Source: an uncultured Pseudomonadota bacterium (GTDB lineage Bacteria > Pseudomonadota > Gammaproteobacteria > Burkholderiales > SG8-39). Taken from it: a DNA stretch of 64,000 nt. A program made the position numbers and the translations under genes. The stretch is from contig CAWFPL010000001.1 of NCBI GenBank assembly GCA_963817785.1, positions 19,466-83,465 on the forward strand, written 5' to 3'. This document shows, piece by piece, positions 1-64,000 of this stretch. The notes below the pieces were generated by a model that saw only the letters and a program-made list of their open reading frames with translations, had not been told where the DNA came from and ran no database searches. Position 1 is the stretch's first letter, and each line of letters starts with the position of its first letter.

Positions 1-512
<512 letters not shown>

Positions 513-723
513 TCAGGGGCCGAATAGCCGCGTGCTCCTTGAGGCCTTTCAGCCGCCGGCGCCGAGACCTGCCCCGGCCTAGCGCTCTGATTTGGCTGCA
601 GAGATTCACGCGGGAACTTTTTTGTGGCAGATCAAATCTTACTCGTAGACGATGTTGATCGTCTCCCGCTTCTCCTCCCTGAGCGGGTGCCTTAATCCCA
701 ATTAAGGCATTTTCGCCCCCGGT

Positions 724-1362
724 TTACATCCCCTTTGCCGGGGGCCTTTTATTCCCCGGGCCTGGCTGCGCGGCACGCAGCCAGGCTTCGAGCAGCGAGC
801 GCGCCTCCTCGACCCCCTCGCCCGTCAGGCTGGAAAACAGGCGTAATTCGACCCGCGCCGCCGTAGCCGAGAGGGCTTCTCGCATGCCCTGCAGCGCCGC
901 CTGGCGCGCGGCGCGCGAAAGCTTGTCGCATTTGGACAGCAGGATGAGCAGCGGCCGCCCTAGCGGCTCGAGCCAGCGGATGACTTGCGCGTCCTGAGGC
1001 GTGAGCGAACGGCGTGCGTCCAGGATCACCACCACCGCCGCCAGCGAGGCACGTCCCTGGAGATAGCCGCCGACCAGGCGGTCCCACTGCGCCCGCACCG
1101 CCTGCGGCACACGCGCGTAGCCATAGCCGGGCAAGTCGACCAGGCGCCCCATCGCACCCAGATCGAAAAAGTTGAGCGTCTGGGTGCGGCCCGGGGTCTT
1201 TGACACGAATGCAAGCCGTCGGCGCCCCGCGAGCGCATTGATCGCGCTCGATTTGCCGACATTCGAGCGCCCGACGATTGCCAGCTCTGGCGGCCCCTCG
1301 GGGGGCAATTGCTCCAAGCGTGCCACCGAGATGCTGAAGGCTGCCTGCGAGAGCGCGCTCAC
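724..1362 (-). CDS. engB: Ribosome-biogenesis GTPase EngB/YihA
   Basis: 212 aa. G1 motif GRSNVGKSS, DLPGYGYA, and LSKCDK (G4 NKxD-like). Typical EngB length. Confidence 0.9.
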   Translation of the reverse strand: MSALSQAAFSISVARLEQLPPEGPPELAIVGRSNVGKSSAINALAGRRRLAFVSKTPGRTQTLNFFDLGAMGRLVDLPGYGYARVPQAVRAQWDRLVGGYLQGRASLAAVVVILDARRSLTPQDAQVIRWLEPLGRPLLILLSKCDKLSRAARQAALQGMREALSATAARVELRLFSSLTGEGVEEARSLLEAWLRAAQPGPGNKRPPAKGM

Positions 1363-1435
1363 GATGCTCCGGAAATAAAAAGGAGAAATTGTAATAAAAT
1401 TGCGCGCTTCGATCGGGATCCACGGGAGTCACCGC

Positions 1436-2074
1436 ATGAACCGAGTTCTGGCGGCCGCCGCCAGCGTTGCCCTGCTGTCGTGTGCCGCGCAAGCGCTGGC
1501 CCAGGACCTCACCAAAGTCGACGTCGCGAAGGGCAAGCAGATCGTGAGCCAGGTATGCGTCGCGTGCCACGCTGCCGATGGCAACAGCGTCAGTCCCGCC
1601 AATCCCAAGCTCGCCGGACAGATCCCGGAGTATCTGTACAAGCAACTGCACGATTTCAAGGCCGAGGGCGGCAAGCCGGCCCGGCGCCAGAACCCGATTA
1701 TGGCGGGTATGGTCGCGAGTCTCTCGGATTCCGACATGCGCGACTTGGCGGCGTACTTCGGCGGCCAGACGCTCAAGCCGGCCGTGGCGCACGACAAGGA
1801 TCTCGCCGCGCAAGGCCAGAAGCTGTATCGCGGCGGCGATGCTGCCACCGGCGTGCCGGCCTGCGCGGCCTGCCACGGTCCGAGCGGCGCGGGCATCCCG
1901 ATCGAGTTCCCGCGTCTCGGCGGCCAATTTTCCGAGTACGTGGAAGCGCAGCTCAAGGCCTTCAAGTCGGGCGAGCGCGCCAACGATCGGAAGGCGATGA
2001 TGCGCACCATCGCCGCGCGCATGAGCGACCAGCAGATCAAGGCGCTCGCGCAGTACGTCGCCGGACTGCGCTAG
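1436..2074 (+). CDS. Dihaem cytochrome c4
   Basis: Two CxxCH motifs (CVACH, CAACH) in two repeated halves. Signal peptide MNRVLAAAASVALLSCAAQALA. I start at the internal ATG (1436) rather than the track start 1400. Divergent from engB, as is common in beta/gammaproteobacteria. Confidence 0.88.
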   Translation: MNRVLAAAASVALLSCAAQALAQDLTKVDVAKGKQIVSQVCVACHAADGNSVSPANPKLAGQIPEYLYKQLHDFKAEGGKPARRQNPIMAGMVASLSDSDMRDLAAYFGGQTLKPAVAHDKDLAAQGQKLYRGGDAATGVPACAACHGPSGAGIPIEFPRLGGQFSEYVEAQLKAFKSGERANDRKAMMRTIAARMSDQQIKALAQYVAGLR

Positions 2075-2146
2075 CGCCGGCGACGGGAGCCGCTGCGGCC
2101 CCGAGGTCGCGTTCCGGGCACCTTCCTGCGAACCTCGCATCCCCGC

Positions 2147-3532
2147 TTGAGCACTCCCGGCTTCGATCTGCTCGTCATAGGCTCCGGCCCTGGCGGCTAC
2201 CGCGCCGCGGTGCTGGCCGCGACGCGCGGCTTGTCGGTCGCGATAGTCGAGAAAGACGCCTGGGGCGGCGCCTGCCTGAATCGCGGCTGCGTGCCGAAGA
2301 AGGCCTGGTACCAGACCGCGCGCCTGCTGGCGGCGGCGCAACGCTTCGCCGGACGGGGCGTCACGGGCACCCTCTCGCCGGACCTGGCCGCCGCCTGGCG
2401 GCAGCAGCGCGAGATCGTGCAGACCGTGCGCGCAAGCTACGTTGGCTATCTCGAGCGCCTGGGGGTCAGGCGCTACGCGGGCGTCGCGCGCTTCTCGGCC
2501 GCGGACCGGCTCGAGGTGAACGGCGAAAGTCTGCTCGCGAGCCATTTCGTCATCGCCAGCGGCTCGCGCCCGTCCCTGCCGCCGGCGTTGCGCGGCTCGG
2601 TGCGCGCGCTGACCACCGACGAGCTGTTCGAGCAACCGCTGCCATCCGGCCGGCGCGTGGCGCTGGTCGGCGGCGGCGCGGTCGGCGTCGAGATGGCCTT
2701 CATCCTGAGCGCCCTCGGCCTGGAGATCGTCTGGCTCACCGGGCGTGAGCCGCTGTCGGGCGCGCGCTTCTCGCAGCCGGCGAAAAAGCGCCTACGCGAG
2801 GCGCTGGCGATACACGGCGTGGCGCCGCGCCTGCGCAGCCGGCCGACCGGCTGCAGCGAGCGCGACGGCACGCTCGAGTTGCGTCTTCCCGACGGCGTCG
2901 AGCGCGTCGATTGGCTGCTCGCGGGCACGGGAAGGACGCCGAACACCGATGGCTTGGGTCTCGAGGTCGTGGGCGTCGAGCTTACGCACCAGGGCTTCGT
3001 CCGGGTCGACGACGCGCAGCGCACGAGCAACGCGCGTATCTTCGCCATCGGCGACTGCGCCAATCCCGCCATGACCGCGAATCACGCCCTCGCCGAGGCG
3101 AGCGTCGCCGTCGCCGGCATCACGACGCCGGGCGCGCGGCGCGCGCGCCGCGCCTGGGTTCCCGAGGTCATCTACTCGGCACTGGAGCTCGCGCGCGTGG
3201 GTGAAACCGAGGACGAGCTCGAAGAAGCCGGGCGCGAGTACGCGGTCGGTTTCTCGGCGTTTGCGGCGAACCCGGCCGCCCTCGGAGAGGGCGATGCCGA
3301 AGGGTATGTGCGCGTGCTGGTCGACGCCGAAGGCGGCGACCTGCTCGGCTGCGAGATCGCCGGCGCGCAGGCCGGCGAGCTAGTGCATCTGGCGCAGCAG
3401 GGAGCCGCCGGCGAGGCGCTGCTCGCGCGGTTGGCGCGCGAGCGCTTCAATCACCCCAGTCGCGCGGAGGAGCTGCTGAATGCGGCCGAGGGGCTGATCG
3501 GGCGCTGGGGCCTGGGCGCGGGTGCGGAATAG
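2147..3532 (+). CDS. Class I pyridine nucleotide-disulfide oxidoreductase (dihydrolipoamide dehydrogenase / glutathione reductase family)
   Basis: GSGPGGYRAA FAD fold, redox disulfide GGACLNRGCVPKK, second GGGAVGVE NAD fold, C-terminal HPSRAEE dimerisation motif. TTG start. Substrate not assignable. Confidence 0.8.
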   Translation: MSTPGFDLLVIGSGPGGYRAAVLAATRGLSVAIVEKDAWGGACLNRGCVPKKAWYQTARLLAAAQRFAGRGVTGTLSPDLAAAWRQQREIVQTVRASYVGYLERLGVRRYAGVARFSAADRLEVNGESLLASHFVIASGSRPSLPPALRGSVRALTTDELFEQPLPSGRRVALVGGGAVGVEMAFILSALGLEIVWLTGREPLSGARFSQPAKKRLREALAIHGVAPRLRSRPTGCSERDGTLELRLPDGVERVDWLLAGTGRTPNTDGLGLEVVGVELTHQGFVRVDDAQRTSNARIFAIGDCANPAMTANHALAEASVAVAGITTPGARRARRAWVPEVIYSALELARVGETEDELEEAGREYAVGFSAFAANPAALGEGDAEGYVRVLVDAEGGDLLGCEIAGAQAGELVHLAQQGAAGEALLARLARERFNHPSRAEELLNAAEGLIGRWGLGAGAE

Positions 3533-3573
3533 ACCGCCCGCCGGGACTGTTGACACACGAAAGAGAAAACGCG

Positions 3574-4266
3574 ATGCAGGCGAGCGCGGCGGGCGCCGAG
3601 CGCGAAGTCCGGGTTTGGGATCTCCCGGTGCGCTTGTTTCATTGGACGCTGGTGGCGCTGTTTGCGTTCCAGTTCTGGAGCGGACAGACGGGGGGAAACG
3701 CGATGCAGTGGCATCTTTATGCCGGTTACGCCACGCTCGTGCTGGTGCTGTTTCGCATCCTGTGGGGGCTGCTCGGCAGCTCATACGCGCGTTTCGCCAA
3801 TTTCGTGCAAGGACCGGCGGCGTGCCGGCACTACGCGAGGCAGTTGTACTCGCGCCAGCCGGCGCCGAGCGCCGGACACAATCCGCTCGGCGGCTGGATG
3901 GTGCTGTTGCTGCTCGCCGCGCTCGCGCTGCAGACGGTCACCGGTCTGTTCGCCAACGACCAGATCGCGACTCAGGGCCCGCTCGCCGACTTGGTATCGG
4001 ACGCCTGGTCCGACCGCCTGAGTACCGTGCATGTGTGGAACTTCTACGTGCTGCTCGGGCTGGCGTGCCTGCACGTCGCGGCCGTGCTTTACCACTGGCT
4101 GGTGAAAAAGGAGAATCTGGTCGGCGCCATGTTCACGGGCGTGAAACGCCTGCCCGGCGAGCTCGCCGAGACCGCTGTCGCGCGCTTCGCCAGTCCGTGG
4201 CGGGCGCTGACCCTGTTTGCCGCTGCGCTGCTCGCGGTGTACCTGATCGTGCTACGACCTTTCTGA
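3574..4266 (+). CDS. Cytochrome b561-family membrane protein (Ni/Fe-hydrogenase b-type cytochrome subunit-like)
   Basis: VRVWDLPVRLFHW opening and four hydrophobic helices with conserved His (WHLYAGY, VHVWNF, LHVAAVLYHW). The ATG at 3574 is preferred over the TTG at 3550. Confidence 0.75.
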   Translation: MQASAAGAEREVRVWDLPVRLFHWTLVALFAFQFWSGQTGGNAMQWHLYAGYATLVLVLFRILWGLLGSSYARFANFVQGPAACRHYARQLYSRQPAPSAGHNPLGGWMVLLLLAALALQTVTGLFANDQIATQGPLADLVSDAWSDRLSTVHVWNFYVLLGLACLHVAAVLYHWLVKKENLVGAMFTGVKRLPGELAETAVARFASPWRALTLFAAALLAVYLIVLRPF

Positions 4267-4276
4267 GGACAAGCGA

Positions 4277-4735
4277 ATGAAGAAGAAACTGGCCGTCACC
4301 CTGCTCGCAGCCGCGACCGGCGCGGGCTTCGCGCTGAGCGCGCTCGCGCAGCACAAGCCAGAGGATCTGGTGAAGCATCGCCAGGCGGCCATGACCCTCA
4401 TTGCCTGGTACTTCGGGCCGATCGGGGCCATGATCAACGACAAGATCCCGTTCAACGCCAAGATCGCGGCGCGCAACGCGGGCTACCTCGTGACTCTGTC
4501 CAAGATGCCGCTCGAGGGCTTCGATCCGAGCACCGCCGGGGCGAAGCATACCAAGGCGAAGGACAAGATCTATCACGAGATGGACAAGTTCAAGGAGCAC
4601 ATGGAGAAGATGCAGAACGCGGTCGAGAAGCTCGACAAGGCTGCGCAGACCGGCAACGAAGGCGAGATCAAGGTCGCGTTCGGTGAGACTGGCAAGAGCT
4701 GCAAGTCCTGCCACGACGACTTTCGCGCCAAGTAG
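4277..4735 (+). CDS. Cytochrome c-prime (class II c-type cytochrome, NO/CO-binding)
   Basis: 152 aa, signal peptide, and a single C-terminal haem motif CKSCHDDFR typical of four-helix-bundle class II cytochromes. Confidence 0.8.
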   Translation: MKKKLAVTLLAAATGAGFALSALAQHKPEDLVKHRQAAMTLIAWYFGPIGAMINDKIPFNAKIAARNAGYLVTLSKMPLEGFDPSTAGAKHTKAKDKIYHEMDKFKEHMEKMQNAVEKLDKAAQTGNEGEIKVAFGETGKSCKSCHDDFRAK

Positions 4736-4748
4736 CGCGCGCCGCGCC

Positions 4749-4767
4749 GGCCCCGATCCGCGGGGCC
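4749..4767 (+). terminator. Weak hairpin after the cytochrome c-prime gene
   Basis: GGCCCCG-atccg-CGGGGCC 14 nt after the stop. The T run (cttttg) is displaced by 5 nt, so it is only a weak intrinsic-terminator candidate. Confidence 0.3.
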
Positions 4768-4817
4768 TGCGCTTTTGCGCCGGTGGAATAGCGGGCCGCC
4801 GCGGGCTGTTTTGATCC

Positions 4818-5318
4818 ATGAGCGACGCGCAACGGCTGCTTGAGCTGATTCCGCGGCTGCGGCGCTATGCGCGCGCGCTGGTCGGCGACCGCGCCGCGGC
4901 GGACGATCTGGTGCAGGACACGCTCGAGCGGGCGTGGCGCAAGCTCCATCTGTATCGCCCAGGCAGCGATCTGCGGGCGTGGTTGTTCACGGTCATGCAC
5001 AACGTGCACGTCAACCAGATTCGCGCGGTGCGGGCGACGGACCCCATCGACGAGGAGATGCCGGAGCTCGCGCCGCGCGCGGCGCAGCACGACGCGCTCC
5101 TGGTGCGCGACCTGGAGCGCGCACTCGCGCGACTGCCCGCGGAGCAGCGCGAAGTGCTGCTGCTGGTCGCGCTGGAGGATCTGAGCTACGAGGAAACGGC
5201 GCGCACGCTCGGCATCCCGATCGGCACCGTGATGTCGCGCCTGTCGCGCGCGCGCGAGAAGCTGCGCGTCATGCTGCTTGGCCTGCCGGCGGGTGCCAAG
5301 CTGCACGTGGTGAAATGA
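4818..5318 (+). CDS. ECF (group IV) RNA polymerase sigma factor
   Basis: 166 aa. Region 2 DLVQDTLERAW...FTVMHN, and region 4 HTH LSYEETARTLGIPIGTVMSRLSRAR. Confidence 0.9.
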   Translation: MSDAQRLLELIPRLRRYARALVGDRAAADDLVQDTLERAWRKLHLYRPGSDLRAWLFTVMHNVHVNQIRAVRATDPIDEEMPELAPRAAQHDALLVRDLERALARLPAEQREVLLLVALEDLSYEETARTLGIPIGTVMSRLSRAREKLRVMLLGLPAGAKLHVVK

Positions 5319-5336
5319 GCTGAAGTAAGCGAGGCG

Positions 5337-6113
5337 ATGTCCGAGAAACTGCCGATCACCGAAGCGGACCTGCAGGCTTACAGCGACGGCCGGCTCGCCG
5401 AGGGTCGGCGCGCCGAGCTCGATGCGTGGCTCGCGACGCGCGCTGAAGACGCCGAGCGCATCGCCGCCTATCGGCGGCTCAACGACGAGCTGCACGCGTT
5501 TTACGACCCGGTGCTCGATGAGCCGGTCCCCGAGCGCCTTCAGGCGGCGCCGCGCAGACGCTTGCGCCTGCGCGGCGTTGCCGCGGCGCTGAGCTGGCTC
5601 GCGCTCGGTGCGGTGATCGGTGCGGCCGCGGGCTGGCGTCTGCACCAGCCACCTCCCGCGTCGCTGGCGCGGGACGGCGCGCCGGGATTCGTGCACCGAG
5701 CGGCGATCGCGCACGCCACCTATTCGCCAGAGGTCAGGCACCCGGTCGAAGTCGGCGCCGATCAGGAGGCGCATCTGGTCGCGTGGCTGTCGAAGCGGCT
5801 CGGTGCCAAGGTGCGCGCCCCGAAGCTCGATGCGGCCGGCTTCGCGCTGGTCGGCGGCCGCCTGCTGCCGGGCGAGAACGGCCCGGTCGCGTATTTCATG
5901 TACCAGTCCGCCCAGGGCCAGCGCATCACGCTGTACGTGCGCACCGAAGCCCCGAAGCAGGGCGAGACGGCGTTCCGCTTCGCCCGCGAGGGCAACGTGC
6001 GGGTGTTCTACTGGATCGACCGCCGGTTCGGCTACGCGCTGTCCTCGATCGACGTGGGCAAGGGCGACCTGCTGCACGTGGCGAACCTGGTGTACCAGCA
6101 GCTCAATCCCTGA
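5337..6113 (+). CDS. Single-pass anti-sigma factor cognate to the upstream ECF sigma
   Basis: Lies 18 nt after the sigma gene. N-terminal anti-sigma helix region ([26 protein letters not shown]), one TM segment ([20 protein letters not shown]), and a periplasmic C-domain. There is no Cys, so no ZAS zinc motif. Confidence 0.65.
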
Positions 6114-6199
6114 GCGGTCGAGGCGGTCGCCGGGCGTATGATGACTCGTGTAAGGCGGCGCGCTCCGGCGCGACCAACGGTCCAAGGAGCGACCATTCC

Positions 6200-7192
6200 A
6201 TGCTGATCAAAAAGCCTTGCGATACCCCTTCGTCCGAGATCACTCTCCGGGCGGTCTACCGGGACCGCCGCCGCTTTCTTGCCGCTGCCGGCCTGGGGGC
6301 GGCGGCGGCCGTAGCCGGGGTGGCCGCGCAGCGCGCGCACGCAGTTACCCCCGACTCCGCGCACCCGGGCAAGCTGCCGCTGCTGCCTGCCGCAAAGAAC
6401 GCCGGCCTGTCCGTGACCGAAGCGCTCACGCCTTACGAGGACGTGACCAGCTACAACAACTTCTACGAATTCGGTACCAGCAAGAGTGACCCTGCGAGAT
6501 ACGCCGGCAGCCTGCAAACGCGGCCGTGGACCGTGACAGTCGAAGGCGAGGTCCTCAAGCCGCGTACCTTCGGCATCGAGGATCTTCTGCGACTCGCGCC
6601 GATGGAGGAGCGCGTCTATCGTCACCGCTGCGTGGAGGGCTGGTCCATGGTGATTCCCTGGATCGGCTATTCGCTGTCCAACCTGCTCAAGGCAGTGCAG
6701 CCCAAGGGCAGCGCCAAGTACGTGGAATTCTTCACCCTGCTCAACCCGCCGCAGATGCCGGGGCAGAACTCCACGATCCTGCAATGGCCCTATCGCGAAG
6801 GGCTGCGCATGGACGAGGCCATGCATCCGCTCACGCTGCTGACCTTCGGCTTGTACGGCGAGGTGCTGCCCAACCAGGACGGCGCGCCCATGCGCATGGT
6901 CATCCCCTGGAAATACGGCTTCAAGGGGGGCAAGTCGATCGTGCGCATCCGCCTAGTGGAGCAGCAGCCCGTCACCTCGTGGATGCGCGCGGTGCCCGAG
7001 TGGTATGGGTTTTATTCCAACGTCAATCCTAACGTCAGTCCGCAGAACTGGAGCCAGGCGAACGAGCGGCGCATCGGCCACGGCGGTTTCGGCGGCCTGT
7101 TCGCTCCGCGGATACCCACGCAGATGTTCAACGGCTACGGCGCCCAGGTGGCCCACCTCTATCAGGGCATGAACCTGACCAAGGACTTTTGA
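6200..7192 (+). CDS. msrP: Periplasmic protein-methionine-sulfoxide reductase, molybdopterin catalytic subunit MsrP (YedY)
   Basis: Internal ATG of track ORF 5783..7192 (in frame, offset 417 nt). Tat-type signal [21 protein letters not shown], and YedY-family blocks [25 protein letters not shown]. Confidence 0.9.
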
Positions 7193-7217
7193 GCGCGTAC
7201 TGCGCGGTGGCCTCCTC

Positions 7218-7940
7218 GTGCGTCAGGCTGCGACAACCATGAACGGCCACTCGGCCGGCCGCGCCCCCGCCGCCAGCTTGTCGTTGCGCCTTCGGCGCGC
7301 GACCCTGCAGGCGCGTTGGTTCAAGCCTGCGCTGCTCATCCTGGGTCTGGTGCCGCTGACATCATTGGTCTGGAGGGCCGTGGCGCTGCAACTCGGGCCC
7401 AACCCCGAGCAGACGCTGATCTGGACCACCGGGCTGTGGGCGCTGCGCTTTCTGCTTTTCACTCTGGCCGTCACGCCACTGCGCCGGCTCACGGGCTGGG
7501 CCGAGCTGGCGCGCTTGCGGCGCATGCTGGGGCTGTTTGCCTTCAGCTATGGCGCGCTGCATTTCACCTGCTACCTCTGGCTGGTGAACGATTTCAACCT
7601 GGACTCAGTGCTGAAGAGCGTGGTCAAGCATCCGTTCGTGCTCGCGGGCATGACGGCGCTCCTGCTGATGCTGCCGCTTGCCGCCACCTCGACCAACGCC
7701 ATGGTCAAGCGCCTGGGGGCGGCGCGCTGGCAGGCCCTTCACAAGCTGGTGTACGTCGTGGCGGTGGTGGCGGTGTTCCACTTCTGGTGGTTCAAGCTGG
7801 CCAAAAACGACACTGCCGATCCGAAGCTGTACGCCCTCCTGTTCGGGATCCTGCTGGCGTACCGCGTGGCCAAGGCCTGGCAGGCGCGCCGAAGGCAGCC
7901 TGACCGCGCGCCGGCCGCTCACGCACGCCGGATGACGTAG
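7218..7940 (+). CDS. msrQ: MsrQ (YedZ) haem-b membrane subunit of the MsrPQ system
   Basis: Directly follows msrP. Six hydrophobic segments with conserved His (GALHFTCY, FHFWW). The start may be the ATG at 7239. Confidence 0.85.
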   Translation: MRQAATTMNGHSAGRAPAASLSLRLRRATLQARWFKPALLILGLVPLTSLVWRAVALQLGPNPEQTLIWTTGLWALRFLLFTLAVTPLRRLTGWAELARLRRMLGLFAFSYGALHFTCYLWLVNDFNLDSVLKSVVKHPFVLAGMTALLLMLPLAATSTNAMVKRLGAARWQALHKLVYVVAVVAVFHFWWFKLAKNDTADPKLYALLFGILLAYRVAKAWQARRRQPDRAPAAHARRMT

Positions 7941-8737
7941 CCGCCCGACTTTTCGTCGCGCTCGAGTGTCACCAGCTTGCGCTTCTCCGCCTCCTCGAGC
8001 AGATCGGAGAACGCGCGAAAGCCGAAATAGGACTCGCTGAAGCCGGGCTTCCTGCGCTTGAGGGTCTGCTTGACCATCGAGCCCCAGATCTTCTCCCCCT
8101 CGCCGCGCTCGGCGATCAGCGCGTCGACGGTCTCGAGCAGCAGGTCCATCGCTTCCTGCTGCTTCTCGTCGGCCCCCGAAGGCTCCTTGGCGGTGGTCGC
8201 GGGACGCGCTTCCTTTCGCTTGCGCGCCGCGCGCCGTTTCACTTCCTCCTCGCGCACGAGGTCGTCGTAATAGATGAATTCGTCGCAGTTTGCGATCAAC
8301 AGGTCGGAGGTCGAGTTCTTCACCCCGACGCCGATCACCGTTTTCGCGTTCTCGCGCAGCTTCGACACCAGCGGCGAGAAGTCCGAGTCGCCGCTGATGA
8401 TCACGAACGTGTCGACGTGCAACTTGGTGTAGCACAGGTCCAGCGCATCCACCACCATGCGGATGTCGGCCGAGTTCTTGCCCGACTGTCGCACGTGCGG
8501 GATCTCGATCAGCTCGAACGCGGCGCCGTGCATCGCGGCCTTGAATTCCTTGTAGCGCTCCCAGTCGCAGTACGCCTTCTTGACGACGATGCTGCCCTTG
8601 AGCAGCAGCCGCTCGAGCACGCGCTGCATATCGAATTGCGCGTACTTAGCGTCCCGCACCCCGAGCGCGATGTTCTCGAAGTCGCAGAACAGCGCCATGT
8701 TGCGGGTTTCCTGGCTGGCGGGCATGGCGGTCTCCAT
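7919..8737 (-). CDS. NYN-domain (LabA-like) putative RNase with C-terminal OST-HTH/LOTUS domain
   Basis: ALFCDFENIALG...KAYCDWERY...ISGDSDFSPLVSKLRE (NYN acidic residues), an acidic/basic linker, then WGSMVKQTLKRRKPGFSESYFGFRAFSDLLEEA (LOTUS-like). Its 3' end overlaps msrQ by 22 nt in convergent orientation. Confidence 0.8.
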   Translation of the reverse strand: METAMPASQETRNMALFCDFENIALGVRDAKYAQFDMQRVLERLLLKGSIVVKKAYCDWERYKEFKAAMHGAAFELIEIPHVRQSGKNSADIRMVVDALDLCYTKLHVDTFVIISGDSDFSPLVSKLRENAKTVIGVGVKNSTSDLLIANCDEFIYYDDLVREEEVKRRAARKRKEARPATTAKEPSGADEKQQEAMDLLLETVDALIAERGEGEKIWGSMVKQTLKRRKPGFSESYFGFRAFSDLLEEAEKRKLVTLERDEKSGGYVIRRA

Positions 8738-8770
8738 GTTTCGGCCGATGCTACCAGAAGCCCGCGAGGG

Positions 8771-11700
8771 CTATCGGTCCGCGTGCGGCGCCTGGGGGCC
8801 CTGCTGCCCAGCGCCGCCCAGCGCCGGCACCGCGTGCGCGCGCCGCCCTCCGAGCCACGCCTGCACGCGCTCGAAATAAATGTAGATCACCGGCGTGATG
8901 TACAGGGTGAGCAACTGAGACAGGAGCAGGCCGCCGACTACGGACAGCCCGAGCGGACGGCGCGCCTCGCCGCCCACCCCGAAGGCGAGCGCGATCGGCA
9001 GGCTTCCCATGAGCGCCGCCATGGTGGTCATCATGATCGGACGGAAGCGAACCATGCAGGCCTCGAAGATCGCGTCGCGCGGCGTCTTGCCTTCCTTGCG
9101 TTGCGCCTCGATGGCGAAGTCGATCATCATGATCGCGTTCTTCTTCACGATGCCCACCAGCATGATCATGCCGACGAACGCGTACAGGTTGAGATCGATG
9201 CCGAAGGCGAGCAGCGTGAGCAACGCGCCCAGTGCCGCAGTCGGCAGGCCCGAGAGGATGGTGAGCGGGTGGATGAAACTCTCGTACAGGATGCCGAGCA
9301 CCAGATAGATGACCACGATCGCGAGCAGCAGGAGAATGCCCATTCCCTGCAGGGAGTCCTCGAAGGCCTGCGCCGTGCCCGAGAAGCTGGCGGAGAGCGT
9401 GGGCGGCACGCGCAGCTCGCGCATTGTCGAGCGGATGGTGTCGACGGCCTGCGACAGCGACACGCCGGACCGGAGATCAAAGGAAAAAGTGACCGAGGGA
9501 AGCTGTCCCTGATGACTCACCGTCAATGGGCCGACGCCGTAGGAGAGCTTCGCCACGGCGCTCAGCGGCACCAGCGCGCCGCTCGAGGAGCGCACGTACA
9601 GCATCGGCAGCGCCGCGGGCCCGGTCTGGTAGCGCGGCTCAACCTCGAGGATCACCCAGAACTGGTCCGTTGCGGTGTAGATGGTCGACACCTGTTGCGA
9701 GCCGTATGCCGCGCCGAGCGCGGTCTCGATCTGTTGCGGCGAGACCCCCAGCGCCGCCGCCTTCTCGCGGTCCATCTCGACCAGCACCTGGGGCTGGCGG
9801 ATCTGCAGGTCGCTCGACACGTCGATCAGCTGCGGTATCGCCTTGAGCTTGTCCTCGATGATCGGCACCCAGTGGTACAGCTCGTCGGTGCTGGCGCCGC
9901 GCAGCGTGTACTGGTACGGGCTGTTGGTGAGCAGCCCGATGCGGATCACGGGGATGTTCTGCAGGAATGCCTTGATGCCGAGCAGGTGGGCGAGCTGCGG
10001 GCGCAGCTCGCGGATCACCTCGTCGGCCGAGACGCGCTCGGAGCGCGGCTTGAGCGTGATGAACATGCGCCCGCGATTGAGGGAGGGGTTGAAGCCGCTC
10101 GCCCCGATGAAGGACATCACGCCCTCGACGTTCGGGTTGCGACGCACGATTTCGGCCGCCTGCTGCTGCAGCTTCGCCATGGCGTCGAACGAGATGTCCT
10201 GCGGCGCCTCGGTGAAGCAGAAGATCTGGCCCGTGTCGTCGGCGGGCAGGAACCCCTTGGGCACGTGCACGAACAGGTACGCGGTGGCGAACGTGATTGC
10301 GACGAACAGCAGCATGACCCAGCGCGCGTGGCGCAGCGCGAGCTCGAGCGTCGCCCGGTAGGCGTTGCGCAGCGCCTCGAAGCCGCGCTCGGAGAGCTGG
10401 TAGAGCCGGCCGTGCACCACGCCGTGCTGCGGCCGCAGGATGCGGCTGCACATCATCGGCGTCAGCGTGAGCGACACGAAGCCCGAGATCAGCACCGCGG
10501 TGATGATCGTCACCGCGAACTCGTGCAGCAGGCGACCGACGATGCCGCCCATGAAGAACACCGGGATGAACACGGCGGCAAGCGACAGGGTCATCGACAA
10601 AATGGTGAAGGAGATTTCCCTCGAGGCGTCGAGCGTGGCCTGCAGCGCGTCCTTGCCGGCCTCCATGTGGCGCGAGATGTTCTCCAGCATCACGATCGCA
10701 TCGTCCACCACGAAGCCGACGCACAGCGTGAGCGCCATCAGCGAAATGTTGTCCAGGCTGTAGCCGAGCACGTACATGACCGCGAACGTGCCGACGATCG
10801 ACATCGGCAGCGCAACGCTCGGAATGGCGGTGGCCGACAGGTTGCGCAGGAACAAGAAGATCACCATGACCACCAGCGCGAGGGCCACCAGCAGCGTGAA
10901 CTGCACCTCGTCGACCGACTGCCGGATGGTGATGGAACGGTCATACAGAACCTGCATCTTGATGCCGGCGGGCACTTCCGTGCGGAAGGTCGGAAGCAGC
11001 CTGCGCACCGCGTCGACCACGTCGATCGTGTTGGTGCCCGGCTGGCGGAAGATGGCGAGGATGATGCCGGGCTTGTTGTTGAACCAGGCGGCAACCTTGT
11101 CCGACTGCACGCCATCGATGACGCGCCCGAGCTGGTTGAGGCGCACCGGCGAGCCATTGCGGTAGGCGACGATGATCCGACCGTATGCGGCGGCGTCGAA
11201 CAGCTGGCCGTTCGCCTGAACCGCGAACAGCCGGTTCTTGCCGTACAGCGTGCCGGTGGGCAGGTTCACGTTCGCCTGCGCGATCGCCTGCTGCAGCTCG
11301 TCGATGCCGATGCCGCGCGCGGCGAGCGCGTTCGGATCGACCTGGACGCGCACCGCGTACTTCTGCTCCCCGAACACCTGGACCTGGGCCACGCCGCTGA
11401 TGGTCGAGATGCGCTGAGCGAGGAAGGTCTCGGCGTATTCGTCGACCGTTGAAATTGGCAGCGTGTCGGAGCTGAGCGCCAGGTAGAAAACCGCGAAGTC
11501 CCCGGGGTTGATCTTGCGGAACGACGGCGGCGCGGGCATGGCGGCGGGCAGCTGGCGCGCGGTCGCGGCGATGGCTGAATTGACGTCCTGCGCGGCCGCA
11601 TCGATGTTGCGGTCGAGCGCGAACTGCAGCGTGATCTGGGTCGTGCCCACGCCGCTCACCGAGTACATCGAGTCGATCCCGGCGATGGTCGAGAACTGCT

Positions 11701-11905
11701 TTTCGAGCGGCGTCGCCACCGCCGAGGCCATGGTCTCCGGGCTCGCCCCCGGCAGCTCTGCGGTGACCTGGATCGTGGGGTAATCGACGTTCGGCAGCGA
11801 GCTCACCGGCAGCAGCCGATAGCCCACGATGCCGAACATCAGGATCCCGGCCATGACCAGCACGGTCATCACCGGGCGCCGGACGAACAGCTCCGAAAGG
11901 TTCAC
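8771..11905 (-). CDS. RND efflux permease (AcrB/MdtB/MdtC family)
   Basis: 1044 aa. [19 protein letters not shown] opening, two large periplasmic loops and 12 TM segments. 4-nt overlap with the upstream adaptor gene. Confidence 0.92.
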
Positions 11906-13074
11906 GAGGCGCCCGGCCGGACGACCACCTTCACGCCCGGCGCCAGCCGCAGCTGGCCGCGGGTGACGACCTTCTCGCCCTTGGCGAGACCTTCGGCCAC
12001 GACAGCGAGGTCGCCTTCGGTGCGCGCGATCGCCACTTTACGCACTTCGGTGGTCGCATCCGGCTTGAGCACGAACACGAATTCGCCTTGCGGCCCGGTC
12101 TGGACCGCCAGCGCGGGCACGACGAGCGCGCCGCTCTGGTCGTAGAGCTTGAGGCTCACGTTGACGAACTGCCCCGGCCAGAGCGCCAGATCGCGGTTGT
12201 CGAACTGGGCGCGCAGCTTGATGGTGCCGGTGCTCTGGTCGACCGCGTTGTCGACGAACACCAGCTTGCCGGTCTGGCGCGGCGCGTGCCCCGCATCGGG
12301 CGACGTGACTGTGACTGCGAGCGGCCCGCCCGCCATGTGGCGGCGGATCTCGGCGAGCCGCTGCTCCGGGACCGCGAACGTGACGTAGACGGGCTGAACC
12401 TGGTTGATCACCACCAGCGGATTGGTGTCGTTCGCCTTTACCATGTTGCCGAGCTGCAGCATGACGCGCCCGACGTAGCCGTCGATCGGCGAGCGAATGG
12501 TGCAGTACTGCAAGTTCAGGCGCGCGGTTTCAACCGCGGCTTCGCTCGCCTTGAGTGAGGCCGTCGCGGTTTCGGCATTGGTCCGGTACTGGGCATAGGC
12601 GTCCTGGGAGACGAAATTCTTGTGCAGCAGTTCCGCGTAGCGGCGCTGCTGCATGTCTGCGTGGTCGAGGTTCGCGCGGTCGCGCGCCAGGTTCGCTTCC
12701 GCCTGGTGCAGCGCGGCATCGAACGGGCGCGGGTCGAGCCGGAACAGTACCTCGCCCTTGCGCACCGCCTGTCCTTCGCGGAAGTTGACCGCGACGATCT
12801 GACCGTCGACGCGCGCCTTCAGGGCGACCGTGTTGTAGGCATCCACGTTGCCAATCGCCGTCAGGCGCACCGGCATCGTGCGCTGCTCGACGGCGGCCAC
12901 CGACACCGGCACCGCCGCCGGCTGCGCTGCGCCCTTACGCTCCTTGGCGCGCAGCCCGGCCGGGAGGTATGCCGCGAGGGCGCCGGCCAGCAGCACGGCG
13001 GTGAGCGCTGCACCCAAGGCCAGCCGTTTGCCGTGTCGCGGTGTAGCCGTCAGGGAAGAGTCGTCACGCATCAC
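11902..13074 (-). CDS. RND efflux periplasmic adaptor (membrane fusion protein, MdtA-like)
   Basis: 390 aa. N-terminal anchor, coiled-coil hairpin ([20 protein letters not shown]...[26 protein letters not shown]), and beta-barrel C-terminus. Confidence 0.9.
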
Positions 13075-13098
13075 TGCTCCGCCCGCGGGGCGCCATAC

Positions 13099-14346
13099 TT
13101 AGATCAAGTGGCGTTCGAGGGCAAGCAACTGCGCGACGGTTTCGCGCTCGCGCACCACGCGCGCCGAAGCGCCCTCGACCAGCACCTCGGCGACGCGCGG
13201 GCGCGAGTTGTAGTTCGAGCTCATCGTCATGCCATAGGCGCCGGCCGACATGACTGCGAGCAAGTCGCCCGCTTCCGCCGCCAGCCGCCGCTCCTTGGCA
13301 AGAAAGTCGCCGCTTTCGCACACCGGCCCGACCACGTCGTAGATTGCTTGCGCGACCCCGGGCGGCGCCTCGCGCACCGGCCGCACCTCGTGCCAGGCAT
13401 CGTAGAGCGCGGGCCGCAGCAGATCGTTCATGGCCGCGTCGACGACGAGGAAATTCCTCGCCTGCCCCGGCTTGACGTATTCCACGCGGGTGAGCAGCAC
13501 GCCCGCGTTGCCCACGATCGATCGGCCCGGGTCGACCAGCAGCGTTTCCCTGCGACCGGCGAGTACGCCGAGCACCCCGTCCAGGAACGCGGAGACCGGC
13601 TCCGGCGATTCGTCCTTGTAGCGGATGCCGAAGCCCCCTCCGAGATCGATGTGCCTGAGTACGATCCCCGAGCGCTCGATCCGTTGCACCAAGGACAGCA
13701 GGCGAGCGGCTGCATCGACGTACGGCGCGGCGCGCGTGAGCTGGGAGCCGATGTGGCAGCCGATGCCCACCAGCTGCACGTGCGCCAGACCCGCCGCCTC
13801 GCGGTACAGGCGCTCAGCCTCGGCATGCGCGATGCCGAACTTGCTTTGCTTGAGGCCGGTCGAGATGTAGGGGTGCGTCCTCGCATCGACGTCGGGGTTG
13901 ACCCGAAACGCCACAGGTGCGCGCTTGCCGATCCGGCCCGCGACCTCGTTTACCCGGGCCAGCTCGGCCTCGGACTCGAGGTTGAGGCACAGGATGCCCG
14001 CCGCGAGCGCGCGCTCGATTTCGTCCGCGGTCTTGCCCACGCCGGAGAACACGACCTTGCGCGGATCGGCGCCGGCGGCGAGCACGCGCGCGAGCTCGCC
14101 GCCCGAGACGATGTCGAATCCGGCGCCGAGCCGTGCCATGAGCGCGAGCACGGCGAGGTTCGAGTTGGCCTTGACCGAATAGCACACTACGGCGTCCCGC
14201 CCGGCGAGCGCGCGCACGAACTCTCCGTAGGCTGCTTCGATGGCGGCGCGCGAGTATACGTAGCAGGGCGTGCCAAAGCGCTGCGCGATGTGCTCGAGGG
14301 GAACGTCCTCGGCGCACAGCGCGCCCTCGCGGTAGGCGAAACTCAT
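13099..14346 (-). CDS. lysA: Diaminopimelate decarboxylase
   Basis: 415 aa. TPCYVYS, PLP-lysine region YSVKANSN, DIGGGFGI, and CESGD active-site motif. Confidence 0.93.
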   Translation of the reverse strand: MSFAYREGALCAEDVPLEHIAQRFGTPCYVYSRAAIEAAYGEFVRALAGRDAVVCYSVKANSNLAVLALMARLGAGFDIVSGGELARVLAAGADPRKVVFSGVGKTADEIERALAAGILCLNLESEAELARVNEVAGRIGKRAPVAFRVNPDVDARTHPYISTGLKQSKFGIAHAEAERLYREAAGLAHVQLVGIGCHIGSQLTRAAPYVDAAARLLSLVQRIERSGIVLRHIDLGGGFGIRYKDESPEPVSAFLDGVLGVLAGRRETLLVDPGRSIVGNAGVLLTRVEYVKPGQARNFLVVDAAMNDLLRPALYDAWHEVRPVREAPPGVAQAIYDVVGPVCESGDFLAKERRLAAEAGDLLAVMSAGAYGMTMSSNYNSRPRVAEVLVEGASARVVRERETVAQLLALERHLI

Positions 14347-14355
14347 GGGCGCGGC

Positions 14356-14538
14356 CTACTTATTGGTCGTGGCGCCGTCCTCACCCGTGTCTTGCGGATA
14401 GGGAACCGGCTGGTAGGGCGCCGGTTTCGCGGGCTTCACGTTGGGCGGAGGGTTGCGGCGCAGGTACAGCGGACCGCGCTGCCCGCAGCCCGCGGCGAAC
14501 AGCGCGGCGGCGACGGCAAGAGCGATGCGGGCACGCAT
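14356..14538 (-). CDS. lptM: Small lipoprotein LptM (YifL)
   Basis: 60 aa. Lipobox LFAAGC followed by GQRGPLYL, and a Pro-rich tail. Sits in the classical position immediately upstream of lysA/dapF. Confidence 0.75.
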   Translation of the reverse strand: MRARIALAVAAALFAAGCGQRGPLYLRRNPPPNVKPAKPAPYQPVPYPQDTGEDGATTNK

Positions 14539-14588
14539 GGGATCACGACAGGTAGAGTCGAAATCTTAGCACGGGGGATGGGCGCGCC

Positions 14589-14704
14589 TTGGCACAGCAA
14601 CTGCGCGAAGCGGCGTGCTCGAGGTCGCGCTCGACGATGGCAGCGAGTTGTTCGCAGCACTGTCGAAGTGGATGTCGGCGCAGGCAGGAATACCGGTGCT
14701 CCTG
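14589..14704 (+). pseudogene. Possible remnant of the frataxin homologue cyaY (helix-like N- and C-terminal pieces only, frame-shifted, no stop)
   Basis: Frame 3 gives LAQQLREAA. Frame 2 continues VLEVALDDGSELFAALSKWMSAQAGIPVLL. The latter resembles the CyaY C-terminal helix as I remember it. The gap lptM-mrcA is only 181 nt, too short for an intact cyaY. See findings. Confidence 0.25.
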
Positions 14705-14719
14705 CGCCGCAAGTCGGCA

Positions 14720-17050
14720 TCACGGCGGATTGAGCGGTTGCGCTTCGGGCTGGGCTGCGCCCGCGGACCCGGCCGGTGCTCCCGCCGTGTCTTGCTGGTC
14801 AGCCTTGGGCGCGTATTCCTGGTAGAAATATTCGGGCACGGTCTGGCTGTCGTTCGGGTCGGCCGGGTCGGCCGGAACGTTCTCGACCACGATGCCGACG
14901 GGGACTTGGAGCGGCATCTCGGGGACCTTCTGAAGTGCCTGGGCCATGTAGCCCATCCAGATCGGCAACGCGACTTGCGCCCCGGTCTCGTTGCGTCCGA
15001 GCGACTTGGGCTGGTCGAAACCCACCCAGGCGATGCCCACGTCCGTCGGCTGAAAACCGCAGAACCAGGCATCGACGAAGTCGTTGGTCGTGCCGGTCTT
15101 GCCGGCGATGTCGAATCGACCCAGGCGCGACGCGCGTGCAGCGGTGCCATAGCGCGTCACATCCTGCAGCATGCTGTCGATGCTGAAGGCGTTGCGCGGG
15201 TCGATGACGCGCAGGCTCGGGTCGCCTGCCTGCTGCGGATCAGCGCCGGCGATCTGGTTGCCGTGGTCATCCACGATCTTCTGGATGTAATACGGCTCGA
15301 TCAGGTAGCCGCCGTTGGCGAACACCGCGTAGGCGCGCGCCATCTGCCAGGGGGTTGCCGCCCCGGCGCCGAGCGCCAGCGTCAAGTAGGGCGGATTCTT
15401 GTCCGCATCGAACCCGAAGCGCTTGATATAGTCCTGCGCGTACGCTGGGCCGATCGCCTGCAGCAGTCGAATCGAGACCATGTTCTTCGATTTTGCGAGC
15501 GCGGTCCGCAGCCGCATCGGACCCTCGTACTTGCCGTCGTAGTTCCTCGGCTCCCAGGGCTGGCTGCCGGTGATCTCGGCGTCAACTACCAGCGGCTCGT
15601 CCGGGAAGACGGATGCCGGGGTGTAGCCCTTTTCCAGCGCCGCCGAGTAGATGAACGGCTTGAACGACGAGCCGGGCTGGCGCCAAGCCTGGGTGACGTG
15701 GTTGAACTTGTTGCGATTGAAGTCGAAGCCGCCGACCAGGGCGCGTACCGCGCCGGTGGCGGGGTCGATCGCGATGAATGCTGCCTCCGCCTCCGGCATC
15801 TGCGCGATCTGCCAGTTCCCCCGCGCGTCCCGCTGTACGCGAATGATGGCGCCGCGGCGAACCCGCTTTCGGGGCGCGGCCTTCGCGCTCAAGGCGCTCG
15901 CGGCAAACTTGAGCCCCTCACGGGTGATGCTGACGGTGTCCCCATTCTTGAGCACCGCCTTGACCTCCAGCTGGCTCGCCGCCGCCACCACTGCGACCAG
16001 CAGCTCGTCGTCATCCGAATAGTCAGCCAGCGCCTCCTGGTAATCGTCGTCGCTGGCGTGTTCAGGGAGCTGTGCGAAACCCTCGGGGCCGCGGTAGCCC
16101 CGGCTGCGATCGTACTCGATCAACCCCTTGCGCAGCGCTTGGTAGGCGGCCTCCTGGTCTGCGCTGCGGATCGTGGTGTAGACGCGGAAGCCCCGCGTGT
16201 AGGCGTCATGGGGATAACGCTCGTAGACCGCCTGCCGGACCATTTCGGCCACGTAATCGGCGTGCACCGCATACCCGCTGGCAGAGTGCTGCACCTTGAG
16301 AGGAGCTTTGGCGGCCTGCGCGTACTGCTGCTCGCTGATATAGCCGAGGTCTTTCATGCGGCGCAAGACGTAAGCCTGCCGCTGCTTGGCGCGTTGCGGA
16401 TTGACGATCGGGTTGTAGGCCGACGGCGCCTTGGGCAGTCCCGCGAGCACCGCGGCCTCGGCCAGCGTCAGCTGATCGAGCGATTTGCCGAAATAGGTCT
16501 GGGCGGCCGCAGCGAATCCGTACGCGCGCTCACCCAGGTAGATCTGGTTGATATACAGCTCGAGAATCTGGTCCTTGGTCAGGCTGTGCTCGATCTTGAA
16601 CGCGAGCAGCGCTTCGTAGAGCTTGCGGGTGAATGTTTTTTCCGAGGACAAGAAAAAGTTGCGCGCTACTTGCATGGTGATAGTGCTGGCGCCTTGCCTG
16701 CGACCACCTGACACCAGATTGGTGTAAGCCGCGCGCAGCACGCCCTGATAGTCGATGCCGGAGTGTTGATAGAAACGCTCGTCCTCGGCGGCGATGATCG
16801 CGTTCTTGAGCGTCTGCGGGACCTTGTCGATCGCAATCACCGAACGGCGCTCCTCGCCGAATTCGCCGATCAGAGTCCCGCCGGCGGTGTACACCCGCAG
16901 CGGTACCTTGGGCTGGTAATCGGTCAGTGCATGTAGCGAGGGCAGGTTGGGGTAGGCGATCGCGATCACCAGGCCGGCGATGCACGCGCCGACCGCCGCA
17001 AGCCCTGCTAGCAGGGCTTGCGGGAAAGCCAAAAAACGAAGGCGCATCAA
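14720..17050 (-). CDS. mrcA: Bifunctional penicillin-binding protein 1A (transglycosylase/transpeptidase)
   Basis: 776 aa. Glycosyltransferase motifs AAEDERFYQHSGID and RKLYEAL, transpeptidase SSFKPF, SKN and KTGTT. Divergent from pilM, as in many beta/gammaproteobacteria. Confidence 0.93.
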   Translation of the reverse strand: MMRLRFLAFPQALLAGLAAVGACIAGLVIAIAYPNLPSLHALTDYQPKVPLRVYTAGGTLIGEFGEERRSVIAIDKVPQTLKNAIIAAEDERFYQHSGIDYQGVLRAAYTNLVSGGRRQGASTITMQVARNFFLSSEKTFTRKLYEALLAFKIEHSLTKDQILELYINQIYLGERAYGFAAAAQTYFGKSLDQLTLAEAAVLAGLPKAPSAYNPIVNPQRAKQRQAYVLRRMKDLGYISEQQYAQAAKAPLKVQHSASGYAVHADYVAEMVRQAVYERYPHDAYTRGFRVYTTIRSADQEAAYQALRKGLIEYDRSRGYRGPEGFAQLPEHASDDDYQEALADYSDDDELLVAVVAAASQLEVKAVLKNGDTVSITREGLKFAASALSAKAAPRKRVRRGAIIRVQRDARGNWQIAQMPEAEAAFIAIDPATGAVRALVGGFDFNRNKFNHVTQAWRQPGSSFKPFIYSAALEKGYTPASVFPDEPLVVDAEITGSQPWEPRNYDGKYEGPMRLRTALAKSKNMVSIRLLQAIGPAYAQDYIKRFGFDADKNPPYLTLALGAGAATPWQMARAYAVFANGGYLIEPYYIQKIVDDHGNQIAGADPQQAGDPSLRVIDPRNAFSIDSMLQDVTRYGTAARASRLGRFDIAGKTGTTNDFVDAWFCGFQPTDVGIAWVGFDQPKSLGRNETGAQVALPIWMGYMAQALQKVPEMPLQVPVGIVVENVPADPADPNDSQTVPEYFYQEYAPKADQQDTAGAPAGSAGAAQPEAQPLNPP

Positions 17051-17216
17051 GGGACTTAGGCGAGTCTTGGGGGTGCTGCGGCCGGCAAAAAGGCCCGTCC
17101 ATTATAGGGGTCCTCCAGCGTGAAAAATTTGCTAGACACTGGGAGGAGTTGTTGTTAGCATTTAACGCGGTTTCTACGTATCGCGCCTAACATGCCGATA
17201 CAAAAGGGAAAAGGGG

Positions 17217-18293
17217 ATGAACCTAGACATCTTCAAGCCGAAAGCGCCGCCGCTTTTCGGCCTGGACATTAGCTCGTCGTCGGTGAAGATGCTGGAAATC
17301 GTCGACGCTGGCAAGGATGCCTACCGCGTTGAGCGTTACACGATTGAACCGCTGCCGCGGGAGGCAGTGGTCGACGGCAACATCAACAACCTCGAGGCGG
17401 TGGCCGAAGCAGTCAAGCGCGGCCACAAGCGGCTCGCCACGCGCACCAAACACGTCGCCATGGCGGTGCCTTCGGGCGCCGTCATTACCAAGAAGATCAT
17501 CGTTCCGGCAGGCCTGCGCGAGGAGGAGCTCGAAGTCCAAGTCGAGAGCGAGGCGAACCAGTACATTCCATTCGCCCTCGACGAGGTGAACCTGGACTTC
17601 CAGCTTGTCGGCCCGGCACCCGCCAGCCCGGAAGAGCAGGAAGTGCTGATTGCCGCCACGCGCAAGGAAAAGGTCGAGGACCGGGTCGCCGTGGCGGAGT
17701 CCGCGGGCCTGAAGGCGATTGTCATGGACGTCGAATCCTATGCCCAGCAGGCGGCGCTCGGCTTGGTCGTGCGACAGCTGCCGCAAGGCGGCAGGGACCA
17801 GAACATTGCGGTGGTCGATGTCGGCGCGAACGTGATGAACGTCAGCGTGCTGCGCAACGAGCAGTCCGTATATACCCGCGAACAGGCCTTCGGCGGTAAC
17901 CAGCTGACCCAGGACATCGTGAGCCGCTACGGCATGAGCGTCGAGGAGGCGGAAAGCGCCAAGCGCACCGGAGGGCTGCCGGACGACTTCGAGATGGAGG
18001 TGCTGCGCCCGTTCATGGAGAACCTGTCCATGGAGATCCAGCGCGCGCTGCAGTTTTTCTTCACCTCGACCCAGTTCAGCAGCATCGACCACATCTTGCT
18101 GGCAGGCGGCTCTGCGGTGATCCCGGGCCTGGACGAGGTGGTCAATACCCGTACCCAGGTGGCGACCTTGGTCGCCAATCCGTTCGCCGCGATGCAGACC
18201 TCGCCCCGCATCCAATTGAAGCGCCTGATCGTCGACGCACCGTCGCTGATCGTGGCATGCGGTCTCGCAATGCGGAGGTTCGACCCGCAATGA
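17217..18293 (+). CDS. pilM: Type IV pilus assembly ATPase-fold protein PilM
   Basis: 358 aa. GLDISSSSVKMLE actin-like fold. First gene of the pilMNOPQ order. Confidence 0.93.
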   Translation: MNLDIFKPKAPPLFGLDISSSSVKMLEIVDAGKDAYRVERYTIEPLPREAVVDGNINNLEAVAEAVKRGHKRLATRTKHVAMAVPSGAVITKKIIVPAGLREEELEVQVESEANQYIPFALDEVNLDFQLVGPAPASPEEQEVLIAATRKEKVEDRVAVAESAGLKAIVMDVESYAQQAALGLVVRQLPQGGRDQNIAVVDVGANVMNVSVLRNEQSVYTREQAFGGNQLTQDIVSRYGMSVEEAESAKRTGGLPDDFEMEVLRPFMENLSMEIQRALQFFFTSTQFSSIDHILLAGGSAVIPGLDEVVNTRTQVATLVANPFAAMQTSPRIQLKRLIVDAPSLIVACGLAMRRFDPQ

Positions 18294-18901
18294 CGATCCG
18301 TATCAATCTGCTGCCGCACCGGGAGGAGCGCAGGAAGCGCGCGCGCACGCACTTCATCGCGCTTACGGGGCTGACCGCCGTCCTTGGACTGGTGATCGTC
18401 GGTGCCGTGCACGTGTTCTTCGCCAACCGCATCGCCATCCAGGACGATCGCAACGCGTTCCTCAAGACCCAGATCGCCCAGCTCGACAAACAGATCAACG
18501 AGATCAAGAAGCTCAGGGATGAAATCCAGGCGCTGCTCGCCCGCAAACAGGTGATCGAGACGCTACAGGCCGACCGCGCGCAGACGGTGCACCTGATGAG
18601 CCAGTTGGTCCACGTAGTGCCTGAGGGCGTGTACCTGAAATCGATGAAGCAGAAGGGCCTGAACGTCGCGCTCTCCGGCTACGCGCTGTCGAACGCCCGG
18701 GTGTCGACACTTATGCGCGACATCGAGGTCTCGCCCTGGCTGGAAAAGCCGCAGCTGATCGAAATTCGAGCGGTGACCGTGGCCAAGCGGCGACTGTCGG
18801 AATTCGACATGAACTTGTCGCTGAAGCGCCCTCAGACCGGGGAAGAGCACAAGGCAGGTGGCGCGGCGCCCGCCAAGGGCGCACCCGCTAAAAAGGGGTG
18901 A
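18290..18901 (+). CDS. pilN: Type IV pilus inner-membrane component PilN
   Basis: MTIRINLLPHREERRK conserved N-terminus, with ATGA overlap to the pilM stop. The track start 18257 is rejected. Confidence 0.9.
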   Translation: MTIRINLLPHREERRKRARTHFIALTGLTAVLGLVIVGAVHVFFANRIAIQDDRNAFLKTQIAQLDKQINEIKKLRDEIQALLARKQVIETLQADRAQTVHLMSQLVHVVPEGVYLKSMKQKGLNVALSGYALSNARVSTLMRDIEVSPWLEKPQLIEIRAVTVAKRRLSEFDMNLSLKRPQTGEEHKAGGAAPAKGAPAKKG

Positions 18902-18904
18902 GCC

Positions 18905-19555
18905 ATGGCGATCGACCTGAACAGGTATCTCGAGGATTTCCGCAACCTCAATCCGCGCGACCCCGGAACTTGGCCGCTCGTTCCGCAGATCGCCGCGCTG
19001 CTCGCGGTCCTGATTGTGATTCCGATCGGCGGCTATTTCCTCGACTGGCAGGGTCAGCTCGACACGCTAAATCGCGGCCGGCAGGAAGAGGGCAAGCTCA
19101 AGCAGGACTACGTCAGCAAGAAGGGACAGGCGATTAACCTCGACCTGTACAAGCAACAACTGCGCGAGATCGACACCCAGTTCGGCGCGCTGCTCAAGCA
19201 GCTACCGAACAAATCGCAGATGGACGCGCTGCTGGTGGACATCAACCAGGCGGGCCTCGGGCGGGGTCTTCAGTTCGATCTGTTCAAGCCGGCGCCGCAC
19301 GAGATCGAGAGGGAGTTCTATGCCGAACTGCCAATCGAAATCCGCGTGACCGGGGCCTACAACGACATGGGCGCATTCGCTAGCGACGTCGGCCAGCTGT
19401 CGCGCATCGTGACGCTCAACGACGTCTCGGTGCAGGCCACCAGGGACGGCAACCTCGTGATGGAGGCGACCGCGCGCACCTTCCGCTACCTCGACGAACA
19501 AGAGATCGCCGCTCAGCGCAAGGCCGCGCACGGCAAGAAACCGGGGGCCAGGTGA
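18905..19555 (+). CDS. pilO: Type IV pilus inner-membrane component PilO
   Basis: 216 aa. One TM segment, a coiled coil, and the expected position between pilN and pilP. Confidence 0.9.
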   Translation: MAIDLNRYLEDFRNLNPRDPGTWPLVPQIAALLAVLIVIPIGGYFLDWQGQLDTLNRGRQEEGKLKQDYVSKKGQAINLDLYKQQLREIDTQFGALLKQLPNKSQMDALLVDINQAGLGRGLQFDLFKPAPHEIEREFYAELPIEIRVTGAYNDMGAFASDVGQLSRIVTLNDVSVQATRDGNLVMEATARTFRYLDEQEIAAQRKAAHGKKPGAR

Positions 19556-20079
19556 TGAGGAAGTTCCTGGCACTGGCGTGCGTTGCGTTCCTGACCGCCT
19601 GCAGCGGCGATCAGTTTGGCGATCTCAAACAGGAGCTCGCGCGGCTTACCCAAAACCTGCGCGGGCGCGTCCCGCCCCTGCCGCAGGTAAAGCCATACGA
19701 GCCGGTTCCGTACAAGGGTGCGGCGAACATCGACCCCTTCAACCCGGAGCGAATCAATATCGCGCAGGCCGCCACCGCCAAGGGCGGAGGCGGCGGGCAC
19801 CGGCCGGACTTCAACCGTCCGCGCGAGCCGCTCGAGGCCTTTCCGCTTGATTCCATCCAGATGGTCGGAACCATCACGCAGGGCAAGGAAAGCTTCGGGT
19901 TGGTGAAGGCGGGGCCGAACCTGTACCGCGTCAAGAAGGGCAACTACATGGGCCAGAACTTCGGTGTCATCACCGCGATCAGCGAAGACGAGATCACGCT
20001 CAAGGAGCTGATCCAGGACAGTAACGGCGAGTGGGTCGAGCGCACCAGCGCGCTGCACCTGCAGGAGGCGAAGAAATGA
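19552..20079 (+). CDS. pilP: Type IV pilus lipoprotein PilP
   Basis: Lipobox FLTACSG, Pro-rich linker, C-terminal beta-domain. 4-nt overlap with pilO. Confidence 0.85.
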   Translation: MMRKFLALACVAFLTACSGDQFGDLKQELARLTQNLRGRVPPLPQVKPYEPVPYKGAANIDPFNPERINIAQAATAKGGGGGHRPDFNRPREPLEAFPLDSIQMVGTITQGKESFGLVKAGPNLYRVKKGNYMGQNFGVITAISEDEITLKELIQDSNGEWVERTSALHLQEAKK

Positions 20080-22199
20080 GTACGCTCAGCATGATGCGCA
20101 CCTCTTTCCAGGTGTTGGCGCTGTGGCTCGCGGGGCTCGGCCTTGCGCTCGCGCAGGCGAACAGTATCGATGCGTTCAACGTGACGCAGCAGGGGGGCAA
20201 GATCGTGGTCAGCGTCACCACGCGCGATCCGCTGAAGAGCGTGCCGCCGAACTTCAGCGTAACCAACCCGGCACGCATCGCGGTCGATTTCCCGGGCACG
20301 GTCAACGCGATCGGGCGCACCAGCCAGGACATCGGCCAGGGGGATCTGGCCAGCATGAACCTCGTGCAGGGCGCGGGGCGCACGCGGCTGGTCCTCAATC
20401 TGAACCGCCCCGTGGCGCACGAGATGAGCCTGGACGGTAAAAACCTGATCATCACGCTGTCGCCACCGGCGGTCGCTTCGGCGAGCTCGAGCGCGGGGGT
20501 CGCACACTTCGCGGAAGGCCGCGCCGACACGACGCACTCGATCCGCGGCGTCGACTTCCGCCGCGGCAGCTCGGGCGAGGGACGGGTGGTCGTCGATCTG
20601 TCCGACCCGAACACCGGGATCGATATTCGACAGCAGGCTCAGAGCATTATCGTCGAATTCCTAAAGACTTCGGTGCCCGATGCCCTGCGGCGCCGGCTCG
20701 ACGTGACCGATTTCGCCACGCCGGTGCAGACTGTAAACACGTTCCAGGAGGGTGAGAACGTGCGCATGGTGATCACTCCCAGGGGCCAATGGGAGCAGAC
20801 CGCCTATCAGACCGAGAACGAGTTCGTGGTCGAGGTGAAACCGGTCGCCAAGGAGGCGACGGCGGTCGGTGTGCTGCAGTCCGGCAAGTACACCGGCGAG
20901 AAGCTCTCGCTCAACTTCCAGAACGTCGAAGTGCGGGCGGTGCTCAACGTGATCGCCGACTTTACCAACCTCAATATCATCACCAGCGACACCGTGACCG
21001 GCAACATCACGCTGCGGCTCAAGGACGTCCCCTGGGACCAGGCGCTCGCAATCATCCTCGAAACGCGCGGTCTCGACATGCGTCGCAACGGCAACGTAAT
21101 CTGGATCGCGCCGCGCGACGAGATCGCAACACGCGAAAAGCTCGCCCTCGAGGCGCAGCAGCAGATCAACGATCTCGAGCCGACACATACCGAGGCGTTC
21201 CAGTTGAACTACCAGAAGGCCGCGGACGTGCAGAAGCTGCTGACCGACCCGCAGCAGAGGATTCTGTCCAAGCGCGGCAGCGCAGTCGTCGACGCGCGCA
21301 CCAACACGTTGTTCGTGCAGGACACGCCGAGCCGGCTGGGCGAGGTGCGCAAGCTGATCGCCAAAATCGACATCCCGGTGCGGCAGGTGATGATCGAGGC
21401 ACGGATCGTCGAGGCAAACGATACGTTCAGCAAGAACCTCGGTGCAAGACTCGGGTACAACGAAACGGCCGCCGGCACGCATCCCTTCCTAGGCCATGGA
21501 GCAGGCGTCACATTTGGCGGTAGCCTGGACAACACTGGCGTAGTCACCGGTCAGACGGGGGGGACGACGACGACTTCGAGCACGGGATTTGCGGCGAGCA
21601 TGCTGAACGCGAACCTGCCGGCCGCCGGCCTGAATTCTTTCAATGCGGGGCAGTTCTCGTTCATCTTGTTCAACAGCGCGATGACGCGGTTCCTCAACCT
21701 CGAGCTCAGTGCGCTCGAGGCAGACGGCAAGGGCAAGATCATCTCCAGCCCGCGCGTGCTGACCGCCGATCAGGTCGAGGCGGTGATCGAGCAAGGCACC
21801 GAGATTCCGTACCAGCAGGCGACCTCCTCGGGCGCGACCGCCATCGCCTTCCAGAAGGCAAACCTGGCGCTCAAGGTCAAGCCCCAGATCACGCCTGACG
21901 GCAACGTCATCATGACGCTCGACGTGAACAAGGACGCGCCGGGCACCATCACCCCGCAGGGCGTGCAGATCAACACCAAGCACGTCAAGACGGAGGTGCT
22001 GGTGGAAAACGGCGGCACCGTGGTGATCGGCGGAATCTACGAGCAGACCAGTCAGACTGACATTACGAAGGTGCCGTTTTTCGGAGATCTGCCCTACGTC
22101 GGGTTCCTGTTCAAGAACAACACCACGAACACGAGCAAGACCGAGCTGCTGGTGTTCATCACGCCGAAGATCGTGAGCGATCGTCTGGGCCTGCGCTGA
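20076..22199 (+). CDS. pilQ: Type IV pilus secretin PilQ
   Basis: AMIN-type N-domains and the secretin C-domain (...VPFFGDLPYVGFLFKNNTTNTSKTELLVFITPKIV). The ATG at 20076 overlaps the pilP stop. The track start 20031 is rejected. Confidence 0.93.
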   Translation: MSTLSMMRTSFQVLALWLAGLGLALAQANSIDAFNVTQQGGKIVVSVTTRDPLKSVPPNFSVTNPARIAVDFPGTVNAIGRTSQDIGQGDLASMNLVQGAGRTRLVLNLNRPVAHEMSLDGKNLIITLSPPAVASASSSAGVAHFAEGRADTTHSIRGVDFRRGSSGEGRVVVDLSDPNTGIDIRQQAQSIIVEFLKTSVPDALRRRLDVTDFATPVQTVNTFQEGENVRMVITPRGQWEQTAYQTENEFVVEVKPVAKEATAVGVLQSGKYTGEKLSLNFQNVEVRAVLNVIADFTNLNIITSDTVTGNITLRLKDVPWDQALAIILETRGLDMRRNGNVIWIAPRDEIATREKLALEAQQQINDLEPTHTEAFQLNYQKAADVQKLLTDPQQRILSKRGSAVVDARTNTLFVQDTPSRLGEVRKLIAKIDIPVRQVMIEARIVEANDTFSKNLGARLGYNETAAGTHPFLGHGAGVTFGGSLDNTGVVTGQTGGTTTTSSTGFAASMLNANLPAAGLNSFNAGQFSFILFNSAMTRFLNLELSALEADGKGKIISSPRVLTADQVEAVIEQGTEIPYQQATSSGATAIAFQKANLALKVKPQITPDGNVIMTLDVNKDAPGTITPQGVQINTKHVKTEVLVENGGTVVIGGIYEQTSQTDITKVPFFGDLPYVGFLFKNNTTNTSKTELLVFITPKIVSDRLGLR

Positions 22200-22229
22200 C
22201 TGCCTGTCGCCTACTCCTAAGTGGGTGCT

Positions 22230-22261
22230 GCGGCCGGGACCTCCCGGCCGCTTCTTTTTTT
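22230..22261 (+). terminator. Rho-independent terminator after pilQ
   Basis: Perfect 10-bp stem GCGGCCGGGA / TCCCGGCCGC, 2-nt loop, followed by TTCTTTTTTT. Begins 31 nt after the pilQ stop. Confidence 0.8.
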
Positions 22262-22283
22262 GCGGCGCCGTTACAATAAGCGC

Positions 22284-22817
22284 GTGAAAGGTAGCGGCAA
22301 TATTTTCCTGGTCGGCATGATGGGGGCTGGCAAGACCACCATCGGCCGGCTGCTGGCGCGCCGCCTGAAGCGCCCGTTCTACGACTCGGACCATGAAGTC
22401 GAGCGGCGCTGCGGGGTGAAGATCCCGATGATTTTCGACATCGAGGGCGAGGCCGGTTTCCGCAGCCGCGAGGCCTGCGTGCTCGAGGAGCTGAGCGCGC
22501 TCGACGGTGTCGTGCTCGCGACCGGCGGCGGCGCGGTGCTGCGCGAGGACAACCGACGGCATCTCGGCGCGCGCGGCACGGTCGTATACCTGCACGCGCG
22601 CCCGGCCGACCTGTACCAGCGCGTGCGCCATGACAAGAACCGACCGCTGCTTGCCGCGGCCGATCGGCTGCGGCGCCTGGAAGAGCTCTATGCGTCGCGC
22701 GACCCGCTGTACCGGCAGGTCGCCGACTTGGTGATCGACACCGGCAGACAAAGCGCACAGGCGTTGCTGCGCGAGCTGCTCACCCGCCTTGGCGACTCAT
22801 GCAAACTCTCCGCGTAG
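22284..22817 (+). CDS. aroK: Shikimate kinase
   Basis: GTG start giving [22 protein letters not shown] (Walker A 7-8 residues in, as in AroK). The track start 22221 would translate through the pilQ terminator. Confidence 0.88.
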
Positions 22818-23905
22818 CGCTCGGCGAGCGCAGCTACCCGATTCACGTCGGAGCCGGGCTGATCGGCCAGGCGTCGCTATACGCGCCACACCTGCGCGCC
22901 GGCAAGGTCGCGGTAGTGACCAACGAGGTGGTCGCGCCGCTCTACCTGGCCACGGTGCGCAGCGCGCTGGCTGCCGCCGGAGCGCGGAGCATCGAGATCG
23001 TGGTTCCAGACGGCGAGGCGGCCAAGAGCTGGGAGACGCTCGACCGCGTGTTCGACGCTTTGCTCGCTGCGCGCTGCGGCCGTGACAGCGTGATCGTCGC
23101 GCTCGGCGGCGGCGTCGTGGGTGACTTGGCCGGTTTCGCGGCGGCGGTCTACCAGCGCGGCGTGCCATTCATCCAGGTACCGACCACGCTGCTCGCGCTG
23201 GTCGATTCTTCGGTCGGCGGCAAGACCGCGATCAACCATGCGCGCGGCAAGAACATGATCGGCGCGTTCCATCAGCCGCTCGCCGTGATCGCCGATGTAG
23301 CGACGCTCGACTCGCTTCCTGAACGCGAGTTGCGTGCCGGTCTCGCCGAGGTCATCAAGCATGGTTTCGTCCTCGACGCGCGATTCGTGGCCTGGCTCGA
23401 AGCGAACATGGAGTTGCTGCTGGCGCGCGAGCGTGCCGCGCTGGTGCACGCGGTTCGACGCTCTTGCGAGCTGAAGGCCGACGTGGTCGCCGCCGACGAG
23501 CGCGAGACGGGGCTGCGCGCGGTGCTCAACTTCGGACATACCTTTGGCCACGCCATCGAAACCGGACTGGGCTACGGTGCCTGGCTGCACGGCGAGGCGG
23601 TGGCGGCGGGCATGGCAATGGCCGCCGAGCTGTCGGCGCGCGCCGGGCTGCTTGCCGCCGCCGACGCGCGGCGCGTGAGCGCGCTCATCGCCCACGCCGG
23701 CCTGCCGGTGCGCGGACCTCAGCTCGTACCCGAGCGCTACCTCGAGCTGATGGCGGTCGACAAGAAGGCCGCCCGCGGCCGCACGCGTTTCGTGCTGCTG
23801 GAGGCGATCGGCCGTGCGACGCTGCGCGACGATCTGGACGATCGCGCGGTGCGCGAGACGATCCTCGCCTGCAGCCCGCAGGTTCCCGCTTCCGCAGCGC
23901 AATAG
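22799..23905 (+). CDS. aroB: 3-dehydroquinate synthase
   Basis: 368 aa. [38 protein letters not shown] metal site. Overlaps the aroK 3' end. Confidence 0.93.
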
Positions 23906-24034
23906 GCCTGCCCGCGCCTCGAGTCCCAGTCCCTTGAATCAGAGGGAGCAACTGGGTATATTCACCGGGTCGTCCGCCCTTTTTGTGCAGAGCGGCGAAA
24001 CGACACCAGCTCTTTTGTTTTCAGAGAGTTAGCC

Positions 24035-28696
<4,662 letters not shown>

Positions 28697-28710
28697 GCGG
28701 GTCACCGGCC

Positions 28711-30168
<1,458 letters not shown>

Positions 30169-30280
30169 GCACCTGCGCCGCGATCCATCCCCTGCCGCTG
30201 CGACGAGAAGCGCGCCGCAGACGACGATGCGCGGCCTTGCGACGGCGATGATCGGGTAGCGTTTTCACTCGACGTTCACG

Positions 30281-30319
30281 AAAAAGCCACGGGCCGGCGG
30301 CCCGTGGCTTTTTCTTTTT
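30281..30319. terminator. Strong bidirectional-looking intrinsic terminator after gltD
   Basis: AAAAA-GCCACGGGCC-ggc-GGCCCGTGGC-TTTTTCTTTTT. A 10-bp perfect stem flanked by an A run and a T run. Confidence 0.85.
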
Positions 30320-30331
30320 GAGGATTCCGAA

Positions 30332-31513
30332 ATGGATGCCATTGACGACTCGGCGCTGATGTTCGTCACGCAGCGCCCGCAGGTGATGTTCGTGAGAGGC
30401 GAGGGCTCGTGGCTGTACGACGGCGCGGGGCGCGCGTACCTCGACTTCGTGCAGGGCTGGGCGGTGAATGCGCTCGGCCACAGCCCCGCGGTGCTGCGCG
30501 AGGCGCTTGCCGCGCAGGCCGCGCGCGTGTGGAACGTCAGCCCGGCTTACTACAACGAGCCGATGTGCCGGCTCGCGACGCAGCTCGCGCGGCTCTCGGG
30601 GCTCGGGCGCGTGTTCTTCGCCAACAGCGGCGCCGAGGCGAACGAAGGCGCGATCAAGCTCGCACGCAAGTGGGGTGCGCTCGAGCGCCGCGGGGCTTAC
30701 GAGATGGTCGTCTTCGAGGGGGCTTTCCACGGCCGCACACTGGCGACCATGTCGGCCTCGGGCAAGCCTGCCTGGGGGCGCCTGTTCGAGCCGAAGGTGC
30801 CGGGCTTCGTGCGCGTGCCGCACGGCGACCTCGCGCGCCTCGAACGTGCGATCGGGCCGAAGACGTGTGCCGTGATGCTCGAGCCGATCCAGGGCGAAGC
30901 GGGCGTGCTGCCTGTGCCGGCGGCGTACCTGCGCGACGTGCGCGCGCTCACCGAGCGGCACGGCGTCCTGCTCATCCTCGACGAGATCCAGACCGGCGTC
31001 GGCCGTACCGGCCGCATGTTCTGCTACGAGCACGCGTGCATCCGTCCCGACATCCTGACGCTCGGCAAAGGGCTCGGCGGGGGCGTACCGCTCGCGGCCC
31101 TGCTCGCGCGCGAGGAGGTCAGCGTCTTCGACGCAGGGGACCACGGCGGCACCTTCAACGGCAGCCCGCTGATGACCGCGGCGGGCTGCGCAGTGATCGA
31201 GGCCGTGTCGCGACCGGAGTTTCTCGGGCAGGTGCGCGCGGAAGGCGCGTACCTCGCGCGCCGTCTGGAGGCGCTCTCCGGCACGCTCGCGCTGGGCGAA
31301 GTGCGCGGTCAGGGGCTGCTGGTCGCGCTCGACCTCCTGCGTCCGATCGGCGGCGAAGTGGTGAGCGCGGCGCTTGAGCGCGGGCTGCTCGTTAACGCGC
31401 CGCGCCCGGCCAGCCTGCGCTTCATGCCGGCGTTGAACGTCTCGCGGGCGGAAATCGATACGATGATCGAGCGTCTCGCTGCGAGCATCGCTGCGGTGCG
31501 CGGCATCCCTTGA
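30332..31513 (+). CDS. argD: Class III aminotransferase, acetylornithine aminotransferase-like
   Basis: 393 aa. [41 protein letters not shown] (PLP Lys), TFNGSPL. The argD versus astC/other distinction is not possible from sequence reading alone. Confidence 0.75.
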
Positions 31514-31666
31514 GCCAGCCGAGGGCGTGGGCGTGGCCCGTGAAGACCCGGCCTTCGTTCGCATCGGGCGGTCCGGCGCCCGCCCTCGCGCAACCGGGCC
31601 TCCAGTGCGGTCCGCGCTCCGTTCGCGTCCGTAAAGGTCACGGAAGTCTCAGACATACAAGGGCTT

Positions 31667-31698
31667 GCGCACGTGCGCGCGCGCCGCGATGCTAGAAT
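31667..31698 (+). promoter_or_regulatory. Candidate glmU promoter: extended -10 (TGcTAGAAT) preceded by a perfect 12-bp palindrome
   Basis: GCGCACGTGCGC at 31667-31678 is its own reverse complement. TGC-TAGAAT at 31690-31698 lies 36 nt upstream of the glmU ATG. No good -35 at canonical spacing. Confidence 0.3.
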
Positions 31699-31733
31699 GT
31701 GGCTCGGTTCCCGCTGTCGCGCATTTCCCGCTC

Positions 31734-33092
31734 ATGCCGCTCGAAATCGTCGTGCTCGCCGCCGGCCAGGGCAAGCGCATGCACTCGGCACTGCCGAAGG
31801 TGCTGCATCCTCTGGCGGGGCGGCCGCTGTTGGCACATGTGCTCGAGACGGCGCAGACCCTGCAGCCCGAGCGCATCGTCGTCGTGCACGGCCACGGCGG
31901 CGACGCGGTGCAGGCGGCGTTCGCCGCCGCGCCGTTCCACTGGATCGAGCAGAGCGAGCGGCTCGGTACTGGCCACGCAGTCCTGCAGGCCTTGCCGCAA
32001 ATCTCCGGCGACGCCGACGTGCTGGTGCTCTACGGCGACGTGCCGCTCGTGCGCTCCGAGACGCTGCGCGAGCTCGTGCGGTCGGCGCGCGGTGGCCTCG
32101 CCATCCTCACCGCCGAGGCGCCGGATCCGAGTGGCTACGGACGCATCGTGCGCGACGCTCGCGGGCGCGTGGCGCGCATCGTCGAGCAAAAGGACGCATC
32201 GCCTGAAGAGTTGCGACTGCGCGAAGTGAATGCCGGCTTCCTGTGCGCGCCGGCCAGGCGCCTGCGCGCGTGGCTCGAGCGGGTCGGCAACCGCAATGCC
32301 CAGGGCGAGTACTACCTCACGGAGGTCGTTGCCCTGGCGGTCGCCGAGGGCCTCGAGGTGGCGGCGGTCAAGACGCCGGACTGGCTCGAGGTCGCGGGCG
32401 TCAATTCCAAGCGCGAGCTCGCGCTGCTCGAGCGCGCGCTGCAGCGCCGCGCGGCCGAGCGCCTGCTCGAAAGCGGCGTGACGCTCGCCGATCCGGAGCG
32501 CATCGACGTGCGCGGCAGCCTGGAGTGCGGGCGCGACGTCGCGATCGACGTCAACTGCGTCTTCGAGGGCAGCGTGCGTCTGGGCGAGCGCGTGCGAATC
32601 GGCCCGAACTGCGTGCTGCGCAACGTGACGCTCGAAGCGGATACCGAGGTGCACGCGTTCTCCCTGCTCGAGGACGCGCAGGTCGGCGCGCGCTGCCGCA
32701 TAGGGCCGTACGCGAGGCTGCGTCCGGGCGCGAGCCTGGCCGAAGAGGTGCACATCGGCAATTTCGTCGAGGTGAAGGCAAGCCGCCTGGGCGCGGGCTC
32801 CAAGGCGAACCATCTCGCCTACATCGGCGATACGCAGGTCGGCAGCCGCGTCAACATCGGTGCCGGCACCATCACCTGCAATTACGACGGCGTCAGCAAG
32901 CACCGCACTGTGATCGAGGACGATTGCTTCATCGGCTCGGATTCCACGCTCGTGGCGCCGGTGACGATCGGCAGGGGCTCCTACATCGGCGCCGGCTCGA
33001 CCATCAGCAAGGACACACCCGCGGGCCAGCTCACCGTGGCGCGCGCCAAGCAGGTGTCGCTGCCTTCCTGGAAGCCCCGCAAGAAGAAATGA
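31734..33092 (+). CDS. glmU: Bifunctional UDP-N-acetylglucosamine pyrophosphorylase / GlcN-1-P acetyltransferase
   Basis: [17 protein letters not shown]-terminus (internal ATG of track ORF 31665..33092) and C-terminal left-handed beta-helix hexapeptide repeats. Confidence 0.93.
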
Positions 33093-33095
33093 TTC

Positions 33096-34934
<1,839 letters not shown>

Positions 34935-34939
34935 TGGCC

Positions 34940-35257
34940 ATGAAGACCCTATATACTCTCGCCGCGCTCGCGCTGTTCGCTTCGGCAGCGCACGCCCAAT
35001 CCGACGCCTTTCCCTTCGGCAAGCCGAAGCTCGGCAGGCAGCTGTACCAGGCGAAGTGCGCGGCCTGTCACGTCTCGATGTTCGGCGGCGACGGATCGAG
35101 CGTGTTCACGCGTGCCGACCGCAGGATCCACACCGCGGCGGCGCTGCTCGCGCAGGTGCAGGCCTGCAACCAGCGCTCGCGCGCCGGCCTGTCCGCCGAG
35201 GGCGAGCAAAGCGTCGCGGCCTGGCTCGACCAGGCCTACTACAAGCTGAAGAAGTAG
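34940..35257 (+). CDS. Small secreted monohaem c-type cytochrome
   Basis: Signal peptide MKTLYTLAALALFASAAHA and a single CAACH motif. ~85 aa mature. Function unknown. Confidence 0.6.
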   Translation: MKTLYTLAALALFASAAHAQSDAFPFGKPKLGRQLYQAKCAACHVSMFGGDGSSVFTRADRRIHTAAALLAQVQACNQRSRAGLSAEGEQSVAAWLDQAYYKLKK

Positions 35258-35274
35258 CCGCGGCGCCGGGGGCG

Positions 35275-35850
35275 TCAGTCCCCCAGCACCGGCGGATCCG
35301 GGTCGCGGTCCCAGTCCTTCGCCGGCTTGGGCACGCGCTTCATCCAGTCTTCGATGAGGCGTACGTGCTCGCGCTCCTCCCCCGCCATTTCGGCAGCCGC
35401 TCGCTTCACCTCGGGTGGAGTTTTCGGCGCACGCGCGATGCGCGCGAGGAATTTCTCGGCGCGCTGCTCGTTGCCCAGCGCGAGCTGCAGCGCGTGATAG
35501 GGCTGCATCAGGTAGTGCACCTCGGTGTGCGCGGTGGTCTCGGGCGGCTCGGGCTCGTCCCAGCGCCAGGCGAGCAGCGCGTGCGGCGGCTGCTTCCAGC
35601 CCATCTCCTCCAGGATGCGCTTGGCGTGCAGGGCCTCGATGCGCGAGAGCTTGCGGAACAGCTCCGCGACTTCGGGGTTGTTGTGCACGTCCATCTGGTC
35701 GGCGAAATCGGCATAGCGCTCCGCGGCGTCGACCTCCATCACGTAAGCGCGCGCCATGAAATCGGCGTAGGGACCGGCCGCCGGTCGAGCGCGCCCGGTC
35801 ACGCGCTTCTTCTTCGCTGCGGCCTTGGTGAATGCCTTGCGGGTGCTCAT
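35275..35850 (-). CDS. Ferritin-like / rubrerythrin-family diiron protein with Lys-rich N-terminal tail
   Basis: Internal ATG of track ORF 35275..36618 (in frame). Two ExxH motifs (IEALHAK, EEREHVR) in a four-helix-type repeat. N-terminus MSTRKAFTKAAAKKKRVTG. ATGA overlap with the korB stop. Confidence 0.7.
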   Translation of the reverse strand: MSTRKAFTKAAAKKKRVTGRARPAAGPYADFMARAYVMEVDAAERYADFADQMDVHNNPEVAELFRKLSRIEALHAKRILEEMGWKQPPHALLAWRWDEPEPPETTAHTEVHYLMQPYHALQLALGNEQRAEKFLARIARAPKTPPEVKRAAAEMAGEEREHVRLIEDWMKRVPKPAKDWDRDPDPPVLGD

Positions 35851-36683
35851 AGCGCGAAGTCCTTTTCGAGGTCGGATGGGCTCAGCGGTGCCTTGGGTGC
35901 AGCCGGGCTGAACGCTGGCCGGGAACCCTTGTACAGCACCCCGATGTTGAAGCCGTCGTCGGTCATCAGCCGGCGCGCCGCGCGTGCCGGATCCTCCGTG
36001 GCCGCGACCGGCGCCGGGTGCACCGCCTCCTTCCAGGCACGCTGCTCGGGGCGGAAGGTGACGCACGGCGAAAGCACCTCGACGAACGAGAATCCCGGGT
36101 GCCGGACCGCTTCGGCGATCAGCGTGGCCGTGCCGCTCGGGTCGCCCGAGAACCCGCGCGCAATGAAGTTCGCGCCGGCGGCGAGCGCGATCACCAGCGG
36201 GTGAAATTCGCGCAGGCCCGTGCCCCCCGGCGAGAGCTTGCTCTTCCAGTCCGGCTCGGTGGTCGGCGAGGGTTGTCCCTTGGTCATGCCGTACACGTGG
36301 TTGTCCATCACGATGTAGGTGAGGTCGACGTTGCGCCGGCAGGCGTGCAGGAAGTGATTGCCGCCGATCGAGTAGCCGTCGCCGTCGCCGCCGGCGACCA
36401 GCACCGTGAGATCGGGGCGCGCGACCTTGAGGCCGGTCCCCGCGGCGAGCGCCCGGCCGTGCACGCCGTGAAAGCCGTAGCAGGTCGTGTAGGCCGGAAT
36501 GCGCGACGAGCAGCCGATGCCCGAGACCACGGCGACGTTCTCGGGCCGCAGGTTGAGCGCCGCGAGCGCGCGGGTGATCGATGCGAGCACCGTGTAGTCG
36601 CCGCAGCCCGGGCACCACACGGGCTTGTAGTCGGACTTGAAATCCTGTGCGGTCAGAGCCGCGACGGTGGCGGGGGCGTTCAT
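35847..36683 (-). CDS. korB: 2-oxoglutarate:ferredoxin oxidoreductase, beta (TPP-binding) subunit
   Basis: 278 aa from the internal ATG. WCPGCGDY, TPP motif GGDGDGYSIGGNH...MDNHVYGMTKGQ. ATGA overlap with the korA stop. Confidence 0.88.
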   Translation of the reverse strand: MNAPATVAALTAQDFKSDYKPVWCPGCGDYTVLASITRALAALNLRPENVAVVSGIGCSSRIPAYTTCYGFHGVHGRALAAGTGLKVARPDLTVLVAGGDGDGYSIGGNHFLHACRRNVDLTYIVMDNHVYGMTKGQPSPTTEPDWKSKLSPGGTGLREFHPLVIALAAGANFIARGFSGDPSGTATLIAEAVRHPGFSFVEVLSPCVTFRPEQRAWKEAVHPAPVAATEDPARAARRLMTDDGFNIGVLYKGSRPAFSPAAPKAPLSPSDLEKDFAL

Positions 36684-38419
36684 GAGTGGCTCCATTTCAC
36701 GAGCGTCTGGTGGATCTCGTCGGGACGGAAAGGCAGGGGACCCGGGCGGCGAAAGCTCCGCACTTCGCCCGGCAAGTCGTACTCGGCACGAAGGTAGCGG
36801 TGGAACTGGCCCGAGAAGCTTTGCTCGACGACCAGCACGCGCTTCACGCCCTCGAGCGCCTTCTTCATCCGCTCGGGCTGCGCCGGCGAGAGCAGGCGCA
36901 GCGACACCAGCCGCGCCTTCACGCCTTCGGCGCGGGCGCGCGCGAAGGCTTCGCGCACGGGTGCCGTGCACGAGCCCCAGGTCACGACCGCGATGTCGCC
37001 CTCGCCCTCGAGGGTCGCCCAGTGCTCGGCGCAATCGAGGTCGGCGAGCTTGCGCTGGCGCTTTTCGAGTTGAGCCAGGTGGTCGCTCGGCTGCGAAGAT
37101 GGCGTACCGCGCTCGTTGTGTTCCAGTCCGTCGGCGGTGTAGCTGGTGCCCGGCGTGCCGGGGATCGCCATCGGCGAGACGCCCGATTCGGTGAGCGCGT
37201 AGCGCTTGTAGCCGTCGGCGTTCGGCTGCGCCACCAGCCGCGGCACGCGCGCCGGCGCGCGGTCCGGGCGGTCGATGATCGCGCGCGCCTGGCCGAAGTA
37301 CTGGTCGGACAGCACGATCGCTGGCACCTGCAGCGACTCGGCCAGGCTGACGGCCCACTGCGCGGTGGCGAGGCAGTCGGCCACCGAATTGGGCGCGACC
37401 ACGACGTGCGGCGCATCACCGTGCAGACCGTACATGGCGATGTTGAGATCGGCCTGCTCGGTCTTGGTGGCGATGCCCGTCGAAGGCCCGGTGCGCATCA
37501 CGTCGACCACCACGATCGGCAACTCGGCGGCCACGCCCAGGCCGAGCGCCTCGCTCATCAGGGCGAGCCCCGGACCCGAGGTCGCAGTGAGCGCGGGCAC
37601 CCCGCCGTAGGAGGCGCCGAGGATCATGCTGATCGAGGCCAGTTCGTCTTCGGCCTGCACTAGGGTGCCGCCGACCTTGGTCAGCGCCGGCGACATCCAC
37701 TCGAGCAGCTCGGTGGCCGGAGTGATCGGATATGCGGCGACGAAGCGCACGCCGCCGCGCAGCGCGCCCAGGCCGGCGGCTTCGTTGCCGCTGATCAGCC
37801 AGCGACCCGCGCCGCTGCGTGCCCCAGCCAGGCGCAATGCGCCGTCGACCTTGGCCGCCTCGGCGATGCCGAGCCTCACCGCGGCGAGCCCCGCGGCGAG
37901 CGCGTCGCCGCCTTTCTTCATTGCCTTTTGCACGGCGCGCTCGAGCGCGTCCGCGGGCAGCCCCATCAGGCCGCCGAGCACCCCCAGCGCCACCATATTC
38001 GGCCAGCCGCCGCTGACCTGCTTGGCGAGCGCCTTGAGCGGCAGCGGCACGTAGCGCGCGCCGCTGCGCGTGAACGCCTCGGGCGGTTCGCCCTGGGCCG
38101 GATCGCCGATTAACAGGCTCGCCGCGCCGAGCGGGATCTCGGAGGCGAAGCGGTTGACGTTCTGCCAGTCGATCGCGGCCAGCACGTGAAAGCGATCGTC
38201 CTGGCTGTCCGAGGCGAAGGTGGACACGCGCACCATCGCGGCCGCCTCGCCGCCGCGGATCTGCGGGCCGCTGGTGCGCGTCATCAGGCCGTAGTAGCCG
38301 GCCTGGGCGGCGGCCTCCAGCAGCATGTTGCCGGCGGTCATGACGCCTGCGCCGCCCGAGCCCGCCAGTGCCACCGATACGCTGTCGACCAAACCGTTCG
38401 TCAGTTTTGCGCCAGTCAC
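36680..38419 (-). CDS. korA: 2-oxoglutarate:ferredoxin oxidoreductase, alpha subunit
   Basis: GTG start at 38419 preceded by GGAGG (38430-38426). Pyruvate:ferredoxin-oxidoreductase-type domains (SGNEAAGLGALRGG..FVAAYPITPATE). Two-subunit KGOR as described for Thauera aromatica. Confidence 0.88.
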   Translation of the reverse strand: MTGAKLTNGLVDSVSVALAGSGGAGVMTAGNMLLEAAAQAGYYGLMTRTSGPQIRGGEAAAMVRVSTFASDSQDDRFHVLAAIDWQNVNRFASEIPLGAASLLIGDPAQGEPPEAFTRSGARYVPLPLKALAKQVSGGWPNMVALGVLGGLMGLPADALERAVQKAMKKGGDALAAGLAAVRLGIAEAAKVDGALRLAGARSGAGRWLISGNEAAGLGALRGGVRFVAAYPITPATELLEWMSPALTKVGGTLVQAEDELASISMILGASYGGVPALTATSGPGLALMSEALGLGVAAELPIVVVDVMRTGPSTGIATKTEQADLNIAMYGLHGDAPHVVVAPNSVADCLATAQWAVSLAESLQVPAIVLSDQYFGQARAIIDRPDRAPARVPRLVAQPNADGYKRYALTESGVSPMAIPGTPGTSYTADGLEHNERGTPSSQPSDHLAQLEKRQRKLADLDCAEHWATLEGEGDIAVVTWGSCTAPVREAFARARAEGVKARLVSLRLLSPAQPERMKKALEGVKRVLVVEQSFSGQFHRYLRAEYDLPGEVRSFRRPGPLPFRPDEIHQTLVKWSHS

Positions 38420-38493
38420 GTGCAACCTCCTTGCCGAAAATAAGCGCGCCGCAAGCCGCTGCCGGGATGCTCGCGCAACAAAGCGCAATTTTC

Positions 38494-38507
38494 TTGCGCT
38501 AAATCAA
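38494..38507. promoter_or_regulatory. FNR/CRP-family (AadR/AcpR-type) box candidate in the korA/had divergent region
   Basis: TTGCG-CTAA-ATCAA versus consensus TTGAT-N4-ATCAA (right half perfect, left half 3/5). It overlaps the inverted repeat GCGCAA-ttttc-TTGCGC (38483-38499). Confidence 0.35.
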
Positions 38508-38559
38508 ATTCCGCGCCGATCGCGGGTGGAAACTCGCTGCATCGAGGAGCCTTCAAGCG

Positions 38560-38588
38560 TTGACGCGGGATGAGTCCTCGGCTAAATT
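38560..38588 (+). promoter_or_regulatory. Candidate sigma-70 promoter for had-oah-dch-bcrCBAD-fdx
   Basis: TTGACG (38560-38565), 17-nt spacer, TAAATT (38583-38588). Lies ~67 nt upstream of the had ATG. Confidence 0.3.
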
Positions 38589-38654
38589 GGTAAAGCGGTA
38601 CTTGAATACCACAATAGGCGAAAACGAGGCGGCGCACAAGTGGAAGGAACCGAG

Positions 38655-39746
38655 ATGGCAGCTGCAATTCATGCGCAACGCTGGCTGATGACGGCGCCCA
38701 GGGCGCCCCTGGTCGTGGAGGCGTTCGACGCCGCGCCCGGGCCGGGCGAGGTGGCGGTCGCGATCGCCGGCTGCGGCGTGTGCCACACCGACCTGGGCTA
38801 CTTCTACGACGGGGTGCGTACCAATCACCCGCTGCCGCTCGCCCTGGGGCACGAGATTTCCGGACACGTCGCCGCCGCCGGCGCCGGGGCCGAGTCCTGG
38901 CTCGGGCAAGCGGTGATCGTGCCGGCGGTCCTGCCCTGCGGCGAGTGCGACCTGTGCAAGCGTGGCCTGGGCACCATCTGCCGCAAGCAGAAGATGCCGG
39001 GCAACGATATCCAGGGCGGCTTCGCCACCCACATCGTGGTCCCGGCGCGCGGGCTGTGCGCGGTGGACGAGAAGCGGCTCGGCGCGGCGGGGCTGGCGCT
39101 CGCCGAGGTGTCGGTCGTCGCCGATGCGCTCACCACGCCTTACCAGGCGGTGCGCCGTGCCGGGGTGACACCGGGCTCGCTGGCGGTCGTGATCGGCGCG
39201 GGCGGCGTGGGAGGCTACTGCGTGCAGGTCGCCAATGCCTTCGGCGCCAAGGTGGTCGCGATCGACGTCGACGAGCGCAAGCTGGAAGCGATGCGGCCCT
39301 ACGGCGCCGCGCTCACGCTCAACGCCAAGGCGCTCGACCAAAAGGCGCTCAAGGCGGCGGTCGCCGACTTCGCCAGGCAGAACGGTCTGCGCGCCACCGA
39401 GTGGTTCGTCTTCGAATGTTCGGGAAGCGCCGCCGGCCAGACCACGGCGTGGGGACTGCTGGTACACGGCGCCACACTCAGCGTGGTCGGCTTCACCATG
39501 GACAAGGTCGAAGTGCGACTGTCCAACCTGATGGCGTTCGACGCGCGCGCGCTCGGCAACTGGGGCTGCCCGCCCGAGCAGTATCCCGCGGCGCTCGAGC
39601 TGGTGCTCGAGGGCAAGGTGAAGGTCAAGCCCTTCGTCGAGCCCCTGCCGCTCAAAGACATCAACCGCGTCTTCGAGGCGGTGCACCGCCACGAACTCTC
39701 GAAGCGCGCGGTGCTGGTTCCAGAAGGGGGTGCGGGGGTAAGGTGA
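38655..39746 (+). CDS. had: 6-hydroxycyclohex-1-ene-1-carbonyl-CoA dehydrogenase (Zn-dependent MDR family)
   Basis: MDR zinc motifs [15 protein letters not shown], and the structural [18 protein letters not shown] at 38655 behind GGAAGGA. Function assigned from its position in a had-oah-dch-bcr block like that of T. aromatica. Confidence 0.72.
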
Positions 39747-39777
39747 TTCTCACCCCCGCGTAACTAGGAGACATGCA

Positions 39778-40887
39778 ATGGAAGCGAAAGCGCACGCGCT
39801 GAAAAATCACGACCTGGCCGAGATCAGCGTCCCCGGCGTGAGAGTCGAGAAGCGGCCGGCGAAGAGCCCGGACGGAAAGACCGCGGCCGACCTGTACAAC
39901 GCCTGGATCTGGCTCGACAACCCGCAGCAGTTCAATTCCTACACCACCGAGATGGTGAAGGCGTTGATCCTCGCCTTCCGCGCCGCCTCGAACGCGCGCG
40001 ACGTGAACTGCGTGGTGTTCACCGGCACGGGCGACAAGGCCTTCTGCACCGGCGGCAACACCAAGGAATACGCCGAGTACTACGCCGGACACCCGCTCGA
40101 GTACCGCCAGTACATGCGCCTGTTCAACGACATGGTTTCGGCAATCCTGGCCTGCGACAAGCCGGTGATCTGCCGCGTCAACGGCATGCGCGTCGGCGGC
40201 GGGCAGGAGATCGGCATGGCCTGCGACTTCACCGTCGCGCAGGACCTGGCGCGCTTCGGCCAGGCCGGCCCCAAGCACGGTTCGGCGCCGATCGGCGGCG
40301 CGACCGACTTCCTGCCGGTAATCATCGGCGCCGAGCGTGCCATGGTGGCGGGCGTGCTGTGCGAGCCGTTCTCGGCGCACAAGGCCTACCAGTGGGGCAT
40401 GATCAGCGACGTCGTTCCCGCGCTCAAGGTGGATGGCAGGTTCGTGCCCAACCCGCTGGTCGAGACCGGCCGCATGGTTGACGACTACGGGCGCATGGTC
40501 TTCGGCGAGCCGAAGACCGGCGATGCGCTCAAGGCGGGCAAGGAACTGATGGCGAAGGGCACGGTCGACCTGTCGCTGCTCGACGCCAGGGTCGAGGAGC
40601 TGTGCGCCAAGCTGCTGCTCACCTTCCCCGACTGCACCACCAAGACCCTCGAGGAGCTGAGAAAGCCCAAGCTTGAGGCCTGGAACCGCAACAAGGAAGA
40701 CGCGCGCGCCTGGCTCGCGCTCAACATGGTCACCGAGGCGCGCGCCGGCTTCACCGCGTTCAACGCCGGCACCAAGGACGACCGCGAAATCGACTTTGTG
40801 GCGCTCAGGCGGGCGCTGGCGCGCGGCGAAGGCTGGGTCGGGCCGCTGCACGATTCGATCCAGCCCAAGGCCAAGCGCAAGGACTGA
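39778..40887 (+). CDS. oah: 6-oxocyclohex-1-ene-1-carbonyl-CoA hydrolase (ring-opening; BamA/Oah type crotonase)
   Basis: 369 aa, unusually long for a crotonase-fold protein. VFTGTGDKAFCTGGN, RVNGMRVGGGQEIGMACDF. Length and context fit Oah. Confidence 0.78.
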   Translation: MEAKAHALKNHDLAEISVPGVRVEKRPAKSPDGKTAADLYNAWIWLDNPQQFNSYTTEMVKALILAFRAASNARDVNCVVFTGTGDKAFCTGGNTKEYAEYYAGHPLEYRQYMRLFNDMVSAILACDKPVICRVNGMRVGGGQEIGMACDFTVAQDLARFGQAGPKHGSAPIGGATDFLPVIIGAERAMVAGVLCEPFSAHKAYQWGMISDVVPALKVDGRFVPNPLVETGRMVDDYGRMVFGEPKTGDALKAGKELMAKGTVDLSLLDARVEELCAKLLLTFPDCTTKTLEELRKPKLEAWNRNKEDARAWLALNMVTEARAGFTAFNAGTKDDREIDFVALRRALARGEGWVGPLHDSIQPKAKRKD

Positions 40888-40891
40888 CCCC

Positions 40892-41665
40892 GTGCCCGAG
40901 AGCCCTCCCCTCAAGGCCTGGCTGGAGCGCGACGGCGCACTGCTGCGGCTGCGCCTGGCGCGCCCCAAGGCCAACATCGTCGACGCGGCAATGATCGCCG
41001 CGCTCGAGCGCGCGTTCGCCGAGCACGCGGGCGGCGCCCGTCTGCGCGGCGCGCTGATCGACCACGAGGGGCCGCACTTTTCCTTCGGCGCGAGCGTCGA
41101 GGAGCACCTGCCGGGGCAGTGCGCGGCGATGCTCAAGGGCCTGCATGCGCTGCTGCTGCGCATGCTCGAGTGGCCGGCCCCGATCCTGGTGGCGATCCGC
41201 GGCCAGTGCCTCGGCGGCGGGCTCGAGCTCGCGAGCGCCGGCAGCCTGCTGTTCGCGGCGCCCGACGCCCAGTTCGGCCAGCCCGAGCTGAAGCTCGCGG
41301 TGTTCGCCCCGGCCGCGTCGGTGCTGCTGCCGGCGCGCATCGGCCAGGCACGCGCCGAGGACCTGCTGTTTTCCGGGCGCTCGATCGACGCGGCCACGGC
41401 GCTCGCCTGGGGGCTGGTCGGAGAGCTCGCTGCGGATCCGGCCGCCGCCGCGCTGGCCTATTTCGATGCCCAGCTCGCCACCAAGAGCGCCAGCTCGCTC
41501 GGTTACGCGCTGCGCGCCGTGCGCGCGCCGCTCGTCGGGCAGGCGAAGCGCCGCTTCGCCGAGGTCGAGGCGCTGTACCTCGAGGGACTGATGCACACGC
41601 GCGATGCCGTCGAGGGGCTGCAGGCCTTTCTCGACAAGCGCCCACCGCAGTGGCAGCACCGCTAG
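40892..41665 (+). CDS. dch: Cyclohexa-1,5-diene-1-carbonyl-CoA hydratase (crotonase family)
   Basis: GTG at 40892, in frame with track ORF 40673..41665. 257 aa. ARPKANIVD, GPHFSFGASVEEH, IRGQCLGGGLELA. Assignment by family plus context. Confidence 0.68.
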   Translation: MPESPPLKAWLERDGALLRLRLARPKANIVDAAMIAALERAFAEHAGGARLRGALIDHEGPHFSFGASVEEHLPGQCAAMLKGLHALLLRMLEWPAPILVAIRGQCLGGGLELASAGSLLFAAPDAQFGQPELKLAVFAPAASVLLPARIGQARAEDLLFSGRSIDAATALAWGLVGELAADPAAAALAYFDAQLATKSASSLGYALRAVRAPLVGQAKRRFAEVEALYLEGLMHTRDAVEGLQAFLDKRPPQWQHR

Positions 41666-41681
41666 AAGGAGGAACCGGCAC

Positions 41682-42848
41682 ATGAGCGTCGAAAAGATCG
41701 TGGAGCGCTGCGAAGCGCTGTTCGAGGACCTGCAGTTCAACGCGGTCAAGGAATGGAAGGCGGCCGTCCCGGGGCGCAAGGCGATCGGCTACATGCCGAT
41801 CTACGTGCCGCGCGAGATCGTGCACGCCGCGGGCATGCTGCCGGTGGGCATCTTCGGCGGCGGCGACCAGATGGAGGTGATCCAGGGCGACGCGTACTAC
41901 CAGAGCTACATCTGCCGCATCCCGCGCTCGACCCTCGAGCTCGGCCTGACCGGGCGGCTCGACTGCCTCGACGGCATGCTGTTTCCCTCGATCTGCGACG
42001 TGATCCGCAACCTCTCCGGCATGTGGCAGATCCTGTTCAAGGACAAGTACGTCAAGTACTTCGACGTGCCGCAGAACTACGACGACTCGATCGGCGGCGA
42101 GTTCTACGTGCGCGAGATGCAGGTGCTGCGCGAGGACCTCGGCAAGCTGCGCGGCAAGCCGATCACCGACGACGAGCTGCGCACCTCCATCGCGGTGTAC
42201 AACGAAAACCGCCGCGCCATCGGGGAGCTGTACGCCTACCGCGCGAAAAAGCCGTGGCAGGCGCCCACCTCGGAGGTCTACCTGGTGCTGCGCGCCGGAT
42301 GCGTGCTGCCGCCGGAGGAGCACACCCGGTTGGTGCGCGAATACATCGCGGCGGCCGACGCCGCGAAGCGCGCGCCGCGCGACAACGCGCGCATCGTTCT
42401 GACCGGCGCGTTCTGCGAGCAGCCGCCGCTCAGCCTCATCAAGTCGATCGAGATGGCCGGCTGCTACATCGTGGACGACGACTTCATGCTCGTCATGCGC
42501 TGGCTGCTCGACGACGTGCCGGCCGCCGGCGATCCGCTGACCGAGCTGTCGAAGGCGTTCCTACACCGCTCGGCGTCGACCTCGTCCAAGTACGACGAGC
42601 ACAAGGCCGACAAGGGACAGTTCCTGCTCAAGCAGGTCAAGACCAACGCGGGCGAAGGGGTGATTTTCGCCGCGCCGTCGTTCTGCGATCCGGCGCTGCT
42701 CGAGCGCCCGATGCTGCAGGAGGTGCTCGCCAGGTACAAGGTTCCCTACACCGCCTTCAAGTACGCGGAGAACACCGGCCAGATGGCGCCGATCCGCGAG
42801 CAGGCCGGCACTTTCGCCGATTCGATCAAACTCTGGAGCGCTGCGTGA
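41682..42848 (+). CDS. bcrC: Benzoyl-CoA reductase subunit C (class I, Thauera type)
   Basis: ATG at 41682 behind AAGGAGGA. 388 aa, 2-hydroxyglutaryl-CoA dehydratase D-component fold (KAIGYMPIYVPREIVHAAGMLP..). bcrC-B-A-D order. Confidence 0.87.
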   Translation: MSVEKIVERCEALFEDLQFNAVKEWKAAVPGRKAIGYMPIYVPREIVHAAGMLPVGIFGGGDQMEVIQGDAYYQSYICRIPRSTLELGLTGRLDCLDGMLFPSICDVIRNLSGMWQILFKDKYVKYFDVPQNYDDSIGGEFYVREMQVLREDLGKLRGKPITDDELRTSIAVYNENRRAIGELYAYRAKKPWQAPTSEVYLVLRAGCVLPPEEHTRLVREYIAAADAAKRAPRDNARIVLTGAFCEQPPLSLIKSIEMAGCYIVDDDFMLVMRWLLDDVPAAGDPLTELSKAFLHRSASTSSKYDEHKADKGQFLLKQVKTNAGEGVIFAAPSFCDPALLERPMLQEVLARYKVPYTAFKYAENTGQMAPIREQAGTFADSIKLWSAA

Positions 42849-44167
42849 TGAGCACCCCCACGATGCAACCCCAAGTCAGCCCCAAGGCCAAGCCCGTGGT
42901 CCAGAAAGAGGACGCGATGTGGCTGCAGAAGGAGCTGATCAACGGCAACTACCACGAGCTCGCGAATTCGCGCCAGCTGGGCAAGAAGGTCTCCGCCACC
43001 TTCGTGCCGGGCAACCTGAACGAGCTGCTGATGTGCTTCGACTTCGCCCGCAGCCTGCCCGAGACCAACGCGCTGCAGAGCGGCATGCGCAAGAAATCCG
43101 GCAAGTTCATCATGGACGCCGAGCGCGACGGCCATTCCGAGGACGTGTGCACCTACGTGAAGACCGATCTCGGCATGATGCTGCAGGGCCAGGTCGGGCC
43201 GACCGGCGAACCCCTGCCTACGCCCGACGTGCTGCTGCTTTCCTACACCGGTTGCTTCACCTTCATGAAGTGGTTCGAGCTGGTGCGCCAGAAGTACGAC
43301 TGCGAGACGGTGATGCTGCACGTGCCCTACCAGGGAGACGGCCACATCTCGACGAGCATGCGCGATTACGTGGTCAAGCAGATCAAGGAGAAGGTGATCC
43401 CGACGCTGGAGAAGGTCTCGGGCGTGAAGTTCGACATCGACCGGCTGCGCCAGTACATGAAGGAGTCGGCGAAGGCGGAGGACGACCTGGTCTGGACGCT
43501 GCAATCGGCCAAGCACAGGCCCTCGCCGATCGACGGCTACTTCGGCGCGGTGTACTACATCGGCCCGATCTTCACCGCGTTCCGCGGCACGCCCGCGGCG
43601 ACCCAGTACTACCAGGTGCTGCGCGGCGAGATCGAGCAGCGCATCCGCGAGGGCAAGGGACCGATCACTCCGGAAGGCGAAATGGCGGAGGAGAAATACC
43701 GGCTGGTGGTCGAAGGTCCGCCCAACTGGACCAGCTTCCGCGACTTCTGGAAGATGTTCTACGACGAGGGCGCGGTGGTGGTGGCCTCGACCTACGCGAA
43801 GGTCGGCGGCGTGTACGACTTCGGCTTCCGCCACGACCCCGACCACCCGATCGAGTCGCTCGCCGAGTACTGCCTGGGCTGCTACACCAACCTCAATTTC
43901 CCGCAGCGCATCGACATGATCTGCAAGTACATGGACGAGTACCAGGCCGACGGCCTGCTGATCAACTCGATCAAGAGCTGCAACAGCTTCTCGGCGGGGC
44001 AGCTGCTGATCCTGCGCGAGGTTGAGAAGCGCACCGGCAAGCCGGCGGCGTTCATCGAGTCGGACCTGGTGGACCCGCGCTACTTCTCCGCCGCCAACAT
44101 CAAGAACCGGCTCGAGAGCTACTTCCAGATGATCAAGCAGAAGCGCGCCGCCGGCGCCATGCACTGA
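42848..44167 (+). CDS. bcrB: Benzoyl-CoA reductase subunit B
   Basis: The ATG overlaps the bcrC stop (GTGATG). 439 aa, HgdB/BcrB-like ([35 protein letters not shown]). Confidence 0.87.
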
Positions 44168-44178
44168 GGAGAATGCAC

Positions 44179-45519
44179 ATGCGCTGCTTCATCGGCATAG
44201 ACCTCGGCTCCACCACCACCAAGGCGGTGGTGATGGACGAGCAGCAGAACGTGCTCGGGCGCGGCATCACCAACTCGCGCTCGAACTACGACACGGCGGC
44301 GGCGATCGCCAAGCAGGAAGCGCTGGTCAACGCGCGCTTCCACCTGTTCCGCGAGGCGCTGTCCCGATCGGGTGCGCTCAACGGCCGGCTCGAGGACTTC
44401 CTCGGGCAGCTCGAACGCGACTTCCGGCTCGAGCAGTTCCTCGAGCAGCTGGCCGACCTCGAGGCCACCTGCCGGCGCAACGCCGAGGGCGCGCGCTTCG
44501 GCGATGCCGCGGCCGGAGTGCTGTCTGCGCTCGGCGAGGTGTTCCGGCGGCTGCAGCTCGAGGCGCCCGCGCTGTTCGCGCCGGGCGCGAAGCGCAAGTC
44601 GGACTTCTTCCGCGACATCGCCGGCAGCCGCTACCTCGCGGTGGGCGAGGCGGTTGCCAAGGATGCCGGGGTGCGCTACGACATGCTGCTCAACGTCTTC
44701 GACCGCTCGATCATCGAGGTCGAGAACCGCGTCTACGGGGACTCGATCAAGCCCCACCTGCTGGCGGCGCTCAAGCGCACCTTCGCGGCGCAGCCGGAAA
44801 CCGCGAGCCGCGGCGACGCGGTCAGGGCGCCGATCCAGGGCGTGCTCGACACGGCGCTCGACGAGACTTACGTCGTCGGCACCGGCTACGGCCGCGCGCG
44901 GCTGCCGTTTTCCAAGGAGCACATCCGCTCGGAGATCCTGTGCCACGGCCTGGGCGCGCACGTGATGTACCCGCGCACCGCCACGGTGCTCGACATCGGC
45001 GGCCAGGACACCAAGGCGATCCAGGTCGATCCCAACGGCATCGTCGAGAGCTTCCAGATGAACGACCGCTGCGCCGCGGGCTGCGGGCGCTACCTGGGCT
45101 ACATCGCCGACGAGATGAACATGGGCCTGCACGAGCTGGGGCCGCTGGCGATGAAGGCCACCAAGACCGTGCGCATCAATTCGACCTGCACGGTGTTCGC
45201 CGGCGCCGAGCTGCGCGACCGGCTGTCGCTCGGCGAGAAGCGCGAGGACATCATGGCGGGGCTGCACCGCGCCATCATCCTGCGCGCGATGTCGATCCTG
45301 GCGCGCTCCGGCGGCATCCGGGACCAGTTCACCTTCACCGGCGGCGTGGCCAAGAACGAGGCCGCGGTGAAGGCGCTCATGGAGCTGGTCAAGGAGAACT
45401 ACGGCGAGGTGACGCTCAATATCAACCCCGACTCGATCTACACCGGCGCGCTCGGCGGCGCGACCTTCGCCTGGCGCGCGGTGGTCGAGGAAGGCAAGAC
45501 CGTGGAGGCGCGGCAATGA
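44179..45519 (+). CDS. bcrA: Benzoyl-CoA reductase subunit A (ATPase, BadF/BadG/BcrA/BcrD type)
   Basis: [18 protein letters not shown]. The second ATG (44179) has proper spacing from GAGGAGA. ASKHA fold, with Cys in [11 protein letters not shown]. Confidence 0.9.
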
Positions 45520-46370
45520 TCCACACCATCGGCATCGACATCGGCTCCGGCGTCGTCAAGACGACGCTGTTCAGGACCGACGCGGCGGGGGCGGGCGGCA
45601 AGAGCGAATGGCTCGCCAGGCGCTGCGAGCGCATCCGCCGGCGCGACAACATGCAGCTCGCCCAGGCCGGCTACGACGAGGTGCTGGAAGAAGCGCGCCT
45701 CAAGCCCGGCGACGTGGACTACGTGGCCACCACGGGCGAAGGCGAGAACGTGAAATTCGCCACCGGGCACTTCTACTCGATGACCACGCACGCGCGCGGC
45801 GGCGTGTTCCTGCGGCCCGATGCGCGCGCGGTGGTCGATATCGGCGCGCTCAACGGGCGCGCCATCTACGTCGACGAACGCGGCAAGGTGCTGTCCTACA
45901 AGATGACCAGCCAGTGCGCCTCCGGCTCGGGCCAGTTCCTCGAGAACATCGCGCGCTACCTCGGCGTCGCGGTCGAGGAGATCGGCACGCTGTCGAAGGC
46001 CGCCAAGACGCCGGAGAAAATCAGCTCGATCTGCGCGGTGCTGGCCGAGACCGACGTCATCAACATGGTGTCGCGCGGCATTCCCACGCCGGACATCCTG
46101 AAGGGCATCCACATCTCGATGGCCTCGCGCCTGGTGAAGCTGCTCAAGGTCACCGGCATCAAGAGCGGCACGGTGCTGCTCACCGGCGGCCTGGCGCTCG
46201 ACGCCGGCCTGCTCGCCGCGCTGCGCGAAGAGCTGGTCAACGAGAAGATCACCGGGCTCGACACGGTCAACCACCCCGACTCGATCTACGCCGGCGCGAT
46301 CGGCGCCGCGCTGTGGGGCGCCTTCCGCCACGACAAGCTGAAGGCGATGCAGGAGAGGGCGGCGGCCTGA
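45516..46370 (+). CDS. bcrD: Benzoyl-CoA reductase subunit D (ATPase)
   Basis: ATGA overlap with bcr[29 protein letters not shown]. 284 aa. Confidence 0.9.
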
Positions 46371-46389
46371 AACCTTACGGAGATTCGAA

Positions 46390-46635
46390 ATGGCACTCTT
46401 GATCAACGACAACTGCACCGCCTGCGACGCCTGCAAGCCGGTGTGCCCGAACGAAGCGATCAGCGTCGGCGATCCGATCTACGTGATCGATCCGCTGAAG
46501 TGCACAGAGTGCGTGGGGGCCGAAGACGAGCCGCAGTGCAAGCTGGTGTGCCCCGCGGACTGCATCGTGCAGAACCCGGACTACGCGGAGACGCCCGAGC
46601 AGCTGCTGGAGAAGTACAACAGTCTGCACGGGTAG
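46390..46635 (+). CDS. fdx: 2[4Fe-4S] ferredoxin, electron donor of benzoyl-CoA reductase (Allochromatium/Thauera type)
   Basis: 81 aa. CTACDACKPVCP plus CTECVGAEDEPQCKLVCP (second cluster motif with the characteristic insertion). Immediately downstream of bcrD. Confidence 0.85.
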   Translation: MALLINDNCTACDACKPVCPNEAISVGDPIYVIDPLKCTECVGAEDEPQCKLVCPADCIVQNPDYAETPEQLLEKYNSLHG

Positions 46636-46654
46636 CCGTTAGCTCCTTTTTCTC

Positions 46655-46676
46655 AGCCCCGTCGCTCAGGGGCTTT
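46655..46676 (+). terminator. Weak hairpin after fdx
   Basis: AGCCCC-gtcgctca-GGGGCT followed only by TT. Possible end of the bcr transcript, but poor as an intrinsic terminator. Confidence 0.3.
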
Positions 46677-46859
46677 GCCCGGATCGATACCCCAGGCAGA
46701 ATTGGCCTGGAATGCGGCCTGGAAACGCCAAGCACGGTGTAACTGCCATCGGCGTGTATTGCCGCAGGGCGACCGCATCTTGTGGCGGTACACCGGTTGT
46801 TCGGCGCTTTGCTGTTCGAACTGTCCTAACCAGGTAGGTCGCCCCTGAGGTCGGCGCTC

Positions 46860-47780
46860 GTGTATCCAGTCCTCCAGATTCTACAAGACGCTTCCGAGCT
46901 GCCTGAACAGCTTGGGACCAAGCCAAAGTTCTGGTTTCGGAGTGAGGACGGCAAGCGTTGGCTTTTCAAGGAGGGGCGCACTGGCACAGGGGAACACTGG
47001 GCAGAAAAGGCCTGCGCCGAAATCGCCTCGCTTCTCTGCCTTCCGCCCGCGTCATACGAGTTGGCGGAGTGGCGTGGACGCCTGGGCGTTGCATCGCCAA
47101 ACTTTGTTCCCGAAGGGGCGCGATTGGTTCTCGCTAACGAGGTTCTAGCGAAGATGATCCCTGACTATGGAGCTCACGCGAAGCGATTCGAAGCGCGGGA
47201 GCACCGCGTTGTCACAGCCATAGCAATCCTTAAACAAGCGATAGTTGCTTTCCCCTTAGGGTTTCATCGACCTGAAGAACTCGACGGCGCAGGTGATGTC
47301 TTCGTGGGATACCTTTTGTTGGACGCGCTCGTTGGGAATCAGGATCGTCATCATGAAAATTGGGGTTTCGTCGTGACACCCCAGTCAACAATTCACCTTG
47401 CCCCGACGTTTGATCACGCTTCTAGCCTTGGCCGAAACGAGCTGGACGCCGTCCGGCTCGACCGCCTACATACAAGGGATGAGGGTCGGTCCGTGGTCCG
47501 GTATGTGGAGCGCGCCGAGTCGGCATTCTTCCCGAGTGGTGGGGGTACTCGCCCGTTGACTACCCTGGCCGCGTTTGAAGAAGGGGCTAGGATTAGCGCG
47601 ACGGCCGCGCGATATTGGCTTAGTCGTCTCGCAAAGCTTGATGGACACGATTTCGAGCGAGTCTTTGAAATGTTTCCGCCCAGCGTGATCTCTCGTCCCG
47701 CAGTAGACTTCGCATTGGCGATCTTGGAAGCTAATCGCCAGCGGCTCTTAAGTCTCACACCAGGAACGACGCACCGATGA
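46860..47780 (+). CDS. HipA-family Ser/Thr protein kinase, core only (no HipA N-subdomain 1; HipT-like architecture)
   Basis: 306 aa, GTG start. LGTKPKFWF (nucleotide-loop region), GNQDRHHENWGF (catalytic loop) and LAPTFDHASSLG (metal-binding Asp) match the HipA_C pattern. Confidence 0.8.
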   Translation: MYPVLQILQDASELPEQLGTKPKFWFRSEDGKRWLFKEGRTGTGEHWAEKACAEIASLLCLPPASYELAEWRGRLGVASPNFVPEGARLVLANEVLAKMIPDYGAHAKRFEAREHRVVTAIAILKQAIVAFPLGFHRPEELDGAGDVFVGYLLLDALVGNQDRHHENWGFVVTPQSTIHLAPTFDHASSLGRNELDAVRLDRLHTRDEGRSVVRYVERAESAFFPSGGGTRPLTTLAAFEEGARISATAARYWLSRLAKLDGHDFERVFEMFPPSVISRPAVDFALAILEANRQRLLSLTPGTTHR

Positions 47781-48526
47781 CAAAAGCGCTTTTCGTAGCG
47801 TGGCAGGATCCTGAGTCACGGCGCTGGATCCCGGTCGGGCGTCTGACGTTTGAGAACGGTACGTACCGCTTTACCTATACCCGAGGGGCGAAAGAGGCCA
47901 AGAGCTTTGTTCCCTTTGGACGAATGACCGACTTCAATTCGGCGTATGTGTCCAACGAATTGTTTCCATTGTTCGCGAACCGCATCTTGCCGAAGTCGCG
48001 ACCGGAATATGGCGACTACCTGCGGTGGCTTGGGTTAACTGAGGCCCGAGCGCAAGAACTTGAGGTGCTTGCTCGGTCAGGCGGGCTGCGGGCAACTGAT
48101 ACCTTGGAAATTTTTCCTTGCCCCGAACCGACTGACGATCACAGGTATGTGGTCTATTTTTTTAGTCATGGGGTCCGCTATTTGCTTCCGGAGAACCATG
48201 CGCGATTCCACTCACTGCAGCAAGGTGAGCGTCTTTACTTGATGAAAGACATCCAGAATAGCGCTGACGCAATGGCTCTCCTTTTGCGCACGGGCGATCC
48301 GGTTTCAAACGTTGGTTACTGCCCTCGCTATTATTGTGCTGAGTTTGGTCATCTGATCGACGTAGTTGGTGCGGAGAAGGTGATCGTCACGGTTGAAAGA
48401 GTGAACCCGGACGCACCCATGCAATTTCGATTGCTTTGCCGGTTGTCCGCACCTTGGCCTGCGAACTTCGCACCATGTTCTATGGAGGAGTTCCAAGCGC
48501 TACCAGAGGCAGTAGAAACGGCCTGA
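47777..48526 (+). CDS. Partner protein: HipS-like (HipA N-subdomain-like) N-terminus fused to a HIRAN-like C-terminal domain
   Basis: 249 aa, ATGA overlap with the kinase. Residues 1-115: ALFVAWQDPESRRWIPVGRLTFENGTYRFTY, ELFPLFANRILP, LEVLARSGGLRATDTLEIFP. Residues ~123-225: HGVRYL..GERLYLMKDIQNSADAMALLL..VGYCPRYYCAEFGHLID (HIRAN pattern). Domain calls come from pattern recognition only. Confidence 0.6.
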   Translation: MTKALFVAWQDPESRRWIPVGRLTFENGTYRFTYTRGAKEAKSFVPFGRMTDFNSAYVSNELFPLFANRILPKSRPEYGDYLRWLGLTEARAQELEVLARSGGLRATDTLEIFPCPEPTDDHRYVVYFFSHGVRYLLPENHARFHSLQQGERLYLMKDIQNSADAMALLLRTGDPVSNVGYCPRYYCAEFGHLIDVVGAEKVIVTVERVNPDAPMQFRLLCRLSAPWPANFAPCSMEEFQALPEAVETA

Positions 48527-48527
48527 A

Positions 48528-49559
48528 TCAGTAAAGCCGCCTGACGAACGCCAGGCGCTGGCTCGGCGCGAAGCCGGCGCGGTAGAAGAACCCGAGCAGG
48601 GGAAAGTTCTCCTTGGCGACCATGGTCTCGAGGCGCTCGATGCGCAGCGCCGAGAGGTTGATGAACAGCTGCGACAGCAGCGCGCGGCCGAGGCCCTGGC
48701 GGGCGTAATCCGGGTCGACCCCCACGGTATCGATCACCGCCACCGGCTCGGTGCGGCCGAAGTCGCCGAGGTCGGCGCGCGCCATCAGGAAGCCGGCGAG
48801 CACCCCGTCCCGGCGTGCGCTAAGCGAGATGCGGATCGCCGAGTCGAACAGCGCTTCGTCGAGCGCCTTGCCCATGTAGCCGCGCCGCTCCCGGCCGGTG
48901 AGGCGCCGGTCGATGCGCACCACCGCGTCGAGGTCGGCGGACGCCAGCGAGCGCACGTCGGCGGTGTCGCGCGCCAGCGCCTCGAAGTCGTTCCCCGCCG
49001 GGGCGCTGTAGTCGTTCGGATCGCCGCGCCCGTCGCGCTCGGGCGAGTCCACCGGCTGCTCCTCCGCGGCGCCGTAATGCCCGGCGCGCACCGGGCAGTC
49101 GAGCACGAGGTTGTCGGCCAGCGCGTAGCCCAGCCGGTCCATGAAGCGGAGCATGCCGTGGGCGCGCCAGGAGGCGGCGCTGTGGATCTCGCGGATGCCG
49201 CGCCTGGCGGCCTGCTGCTCGAGCGCGGTGTGCAGCGCGCGGCCGATGCCGCGGCTCTGCGCCGCGGGCGTCACTCCGACCACTTCCAGGCGCAGCGCGG
49301 GCTGCGTGCGGCCGAACTCGCCCTCGAGCACGCGCCCCAGCGCGTAGCCGCTTACCGCACCCTGCTCCTCGGCGGCGAATTGCAGGTGCAGCTCCGGCTG
49401 GTGCACCGCCGCGGCGAGCCGGCGCTCGAAATAGGCGCGGCGAGGCCGACCGCTCAGCGCGGCGTCGATCGCGGCCACCGCCTCCAGGTCGCCCGCGGCG
49501 AGCGGCCGCAGCCTGAATCCGGCGCCCGCTCCGGGGGCCGCGCCAACGGTTGCTGTCAT
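48528..49559 (-). CDS. Tandem (double) GNAT-domain N-acetyltransferase
   Basis: Internal ATG at 49559 (MTATVGAAPG..). Two GNAT cores with acetyl-CoA loops (VTPAAQSRGIGRALHTAL and VDPDYARQGLGRALLSQL). Its stop codon is separated by 1 nt from the convergent stop of the partner gene. Confidence 0.8.
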   Translation of the reverse strand: MTATVGAAPGAGAGFRLRPLAAGDLEAVAAIDAALSGRPRRAYFERRLAAAVHQPELHLQFAAEEQGAVSGYALGRVLEGEFGRTQPALRLEVVGVTPAAQSRGIGRALHTALEQQAARRGIREIHSAASWRAHGMLRFMDRLGYALADNLVLDCPVRAGHYGAAEEQPVDSPERDGRGDPNDYSAPAGNDFEALARDTADVRSLASADLDAVVRIDRRLTGRERRGYMGKALDEALFDSAIRISLSARRDGVLAGFLMARADLGDFGRTEPVAVIDTVGVDPDYARQGLGRALLSQLFINLSALRIERLETMVAKENFPLLGFFYRAGFAPSQRLAFVRRLY

Positions 49560-49578
49560 GAGGTGCTTTCCTTTTGCT

Positions 49579-50073
49579 TCAGTCCAGGACGTAGGCGGTA
49601 AACAGCTCGCGGTCGCTGTCTTCGTCGAGCAGGTTCTCGACCGAGGGCAGCAGCGACATCTCCTCCATCTGCGCGTGGGACGCCAGCCGCTGGGCAAGGT
49701 CGAGGCCGTGCATGCGCAGCTGTTGCCAGCCGTGCGCATCGATGGTTTGCGCGCGCACCGCGTCGTGCAGCTCGGAGAGGCGGCGCGCGATGCCGCGGAT
49801 CACCGCGTGCTCCTCGGCGAGCAGCTCGGCGAGGTCGCCTTCCCCGGCTTCGGCGAGGCGCGGGAACAGCTCGGTCTCTTCGAATGCGAAGTGGCGCGCG
49901 ACTTCGTCGGCGAGCGCCGCGACCGAGCTGCGCAGCACCAGGGCCACCCCGGTGTTGGCCGGGTCCGGCGGCCAGGGGCGCGCGCCGAGCGCCTGCTCGA
50001 GGCGCACGCACAGCTGCAGCGTCGCATCGTGCTCCTCGTGCAGCCGGCGGTTGATCTGGCGGGAGAAGTCCAT
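49579..50073 (-). CDS. Hemerythrin HHE cation-binding domain protein
   Basis: 164 aa from the internal ATG (in frame with track ORF 49579..50880). H/E-rich helices: RRLHEEHD, HFAFEETELFP, LLAEEHAVI, SHAQMEE. Confidence 0.75.
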   Translation of the reverse strand: MDFSRQINRRLHEEHDATLQLCVRLEQALGARPWPPDPANTGVALVLRSSVAALADEVARHFAFEETELFPRLAEAGEGDLAELLAEEHAVIRGIARRLSELHDAVRAQTIDAHGWQQLRMHGLDLAQRLASHAQMEEMSLLPSVENLLDEDSDRELFTAYVLD

Positions 50074-50102
50074 GGGCAGCTTCCTGTTCGTGTGGGGGCG
50101 CC

Positions 50103-51485
50103 TCAGCCGCCGTGCGGGTCCTTGCGCAGGTCGCGCACGCGCACGGCCTTGCCCTGCGAGCGCGGCACCTCTCCGGGCTTCTTGACCGTCACTTCGGCCG
50201 TCACTCCGATGAGCGACTTGATCTGGTAGCGCACGCGCTCGGCGATCGCGCGGTAGGCGTCCGGGGAGCCGGCCGGTACCGCCGCCGCAGCCTCGACCTC
50301 GACCGTGAGCGCGTCCAGGTTGCCGCGGCGCTCGACCACCAGCTGGTAGTGCGGCGCGAGGTCCGGCAAGCCCACCAGCGCCGCTTCGATCTGCGACGGA
50401 TAGACGTTGACGCCGCGGATGATCAGCATGTCGTCGTTGCGTCCGGTGATGCGCATGAGCCGCAGGTGCGTGCGCCCGCAGGCGCAGGGCTGGGTGGTGA
50501 CGCGCGTCACGTCGCGCGTGCGGTAGCGGATCATCGGCAGCGCTTCCTTGGTGAGCGTGGTGATCACCAGCTCGCCGGCCTGGCCCTCGGGCGCCGGCCG
50601 GCCGGTGTCGGGATCGATGACCTCGAACAGGAAATGGTCCTCCCAGCCGTGCAGCCCGTCCTGGGCCTCGCACTCGACCGCGACGCCCGGCCCCATGATT
50701 TCGGACAGGCCGTAATTGTCGATCGCCTTGAGCCCGAGACGGATCTGGATCTCGCGCCGCAGGGCCTCGCTCCAGGGCTCGGCGCCGAACAGCCCGATTT
50801 CCAGCCGGCCCTTTCTCAGGTCGACGCCGTCGCGCTCGGCCACCTCCGCGATGTTGAGCGCGTAGGAAGGCGTCGAGCACAGCACGCGTGCGCCGAAGTC
50901 CCTGATCAGCACCACCTGGCGCTCGGTCGAGCCGCCCGACATCGGCACCACCGTGGCGCCGAGCCGCTCGGCGCCGTAATGCATGCCGAGCCCGCCGGTG
51001 AACAGCCCGTAGCCGTAGGCGTTGTGCACCACGTCGCCGGGCCGCACGCCGGCGCAGGCCATGGTGCGCGCCATAAGGTCCGCCCAGGTGTCGAGGTCGT
51101 TCTTGGTATAGCCGACTACGGTCGGCTTGCCGGTGGTCCCCGAGGAGGCGTGCAGCCGCAGCAGATTCTCGCGCGGCCGGGCGAAAAGCCCGAACGGATA
51201 GTGGTCGCGCAGATCGCCCTTCACGCAGAACGGCAGGCTGCGCAGGTCCTCGAGCCTGCGCACGTCCTGCGGTGCGACGCCCGCCGCGTCCATGCGCCTG
51301 CGGTGCAGCGGCACGTTGTCGTACGCGTTCTTCAGCATCGCGCGCAAGCGGCGAAGCTGCAGCCCGGCGAGCTGCTCGCGCGGCGCGGTCTCGACGCGCG
51401 GGTCGAAGTAATCGCGTGCCGTGCGGCGCGGCACGGGGGCGCGGTGGTGCAGCTTGGCGTAGCGCGGCTGAAGCAGTGCGTTCAT
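50103..51485 (-). CDS. paaK: Phenylacetate-CoA ligase (PaaK/PadJ family adenylate-forming enzyme)
   Basis: 460 aa from the internal ATG. LHASSGTTGKPTVVGYT, YGLSEIMGPGV, RYRTRD, IIRGVNVYP. PaaK-type short ANL enzyme. Confidence 0.88.
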   Translation of the reverse strand: MNALLQPRYAKLHHRAPVPRRTARDYFDPRVETAPREQLAGLQLRRLRAMLKNAYDNVPLHRRRMDAAGVAPQDVRRLEDLRSLPFCVKGDLRDHYPFGLFARPRENLLRLHASSGTTGKPTVVGYTKNDLDTWADLMARTMACAGVRPGDVVHNAYGYGLFTGGLGMHYGAERLGATVVPMSGGSTERQVVLIRDFGARVLCSTPSYALNIAEVAERDGVDLRKGRLEIGLFGAEPWSEALRREIQIRLGLKAIDNYGLSEIMGPGVAVECEAQDGLHGWEDHFLFEVIDPDTGRPAPEGQAGELVITTLTKEALPMIRYRTRDVTRVTTQPCACGRTHLRLMRITGRNDDMLIIRGVNVYPSQIEAALVGLPDLAPHYQLVVERRGNLDALTVEVEAAAAVPAGSPDAYRAIAERVRYQIKSLIGVTAEVTVKKPGEVPRSQGKAVRVRDLRKDPHGG

Positions 51486-51516
51486 GGTCCGGCCTCCTCC
51501 CTCGGGTGCATGGCCG

Positions 51517-52341
51517 TCAGCTGCGTCCGCGCACGGGAAGCCGTGGCAGCGCGAATCCCTGGTTGAACGCGGCGCGCGTGACCAGCCGGAACTTGAAGTG
51601 CCAGCCTGCCGCAAGCGCGGCGGCGCCGGCGAGCATGGCGGCCGCGGGCGCGAGCTGCGGCGCCAGCCAGCCCGCCAGCAGCAATGCGAGCGGCGCCAGG
51701 GTCCCGACGTAGAGCAGCCACTTCGCGCCCGGCTCGAGCGCGTTGAGCGGCGCGCCGCTGCCGAGGTTCGCGCGGTAGCTCCGCCAGGCAAACGCGCGCG
51801 CGACGAGCGCCAGCGCGAACAGCAGCAGCGGCGCGCGCGCTTCGCCGCCCCCGGCGGCGACGAGCAGGTACAGGCCGGAGCCTTCGGCGAGGCCGGTGGC
51901 GACGATGAGCGGCGTGATGCCCGCCGTGCGCCAGGCGGGAATGCCCTTGGAGGCGCGCAGGATGCGGCCCTGGCAATACACGAACAGCAGCGCGGCGAGA
52001 CCGGCGGCCTGCGCGGCCCACGCGCGGCCGAGCGCGAGCGCGAGCGCTCCGAGCGCGAACACCAGCAGCGCCGCGAACGACTCGCGCGTCATCCACGACG
52101 TTCGCGGGTTGAAGAACACGTGCGCGGCGCGCAGCTTGCGGCCGATTTCGAGCCATACCGCGCTGAGCCCGGCGGCGATCAGCGCCAGGCCGAGCGCGAG
52201 CGGGAGCTTCCAGCCCGGCGCGGCGTGCGCCGCGAGCGCGATGCTGAACAGCAGCCCGGCGCCGGTGCCGCCGAGAATGAAGTTCGTCGCGGCGCGGACA
52301 TCCCAGTGGCGTTGCAGCCACGGCTTCGGGCCATAGCTCAT
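51517..52341 (-). CDS. NrfD/PsrC-like integral membrane anchor of the Mo enzyme (PadD-like)
   Basis: 274 aa from the internal ATG (ATGA overlap with the upstream Fe-S gene). ~8 hydrophobic helices and no cofactor motifs. Confidence 0.7.
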   Translation of the reverse strand: MSYGPKPWLQRHWDVRAATNFILGGTGAGLLFSIALAAHAAPGWKLPLALGLALIAAGLSAVWLEIGRKLRAAHVFFNPRTSWMTRESFAALLVFALGALALALGRAWAAQAAGLAALLFVYCQGRILRASKGIPAWRTAGITPLIVATGLAEGSGLYLLVAAGGGEARAPLLLFALALVARAFAWRSYRANLGSGAPLNALEPGAKWLLYVGTLAPLALLLAGWLAPQLAPAAAMLAGAAALAAGWHFKFRLVTRAAFNQGFALPRLPVRGRS

Positions 52342-52985
52342 GGCGCCCGGTCCCAGAGGTAGTAGAAGCCCGGATCGGTGCCGAGCTCCTCGTGCATGCG
52401 GAAGAACTGGTTTTCCGCCAGCAGCTGCGAGATGTTGCTGCGCGGGTCCTCGAGGTCGCCGAAATGCAGCGCCTTGGCGATGCACGAGTTGACGCACGCC
52501 GGCGTCGCCTCGGGATCGACGCCGGGCTTGAGGCCCCGCTCGAGCCCCGCATCGATGCGATCGGAGCAGAAGGTGCACTTGGTGGCGACGCCGATGCGCT
52601 TCGGATCGAAGCGCTGCGCTTCGGAGGGCATCGGCTCACCGTAGGCGAAGGTCGCTGCGTCGGTCTTGTAGCGCGCCTGGTAGGGACAGGCGACTGCGCA
52701 GTAAGCGCAGCCGATGCACAGGTCGTAGTCGATGGTGACGATGCCGTCGGCGCGCCGGCGCGTCGCGGTCGAAGGGCAGACGTGCATGCACGGCGGATCG
52801 GCGCAGTGCATGCAGCCCACCGGCACGAAGGCGCGCTTGACCTGCGGATACTCGCCGACCTCCATGTCCAGCACGCGCCGCCACTGCACCTCCGGCGGCG
52901 TGGCGTTGGTGTGCTTGCACGCCGCGGTGCAGGTCTGGCAGCCGACGCAGCGGCGCAGATCCGCGACCATGACCCAGCGGGTCAT
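52338..52985 (-). CDS. Four-cluster 4Fe-4S ferredoxin subunit of a DMSO-reductase-family enzyme (PadC-like)
   Basis: MTRWVMVADLRRCVGCQTCTAACK, CMHCADPPCMHVCP, CIGCAYCAVACP, CTFC. Internal ATG at 52985. Confidence 0.85.
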   Translation of the reverse strand: MTRWVMVADLRRCVGCQTCTAACKHTNATPPEVQWRRVLDMEVGEYPQVKRAFVPVGCMHCADPPCMHVCPSTATRRRADGIVTIDYDLCIGCAYCAVACPYQARYKTDAATFAYGEPMPSEAQRFDPKRIGVATKCTFCSDRIDAGLERGLKPGVDPEATPACVNSCIAKALHFGDLEDPRSNISQLLAENQFFRMHEELGTDPGFYYLWDRAP

Positions 52986-53004
52986 CGTGAGCCCTCCCGG
53001 CGCG

Positions 53005-55728
53005 TCATTGCGCTCTCCGCAGCGAGACGCGCACCACGTCGGCACCGGAGCCGGTGGCGTCGGTGAGCGCGAGCGACATCGGCACCAGCTTGTTCATGCT
53101 CGGCATTTCGAAGTCCTTGGCGAACGGCGTCGCCCAGTGGTCGAACTGCCCGAGCAGCAGCAGGGTATCGGGCCGGATTCCCTGGCGCAGCACCGCGTGC
53201 GCGCGCACGCTCGCCTTGGGCGTGGCGATCTCGACCAGATCGCCCTCGGCGACGCCGAGCCGCCCGGCGGTCTGCGCGTTCAGGATCACGCCCTTGTGGC
53301 CGGCGATGTTGTCGGCGACCTCCTTGATGAGCTGCATGCCGACGTTGCCGCCCCAGGCGTACTGCATGCTGCGGCTGGTGATCAGCCAGTAGGGATAATC
53401 CTCCGGCTGGCCGCCCATGCTGCGCAGGGACGCTTCCCACAGCCCCGGGAAATCCTTCCACGCCGGCAAGGCCTGGTACTCGGTGAGCTGCGTGTCCCAC
53501 CAATGCATCTCGTGCTCGTGCAGCCGGCGCTCGAGCTCCTTGCCGACGCGCAGCAGGCGCTCCTGGTAGGGCAGCTCGAAGCGCAGGCCGAGCGCGGCCA
53601 GCGTCGGGTACAGGTACCAGTCGCGGCGCGAGAAGGCTTTGGTGCGCAGGCCGTGTTCGCGCCACCAGTCGAGGCCGTGCGACTCGGCGCCTCCGGTCAC
53701 CTCGGCGCTCGCCGCGCGGCAGACCGCGTCCCAGATTTCCTCGGTCCCATGGGCTTCGGAAGCGCTCAACGAGAAATCCCACGCGTCCGTTTTCAGGGCC
53801 ACGCCCGCGACGCCGCGGTTGATCGCCGAGTTGTACTTCTCCAGCAGGCCCATGCGGCGCGCGAGCTCGGTGGCGATGTCGCTGAAGTCGCGCGCCTCGC
53901 CCCGAGGCGCGACGGCAGGCTGGCGCAGGGCGAAGCCCTCGCAGTCCCAGAACTGCTCGATGAACTTGGAGCCGCCGATGCGGATCAGCTGCAGGCTCTC
54001 CAGGTCCATCGCGTCGGGCAGCAGGATGTCGGCGAAATGGTTGGTCTCGTCCAGCGTATAGGCGAACGCCACCGTGAACGGGAAGCGCGCCATACGCTCG
54101 CCGAGCCGCTCGGTGTCCCAGAACGAGATCGCCGGGTTGGTCCGATAGACGAACCAGACCTCGGGCAGGGTCACGCGCGGCAGCCCGGGGGGCGTCTCGT
54201 CGAGGAACATCCACGAGAAGTGCGTCGGCCCGAGCGCCTGGCTCCACGGCCCGTCGGCCGCCAGCGGCACCATGGTGCGGTAGGCGTTGCGGATGTTGGG
54301 CCGCGCGCTCCAGTGCTCGCGGTCGGTGGGGTTGAGCGGATAGGCCATGAAGCCGTCCGGGCCGGGCCTGACGCTCTTCAGCCGCTCGCCGAGGGGCTTG
54401 TTCAGCCGCACCGTGGTGCCGAGAATCCCGCCGGGTACCTCGAGGCCGCCGACCAGCGCCGCGAGCAGCGTGCGCGCCCAGCAGCATTCGAAGCCGCCCC
54501 AGCCGTTGGTCACCGTCTTGCCGAGGGTCACCGCGACCGGACGGTACGGCAGCACCTGGCCGTCGATCTCGATCGTCGCGCCGACGCGCGCCGCGTCCAG
54601 GTACTCGCCCGCGATGCGCCGGATCGTCGCGGCCGGGACTTCGCACACGCCCGCGGCCCACTCCGGGGTATAGGTGCGCTGGTGCGCGACCAGCCTGGCG
54701 AACGCGGTCTCGCCCTCGAGGCGGCCTTGCGCGAGGAGGTCGCCGTCCGGCCCGATCTCGACCGCCTCGGTGCTGTAGCGGCCTTCGAGCGCGGGCTCGA
54801 TGTCGGGCGTGTCGAAGGCCACCGCCGCGGCGCGCCTCGCGTCCCAGACCAGCGGCTTGCGGGTCGCCGCGTCGCGCAGGTAAAAGCCGTTCGGCCCGAC
54901 CAGGTAGGGGGAGGAGGTGCGCTGCGAGAGAAAAGCGAGGTCGAGCCGCTCGCGCGCCTTCTCGTGCAGCAGGACGTGGAGCAGCGCGAACAGGAACGCG
55001 GCGTCGGTCTTGGGCTTGATCGGCACCCACTCCGCCGAGCAGGCGCCGGTCACCGACAGGTGCGGCTCGACCTGCACGCGCTTCATGCCGCGCTCGCGCG
55101 CGTTGGCGTGGCGCCAGACTCCGGCCACGCCGCCGGAGGCCTCGATGTTCGCCCCGCAGGAGATGATGTAGTCGCACGAAGGCGTGTCGGCCGACACGGT
55201 GAAGCCGCGGTGCCAGAACTCTCCGTACAGGTGCTCGGAGTGGTAGCACTTCACGCCCTGGCCGGAGCCGAAGCCCATGTCCATCGGCCCCCAGGCCGAC
55301 AGGAACGCCGGGAAGGTGCCCATGTACCACTGCGGCGTGCCGCCGCCGCCGAAGCTCGCCGCGACGCGCGGGTAGCCCGACTCGTCGAGCAGCCCCCTGG
55401 CGCGCACCTCGCCGAGCCTGGCGGTGATCGCCTCGAATGCCTCGTCCCAGGAGATCGGCACGAAGCCGGGGTCCTCGTTGCGGCCCTTCTTCGGATTGGT
55501 GCGCTTCATCGGCCGCAGCACGCGGTTCGGGTTGTACAGCTTCTGCACCAGTCCGTAGGCCTTGACGCACACCTTGCCGCCGCCGGGATGCACCTCCGCG
55601 GCGTCGAAGTTGGGCTCGACTTCGGTGGCGACGCCGTCGCGCACCTTGACCGTGAGCAGGTCGGGACCCGCGACGCACTGATAGCAGTAGGTCTGGATCT
55701 TGCGCGGCGCGTTCGCGTCTGCGGTCAT
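53005..55728 (-). CDS. Molybdopterin (bis-MGD) oxidoreductase catalytic subunit, no Tat signal (PadB-like, phenylacetyl-CoA:acceptor oxidoreductase candidate)
   Basis: ~907 aa. N-terminal TYCYQCVAGPD...GKVCVKA Fe-S region. Long DMSO-reductase-family body. The ATG at 55728 has GAGGA 4 nt upstream (alternatives are 55743 and the TTG at 55770). The substrate call rests on neighbours and subunit sizes. Confidence 0.75.
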   Translation of the reverse strand: MTADANAPRKIQTYCYQCVAGPDLLTVKVRDGVATEVEPNFDAAEVHPGGGKVCVKAYGLVQKLYNPNRVLRPMKRTNPKKGRNEDPGFVPISWDEAFEAITARLGEVRARGLLDESGYPRVAASFGGGGTPQWYMGTFPAFLSAWGPMDMGFGSGQGVKCYHSEHLYGEFWHRGFTVSADTPSCDYIISCGANIEASGGVAGVWRHANARERGMKRVQVEPHLSVTGACSAEWVPIKPKTDAAFLFALLHVLLHEKARERLDLAFLSQRTSSPYLVGPNGFYLRDAATRKPLVWDARRAAAVAFDTPDIEPALEGRYSTEAVEIGPDGDLLAQGRLEGETAFARLVAHQRTYTPEWAAGVCEVPAATIRRIAGEYLDAARVGATIEIDGQVLPYRPVAVTLGKTVTNGWGGFECCWARTLLAALVGGLEVPGGILGTTVRLNKPLGERLKSVRPGPDGFMAYPLNPTDREHWSARPNIRNAYRTMVPLAADGPWSQALGPTHFSWMFLDETPPGLPRVTLPEVWFVYRTNPAISFWDTERLGERMARFPFTVAFAYTLDETNHFADILLPDAMDLESLQLIRIGGSKFIEQFWDCEGFALRQPAVAPRGEARDFSDIATELARRMGLLEKYNSAINRGVAGVALKTDAWDFSLSASEAHGTEEIWDAVCRAASAEVTGGAESHGLDWWREHGLRTKAFSRRDWYLYPTLAALGLRFELPYQERLLRVGKELERRLHEHEMHWWDTQLTEYQALPAWKDFPGLWEASLRSMGGQPEDYPYWLITSRSMQYAWGGNVGMQLIKEVADNIAGHKGVILNAQTAGRLGVAEGDLVEIATPKASVRAHAVLRQGIRPDTLLLLGQFDHWATPFAKDFEMPSMNKLVPMSLALTDATGSGADVVRVSLRRAQ

Positions 55729-55766
55729 GCGGTCCTCGGCCATGGGGTGCAGGGGCAGGATGCTTC

Positions 55767-56180
55767 TCAACCCCGTGTCGCCTTCGCCTTCTGCGCCTTG
55801 GCCGCGAGGCGCTGTTCGGTCGCCTTGACGTCGACCACGAAGCGCGCGTGCTTGCCGCGGCAGATCGTGTCGACGCCGTCCGAGCCGCTGATCTCGAAGG
55901 TGACCGCGCGCCCTTTCACCTCGGCGACCTTGGCTTCCAGGCGCACGGTCATCCCGAGCAGCGTCGGCGCGGTGTGATCGAGCTCGACGCGCGTGCCGAC
56001 CGAATCCTCGCCGGGGTCGAGGTACTGGAGCAGGAACTCGCGGCAGGCGATCTCGATGTCGCGCACCACCATCGGCGTGGCGTAGACGCGGGCGGCCTCG
56101 CCCATGAAATCGATGGTGCGCTCGCGGTCCACGCCGAAGGTGCGCGTGGTGGCAAGGCCGGGAACGAGCGTCTTCTTCAT
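55767..56180 (-). CDS. Hotdog-fold acyl-CoA thioesterase
   Basis: 137 aa from the internal ATG (MKKTLVPGLATTRTF...YATPMVVRDIEIACREFL...GTRVELDHTAPT). Fluoroacetyl-CoA-thioesterase-like hotdog pattern. Confidence 0.65.
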   Translation of the reverse strand: MKKTLVPGLATTRTFGVDRERTIDFMGEAARVYATPMVVRDIEIACREFLLQYLDPGEDSVGTRVELDHTAPTLLGMTVRLEAKVAEVKGRAVTFEISGSDGVDTICRGKHARFVVDVKATEQRLAAKAQKAKATRG

Positions 56181-56278
56181 GATAGCCCTCTTTTTGAACA
56201 AGCGTTCATACGACCACGCCTGCGCGCCCGGCGGTTTGATCCACGTCAACCCAGCGCGAGCGCACCCTGTCCGGCGTG

Positions 56279-56980
<702 letters not shown>

Positions 56981-56981
56981 T

Positions 56982-57746
56982 TCAGCTCTCGCCCACGCCG
57001 AGGTACGCCTCGACCACGCGCGGGTCGCTGCGCACGGCGGCCGGGTCGCCCTCGGCGAGCGTGCGGCCGTAGTCGAGCACCAGCACGTGGTCGGACACGC
57101 CCATCACGAGCTTCATGTTGTGCTCGACCAGGACCACCGTGATCCCGCGCCGGGCGAGCTGCTGGATGAGGCGGTCGACCTGCTGCGTCTCGGTGGCGTT
57201 GAGACCGGCGGCCGGCTCGTCGAGCAGCAGCACCTTCGGATCCGCGGCCAGCGCGCGCGCGATCTCCAGGCGCTTGAGCGCGCCGTAGGGCAGGCCGTCG
57301 GCGCTCGCGTGCGCGTGCTGCTCGAGGCCGACGAAGGCGAGCAGCTCGAGCGCCTGCTCGCGGCAGGCGCGCTCGGCGCGCACCAGACTCGGGAAGCGCA
57401 GCAACGCGGCGGCGAGGCTGCAGCGCTCGTGCAGGTAGCGCCCGGCCATCACGTTCTCGAGCGCGCTCATGTTGAAGAACACCTGCAGGTTCTGGAAGGT
57501 GCGGCCGATGCCGGCCGCGGCGAACTCGTGCGGCGCCCGGCCGGTGATCTCGCGCGCGCCGATCCAGATGTGCCCGGCGCTCGGGCGGTAGATGCCGGTA
57601 AGCAGGTTGAGCAGCGTGGTCTTGCCGGCACCATTCGGGCCGATGATCGAGTACACCGTTCCCGGCGCGACCGCGAGGCCGACCGCGTCGAGCGCATGCA
57701 GGCCGCCGAACTCCTTGCACAGACCCTCGGCGCGCAGCAGGCTCAC
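56982..57746 (-). CDS. livG: ABC transporter ATP-binding protein (LivG family)
   Basis: GTG start at 57746 overlapping the livM stop. GPNGAGKTT, LPYGALKRLEIARAL, LLLDEPAAG. Confidence 0.9.
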   Translation of the reverse strand: MSLLRAEGLCKEFGGLHALDAVGLAVAPGTVYSIIGPNGAGKTTLLNLLTGIYRPSAGHIWIGAREITGRAPHEFAAAGIGRTFQNLQVFFNMSALENVMAGRYLHERCSLAAALLRFPSLVRAERACREQALELLAFVGLEQHAHASADGLPYGALKRLEIARALAADPKVLLLDEPAAGLNATETQQVDRLIQQLARRGITVVLVEHNMKLVMGVSDHVLVLDYGRTLAEGDPAAVRSDPRVVEAYLGVGES

Positions 57747-58693
57747 CGCGCGGCCTTGCGCCGGAACAGCGCCGCGAGGCTGGGCACGATGCCCCGCGGC
57801 ATGAAGATCATGGTGAACATCATCACCGCCCCGAAGACCACCATCTCGTAGTCCTTGAGCACGGTGAGCAGCTGGGGCAGCGTGGTGAGCAGCGCGGCGC
57901 CGACCACGGCGCCGAACACCGAGGCCATGCCGCCGAACACCACCATGGTCACCAGCTCGATCGAGCGCAGGAAGCTGCCCTGCCCCGGCGTGATGAAGCC
58001 GGAGTAATGCGCCGTCAGGCCGCCCGCCGCTGCCGCCAGCACCGCCGAGAGGACGAACGCCGCGACCTTGTGCTGCGCGCTGTCGATGCCGATCATCTGC
58101 GCGGCGATCTCGGAGCCGTGCAGCGCGCGCAGCGCCCGGCCGCGCGGCGATTCGATCAGGTTGAGCGCGAGCCAGACGCAGCCCACGAGCAGCGCGCCCA
58201 CCAGCCAGTACCACCCCCTCTCGCCGCCGAGCGCGTGGCCGAAGAGCGCGAGCGGCGGCACGCTCATGCCGTCGGGCCCCCCGGTCAGGCGATCCTCGGT
58301 GGTGAGCACGATCGAGATGATGACCCCCATGCCGAGCGTCGCCATGGCGAGGTAATGGCCCCTGAGGCGCAGGATCGGGCGGCCGATGAGCCAGGCGAGG
58401 AGCGCGACGCCCGCGACCGAGGCCGGGAGCGCCGCGAGCGGCGGCCAGCCGTAGCGCGCGGCGAGGATCGCCGAGCCGTAGCCGCCGAGGGCGAAGAAGC
58501 CGGCATGTCCGAGGCTGATCTGCCCGGCGTAGCCGATCAGCAGGTTCAGTCCGACGCAGACGATCGCGTTCAACCCGACCAGGACCGCGACGTCGTAGAG
58601 GTAGCCGTTGACTAGGCCGAGCGGCAGCAGCGCCACCACCAGCGCGAGCGCGAGCAGGCCTCCGGTGCGCGGCGTGCGGAGCCTGGCGAGCAT
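57743..58693 (-). CDS. livM: ABC transporter permease (LivM family)
   Basis: 316 aa polytopic. GQISLGHAGFFALGGY motif. Confidence 0.88.
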   Translation of the reverse strand: MLARLRTPRTGGLLALALVVALLPLGLVNGYLYDVAVLVGLNAIVCVGLNLLIGYAGQISLGHAGFFALGGYGSAILAARYGWPPLAALPASVAGVALLAWLIGRPILRLRGHYLAMATLGMGVIISIVLTTEDRLTGGPDGMSVPPLALFGHALGGERGWYWLVGALLVGCVWLALNLIESPRGRALRALHGSEIAAQMIGIDSAQHKVAAFVLSAVLAAAAGGLTAHYSGFITPGQGSFLRSIELVTMVVFGGMASVFGAVVGAALLTTLPQLLTVLKDYEMVVFGAVMMFTMIFMPRGIVPSLAALFRRKAAR

Positions 58694-58703
58694 GCCGGCG
58701 CGC

Positions 58704-59579
58704 TTACACGCGCTCGGCGGCGCGCCGCCCGAGAAGGCCGCTCGGCATGAGCATGAGCACCGCCAGGATGATGACGAAGGCGATGGCGTCCTTGTAGGCC
58801 GAGGACACGTAGCCCGCGGCGAGCGCTTCCGCCAGGCCGAGCACCAGTCCGCCCAGCACCGCGCCCGGACCGCTGCCCAGGCCGCCGAGGATCGCCGCGG
58901 CGAAGCCCTTCAGGCCGAGCATCACGCCGACGTCCCACGAGGTGAAGGTGATCGGCGCGACCAGGATGCCGGCGAGCGCGCCGAGCGCGGCCGACAGGCC
59001 GAAGGACGCGAGCAGCACGTAGCGCACGCTGATGCCCACGAGCTGGGCGGCGAGCCGGTTGTGCGAAGTGGCGAGCATCGCCTTGCCGTACAGCGTGCGA
59101 TTGAAGAACCACCACAGGGCGCCCAGGATCGCGAGCGAGACGCCGAGCACCCACAGGCTCTGCGGCAGCAGCGTCGCGCCGCCGAGCGCGATCGGCTGGT
59201 CTCCGGTGAATGAGGGCAGCGGGTGGAGGTTCTTGTCCCAAAGCAGCGCCGCCAGCCCGCGCAGCAGGATCGAGGCGCCGATGGTGATGATGATCAGCGT
59301 CACCACCGAGGCGTTGCGCGCCGGCTCGACCGCCAGCTTGGCGAGCGCCAGTCCGACCAGGGTGGTGGCCGCCACCGCGGCGAGCGCCGCCAGCGGCAGC
59401 GGCAGGCCGAGGTGCAGGAACGACACCGTGGCCATGCCGCCGATCATCACGAACTCGCCCTGGGCGAAGTTGATGACCTGGCTCGCGTTGTAGATGATCG
59501 AGAAGCCGAGCGCCACCAGCGCGTAGATCGCGCCGGCGGTGAGGCCCGCGAACAGGAACTGCAGCAGCTGTGCGCTCAT
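58704..59579 (-). CDS. livH: ABC transporter permease (LivH family)
   Basis: 291 aa. INFAQGEFVMIGGM motif. Confidence 0.88.
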   Translation of the reverse strand: MSAQLLQFLFAGLTAGAIYALVALGFSIIYNASQVINFAQGEFVMIGGMATVSFLHLGLPLPLAALAAVAATTLVGLALAKLAVEPARNASVVTLIIITIGASILLRGLAALLWDKNLHPLPSFTGDQPIALGGATLLPQSLWVLGVSLAILGALWWFFNRTLYGKAMLATSHNRLAAQLVGISVRYVLLASFGLSAALGALAGILVAPITFTSWDVGVMLGLKGFAAAILGGLGSGPGAVLGGLVLGLAEALAAGYVSSAYKDAIAFVIILAVLMLMPSGLLGRRAAERV

Positions 59580-59634
59580 GAAATCCGCACGCCGCGCGGC
59601 GCACCGGCTGCCCGGTGCCCGCGCGCGGCCGAAT

Positions 59635-60798
59635 CTACTTCACCAGCGTCCAGTCGCCGTTCTTGATCTCCAGCATGCGGAACGCCGACAGGTTGAGCCC
59701 CATGTGGTCGGTCGGCGAAAAGTTGAACTCGCCGTCGATGCCCATGAAGCCGTGGATGTGCTCGAGCGCGTCGCGCACCTTGGCCTTGTCGGTGGTGCCG
59801 GCGTTCTTCATCGCCAGGGTGATCAGCATCAGCCCGTCGTAGGCGTGGCCGCCGAAGGTGGCCACGTCCTGCTTGTAATGCGACTCGAACGCCTGCTTGT
59901 AGTCCTCCACCACCTTCTTCTGCGGGTCGCTGGCGGGCAGCGTGTCGGCCACCAGCAGCGCCGCGGCGGGCAGCCGCACGCCGTCGGCGGCGCCGCCGGC
60001 GAGCTTGATGTACACCTTGGAGGCGACCCCGTGCGACTGGTACAGGGGCACCTTCATGCCGATCTGGCGGAAGTTCTTGGTGACGATCGCCGGCCCGGCG
60101 CCGAAGCCGCAGTTGAGCACCGCCTGGATCTGCGCGTTCTGCCGCAGCTTGGTGAGCTGCGCGGTCATGTCGGTGTCCTGGGCGCCGTAGGTCTCGTCGC
60201 CCACGATGTCGATGCCGTACTTGGGCGCGACCTTCATGCATTGCGCGCGCATCGACTTGTCGAAGGCCCCCGAGCCGGAAATGAGCCCGATCCTGGAGAT
60301 GCCGCGGGTGCGCATGTCGCCGAAAATCTTCTCGCACGCCATGCGGTCGGTGGCCGGCGTCTTGAACACCCACTTCCTCACCGGCTCGACGATCTCGACC
60401 GCGCCGGCCAGCGAGATGAACGGGATCTGCGCCTGCTCGACCAGCGGGATCACGGCCAGGGTCTCGCCGGTGGTCGAGCCGCCGACGATCGCGTCGACCT
60501 TGTCCTCGTCGATCAGCCGCTTGACGAAGGTGCGCGCCTTCTCGGCGTCGCCCGCGGAGTCGTAGGACACGAGCTCGAGCTTGCGCCCGAGCACGCCGCC
60601 CGCGGCGTTGATCTTGTCGACGTACAGCTCGAGCGTTTTCTGCTCGGGGTCGCCGAGAAACGCCGCCGGCCCGGTGACCGAGAGAAAGGCGCCGATCTTG
60701 ATCGGTGGCTGCGCGTGCGCCGCGAATGCGAGGGCGAGGCCCGCGGCGGTGAGGCAGAAAGACCGCCCGAGGGCGGCAAAGCGATGCTTGATCCCCAT
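59635..60798 (-). CDS. Periplasmic substrate-binding protein, LivK/type-I PBP family (ligand probably an aromatic or other organic acid)
   Basis: Internal ATG at 60798 behind AGGAGGAG. Signal peptide ...LALAFAAHAQ. IKIGAFLSVTGPAAFLG. Confidence 0.88.
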   Translation of the reverse strand: MGIKHRFAALGRSFCLTAAGLALAFAAHAQPPIKIGAFLSVTGPAAFLGDPEQKTLELYVDKINAAGGVLGRKLELVSYDSAGDAEKARTFVKRLIDEDKVDAIVGGSTTGETLAVIPLVEQAQIPFISLAGAVEIVEPVRKWVFKTPATDRMACEKIFGDMRTRGISRIGLISGSGAFDKSMRAQCMKVAPKYGIDIVGDETYGAQDTDMTAQLTKLRQNAQIQAVLNCGFGAGPAIVTKNFRQIGMKVPLYQSHGVASKVYIKLAGGAADGVRLPAAALLVADTLPASDPQKKVVEDYKQAFESHYKQDVATFGGHAYDGLMLITLAMKNAGTTDKAKVRDALEHIHGFMGIDGEFNFSPTDHMGLNLSAFRMLEIKNGDWTLVK

Positions 60799-60995
60799 GG
60801 TTCTCCTCCTGGAGTGGTGGCTTCCGTTTACCGCCGGCGGCCATATCGCACCCGTTCCGCGCCCGCGGGCGCGGTCTCGTACAATACGGCCTGGGTGTAC
60901 CGGCGGCATTCCGGTACTGAAAAGCGTATTTGGACCCTAGCAGGATCGATAGCGGGCGGTTTGATCTGGCTCAAGAAAAGCGGAGCGGCACGCCG

Positions 60996-61481
60996 GTGCG
61001 CGGCGGGAATCTCGTGAAGGGCGGGTCGCGGGAGGGCGGGCCACGGCCGGCGCGCGTGCGCGGCGCGCAGCCGGAGGACCTCGCGCAGGTGATCCAGATC
61101 GACGCCGGAGTCACCGGGCTGCGCAAGCCGGCCTACTGGGCGGAGATCCTGCAGCGCTACGGCAGCGGCCGCCGGCAGCGCTACTTCCTGGTGGCCGACT
61201 CGGGCGGGCGCATCGAGGGCTTCATCATCGGCGAGGTGCGCGACTGGGAGTTCGGCTCGCCGCCGTGCGGCTGGGTGTTCGCGATCAGCGTGCGCCCGGA
61301 CGCCCGCCTCGGCGGGGTCGCGACGCGGCTGCTCGAGGCGATTTCCGACTGCTTCCGGCGCGCGGGGGTGACCACGCTGCGCACCATGCTGTCGCGCGAC
61401 AACAACCTGATCCTCTCGTTCTTCCGCAGCCAGGGCATGATGGCCGCGCCGTTCATCGCGCTGGAGAAGGAACTCGAATGA
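60996..61481 (+). CDS. GNAT-family N-acetyltransferase (paralogous to the domains of the tandem GNAT at 48528..49559)
   Basis: VRPDARLGGVATRLLEAI acetyl-CoA loop and the EFG motif shared with the tandem GNAT. Start uncertain (GTG 60996 or 61014; the track gives 60930). Confidence 0.7.
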   Translation: MRGGNLVKGGSREGGPRPARVRGAQPEDLAQVIQIDAGVTGLRKPAYWAEILQRYGSGRRQRYFLVADSGGRIEGFIIGEVRDWEFGSPPCGWVFAISVRPDARLGGVATRLLEAISDCFRRAGVTTLRTMLSRDNNLILSFFRSQGMMAAPFIALEKELE

Positions 61482-61488
61482 GGTCGGC

Positions 61489-61974
61489 TTGAGGCTGCAG
61501 AAAAATACGCTGCTCGCGCTCTACAGCGTGCTCGAGTTCGCGGCCAATCCGGAGCGCCAGCTCGCGGCCGCCGAGATCGCGCGCAAGTACCGCGTCTCGC
61601 CGCATCACCTGGCGAAGGTGCTGCGCACGCTCGGGCGCGCGAAGCTCCTGGGCGCGGTGCGCGGCGTGGGCGGGGGCTACCGCTTCACCGGCAACGCCAA
61701 GCGCCTCACGCTGATGGACGTGATCGAGCTGTTCGAGGACATCAGCGCGCGCTCGGCGGCGCTGCCGCGCGGAGTACGGCGTACGGCGCCGGCGGCCGGC
61801 GCGTCGCCGTTCGAGGTGGACGAGGCGCTCGGCGTGGTGCTCGGCGAAATCGACGAGATCGCCAGGGCGACCTTCCGCTCGATCACGCTCGCGACGATGC
61901 TCAAGCTGATCGAGCGGAGGAGGGGGACGCGCGGGGGTGAGAAGCCCTCGCGGAGCGGCGGCCCGGCGCGTTAG
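61489..61974 (+). CDS. Rrf2-family transcriptional regulator (BadM-like context), no Cys ligands
   Basis: TTG start. MRLQKNTLLALYSVLEFA...AEIARKYRVSPHHLAKVLRTLGRAKLLGAVRGVGGGYRF winged HTH. The protein contains no cysteine. Confidence 0.85.
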   Translation: MRLQKNTLLALYSVLEFAANPERQLAAAEIARKYRVSPHHLAKVLRTLGRAKLLGAVRGVGGGYRFTGNAKRLTLMDVIELFEDISARSAALPRGVRRTAPAAGASPFEVDEALGVVLGEIDEIARATFRSITLATMLKLIERRRGTRGGEKPSRSGGPAR

Positions 61975-62657
61975 CGCGGGCCCCAGCCGCCGCGCCAGCC
62001 GCGCTGCAGCTGCTCGCGCTGCTCCTTGGTGAGCACTGCGTCGATCTTCTTGCGCGCCTCGAGCCCGTTTTCGAACATCTGCTTCCTAGTGTCCGCTTCC
62101 GCCTGATACGCCTTGAGCGCTGCGGCGTCGTCCGCCTTGCCGGAGTCGTAGGTCTCGGCGAGCTTGAAGCGCTGCTCGCGTAGCGTTTCCATCAGTGCCC
62201 ACTGCTTCCGTGTGGTTTCTTCCTGGATGCCGGCGATCTTCTTCTGCTGATCCTCGGACAGATTGAGCGCGCCGTAGCCGCCGGGACCGTAGCCTTGCAT
62301 CATTCCCGGTCCGTAGCCGCCGCGGGGCCCATAGCCGCCGCCCCAGCCGTAGCCCCCCATCATTCCAGGACTGTAGCCCCCACCCGGTCCGTAGCCCCCC
62401 ATCATGCCGGGGCCGTAGCCGCCACCCGGTCCGTAGCCCCCCATCATGCCGGGGCCGTAGCCGCCACCCGGTCCGTAGCCCCCCATCATTCCAGGACCGT
62501 AGCCGCCACCGGGGCCGTAGCCCCCCATCATGCCGGGCCCCATGCCGTAGCCCGGCCCGTAGTCCCCGCCCCAGGGTTGCGCGTGCGCGACCGTAACGCC
62601 CGCCGCAGCGATTGCAGCCGCCGCCAGCGAGAGCACCAGAACTCGTTTCATGGCCAT
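61971..62657 (-). CDS. Secreted Spy/CpxP/ZraP-like (LTxxQ) protein with Gly-Met-Tyr-Pro tandem repeats
   Basis: ATG at 62657 behind AGGAG. Signal peptide MAMKRVLVLSLAAAAIAAAGVTVAHA, ~6 copies of GPGMMGGYGPGGGY, then a helical C-domain with LSEDQ and LTKEQ motifs. Confidence 0.7.
   Translation of the reverse strand: MAMKRVLVLSLAAAAIAAAGVTVAHAQPWGGDYGPGYGMGPGMMGGYGPGGGYGPGMMGGYGPGGGYGPGMMGGYGPGGGYGPGMMGGYGPGGGYSPGMMGGYGWGGGYGPRGGYGPGMMQGYGPGGYGALNLSEDQQKKIAGIQEETTRKQWALMETLREQRFKLAETYDSGKADDAAALKAYQAEADTRKQMFENGLEARKKIDAVLTKEQREQLQRGWRGGWGPR
62272..62570 (-). repeat. 42-bp coding tandem repeat array (about 7 units, two adjacent units identical)
   Basis: Units 62389-62430 and 62431-62472 are identical (ccgtagccccccatcatgccggggccgtagccgccacccggt). 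CATCAT (Met-Met) recurs at 62358, 62400, 62442, 62484 and 62526 (42-nt period), plus 62298. Confidence 0.9.
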
Positions 62658-62703
62658 GTTGCACTCCTTTCCGTATATATATATGTATGCCCCATTCGGG
62701 GCG

Positions 62704-62940
62704 TCAGTGCTCAAGCGCGCGCTTCGCGCGCTCGAATTCGTCCTGGTCGATCTCGCCCCGGGCGTAGCGCCTTTTCAGGATGTCCAGCGGGGTGTCTTCC
62801 GGTCCGGCCCTCGGGGTCCTTCCGGGAACCAACCAGCGCAGCCCGATCGCGACGATGGCGATGAGGAGCAACCAAAAGACAAGCATCCCGGCCCCGCCGA
62901 ATCCCATGCCGCCCCAGCCGTAATTCATCGCGTTCCACAC
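62704..62940 (-). CDS. Small membrane protein with C-terminal SHOCT domain
   Basis: 78 aa. Gly/Met-rich N-terminus NYGWGGMGFGGAGM, one TM segment, then ILKRRYARGEIDQDEFERAKRALE (SHOCT pattern). 46 nt upstream of the repeat protein on the same strand. Confidence 0.75.
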   Translation of the reverse strand: MWNAMNYGWGGMGFGGAGMLVFWLLLIAIVAIGLRWLVPGRTPRAGPEDTPLDILKRRYARGEIDQDEFERAKRALEH

Positions 62941-63035
62941 GATTGCGGCCTCCGTCGCGCGTAGTTGCCCAGACTAGGCGCCGCAGCCGGGTCTGTATTG
63001 ACGCAGATCAAGCGGTCCCGCAGGCGCGCTAATCT

Positions 63036-64000
63036 ATGCACACACAAGCATTTGGAGTCGGGGTTTCCTTGGACAGTTCCGGGCACGCGCCATACGACGC
63101 GATCGTCATCGGCGCCGGACACAACGGCCTGGTGTGCGCGTGCTACCTGGCGAAGGCCGGGCTGCGCGTCAAGGTGCTGGAGCGCCGGCCGGTGGCCGGC
63201 GGCGCGGCGGTCACGGAGGAATTCCACCCGGGGTTCCGCAATTCGGTTGCGGCCTACACGGTCAGCCTGCTGCAGCCGCGGGTGATCCGGGAGCTCAATC
63301 TCGCCGCGCACGGCCTCAAGATCGTGGAGCGGCCGCTCGCCAATTTCCTGCCGCTCTCCGAGCGCGACTATCTCAAGGTCGGCGGCGGGCTCGAGGCGAC
63401 GCGGCGCGAGCTTGCCCGGTTTTCGGCGCGCGACGCGGAGCGCCTGCCGGCGTATCAGGCGGCGCTCGAGCGCATGGCCGGCGTGCTGCGCGAGCTCGTG
63501 CTCGAAACCCCGCCCAATGCCGGTGGCGGCCTCGCCGACGCGTGGCGCGCGCTGCGGCTCGGCGGCCGGCTCAGGCGTCTGGGCGTGGATTCCGGCGCCG
63601 AGCTCTTGGAGCTCTTCGCGCGCAGCGCGGCGGAGCTGCTCGAGCGCTGGTTCGACTCCGAAGGAATCAAGGCGGCGTACGGCTTCGATGCGGTGGTGGG
63701 CAATTTCGCGAGCCCCTTTCACCCGGGCACGGGCTACGTGCTGTTGCACCACTGCTTCGGCGAGGTGAACGGCAAGCGCGGCGTGTGGGGTCATGCGCTC
63801 GGCGGCATGGGGGCGATCAGCGAGGCGCTGGCGGCCGAGGCGCGCCGCCTCGGCGTGGAGATCGAGTGCAATGCGCCGGTCGGGCGCGTGCGGGAGAATG
63901 CCGGGCGAGTGCTCGGGGTGATGCTCGCCGACGGTCGCGAGCTGGCCGCGCGCGCGGTGGCCGCGAACGTCAACCCGAAGCTGCTTTATCAGCAGCTCGT
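63036..64000 (+). CDS. FAD-dependent oxidoreductase, phytoene-desaturase (CrtI)-like family; 3' end beyond the window
   Basis: Not in the track (no stop in the window). My translation reads MHTQAFGVGVSLDSSGHAPYDAIVIGAGHNGLVCACYLAKAGLRVKVLERRPVAGGAAVTEEF...GVWGHALGGMGAISEALA. Start uncertain (ATG 63036 or TTG 63069). Confidence 0.8.
   Translation, partial: MHTQAFGVGVSLDSSGHAPYDAIVIGAGHNGLVCACYLAKAGLRVKVLERRPVAGGAAVTEEFHPGFRNSVAAYTVSLLQPRVIRELNLAAHGLKIVERPLANFLPLSERDYLKVGGGLEATRRELARFSARDAERLPAYQAALERMAGVLRELVLETPPNAGGGLADAWRALRLGGRLRRLGVDSGAELLELFARSAAELLERWFDSEGIKAAYGFDAVVGNFASPFHPGTGYVLLHHCFGEVNGKRGVWGHALGGMGAISEALAAEARRLGVEIECNAPVGRVRENAGRVLGVMLADGRELAARAVAANVNPKLLYQQL

What the first reader, a model, noticed from the sequence alone, without database searches (positions are those of the whole stretch)
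46860..48526. Split-HipA two-gene module: kinase core plus HipS-like::HIRAN fusion, no HipB. Candidate uncharacterised toxin-antitoxin / DNA-end-sensing growth-arrest system
Two + strand ORFs overlap by 4 nt (ATGA at 47777-47780), which suggests translational coupling. ORF1 (306 aa) is only the HipA_C-type kinase core. ORF2 (249 aa) begins with what looks like the missing HipA N-subdomain and ends in a HIRAN-like domain. In the characterised three-gene HipBST systems, the small N-subdomain mimic HipS is the antitoxin. There it lies upstream of the kinase HipT, together with an HTH protein, HipB. This locus differs in three ways: the gene order is inverted, the HipS-like part carries an extra domain of the type that binds DNA 3' ends in eukaryotic HLTF/Rad5, and no HTH ORF exists in the 224-nt upstream gap on either strand. 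I recall that a bioinformatic survey of HipA homologues listed kinase families whose partners carry HipS-like and HIRAN domains, but I know of no experimental work on such a pair and cannot check here. Hypothesis (inference): the partner keeps the kinase off until its HIRAN domain meets free or stalled 3' DNA ends, for example from phage replication or DNA damage. That would release a translation-arresting kinase.
Basis: partly seen in the sequence, partly recalled or inferred. Interest (0 to 1): 0.8.

Follow-up and report, generated by a model that had tools for sequence, protein, structure and literature searches.

The report
Mobile HipA-like kinase with HIRAN partner
This is a real, intact two-gene cassette (a small HipA-type protein kinase plus a partner that joins a HipA-N-terminal-like domain to a DNA-end-binding HIRAN domain) that was recently inserted into this genome, but the gene pair and the idea of how it works are already published (hipIN, PADLOC candidate PDC-M03), only never tested experimentally.

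Summary
ORF1 (46860-47780, 306 aa) is a HipA-superfamily core kinase with every catalytic residue intact. ORF2 (47777-48526, 249 aa) overlaps it by ATGA. Its C-terminal half is a confident HIRAN domain. Its N-terminal half matches the HipA N-terminal (Couple_hipA/HipS-like) domain only weakly. There is no HTH gene.

The pair is not new. It fits the hipIN architecture (HipI kinase + HipN) of Gerdes et al. 2021, who also proposed the same DNA-end-sensing abortive-infection idea. Both proteins hit PADLOC's phage-defence candidate PDC-M03 (E 7e-110 and 5e-98). I found no experimental study.

New here:
- The cassette is a 1.9-kb low-GC insert (46632-48534). In sister strains the same site is empty or holds a BrnT/BrnA toxin-antitoxin pair.
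- The same pair sits next to integrases in temperate Vibrio and C. difficile phages, and on plasmids.
- The partner is more conserved than the kinase in 58 of 59 loci.
- Several loci keep an intact partner beside a decayed kinase.

Best reading: a mobile toxin-antitoxin-like or defence switch in which HipN restrains the kinase until its HIRAN domain meets free 3' DNA ends. The mechanism is inferred.

Novelty: new member of a known, uncharacterised kind. Interest is moderate.

The parts
46632..48534 (.). Horizontally acquired cassette. It replaces a 65-nt spacer between the convergent ferredoxin and GNAT genes.
   Evidence: blastn against the empty-site sister strain L086: homology (94-97% identity) ends at window 46631 and resumes at 48535. 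GC is 0.53-0.59 inside and 0.66-0.75 outside. The same interval holds BrnT/BrnA in L087, L089, L090 and L091, and nothing in L086, L088 and L092.
46636..46859 (+). 224-nt non-coding leader upstream of the kinase gene. No HTH gene and no recognisable promoter or operator.
   Evidence: Small ORFs here have no Pfam hit. No sigma-70-like site and no Rfam match. No motif is shared with 59 homologous upstream regions. There is a 9-nt direct repeat GGCCTGGAA x2 at 46704-46724, of unknown meaning.
46848..46851 (+). Shine-Dalgarno-like GAGG, 8 nt before the GTG start of ORF1.
   Evidence: Read directly from the sequence.
46860..47780 (+). ORF1: HipI-type core Ser/Thr kinase (306 aa), HipA superfamily, lacking N-subdomain 1.
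   Evidence: PADLOC PDC-M03A E 6.6e-110. Pfam HipA_C. AlphaFold model pLDDT 89.4. Foldseek: CtkA E 1.6e-12 (TM 0.65-0.77), HipA 6e-9, HipT about 1e-6. Profile against PDB: CtkA 1.6e-8.
46911..46934 (+). Gly-rich loop region L18-G-T-K-P-K-F-W25. The invariant T20 is a candidate autophosphorylation site.
   Evidence: G19, T20, K21, K23, F24 and W25 are invariant in 63 homologues. Its position near the N-terminus matches what is described for HipI kinases. The autophosphorylation role is an inference.
47334..47360 (+). Catalytic motif G159-NQDRHHEN-167 (D162 catalytic Asp, N167).
   Evidence: hhalign places ORF1 148-189 on E. coli HipA 295-336, so D162 corresponds to D309 and N167 to N314. These residues are invariant in the family.
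47412..47414 (+). D185, the Mg2+-binding Asp of the invariant block D185-HASSLGRNE.
   Evidence: Aligned to HipA D332 and to CtkA 'FDCGS'. Invariant in the family.
47777..47780 (+). ATGA overlap of the ORF1 stop and the ORF2 start (translational coupling).
   Evidence: The same -4 overlap occurs in 26 of 60 homologous loci and in the Vibrio phage and Nostoc plasmid copies.
47777..48526 (+). ORF2: HipN-type partner (249 aa).
   Evidence: PADLOC PDC-M03B E 4.6e-98. 1533 homologues. 1413 clusters at 50% identity, and the best 150 are nearly all full-length proteins of about 240-270 aa. AlphaFold model pLDDT 89.2, pTM 0.83.
47777..48121 (+). N-terminal domain (residues ~1-115), weakly similar to HipA N-subdomain 1 / HipS. 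It contains the near-invariant loop LFPLFANR-LPKSRPEY (residues 62-78).
   Evidence: Couple_hipA sub-threshold hits. hhalign places ORF2 7-69 on HipA 5-64, E 0.16. This is the most conserved part of the pair (65.5% mean identity). No PDB sequence hit.
48134..48466 (+). HIRAN domain (residues ~120-230).
   Evidence: Pfam HIRAN in 63 of 63 members. Foldseek: 3k2y E 5.6e-5 (TM 0.74), HLTF HIRAN 4s0n/4xzg E about 4e-4 (TM about 0.6).
48257..48268 (+). N161-S-A-D164, aligned to HLTF N91-P-Y93-D94 in the 3'-end pocket. D164 is the counterpart of the Asp that contacts the 3'-OH.
   Evidence: hhalign of A2 against the HLTF HIRAN sequence, which I verified against PDB. N161 and D164 are invariant. Position 163 is H/Y/F in 40 of 63 members but Ala here.

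Best explanation
The locus is a member of the hipIN family (PADLOC candidate PDC-M03). It is a self-contained, horizontally mobile two-gene cassette that behaves like a toxin-antitoxin or abortive-infection module.

Shown:
- ORF1 is an intact HipA-superfamily Ser/Thr kinase core.
- ORF2 is a two-domain partner whose C-terminal half is a HIRAN fold.
- The two genes are translationally coupled and always travel together.
- The cassette was recently inserted at a strain-variable site that in sister strains carries another toxin-antitoxin pair.
- Relatives ride on temperate phages and plasmids.

Inferred:
- The N-terminal domain of HipN docks on the kinase where N-subdomain 1 sits in HipA and where HipS sits on HipT. 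There it holds the Gly-rich loop (LGTKPKFW) in an inactive state.
- The HIRAN domain binds free 3'-OH single-stranded DNA ends, which accumulate during phage replication, packaging or DNA damage.
- DNA binding changes the complex so that the kinase becomes active and phosphorylates an essential target. By HipA and HipT precedent this would be an aminoacyl-tRNA synthetase.
- That arrests translation and growth of the infected cell.
- T20 next to the Gly-rich loop may allow self-limitation by autophosphorylation.
For: Identity of the pair:
- PADLOC PDC-M03A and B hits at E 6.6e-110 and 4.6e-98.
- The architecture matches hipIN as defined in PMC8262856.

Active kinase:
- The catalytic Asp/Asn and the Mg-binding Asp align to HipA D309, N314 and D332 and are invariant.
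- The confident model is nearest to CtkA, HipA and HipT.

HIRAN domain:
- Pfam matches in 63 of 63 members and Foldseek hits to HLTF HIRAN.
- The counterparts of N91 and D94 are invariant.

HipS-like N-domain: weak Couple_hipA hits with near full-length coverage, in positional register with HipA residues 5-64.

Obligate pairing: the kinase lies directly upstream in 75 of 86 loci, and the -4 overlap occurs in 26 of 60. No third gene is conserved.

Mobility and toxin-antitoxin-like ecology:
- The site is empty, holds BrnTA or holds hipIN in strains whose flanks are 94-97% identical.
- Module GC is below the flanks in 37 of 53 loci.
- The pair sits beside integrases in a Vibrio PM2-like prophage element and in C. 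difficile phage phiCDKH02, and beside DUF499/DUF1156 genes on a Nostoc plasmid.
- Some chromosomal copies lie next to restriction-modification, PLD-helicase, MqsA or resolvase genes.

Costly kinase: the kinase is frameshifted, internally deleted or truncated beside an intact partner in L035, L045, L059, L060 and L065.
Against: - No experiment exists for any member.
- The docking of HipN on the kinase is not modelled.
- The HipS-like assignment is below Pfam's threshold. hhalign probability is under 1%.
- In this particular protein the residue matching HLTF Y93, which stacks on the 3' base, is Ala. The F142 counterpart is an invariant Pro. DNA-end binding may therefore be weaker or restricted to single strands.
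- The partner is more conserved than the kinase (58 of 59 loci). That is atypical for a labile antitoxin.
- Single-chain HipL proteins fuse all three domains. Neutralisation therefore cannot depend on antitoxin degradation.
- Most chromosomal copies sit among housekeeping genes rather than in defence islands.
- No promoter was recognised.
Confidence: 0.5

Rival explanations
1. Classical type II toxin-antitoxin (addiction or stabilisation) module. HipN is a protease-labile antitoxin. Its N-domain neutralises the kinase, and its HIRAN domain merely replaces HipB as the DNA-binding domain that autoregulates the operon. No DNA-end sensing is involved.
For: - There is no HTH gene, yet the partner carries a DNA-binding domain.
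- The cassette occupies the same strain-variable site as a BrnTA pair.
- It occurs on plasmids and prophages.
- The kinase decays beside an intact partner in some loci.
Against: - Characterised HIRAN domains recognise DNA 3' ends, not operator sequences (established knowledge, cited).
- No palindrome or conserved motif is found upstream in 59 loci.
- The partner evolves more slowly than the kinase.
- HipL fuses the domains in one chain.
Confidence: 0.2
2. Split holoenzyme rather than toxin plus antitoxin. The HipN N-domain is a structural part needed for kinase activity, as N-subdomain 1 is in active HipA. HIRAN targets the kinase to 3' DNA ends, where it phosphorylates DNA-associated proteins, either phage replication or recombination factors or host repair proteins.
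For: - The partner, and above all its N-domain, is the most conserved part of the pair (65.5% against 51% for the kinase).
- Gene order and translational coupling favour 1:1 co-assembly.
- HipL is a single chain.
- N-subdomain 1 is compatible with activity in HipA (established knowledge).
- The closest structural relative, CtkA, is not a tRNA-synthetase kinase.
Against: - Decayed kinases beside intact partners suggest that the kinase is the costly component.
- Orphan HipN genes exist without any kinase.
- The only experimental precedent for a separate N-subdomain mimic (HipS) is inhibitory.
Confidence: 0.2
3. An inert passenger: a decaying or silent remnant with no current function in this host.
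For: - No promoter-like site is found in the leader.
- Some relatives are pseudogenised.
Against: - Both reading frames are intact, with all invariant residues of the family.
- The coupling signal and Shine-Dalgarno sequence are intact.
- The cassette points the same way as the upstream operon, so read-through transcription is possible.
- The insertion is recent: the flanks are 94-97% identical to empty-site strains.
Confidence: 0.07

Closest known systems
hipIN modules (HipI kinase + HipN), Gerdes, Baerentsen & Brodersen 2021, mBio (PMC8262856)
   Same: - A short core kinase (279-321 aa) with the Gly-rich loop near the N-terminus and a Ser/Thr beside it.
- A downstream gene encoding a HipS-like domain plus HIRAN.
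- No HipB.
- The same proposed DNA-end-sensing abortive-infection role.
   Different: Nothing in the architecture differs. Placement inside the published HipI subclade (the Proteobacteria/Cyanobacteria branch) was not tested here. The published family had few members. This search finds 1413 clusters of the partner at 50% identity.
PADLOC phage defence candidate PDC-M03 (PADLOC-DB v2.0)
   Same: Both proteins match the A and B models almost end to end (E 6.6e-110 and 4.6e-98). Others describe PDC-M03 as HipA plus HIRAN-domain proteins.
   Different: PDC-M03 is a candidate only. I found no validation of it. This copy is solitary and not in a defence island.
HipBST (E. coli O127:H6, Legionella pneumophila)
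   Same: The HipA kinase is split into a core kinase and a separate N-subdomain-1-like protein. In HipBST that protein (HipS) is the antitoxin and blocks the Gly-rich loop through Trp65. ORF1 resembles HipT structurally (Foldseek E about 1e-6).
   Different: - Two genes rather than three, with no HTH HipB.
- The kinase comes first.
- The HipS-like part carries an added HIRAN domain.
- Sequence similarity is marginal.
- The loop corresponding to the HipS Glu63/Trp65 region reads LPKSRPEY.
CtkA (JHP0940) of Helicobacter pylori, PDB 3akj/3akk/3akl
   Same: It is the closest solved structure to ORF1 by sequence profile (E 1.6e-8 over residues 49-298) and by fold (E 1.6e-12, TM 0.65-0.77). It shares the catalytic and Mg-binding motifs.
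   Different: CtkA is described as a secreted pro-inflammatory kinase. No HIRAN partner is known for it, and identity is only 16-17%.
HLTF/Rad5 HIRAN domain and Lactobacillus plantarum lp_0118 (PDB 4s0n, 4xzg, 3k2y)
   Same: The fold is the same. The counterparts of R71, N91, D94, H110 (Tyr here) and K113 (Arg here) are conserved. Only N91 and D94 fall inside the hhalign block. The others are placed by motif spacing.
   Different: - The Y93 counterpart is Ala in this protein.
- The F142 counterpart is Pro throughout the family, as noted for bacterial HIRANs.
- The domain is attached to a kinase-binding domain instead of a SNF2 helicase.
HipL kinases (Gerdes et al. 2021)
   Same: The same three domains in the same order: kinase, HipS-like, HIRAN.
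   Different: HipL has all three in one polypeptide. Here they are split after the kinase. No fusion appeared among the best 150 relatives of ORF2.

Membership tests
hipIN (HipI/HipN) of Gerdes et al. 2021 | Short core kinase lacking HipA N-subdomain 1, with the Gly-rich loop close to the N-terminus. | tested here: met
   ORF1 is 306 aa. The invariant G19-T-K-x-K-F-W25 lies at the N-terminus. hhalign to HipA covers only the C-terminal kinase part. Foldseek TM normalised to HipA length is about 0.44, against about 0.75 for the short CtkA.
hipIN (HipI/HipN) of Gerdes et al. 2021 | [quoted passage not shown] | tested here: met
   The catalytic D162/N167 and the Mg-binding D185 align to HipA D309, N314 and D332 and are invariant. 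The Gly-rich loop is assigned by position and conservation. The activation loop was not mapped residue by residue.
hipIN (HipI/HipN) of Gerdes et al. 2021 | [quoted passage not shown] | tested here: met
   T20 is invariant in 63 of 63 homologues.
hipIN (HipI/HipN) of Gerdes et al. 2021 | Downstream partner with a C-terminal HIRAN domain. | tested here: met
   Pfam HIRAN above the cutoff, in 63 of 63 members. Foldseek hits to the HLTF HIRAN domain.
hipIN (HipI/HipN) of Gerdes et al. 2021 | The N-terminal half of the partner is HipS-like (homologous to HipA N-subdomain 1). | tested here: inconclusive
   Couple_hipA scores 18.9-20.0 bits, below the 22.5 cutoff, in 22 of 63 members, with model coverage 9-89 of 99. 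hhalign to HipA residues 5-64 gives E 0.16. No PDB sequence hit. No structural comparison of the isolated domain was possible.
hipIN (HipI/HipN) of Gerdes et al. 2021 | Phylogenetic placement of the kinase in a HipI subclade of main clade XI. | not tested
   The reference HipI sequences from the paper's Table S1 were not retrieved.
PADLOC PDC-M03 | Adjacent genes matching the PDC-M03A and PDC-M03B profile models. | tested here: met
   E 6.6e-110 (residues 2-299 on model 5-301 of 305) and E 4.6e-98 (residues 1-242 on model 1-242 of 245). The two genes overlap by 4 nt.
HipBST tripartite system | Three genes, with an HTH HipB and a HipS upstream of the kinase HipT. | tested here: not met
   No HTH ORF lies in the 224-nt leader or anywhere else in the insert. 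The kinase gene comes first. No third gene is conserved in 32 surveyed loci.
Classical HipBA | Kinase of about 440 aa with N-subdomain 1 in cis, plus an upstream HTH antitoxin HipB. | tested here: not met
   The kinase is 306 aa, there is no HipB, and the N-subdomain-like part is on a separate protein.
Type II toxin-antitoxin system (functional definition) | The toxin arrests growth and the cognate protein neutralises it by direct binding. | not testable with these tools
   Only indirect support: kinase decay beside an intact partner, a site shared with BrnTA, and carriage on mobile elements.
Anti-phage defence system (functional definition) | Confers resistance to phage infection. | not testable with these tools
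   Candidate status only. A minority of loci lie next to defence genes. No experiment was found.

The most novel reading that the evidence does not exclude
HipN is not an antitoxin. It is the sensor and targeting subunit of a split kinase. Its unusually conserved N-domain completes the kinase, and its HIRAN domain brings the kinase to free 3' DNA ends. The substrates would then be DNA-end-associated phage or host replication and recombination proteins rather than tRNA synthetases. That would make this a bacterial DNA-end-activated protein kinase, working in the manner of the eukaryotic DNA-damage kinases.
Probability: 0.15. Interest if true: 0.75.

Novelty: new member of a known kind. Interest (0 to 1): 0.35.

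Why it matters
The family is large. There are 1413 clusters of the partner at 50% identity, and relatives in at least 315 of the reference species genomes. It spans Proteobacteria, Acidobacteria, Desulfobacterota, Planctomycetes, Cyanobacteria, Actinobacteria and Firmicutes phages. No member has been tested.

If the proposed mechanism holds, it would be the first kinase-based immune or stress switch in bacteria triggered directly by free DNA 3' ends. It would also give a function to bacterial HIRAN domains.

This locus offers a natural comparison: near-identical strains carry the cassette, a BrnTA pair or nothing at the same site. As a discovery, though, the pair and the hypothesis are already published, so the finding itself adds a new example plus some family-level observations.

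Tried and rejected
- **Model of the complex.** I built a linker-fused, contig-paired alignment of 21 kinase+partner pairs.
- **HipS-likeness by sequence.** phmmer of the ORF2 N-domain against PDB found nothing. The A2 profile against PDB gave only the HIRAN-like 3k2y. hhalign against E. coli HipA gave a sensible register but E 0.16. The Foldseek list for the whole ORF2 model was filled by HIRAN hits, and no sub-domain search was possible.
- **Regulatory signals.** No sigma-70-like promoter, no significant terminator excess, no Rfam family and no motif shared among 59 upstream regions. I inspected the repeat TGGCCTGGAATGCGGCCTGGAA as a possible sigma-54 site and rejected it because the GG-to-GC spacing is wrong.
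- **A conserved third gene** (for example the diDNase reported next to actinobacterial HipA/HIRAN pairs). None was found among 122 neighbours of 32 loci.
- **Host identification** from cluster names failed. A more distant ferredoxin lineage has a different downstream context and told me nothing about the insertion site.
- **Literature searches** for an experimental study under the names HipN, HipI, hipIN, PDC-M03, 'HipA-like' plus defence, and HIRAN plus prophage found only bioinformatic mentions. Many false positives came from 'Hirano' and hip-surgery papers.
Full report
**1. The observation**

- ORF1 is 46860-47780 (GTG start, 306 aa).
- ORF2 is 47777-48526 (ATG start, 249 aa).
- They share ATGA at 47777-47780.

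A GAGG sits 8 nt before the GTG, and homologues align from residue 1, so the start is sound. The small ORFs in that gap have no Pfam match.

**2. What the proteins are: the kinase**

- ORF1 matches Pfam HipA_C just above threshold (30.9 against 30.5 bits). The family consensus scores 35.9 bits over most of the model.
- With an alignment of 63 homologues, AlphaFold gives a confident model (pLDDT 89.4).
- Its nearest solved structures are H. pylori CtkA (E 1.6e-12, TM 0.65-0.77), then HipA (6e-9), then the HipT proteins of E. coli and Legionella (about 1e-6). A sequence profile search also puts CtkA first (E 1.6e-8).
- hhalign against genuine E. coli HipA (fetched) aligns ORF1 148-189 with HipA 295-336. 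That makes D162, N167 and D185 the counterparts of D309, N314 and D332.
- These residues, the block D185-HASSLGRNE and the N-terminal G19-T-K-x-K-F-W25 are invariant in 63 homologues.

**3. What the proteins are: the partner**

- ORF2 has a HIRAN domain above threshold (28.2 against 24.7 bits). All 63 family members match it.
- Its model (pLDDT 89.2, pTM 0.83) hits lp_0118 (3k2y, TM 0.74) and the HLTF HIRAN domain (TM about 0.6).
- I verified the HLTF HIRAN sequence against PDB and aligned it to the family profile. ORF2 N161 and D164 correspond to HLTF N91 and D94, and both are invariant.
- The Y93 counterpart is H/Y/F in 40 of 63 members but Ala here. The F142 counterpart, placed by motif spacing, is an invariant Pro. 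That agrees with the published remark that bacterial HIRANs lack this Phe.

The N-terminal half of ORF2 is the weakest point.
- Couple_hipA scores 18.9 bits for this protein and 20.0 bits for the family consensus (cutoff 22.5). It covers model positions 9-89 of 99, and 22 of 63 members hit at E<0.01.
- hhalign to HipA gives a sensible register (ORF2 7-69 on HipA 5-64, LFPLFANR on VFNFFDNL) but E 0.16.
- I therefore treat 'HipS-like' as consistent but not proven here. It rests mainly on the published alignments.

**4. It is a known kind**

Both proteins match PADLOC's PDC-M03A and B models nearly end to end (E 6.6e-110 and 4.6e-98). Gerdes, Baerentsen and Brodersen (2021, PMC8262856) defined hipIN as follows:
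- a short HipI kinase with the Gly-rich loop near the N-terminus and a neighbouring Ser/Thr;
- followed by HipN, which is a HipS-like domain plus HIRAN.

They proposed that HIRAN recognises DNA ends of invading phages, which activates the kinase and triggers abortive infection.

Later papers mention the pair only bioinformatically:
- a 2025 NAR paper notes diDNase genes next to HIRAN and HipA genes in Actinobacteria and says the link 'remains to be investigated';
- a 2026 genome paper lists PDC-M03 as HipA plus HIRAN.

I found no experimental characterisation under any name I could think of. The library does not cover most subscription journals, so this is not proof that none exists.

**5. Context in this genome**

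GC falls from 0.66-0.75 in the flanks to 0.53-0.59 across the module.
- Upstream genes (+ strand): two HGD-D proteins, two BcrAD/BadFG ATPases and a ferredoxin.
- Downstream genes (- strand): a tandem-GNAT protein, a hemerythrin and an AMP-forming ligase.

Contigs encoding the identical ferredoxin show three states of the ferredoxin/GNAT intergenic site:
- empty, with a 54-nt spacer between the called genes (L086, L088, L092);
- occupied by BrnT/BrnA (L087, L089, L090, L091);
- occupied by this cassette (the window and L001).

blastn puts the boundaries at 46631/46632 and 48534/48535, with flanks 94-97% identical. The last one or two codons of the GNAT gene differ between the three states (read from the sequences). 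So the whole 1.9-kb unit is a recent, strain-variable insertion at a site that also accepts a classical toxin-antitoxin pair.

**6. The family**

Size and spread:
- The partner has 1533 homologues in the 90%-clustered collection.
- It has 1413 clusters at 50% identity with E<=1e-3. The best 150 are almost all full-length two-domain proteins of 240-270 aa, and none is fused to a kinase.
- In reference genomes, 315 stretches encode a relative. They span Gamma- and Betaproteobacteria, Acidobacteria, Desulfobacterota, Rokubacteria, Fibrobacteria and a Kuenenia planctomycete.

Gene arrangement:
- In 75 of 86 loci a kinase lies immediately upstream on the same strand.
- Among the 60 loci with a full-length kinase, 26 show the identical -4 overlap.
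- No third gene is conserved among 122 neighbours of 32 loci.
- A minority of neighbours are PLD-helicase, PbeA-like, restriction-modification, MqsA, resolvase or TraG genes. The rest are housekeeping.
- Module GC is below the flanks in 37 of 53 loci and above in one.

Carriage on mobile elements:
- The pair sits next to the integrase in 14-kb PM2-like temperate Vibrio phage elements.
- It sits between the immunity region and the integrase in C. difficile phage phiCDKH02.
- It sits next to DUF499/DUF1156 genes on a Nostoc plasmid.
- Eight plasmids in PLSDB carry a relative.

**7. Two family-level observations that bear on mechanism**

First, the partner is more conserved than the kinase.
- Against the window, identity is 60.7% for the partner and 51.3% for the kinase, and the partner is higher in 58 of 59 loci.
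- The partner is also higher in 130 of 150 random locus pairs.
- Its N-domain is the most conserved part, at 65.5%.
- That is unusual for an antitoxin.

Second, several loci keep an intact partner next to a damaged kinase.
- The kinase is frameshifted in L035 and L059.
- It has lost its catalytic core in L045.
- Only about the first 105-115 residues remain in L060 and L065.
- A few partners have no kinase at all and sit next to other genes: a DUF3037 protein with TIR and a type I S subunit in L008, a type I R subunit with PIN in L071, and PP2C in L018.

Kinase decay suggests the kinase is costly, as a toxin would be. The conservation pattern and the existence of single-chain HipL suggest that HipN is more than a disposable inhibitor.

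**8. Mechanism**

The best-supported reading is the published one.
- HipN's N-domain sits on the kinase like N-subdomain 1 or HipS. In HipBST, HipS blocks the Gly-rich loop through Trp65.
- HIRAN senses 3' DNA ends.
- The released kinase arrests growth.

Everything after 'the two proteins form a complex' is inference. I give it 0.5.

Rivals:
- a classical autoregulated toxin-antitoxin pair in which HIRAN replaces HipB as the DNA-binding domain (0.2; no operator-like motif);
- a split holoenzyme targeted to DNA ends (0.2);
- an inert passenger (0.07).

**9. Verdict**

The locus is a new member of a known, experimentally uncharacterised family. Interest is moderate (0.35). The family is a good experimental target, but neither the architecture nor the hypothesis is new.

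Noticed in passing
L087 4662-5990 (also L089, L090, L091), corresponding to window 46632-48534: In strains with an identical ferredoxin protein, the same intergenic site carries a BrnT/BrnA toxin-antitoxin pair instead of the kinase-HIRAN cassette. In L086, L088 and L092 the site is empty (54-nt spacer between the called genes). So this site is a hotspot for toxin-antitoxin-type cargo.
   Followed up: yes
window 48528-48545 (3' end of the GNAT gene, - strand): The last one or two codons of the GNAT gene differ between the three site states. The C-terminus reads ...RRLY in the window, ...KRLP at the empty site and ...KRLV with BrnTA. The exchanged segment therefore reaches into the gene's C-terminus.
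   Followed up: partly
window 46704-46724: A 9-nt direct repeat GGCCTGGAA occurs twice, 12 nt apart, in the leader of the cassette. It overlaps an imperfect inverted repeat (46692-46722). It is not conserved in other loci and its meaning is unknown.
   Followed up: partly
L035, L045, L059, L060, L065 (upstream of the HipN match): The kinase gene is frameshifted (L035, L059), has lost its catalytic core by internal deletion (L045), or is truncated to about 105-115 residues (L060, L065). The HIRAN partner gene stays intact in each.
   Followed up: partly
L008 764-4178; L071 1560-6564; L018 5920-7643: Orphan HipN homologues have no kinase and sit directly after other genes. In L008 these are a DUF3037 protein with a TIR_2 protein and a type I restriction S subunit. 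In L071 they are a type I R subunit and a PIN protein. In L018 it is a PP2C phosphatase. The HipN module may pair with other effectors.
   Followed up: partly
L104 6021-7735 (Vibrio phage 10N.222.46.E12_PE001); L105 3092-4681 (Clostridioides phage phiCDKH02): Temperate phages carry the HipA-like/HIRAN pair as accessory cargo beside their integrase. In the C. difficile phage it lies just after the ImmA/XRE immunity genes.
   Followed up: partly
L106 217-4981 (Nostoc sp. UHCC 0926 plasmid pn5): A plasmid copy of the pair, with the same 4-nt overlap, lies next to DUF499 and DUF1156 genes. PADLOC mad2 (MADS) models also hit 3 of the 122 neighbour proteins surveyed across other loci.
   Followed up: no
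window 41753-46635 and 48528-51473: The cassette interrupts what looks like an anaerobic aromatic-acid degradation cluster. One side has two HGD-D subunits, two BcrAD/BadFG ATPases and a ferredoxin. The other side has a tandem-GNAT protein, a hemerythrin and an AMP-forming CoA ligase.
   Followed up: partly
ORF1 (window 46860-47780) versus PDB 3akj: The closest solved relative of this kinase family is H. pylori CtkA, not HipA or HipT. The 2021 Hip phylogeny paper does not mention CtkA.
   Followed up: partly
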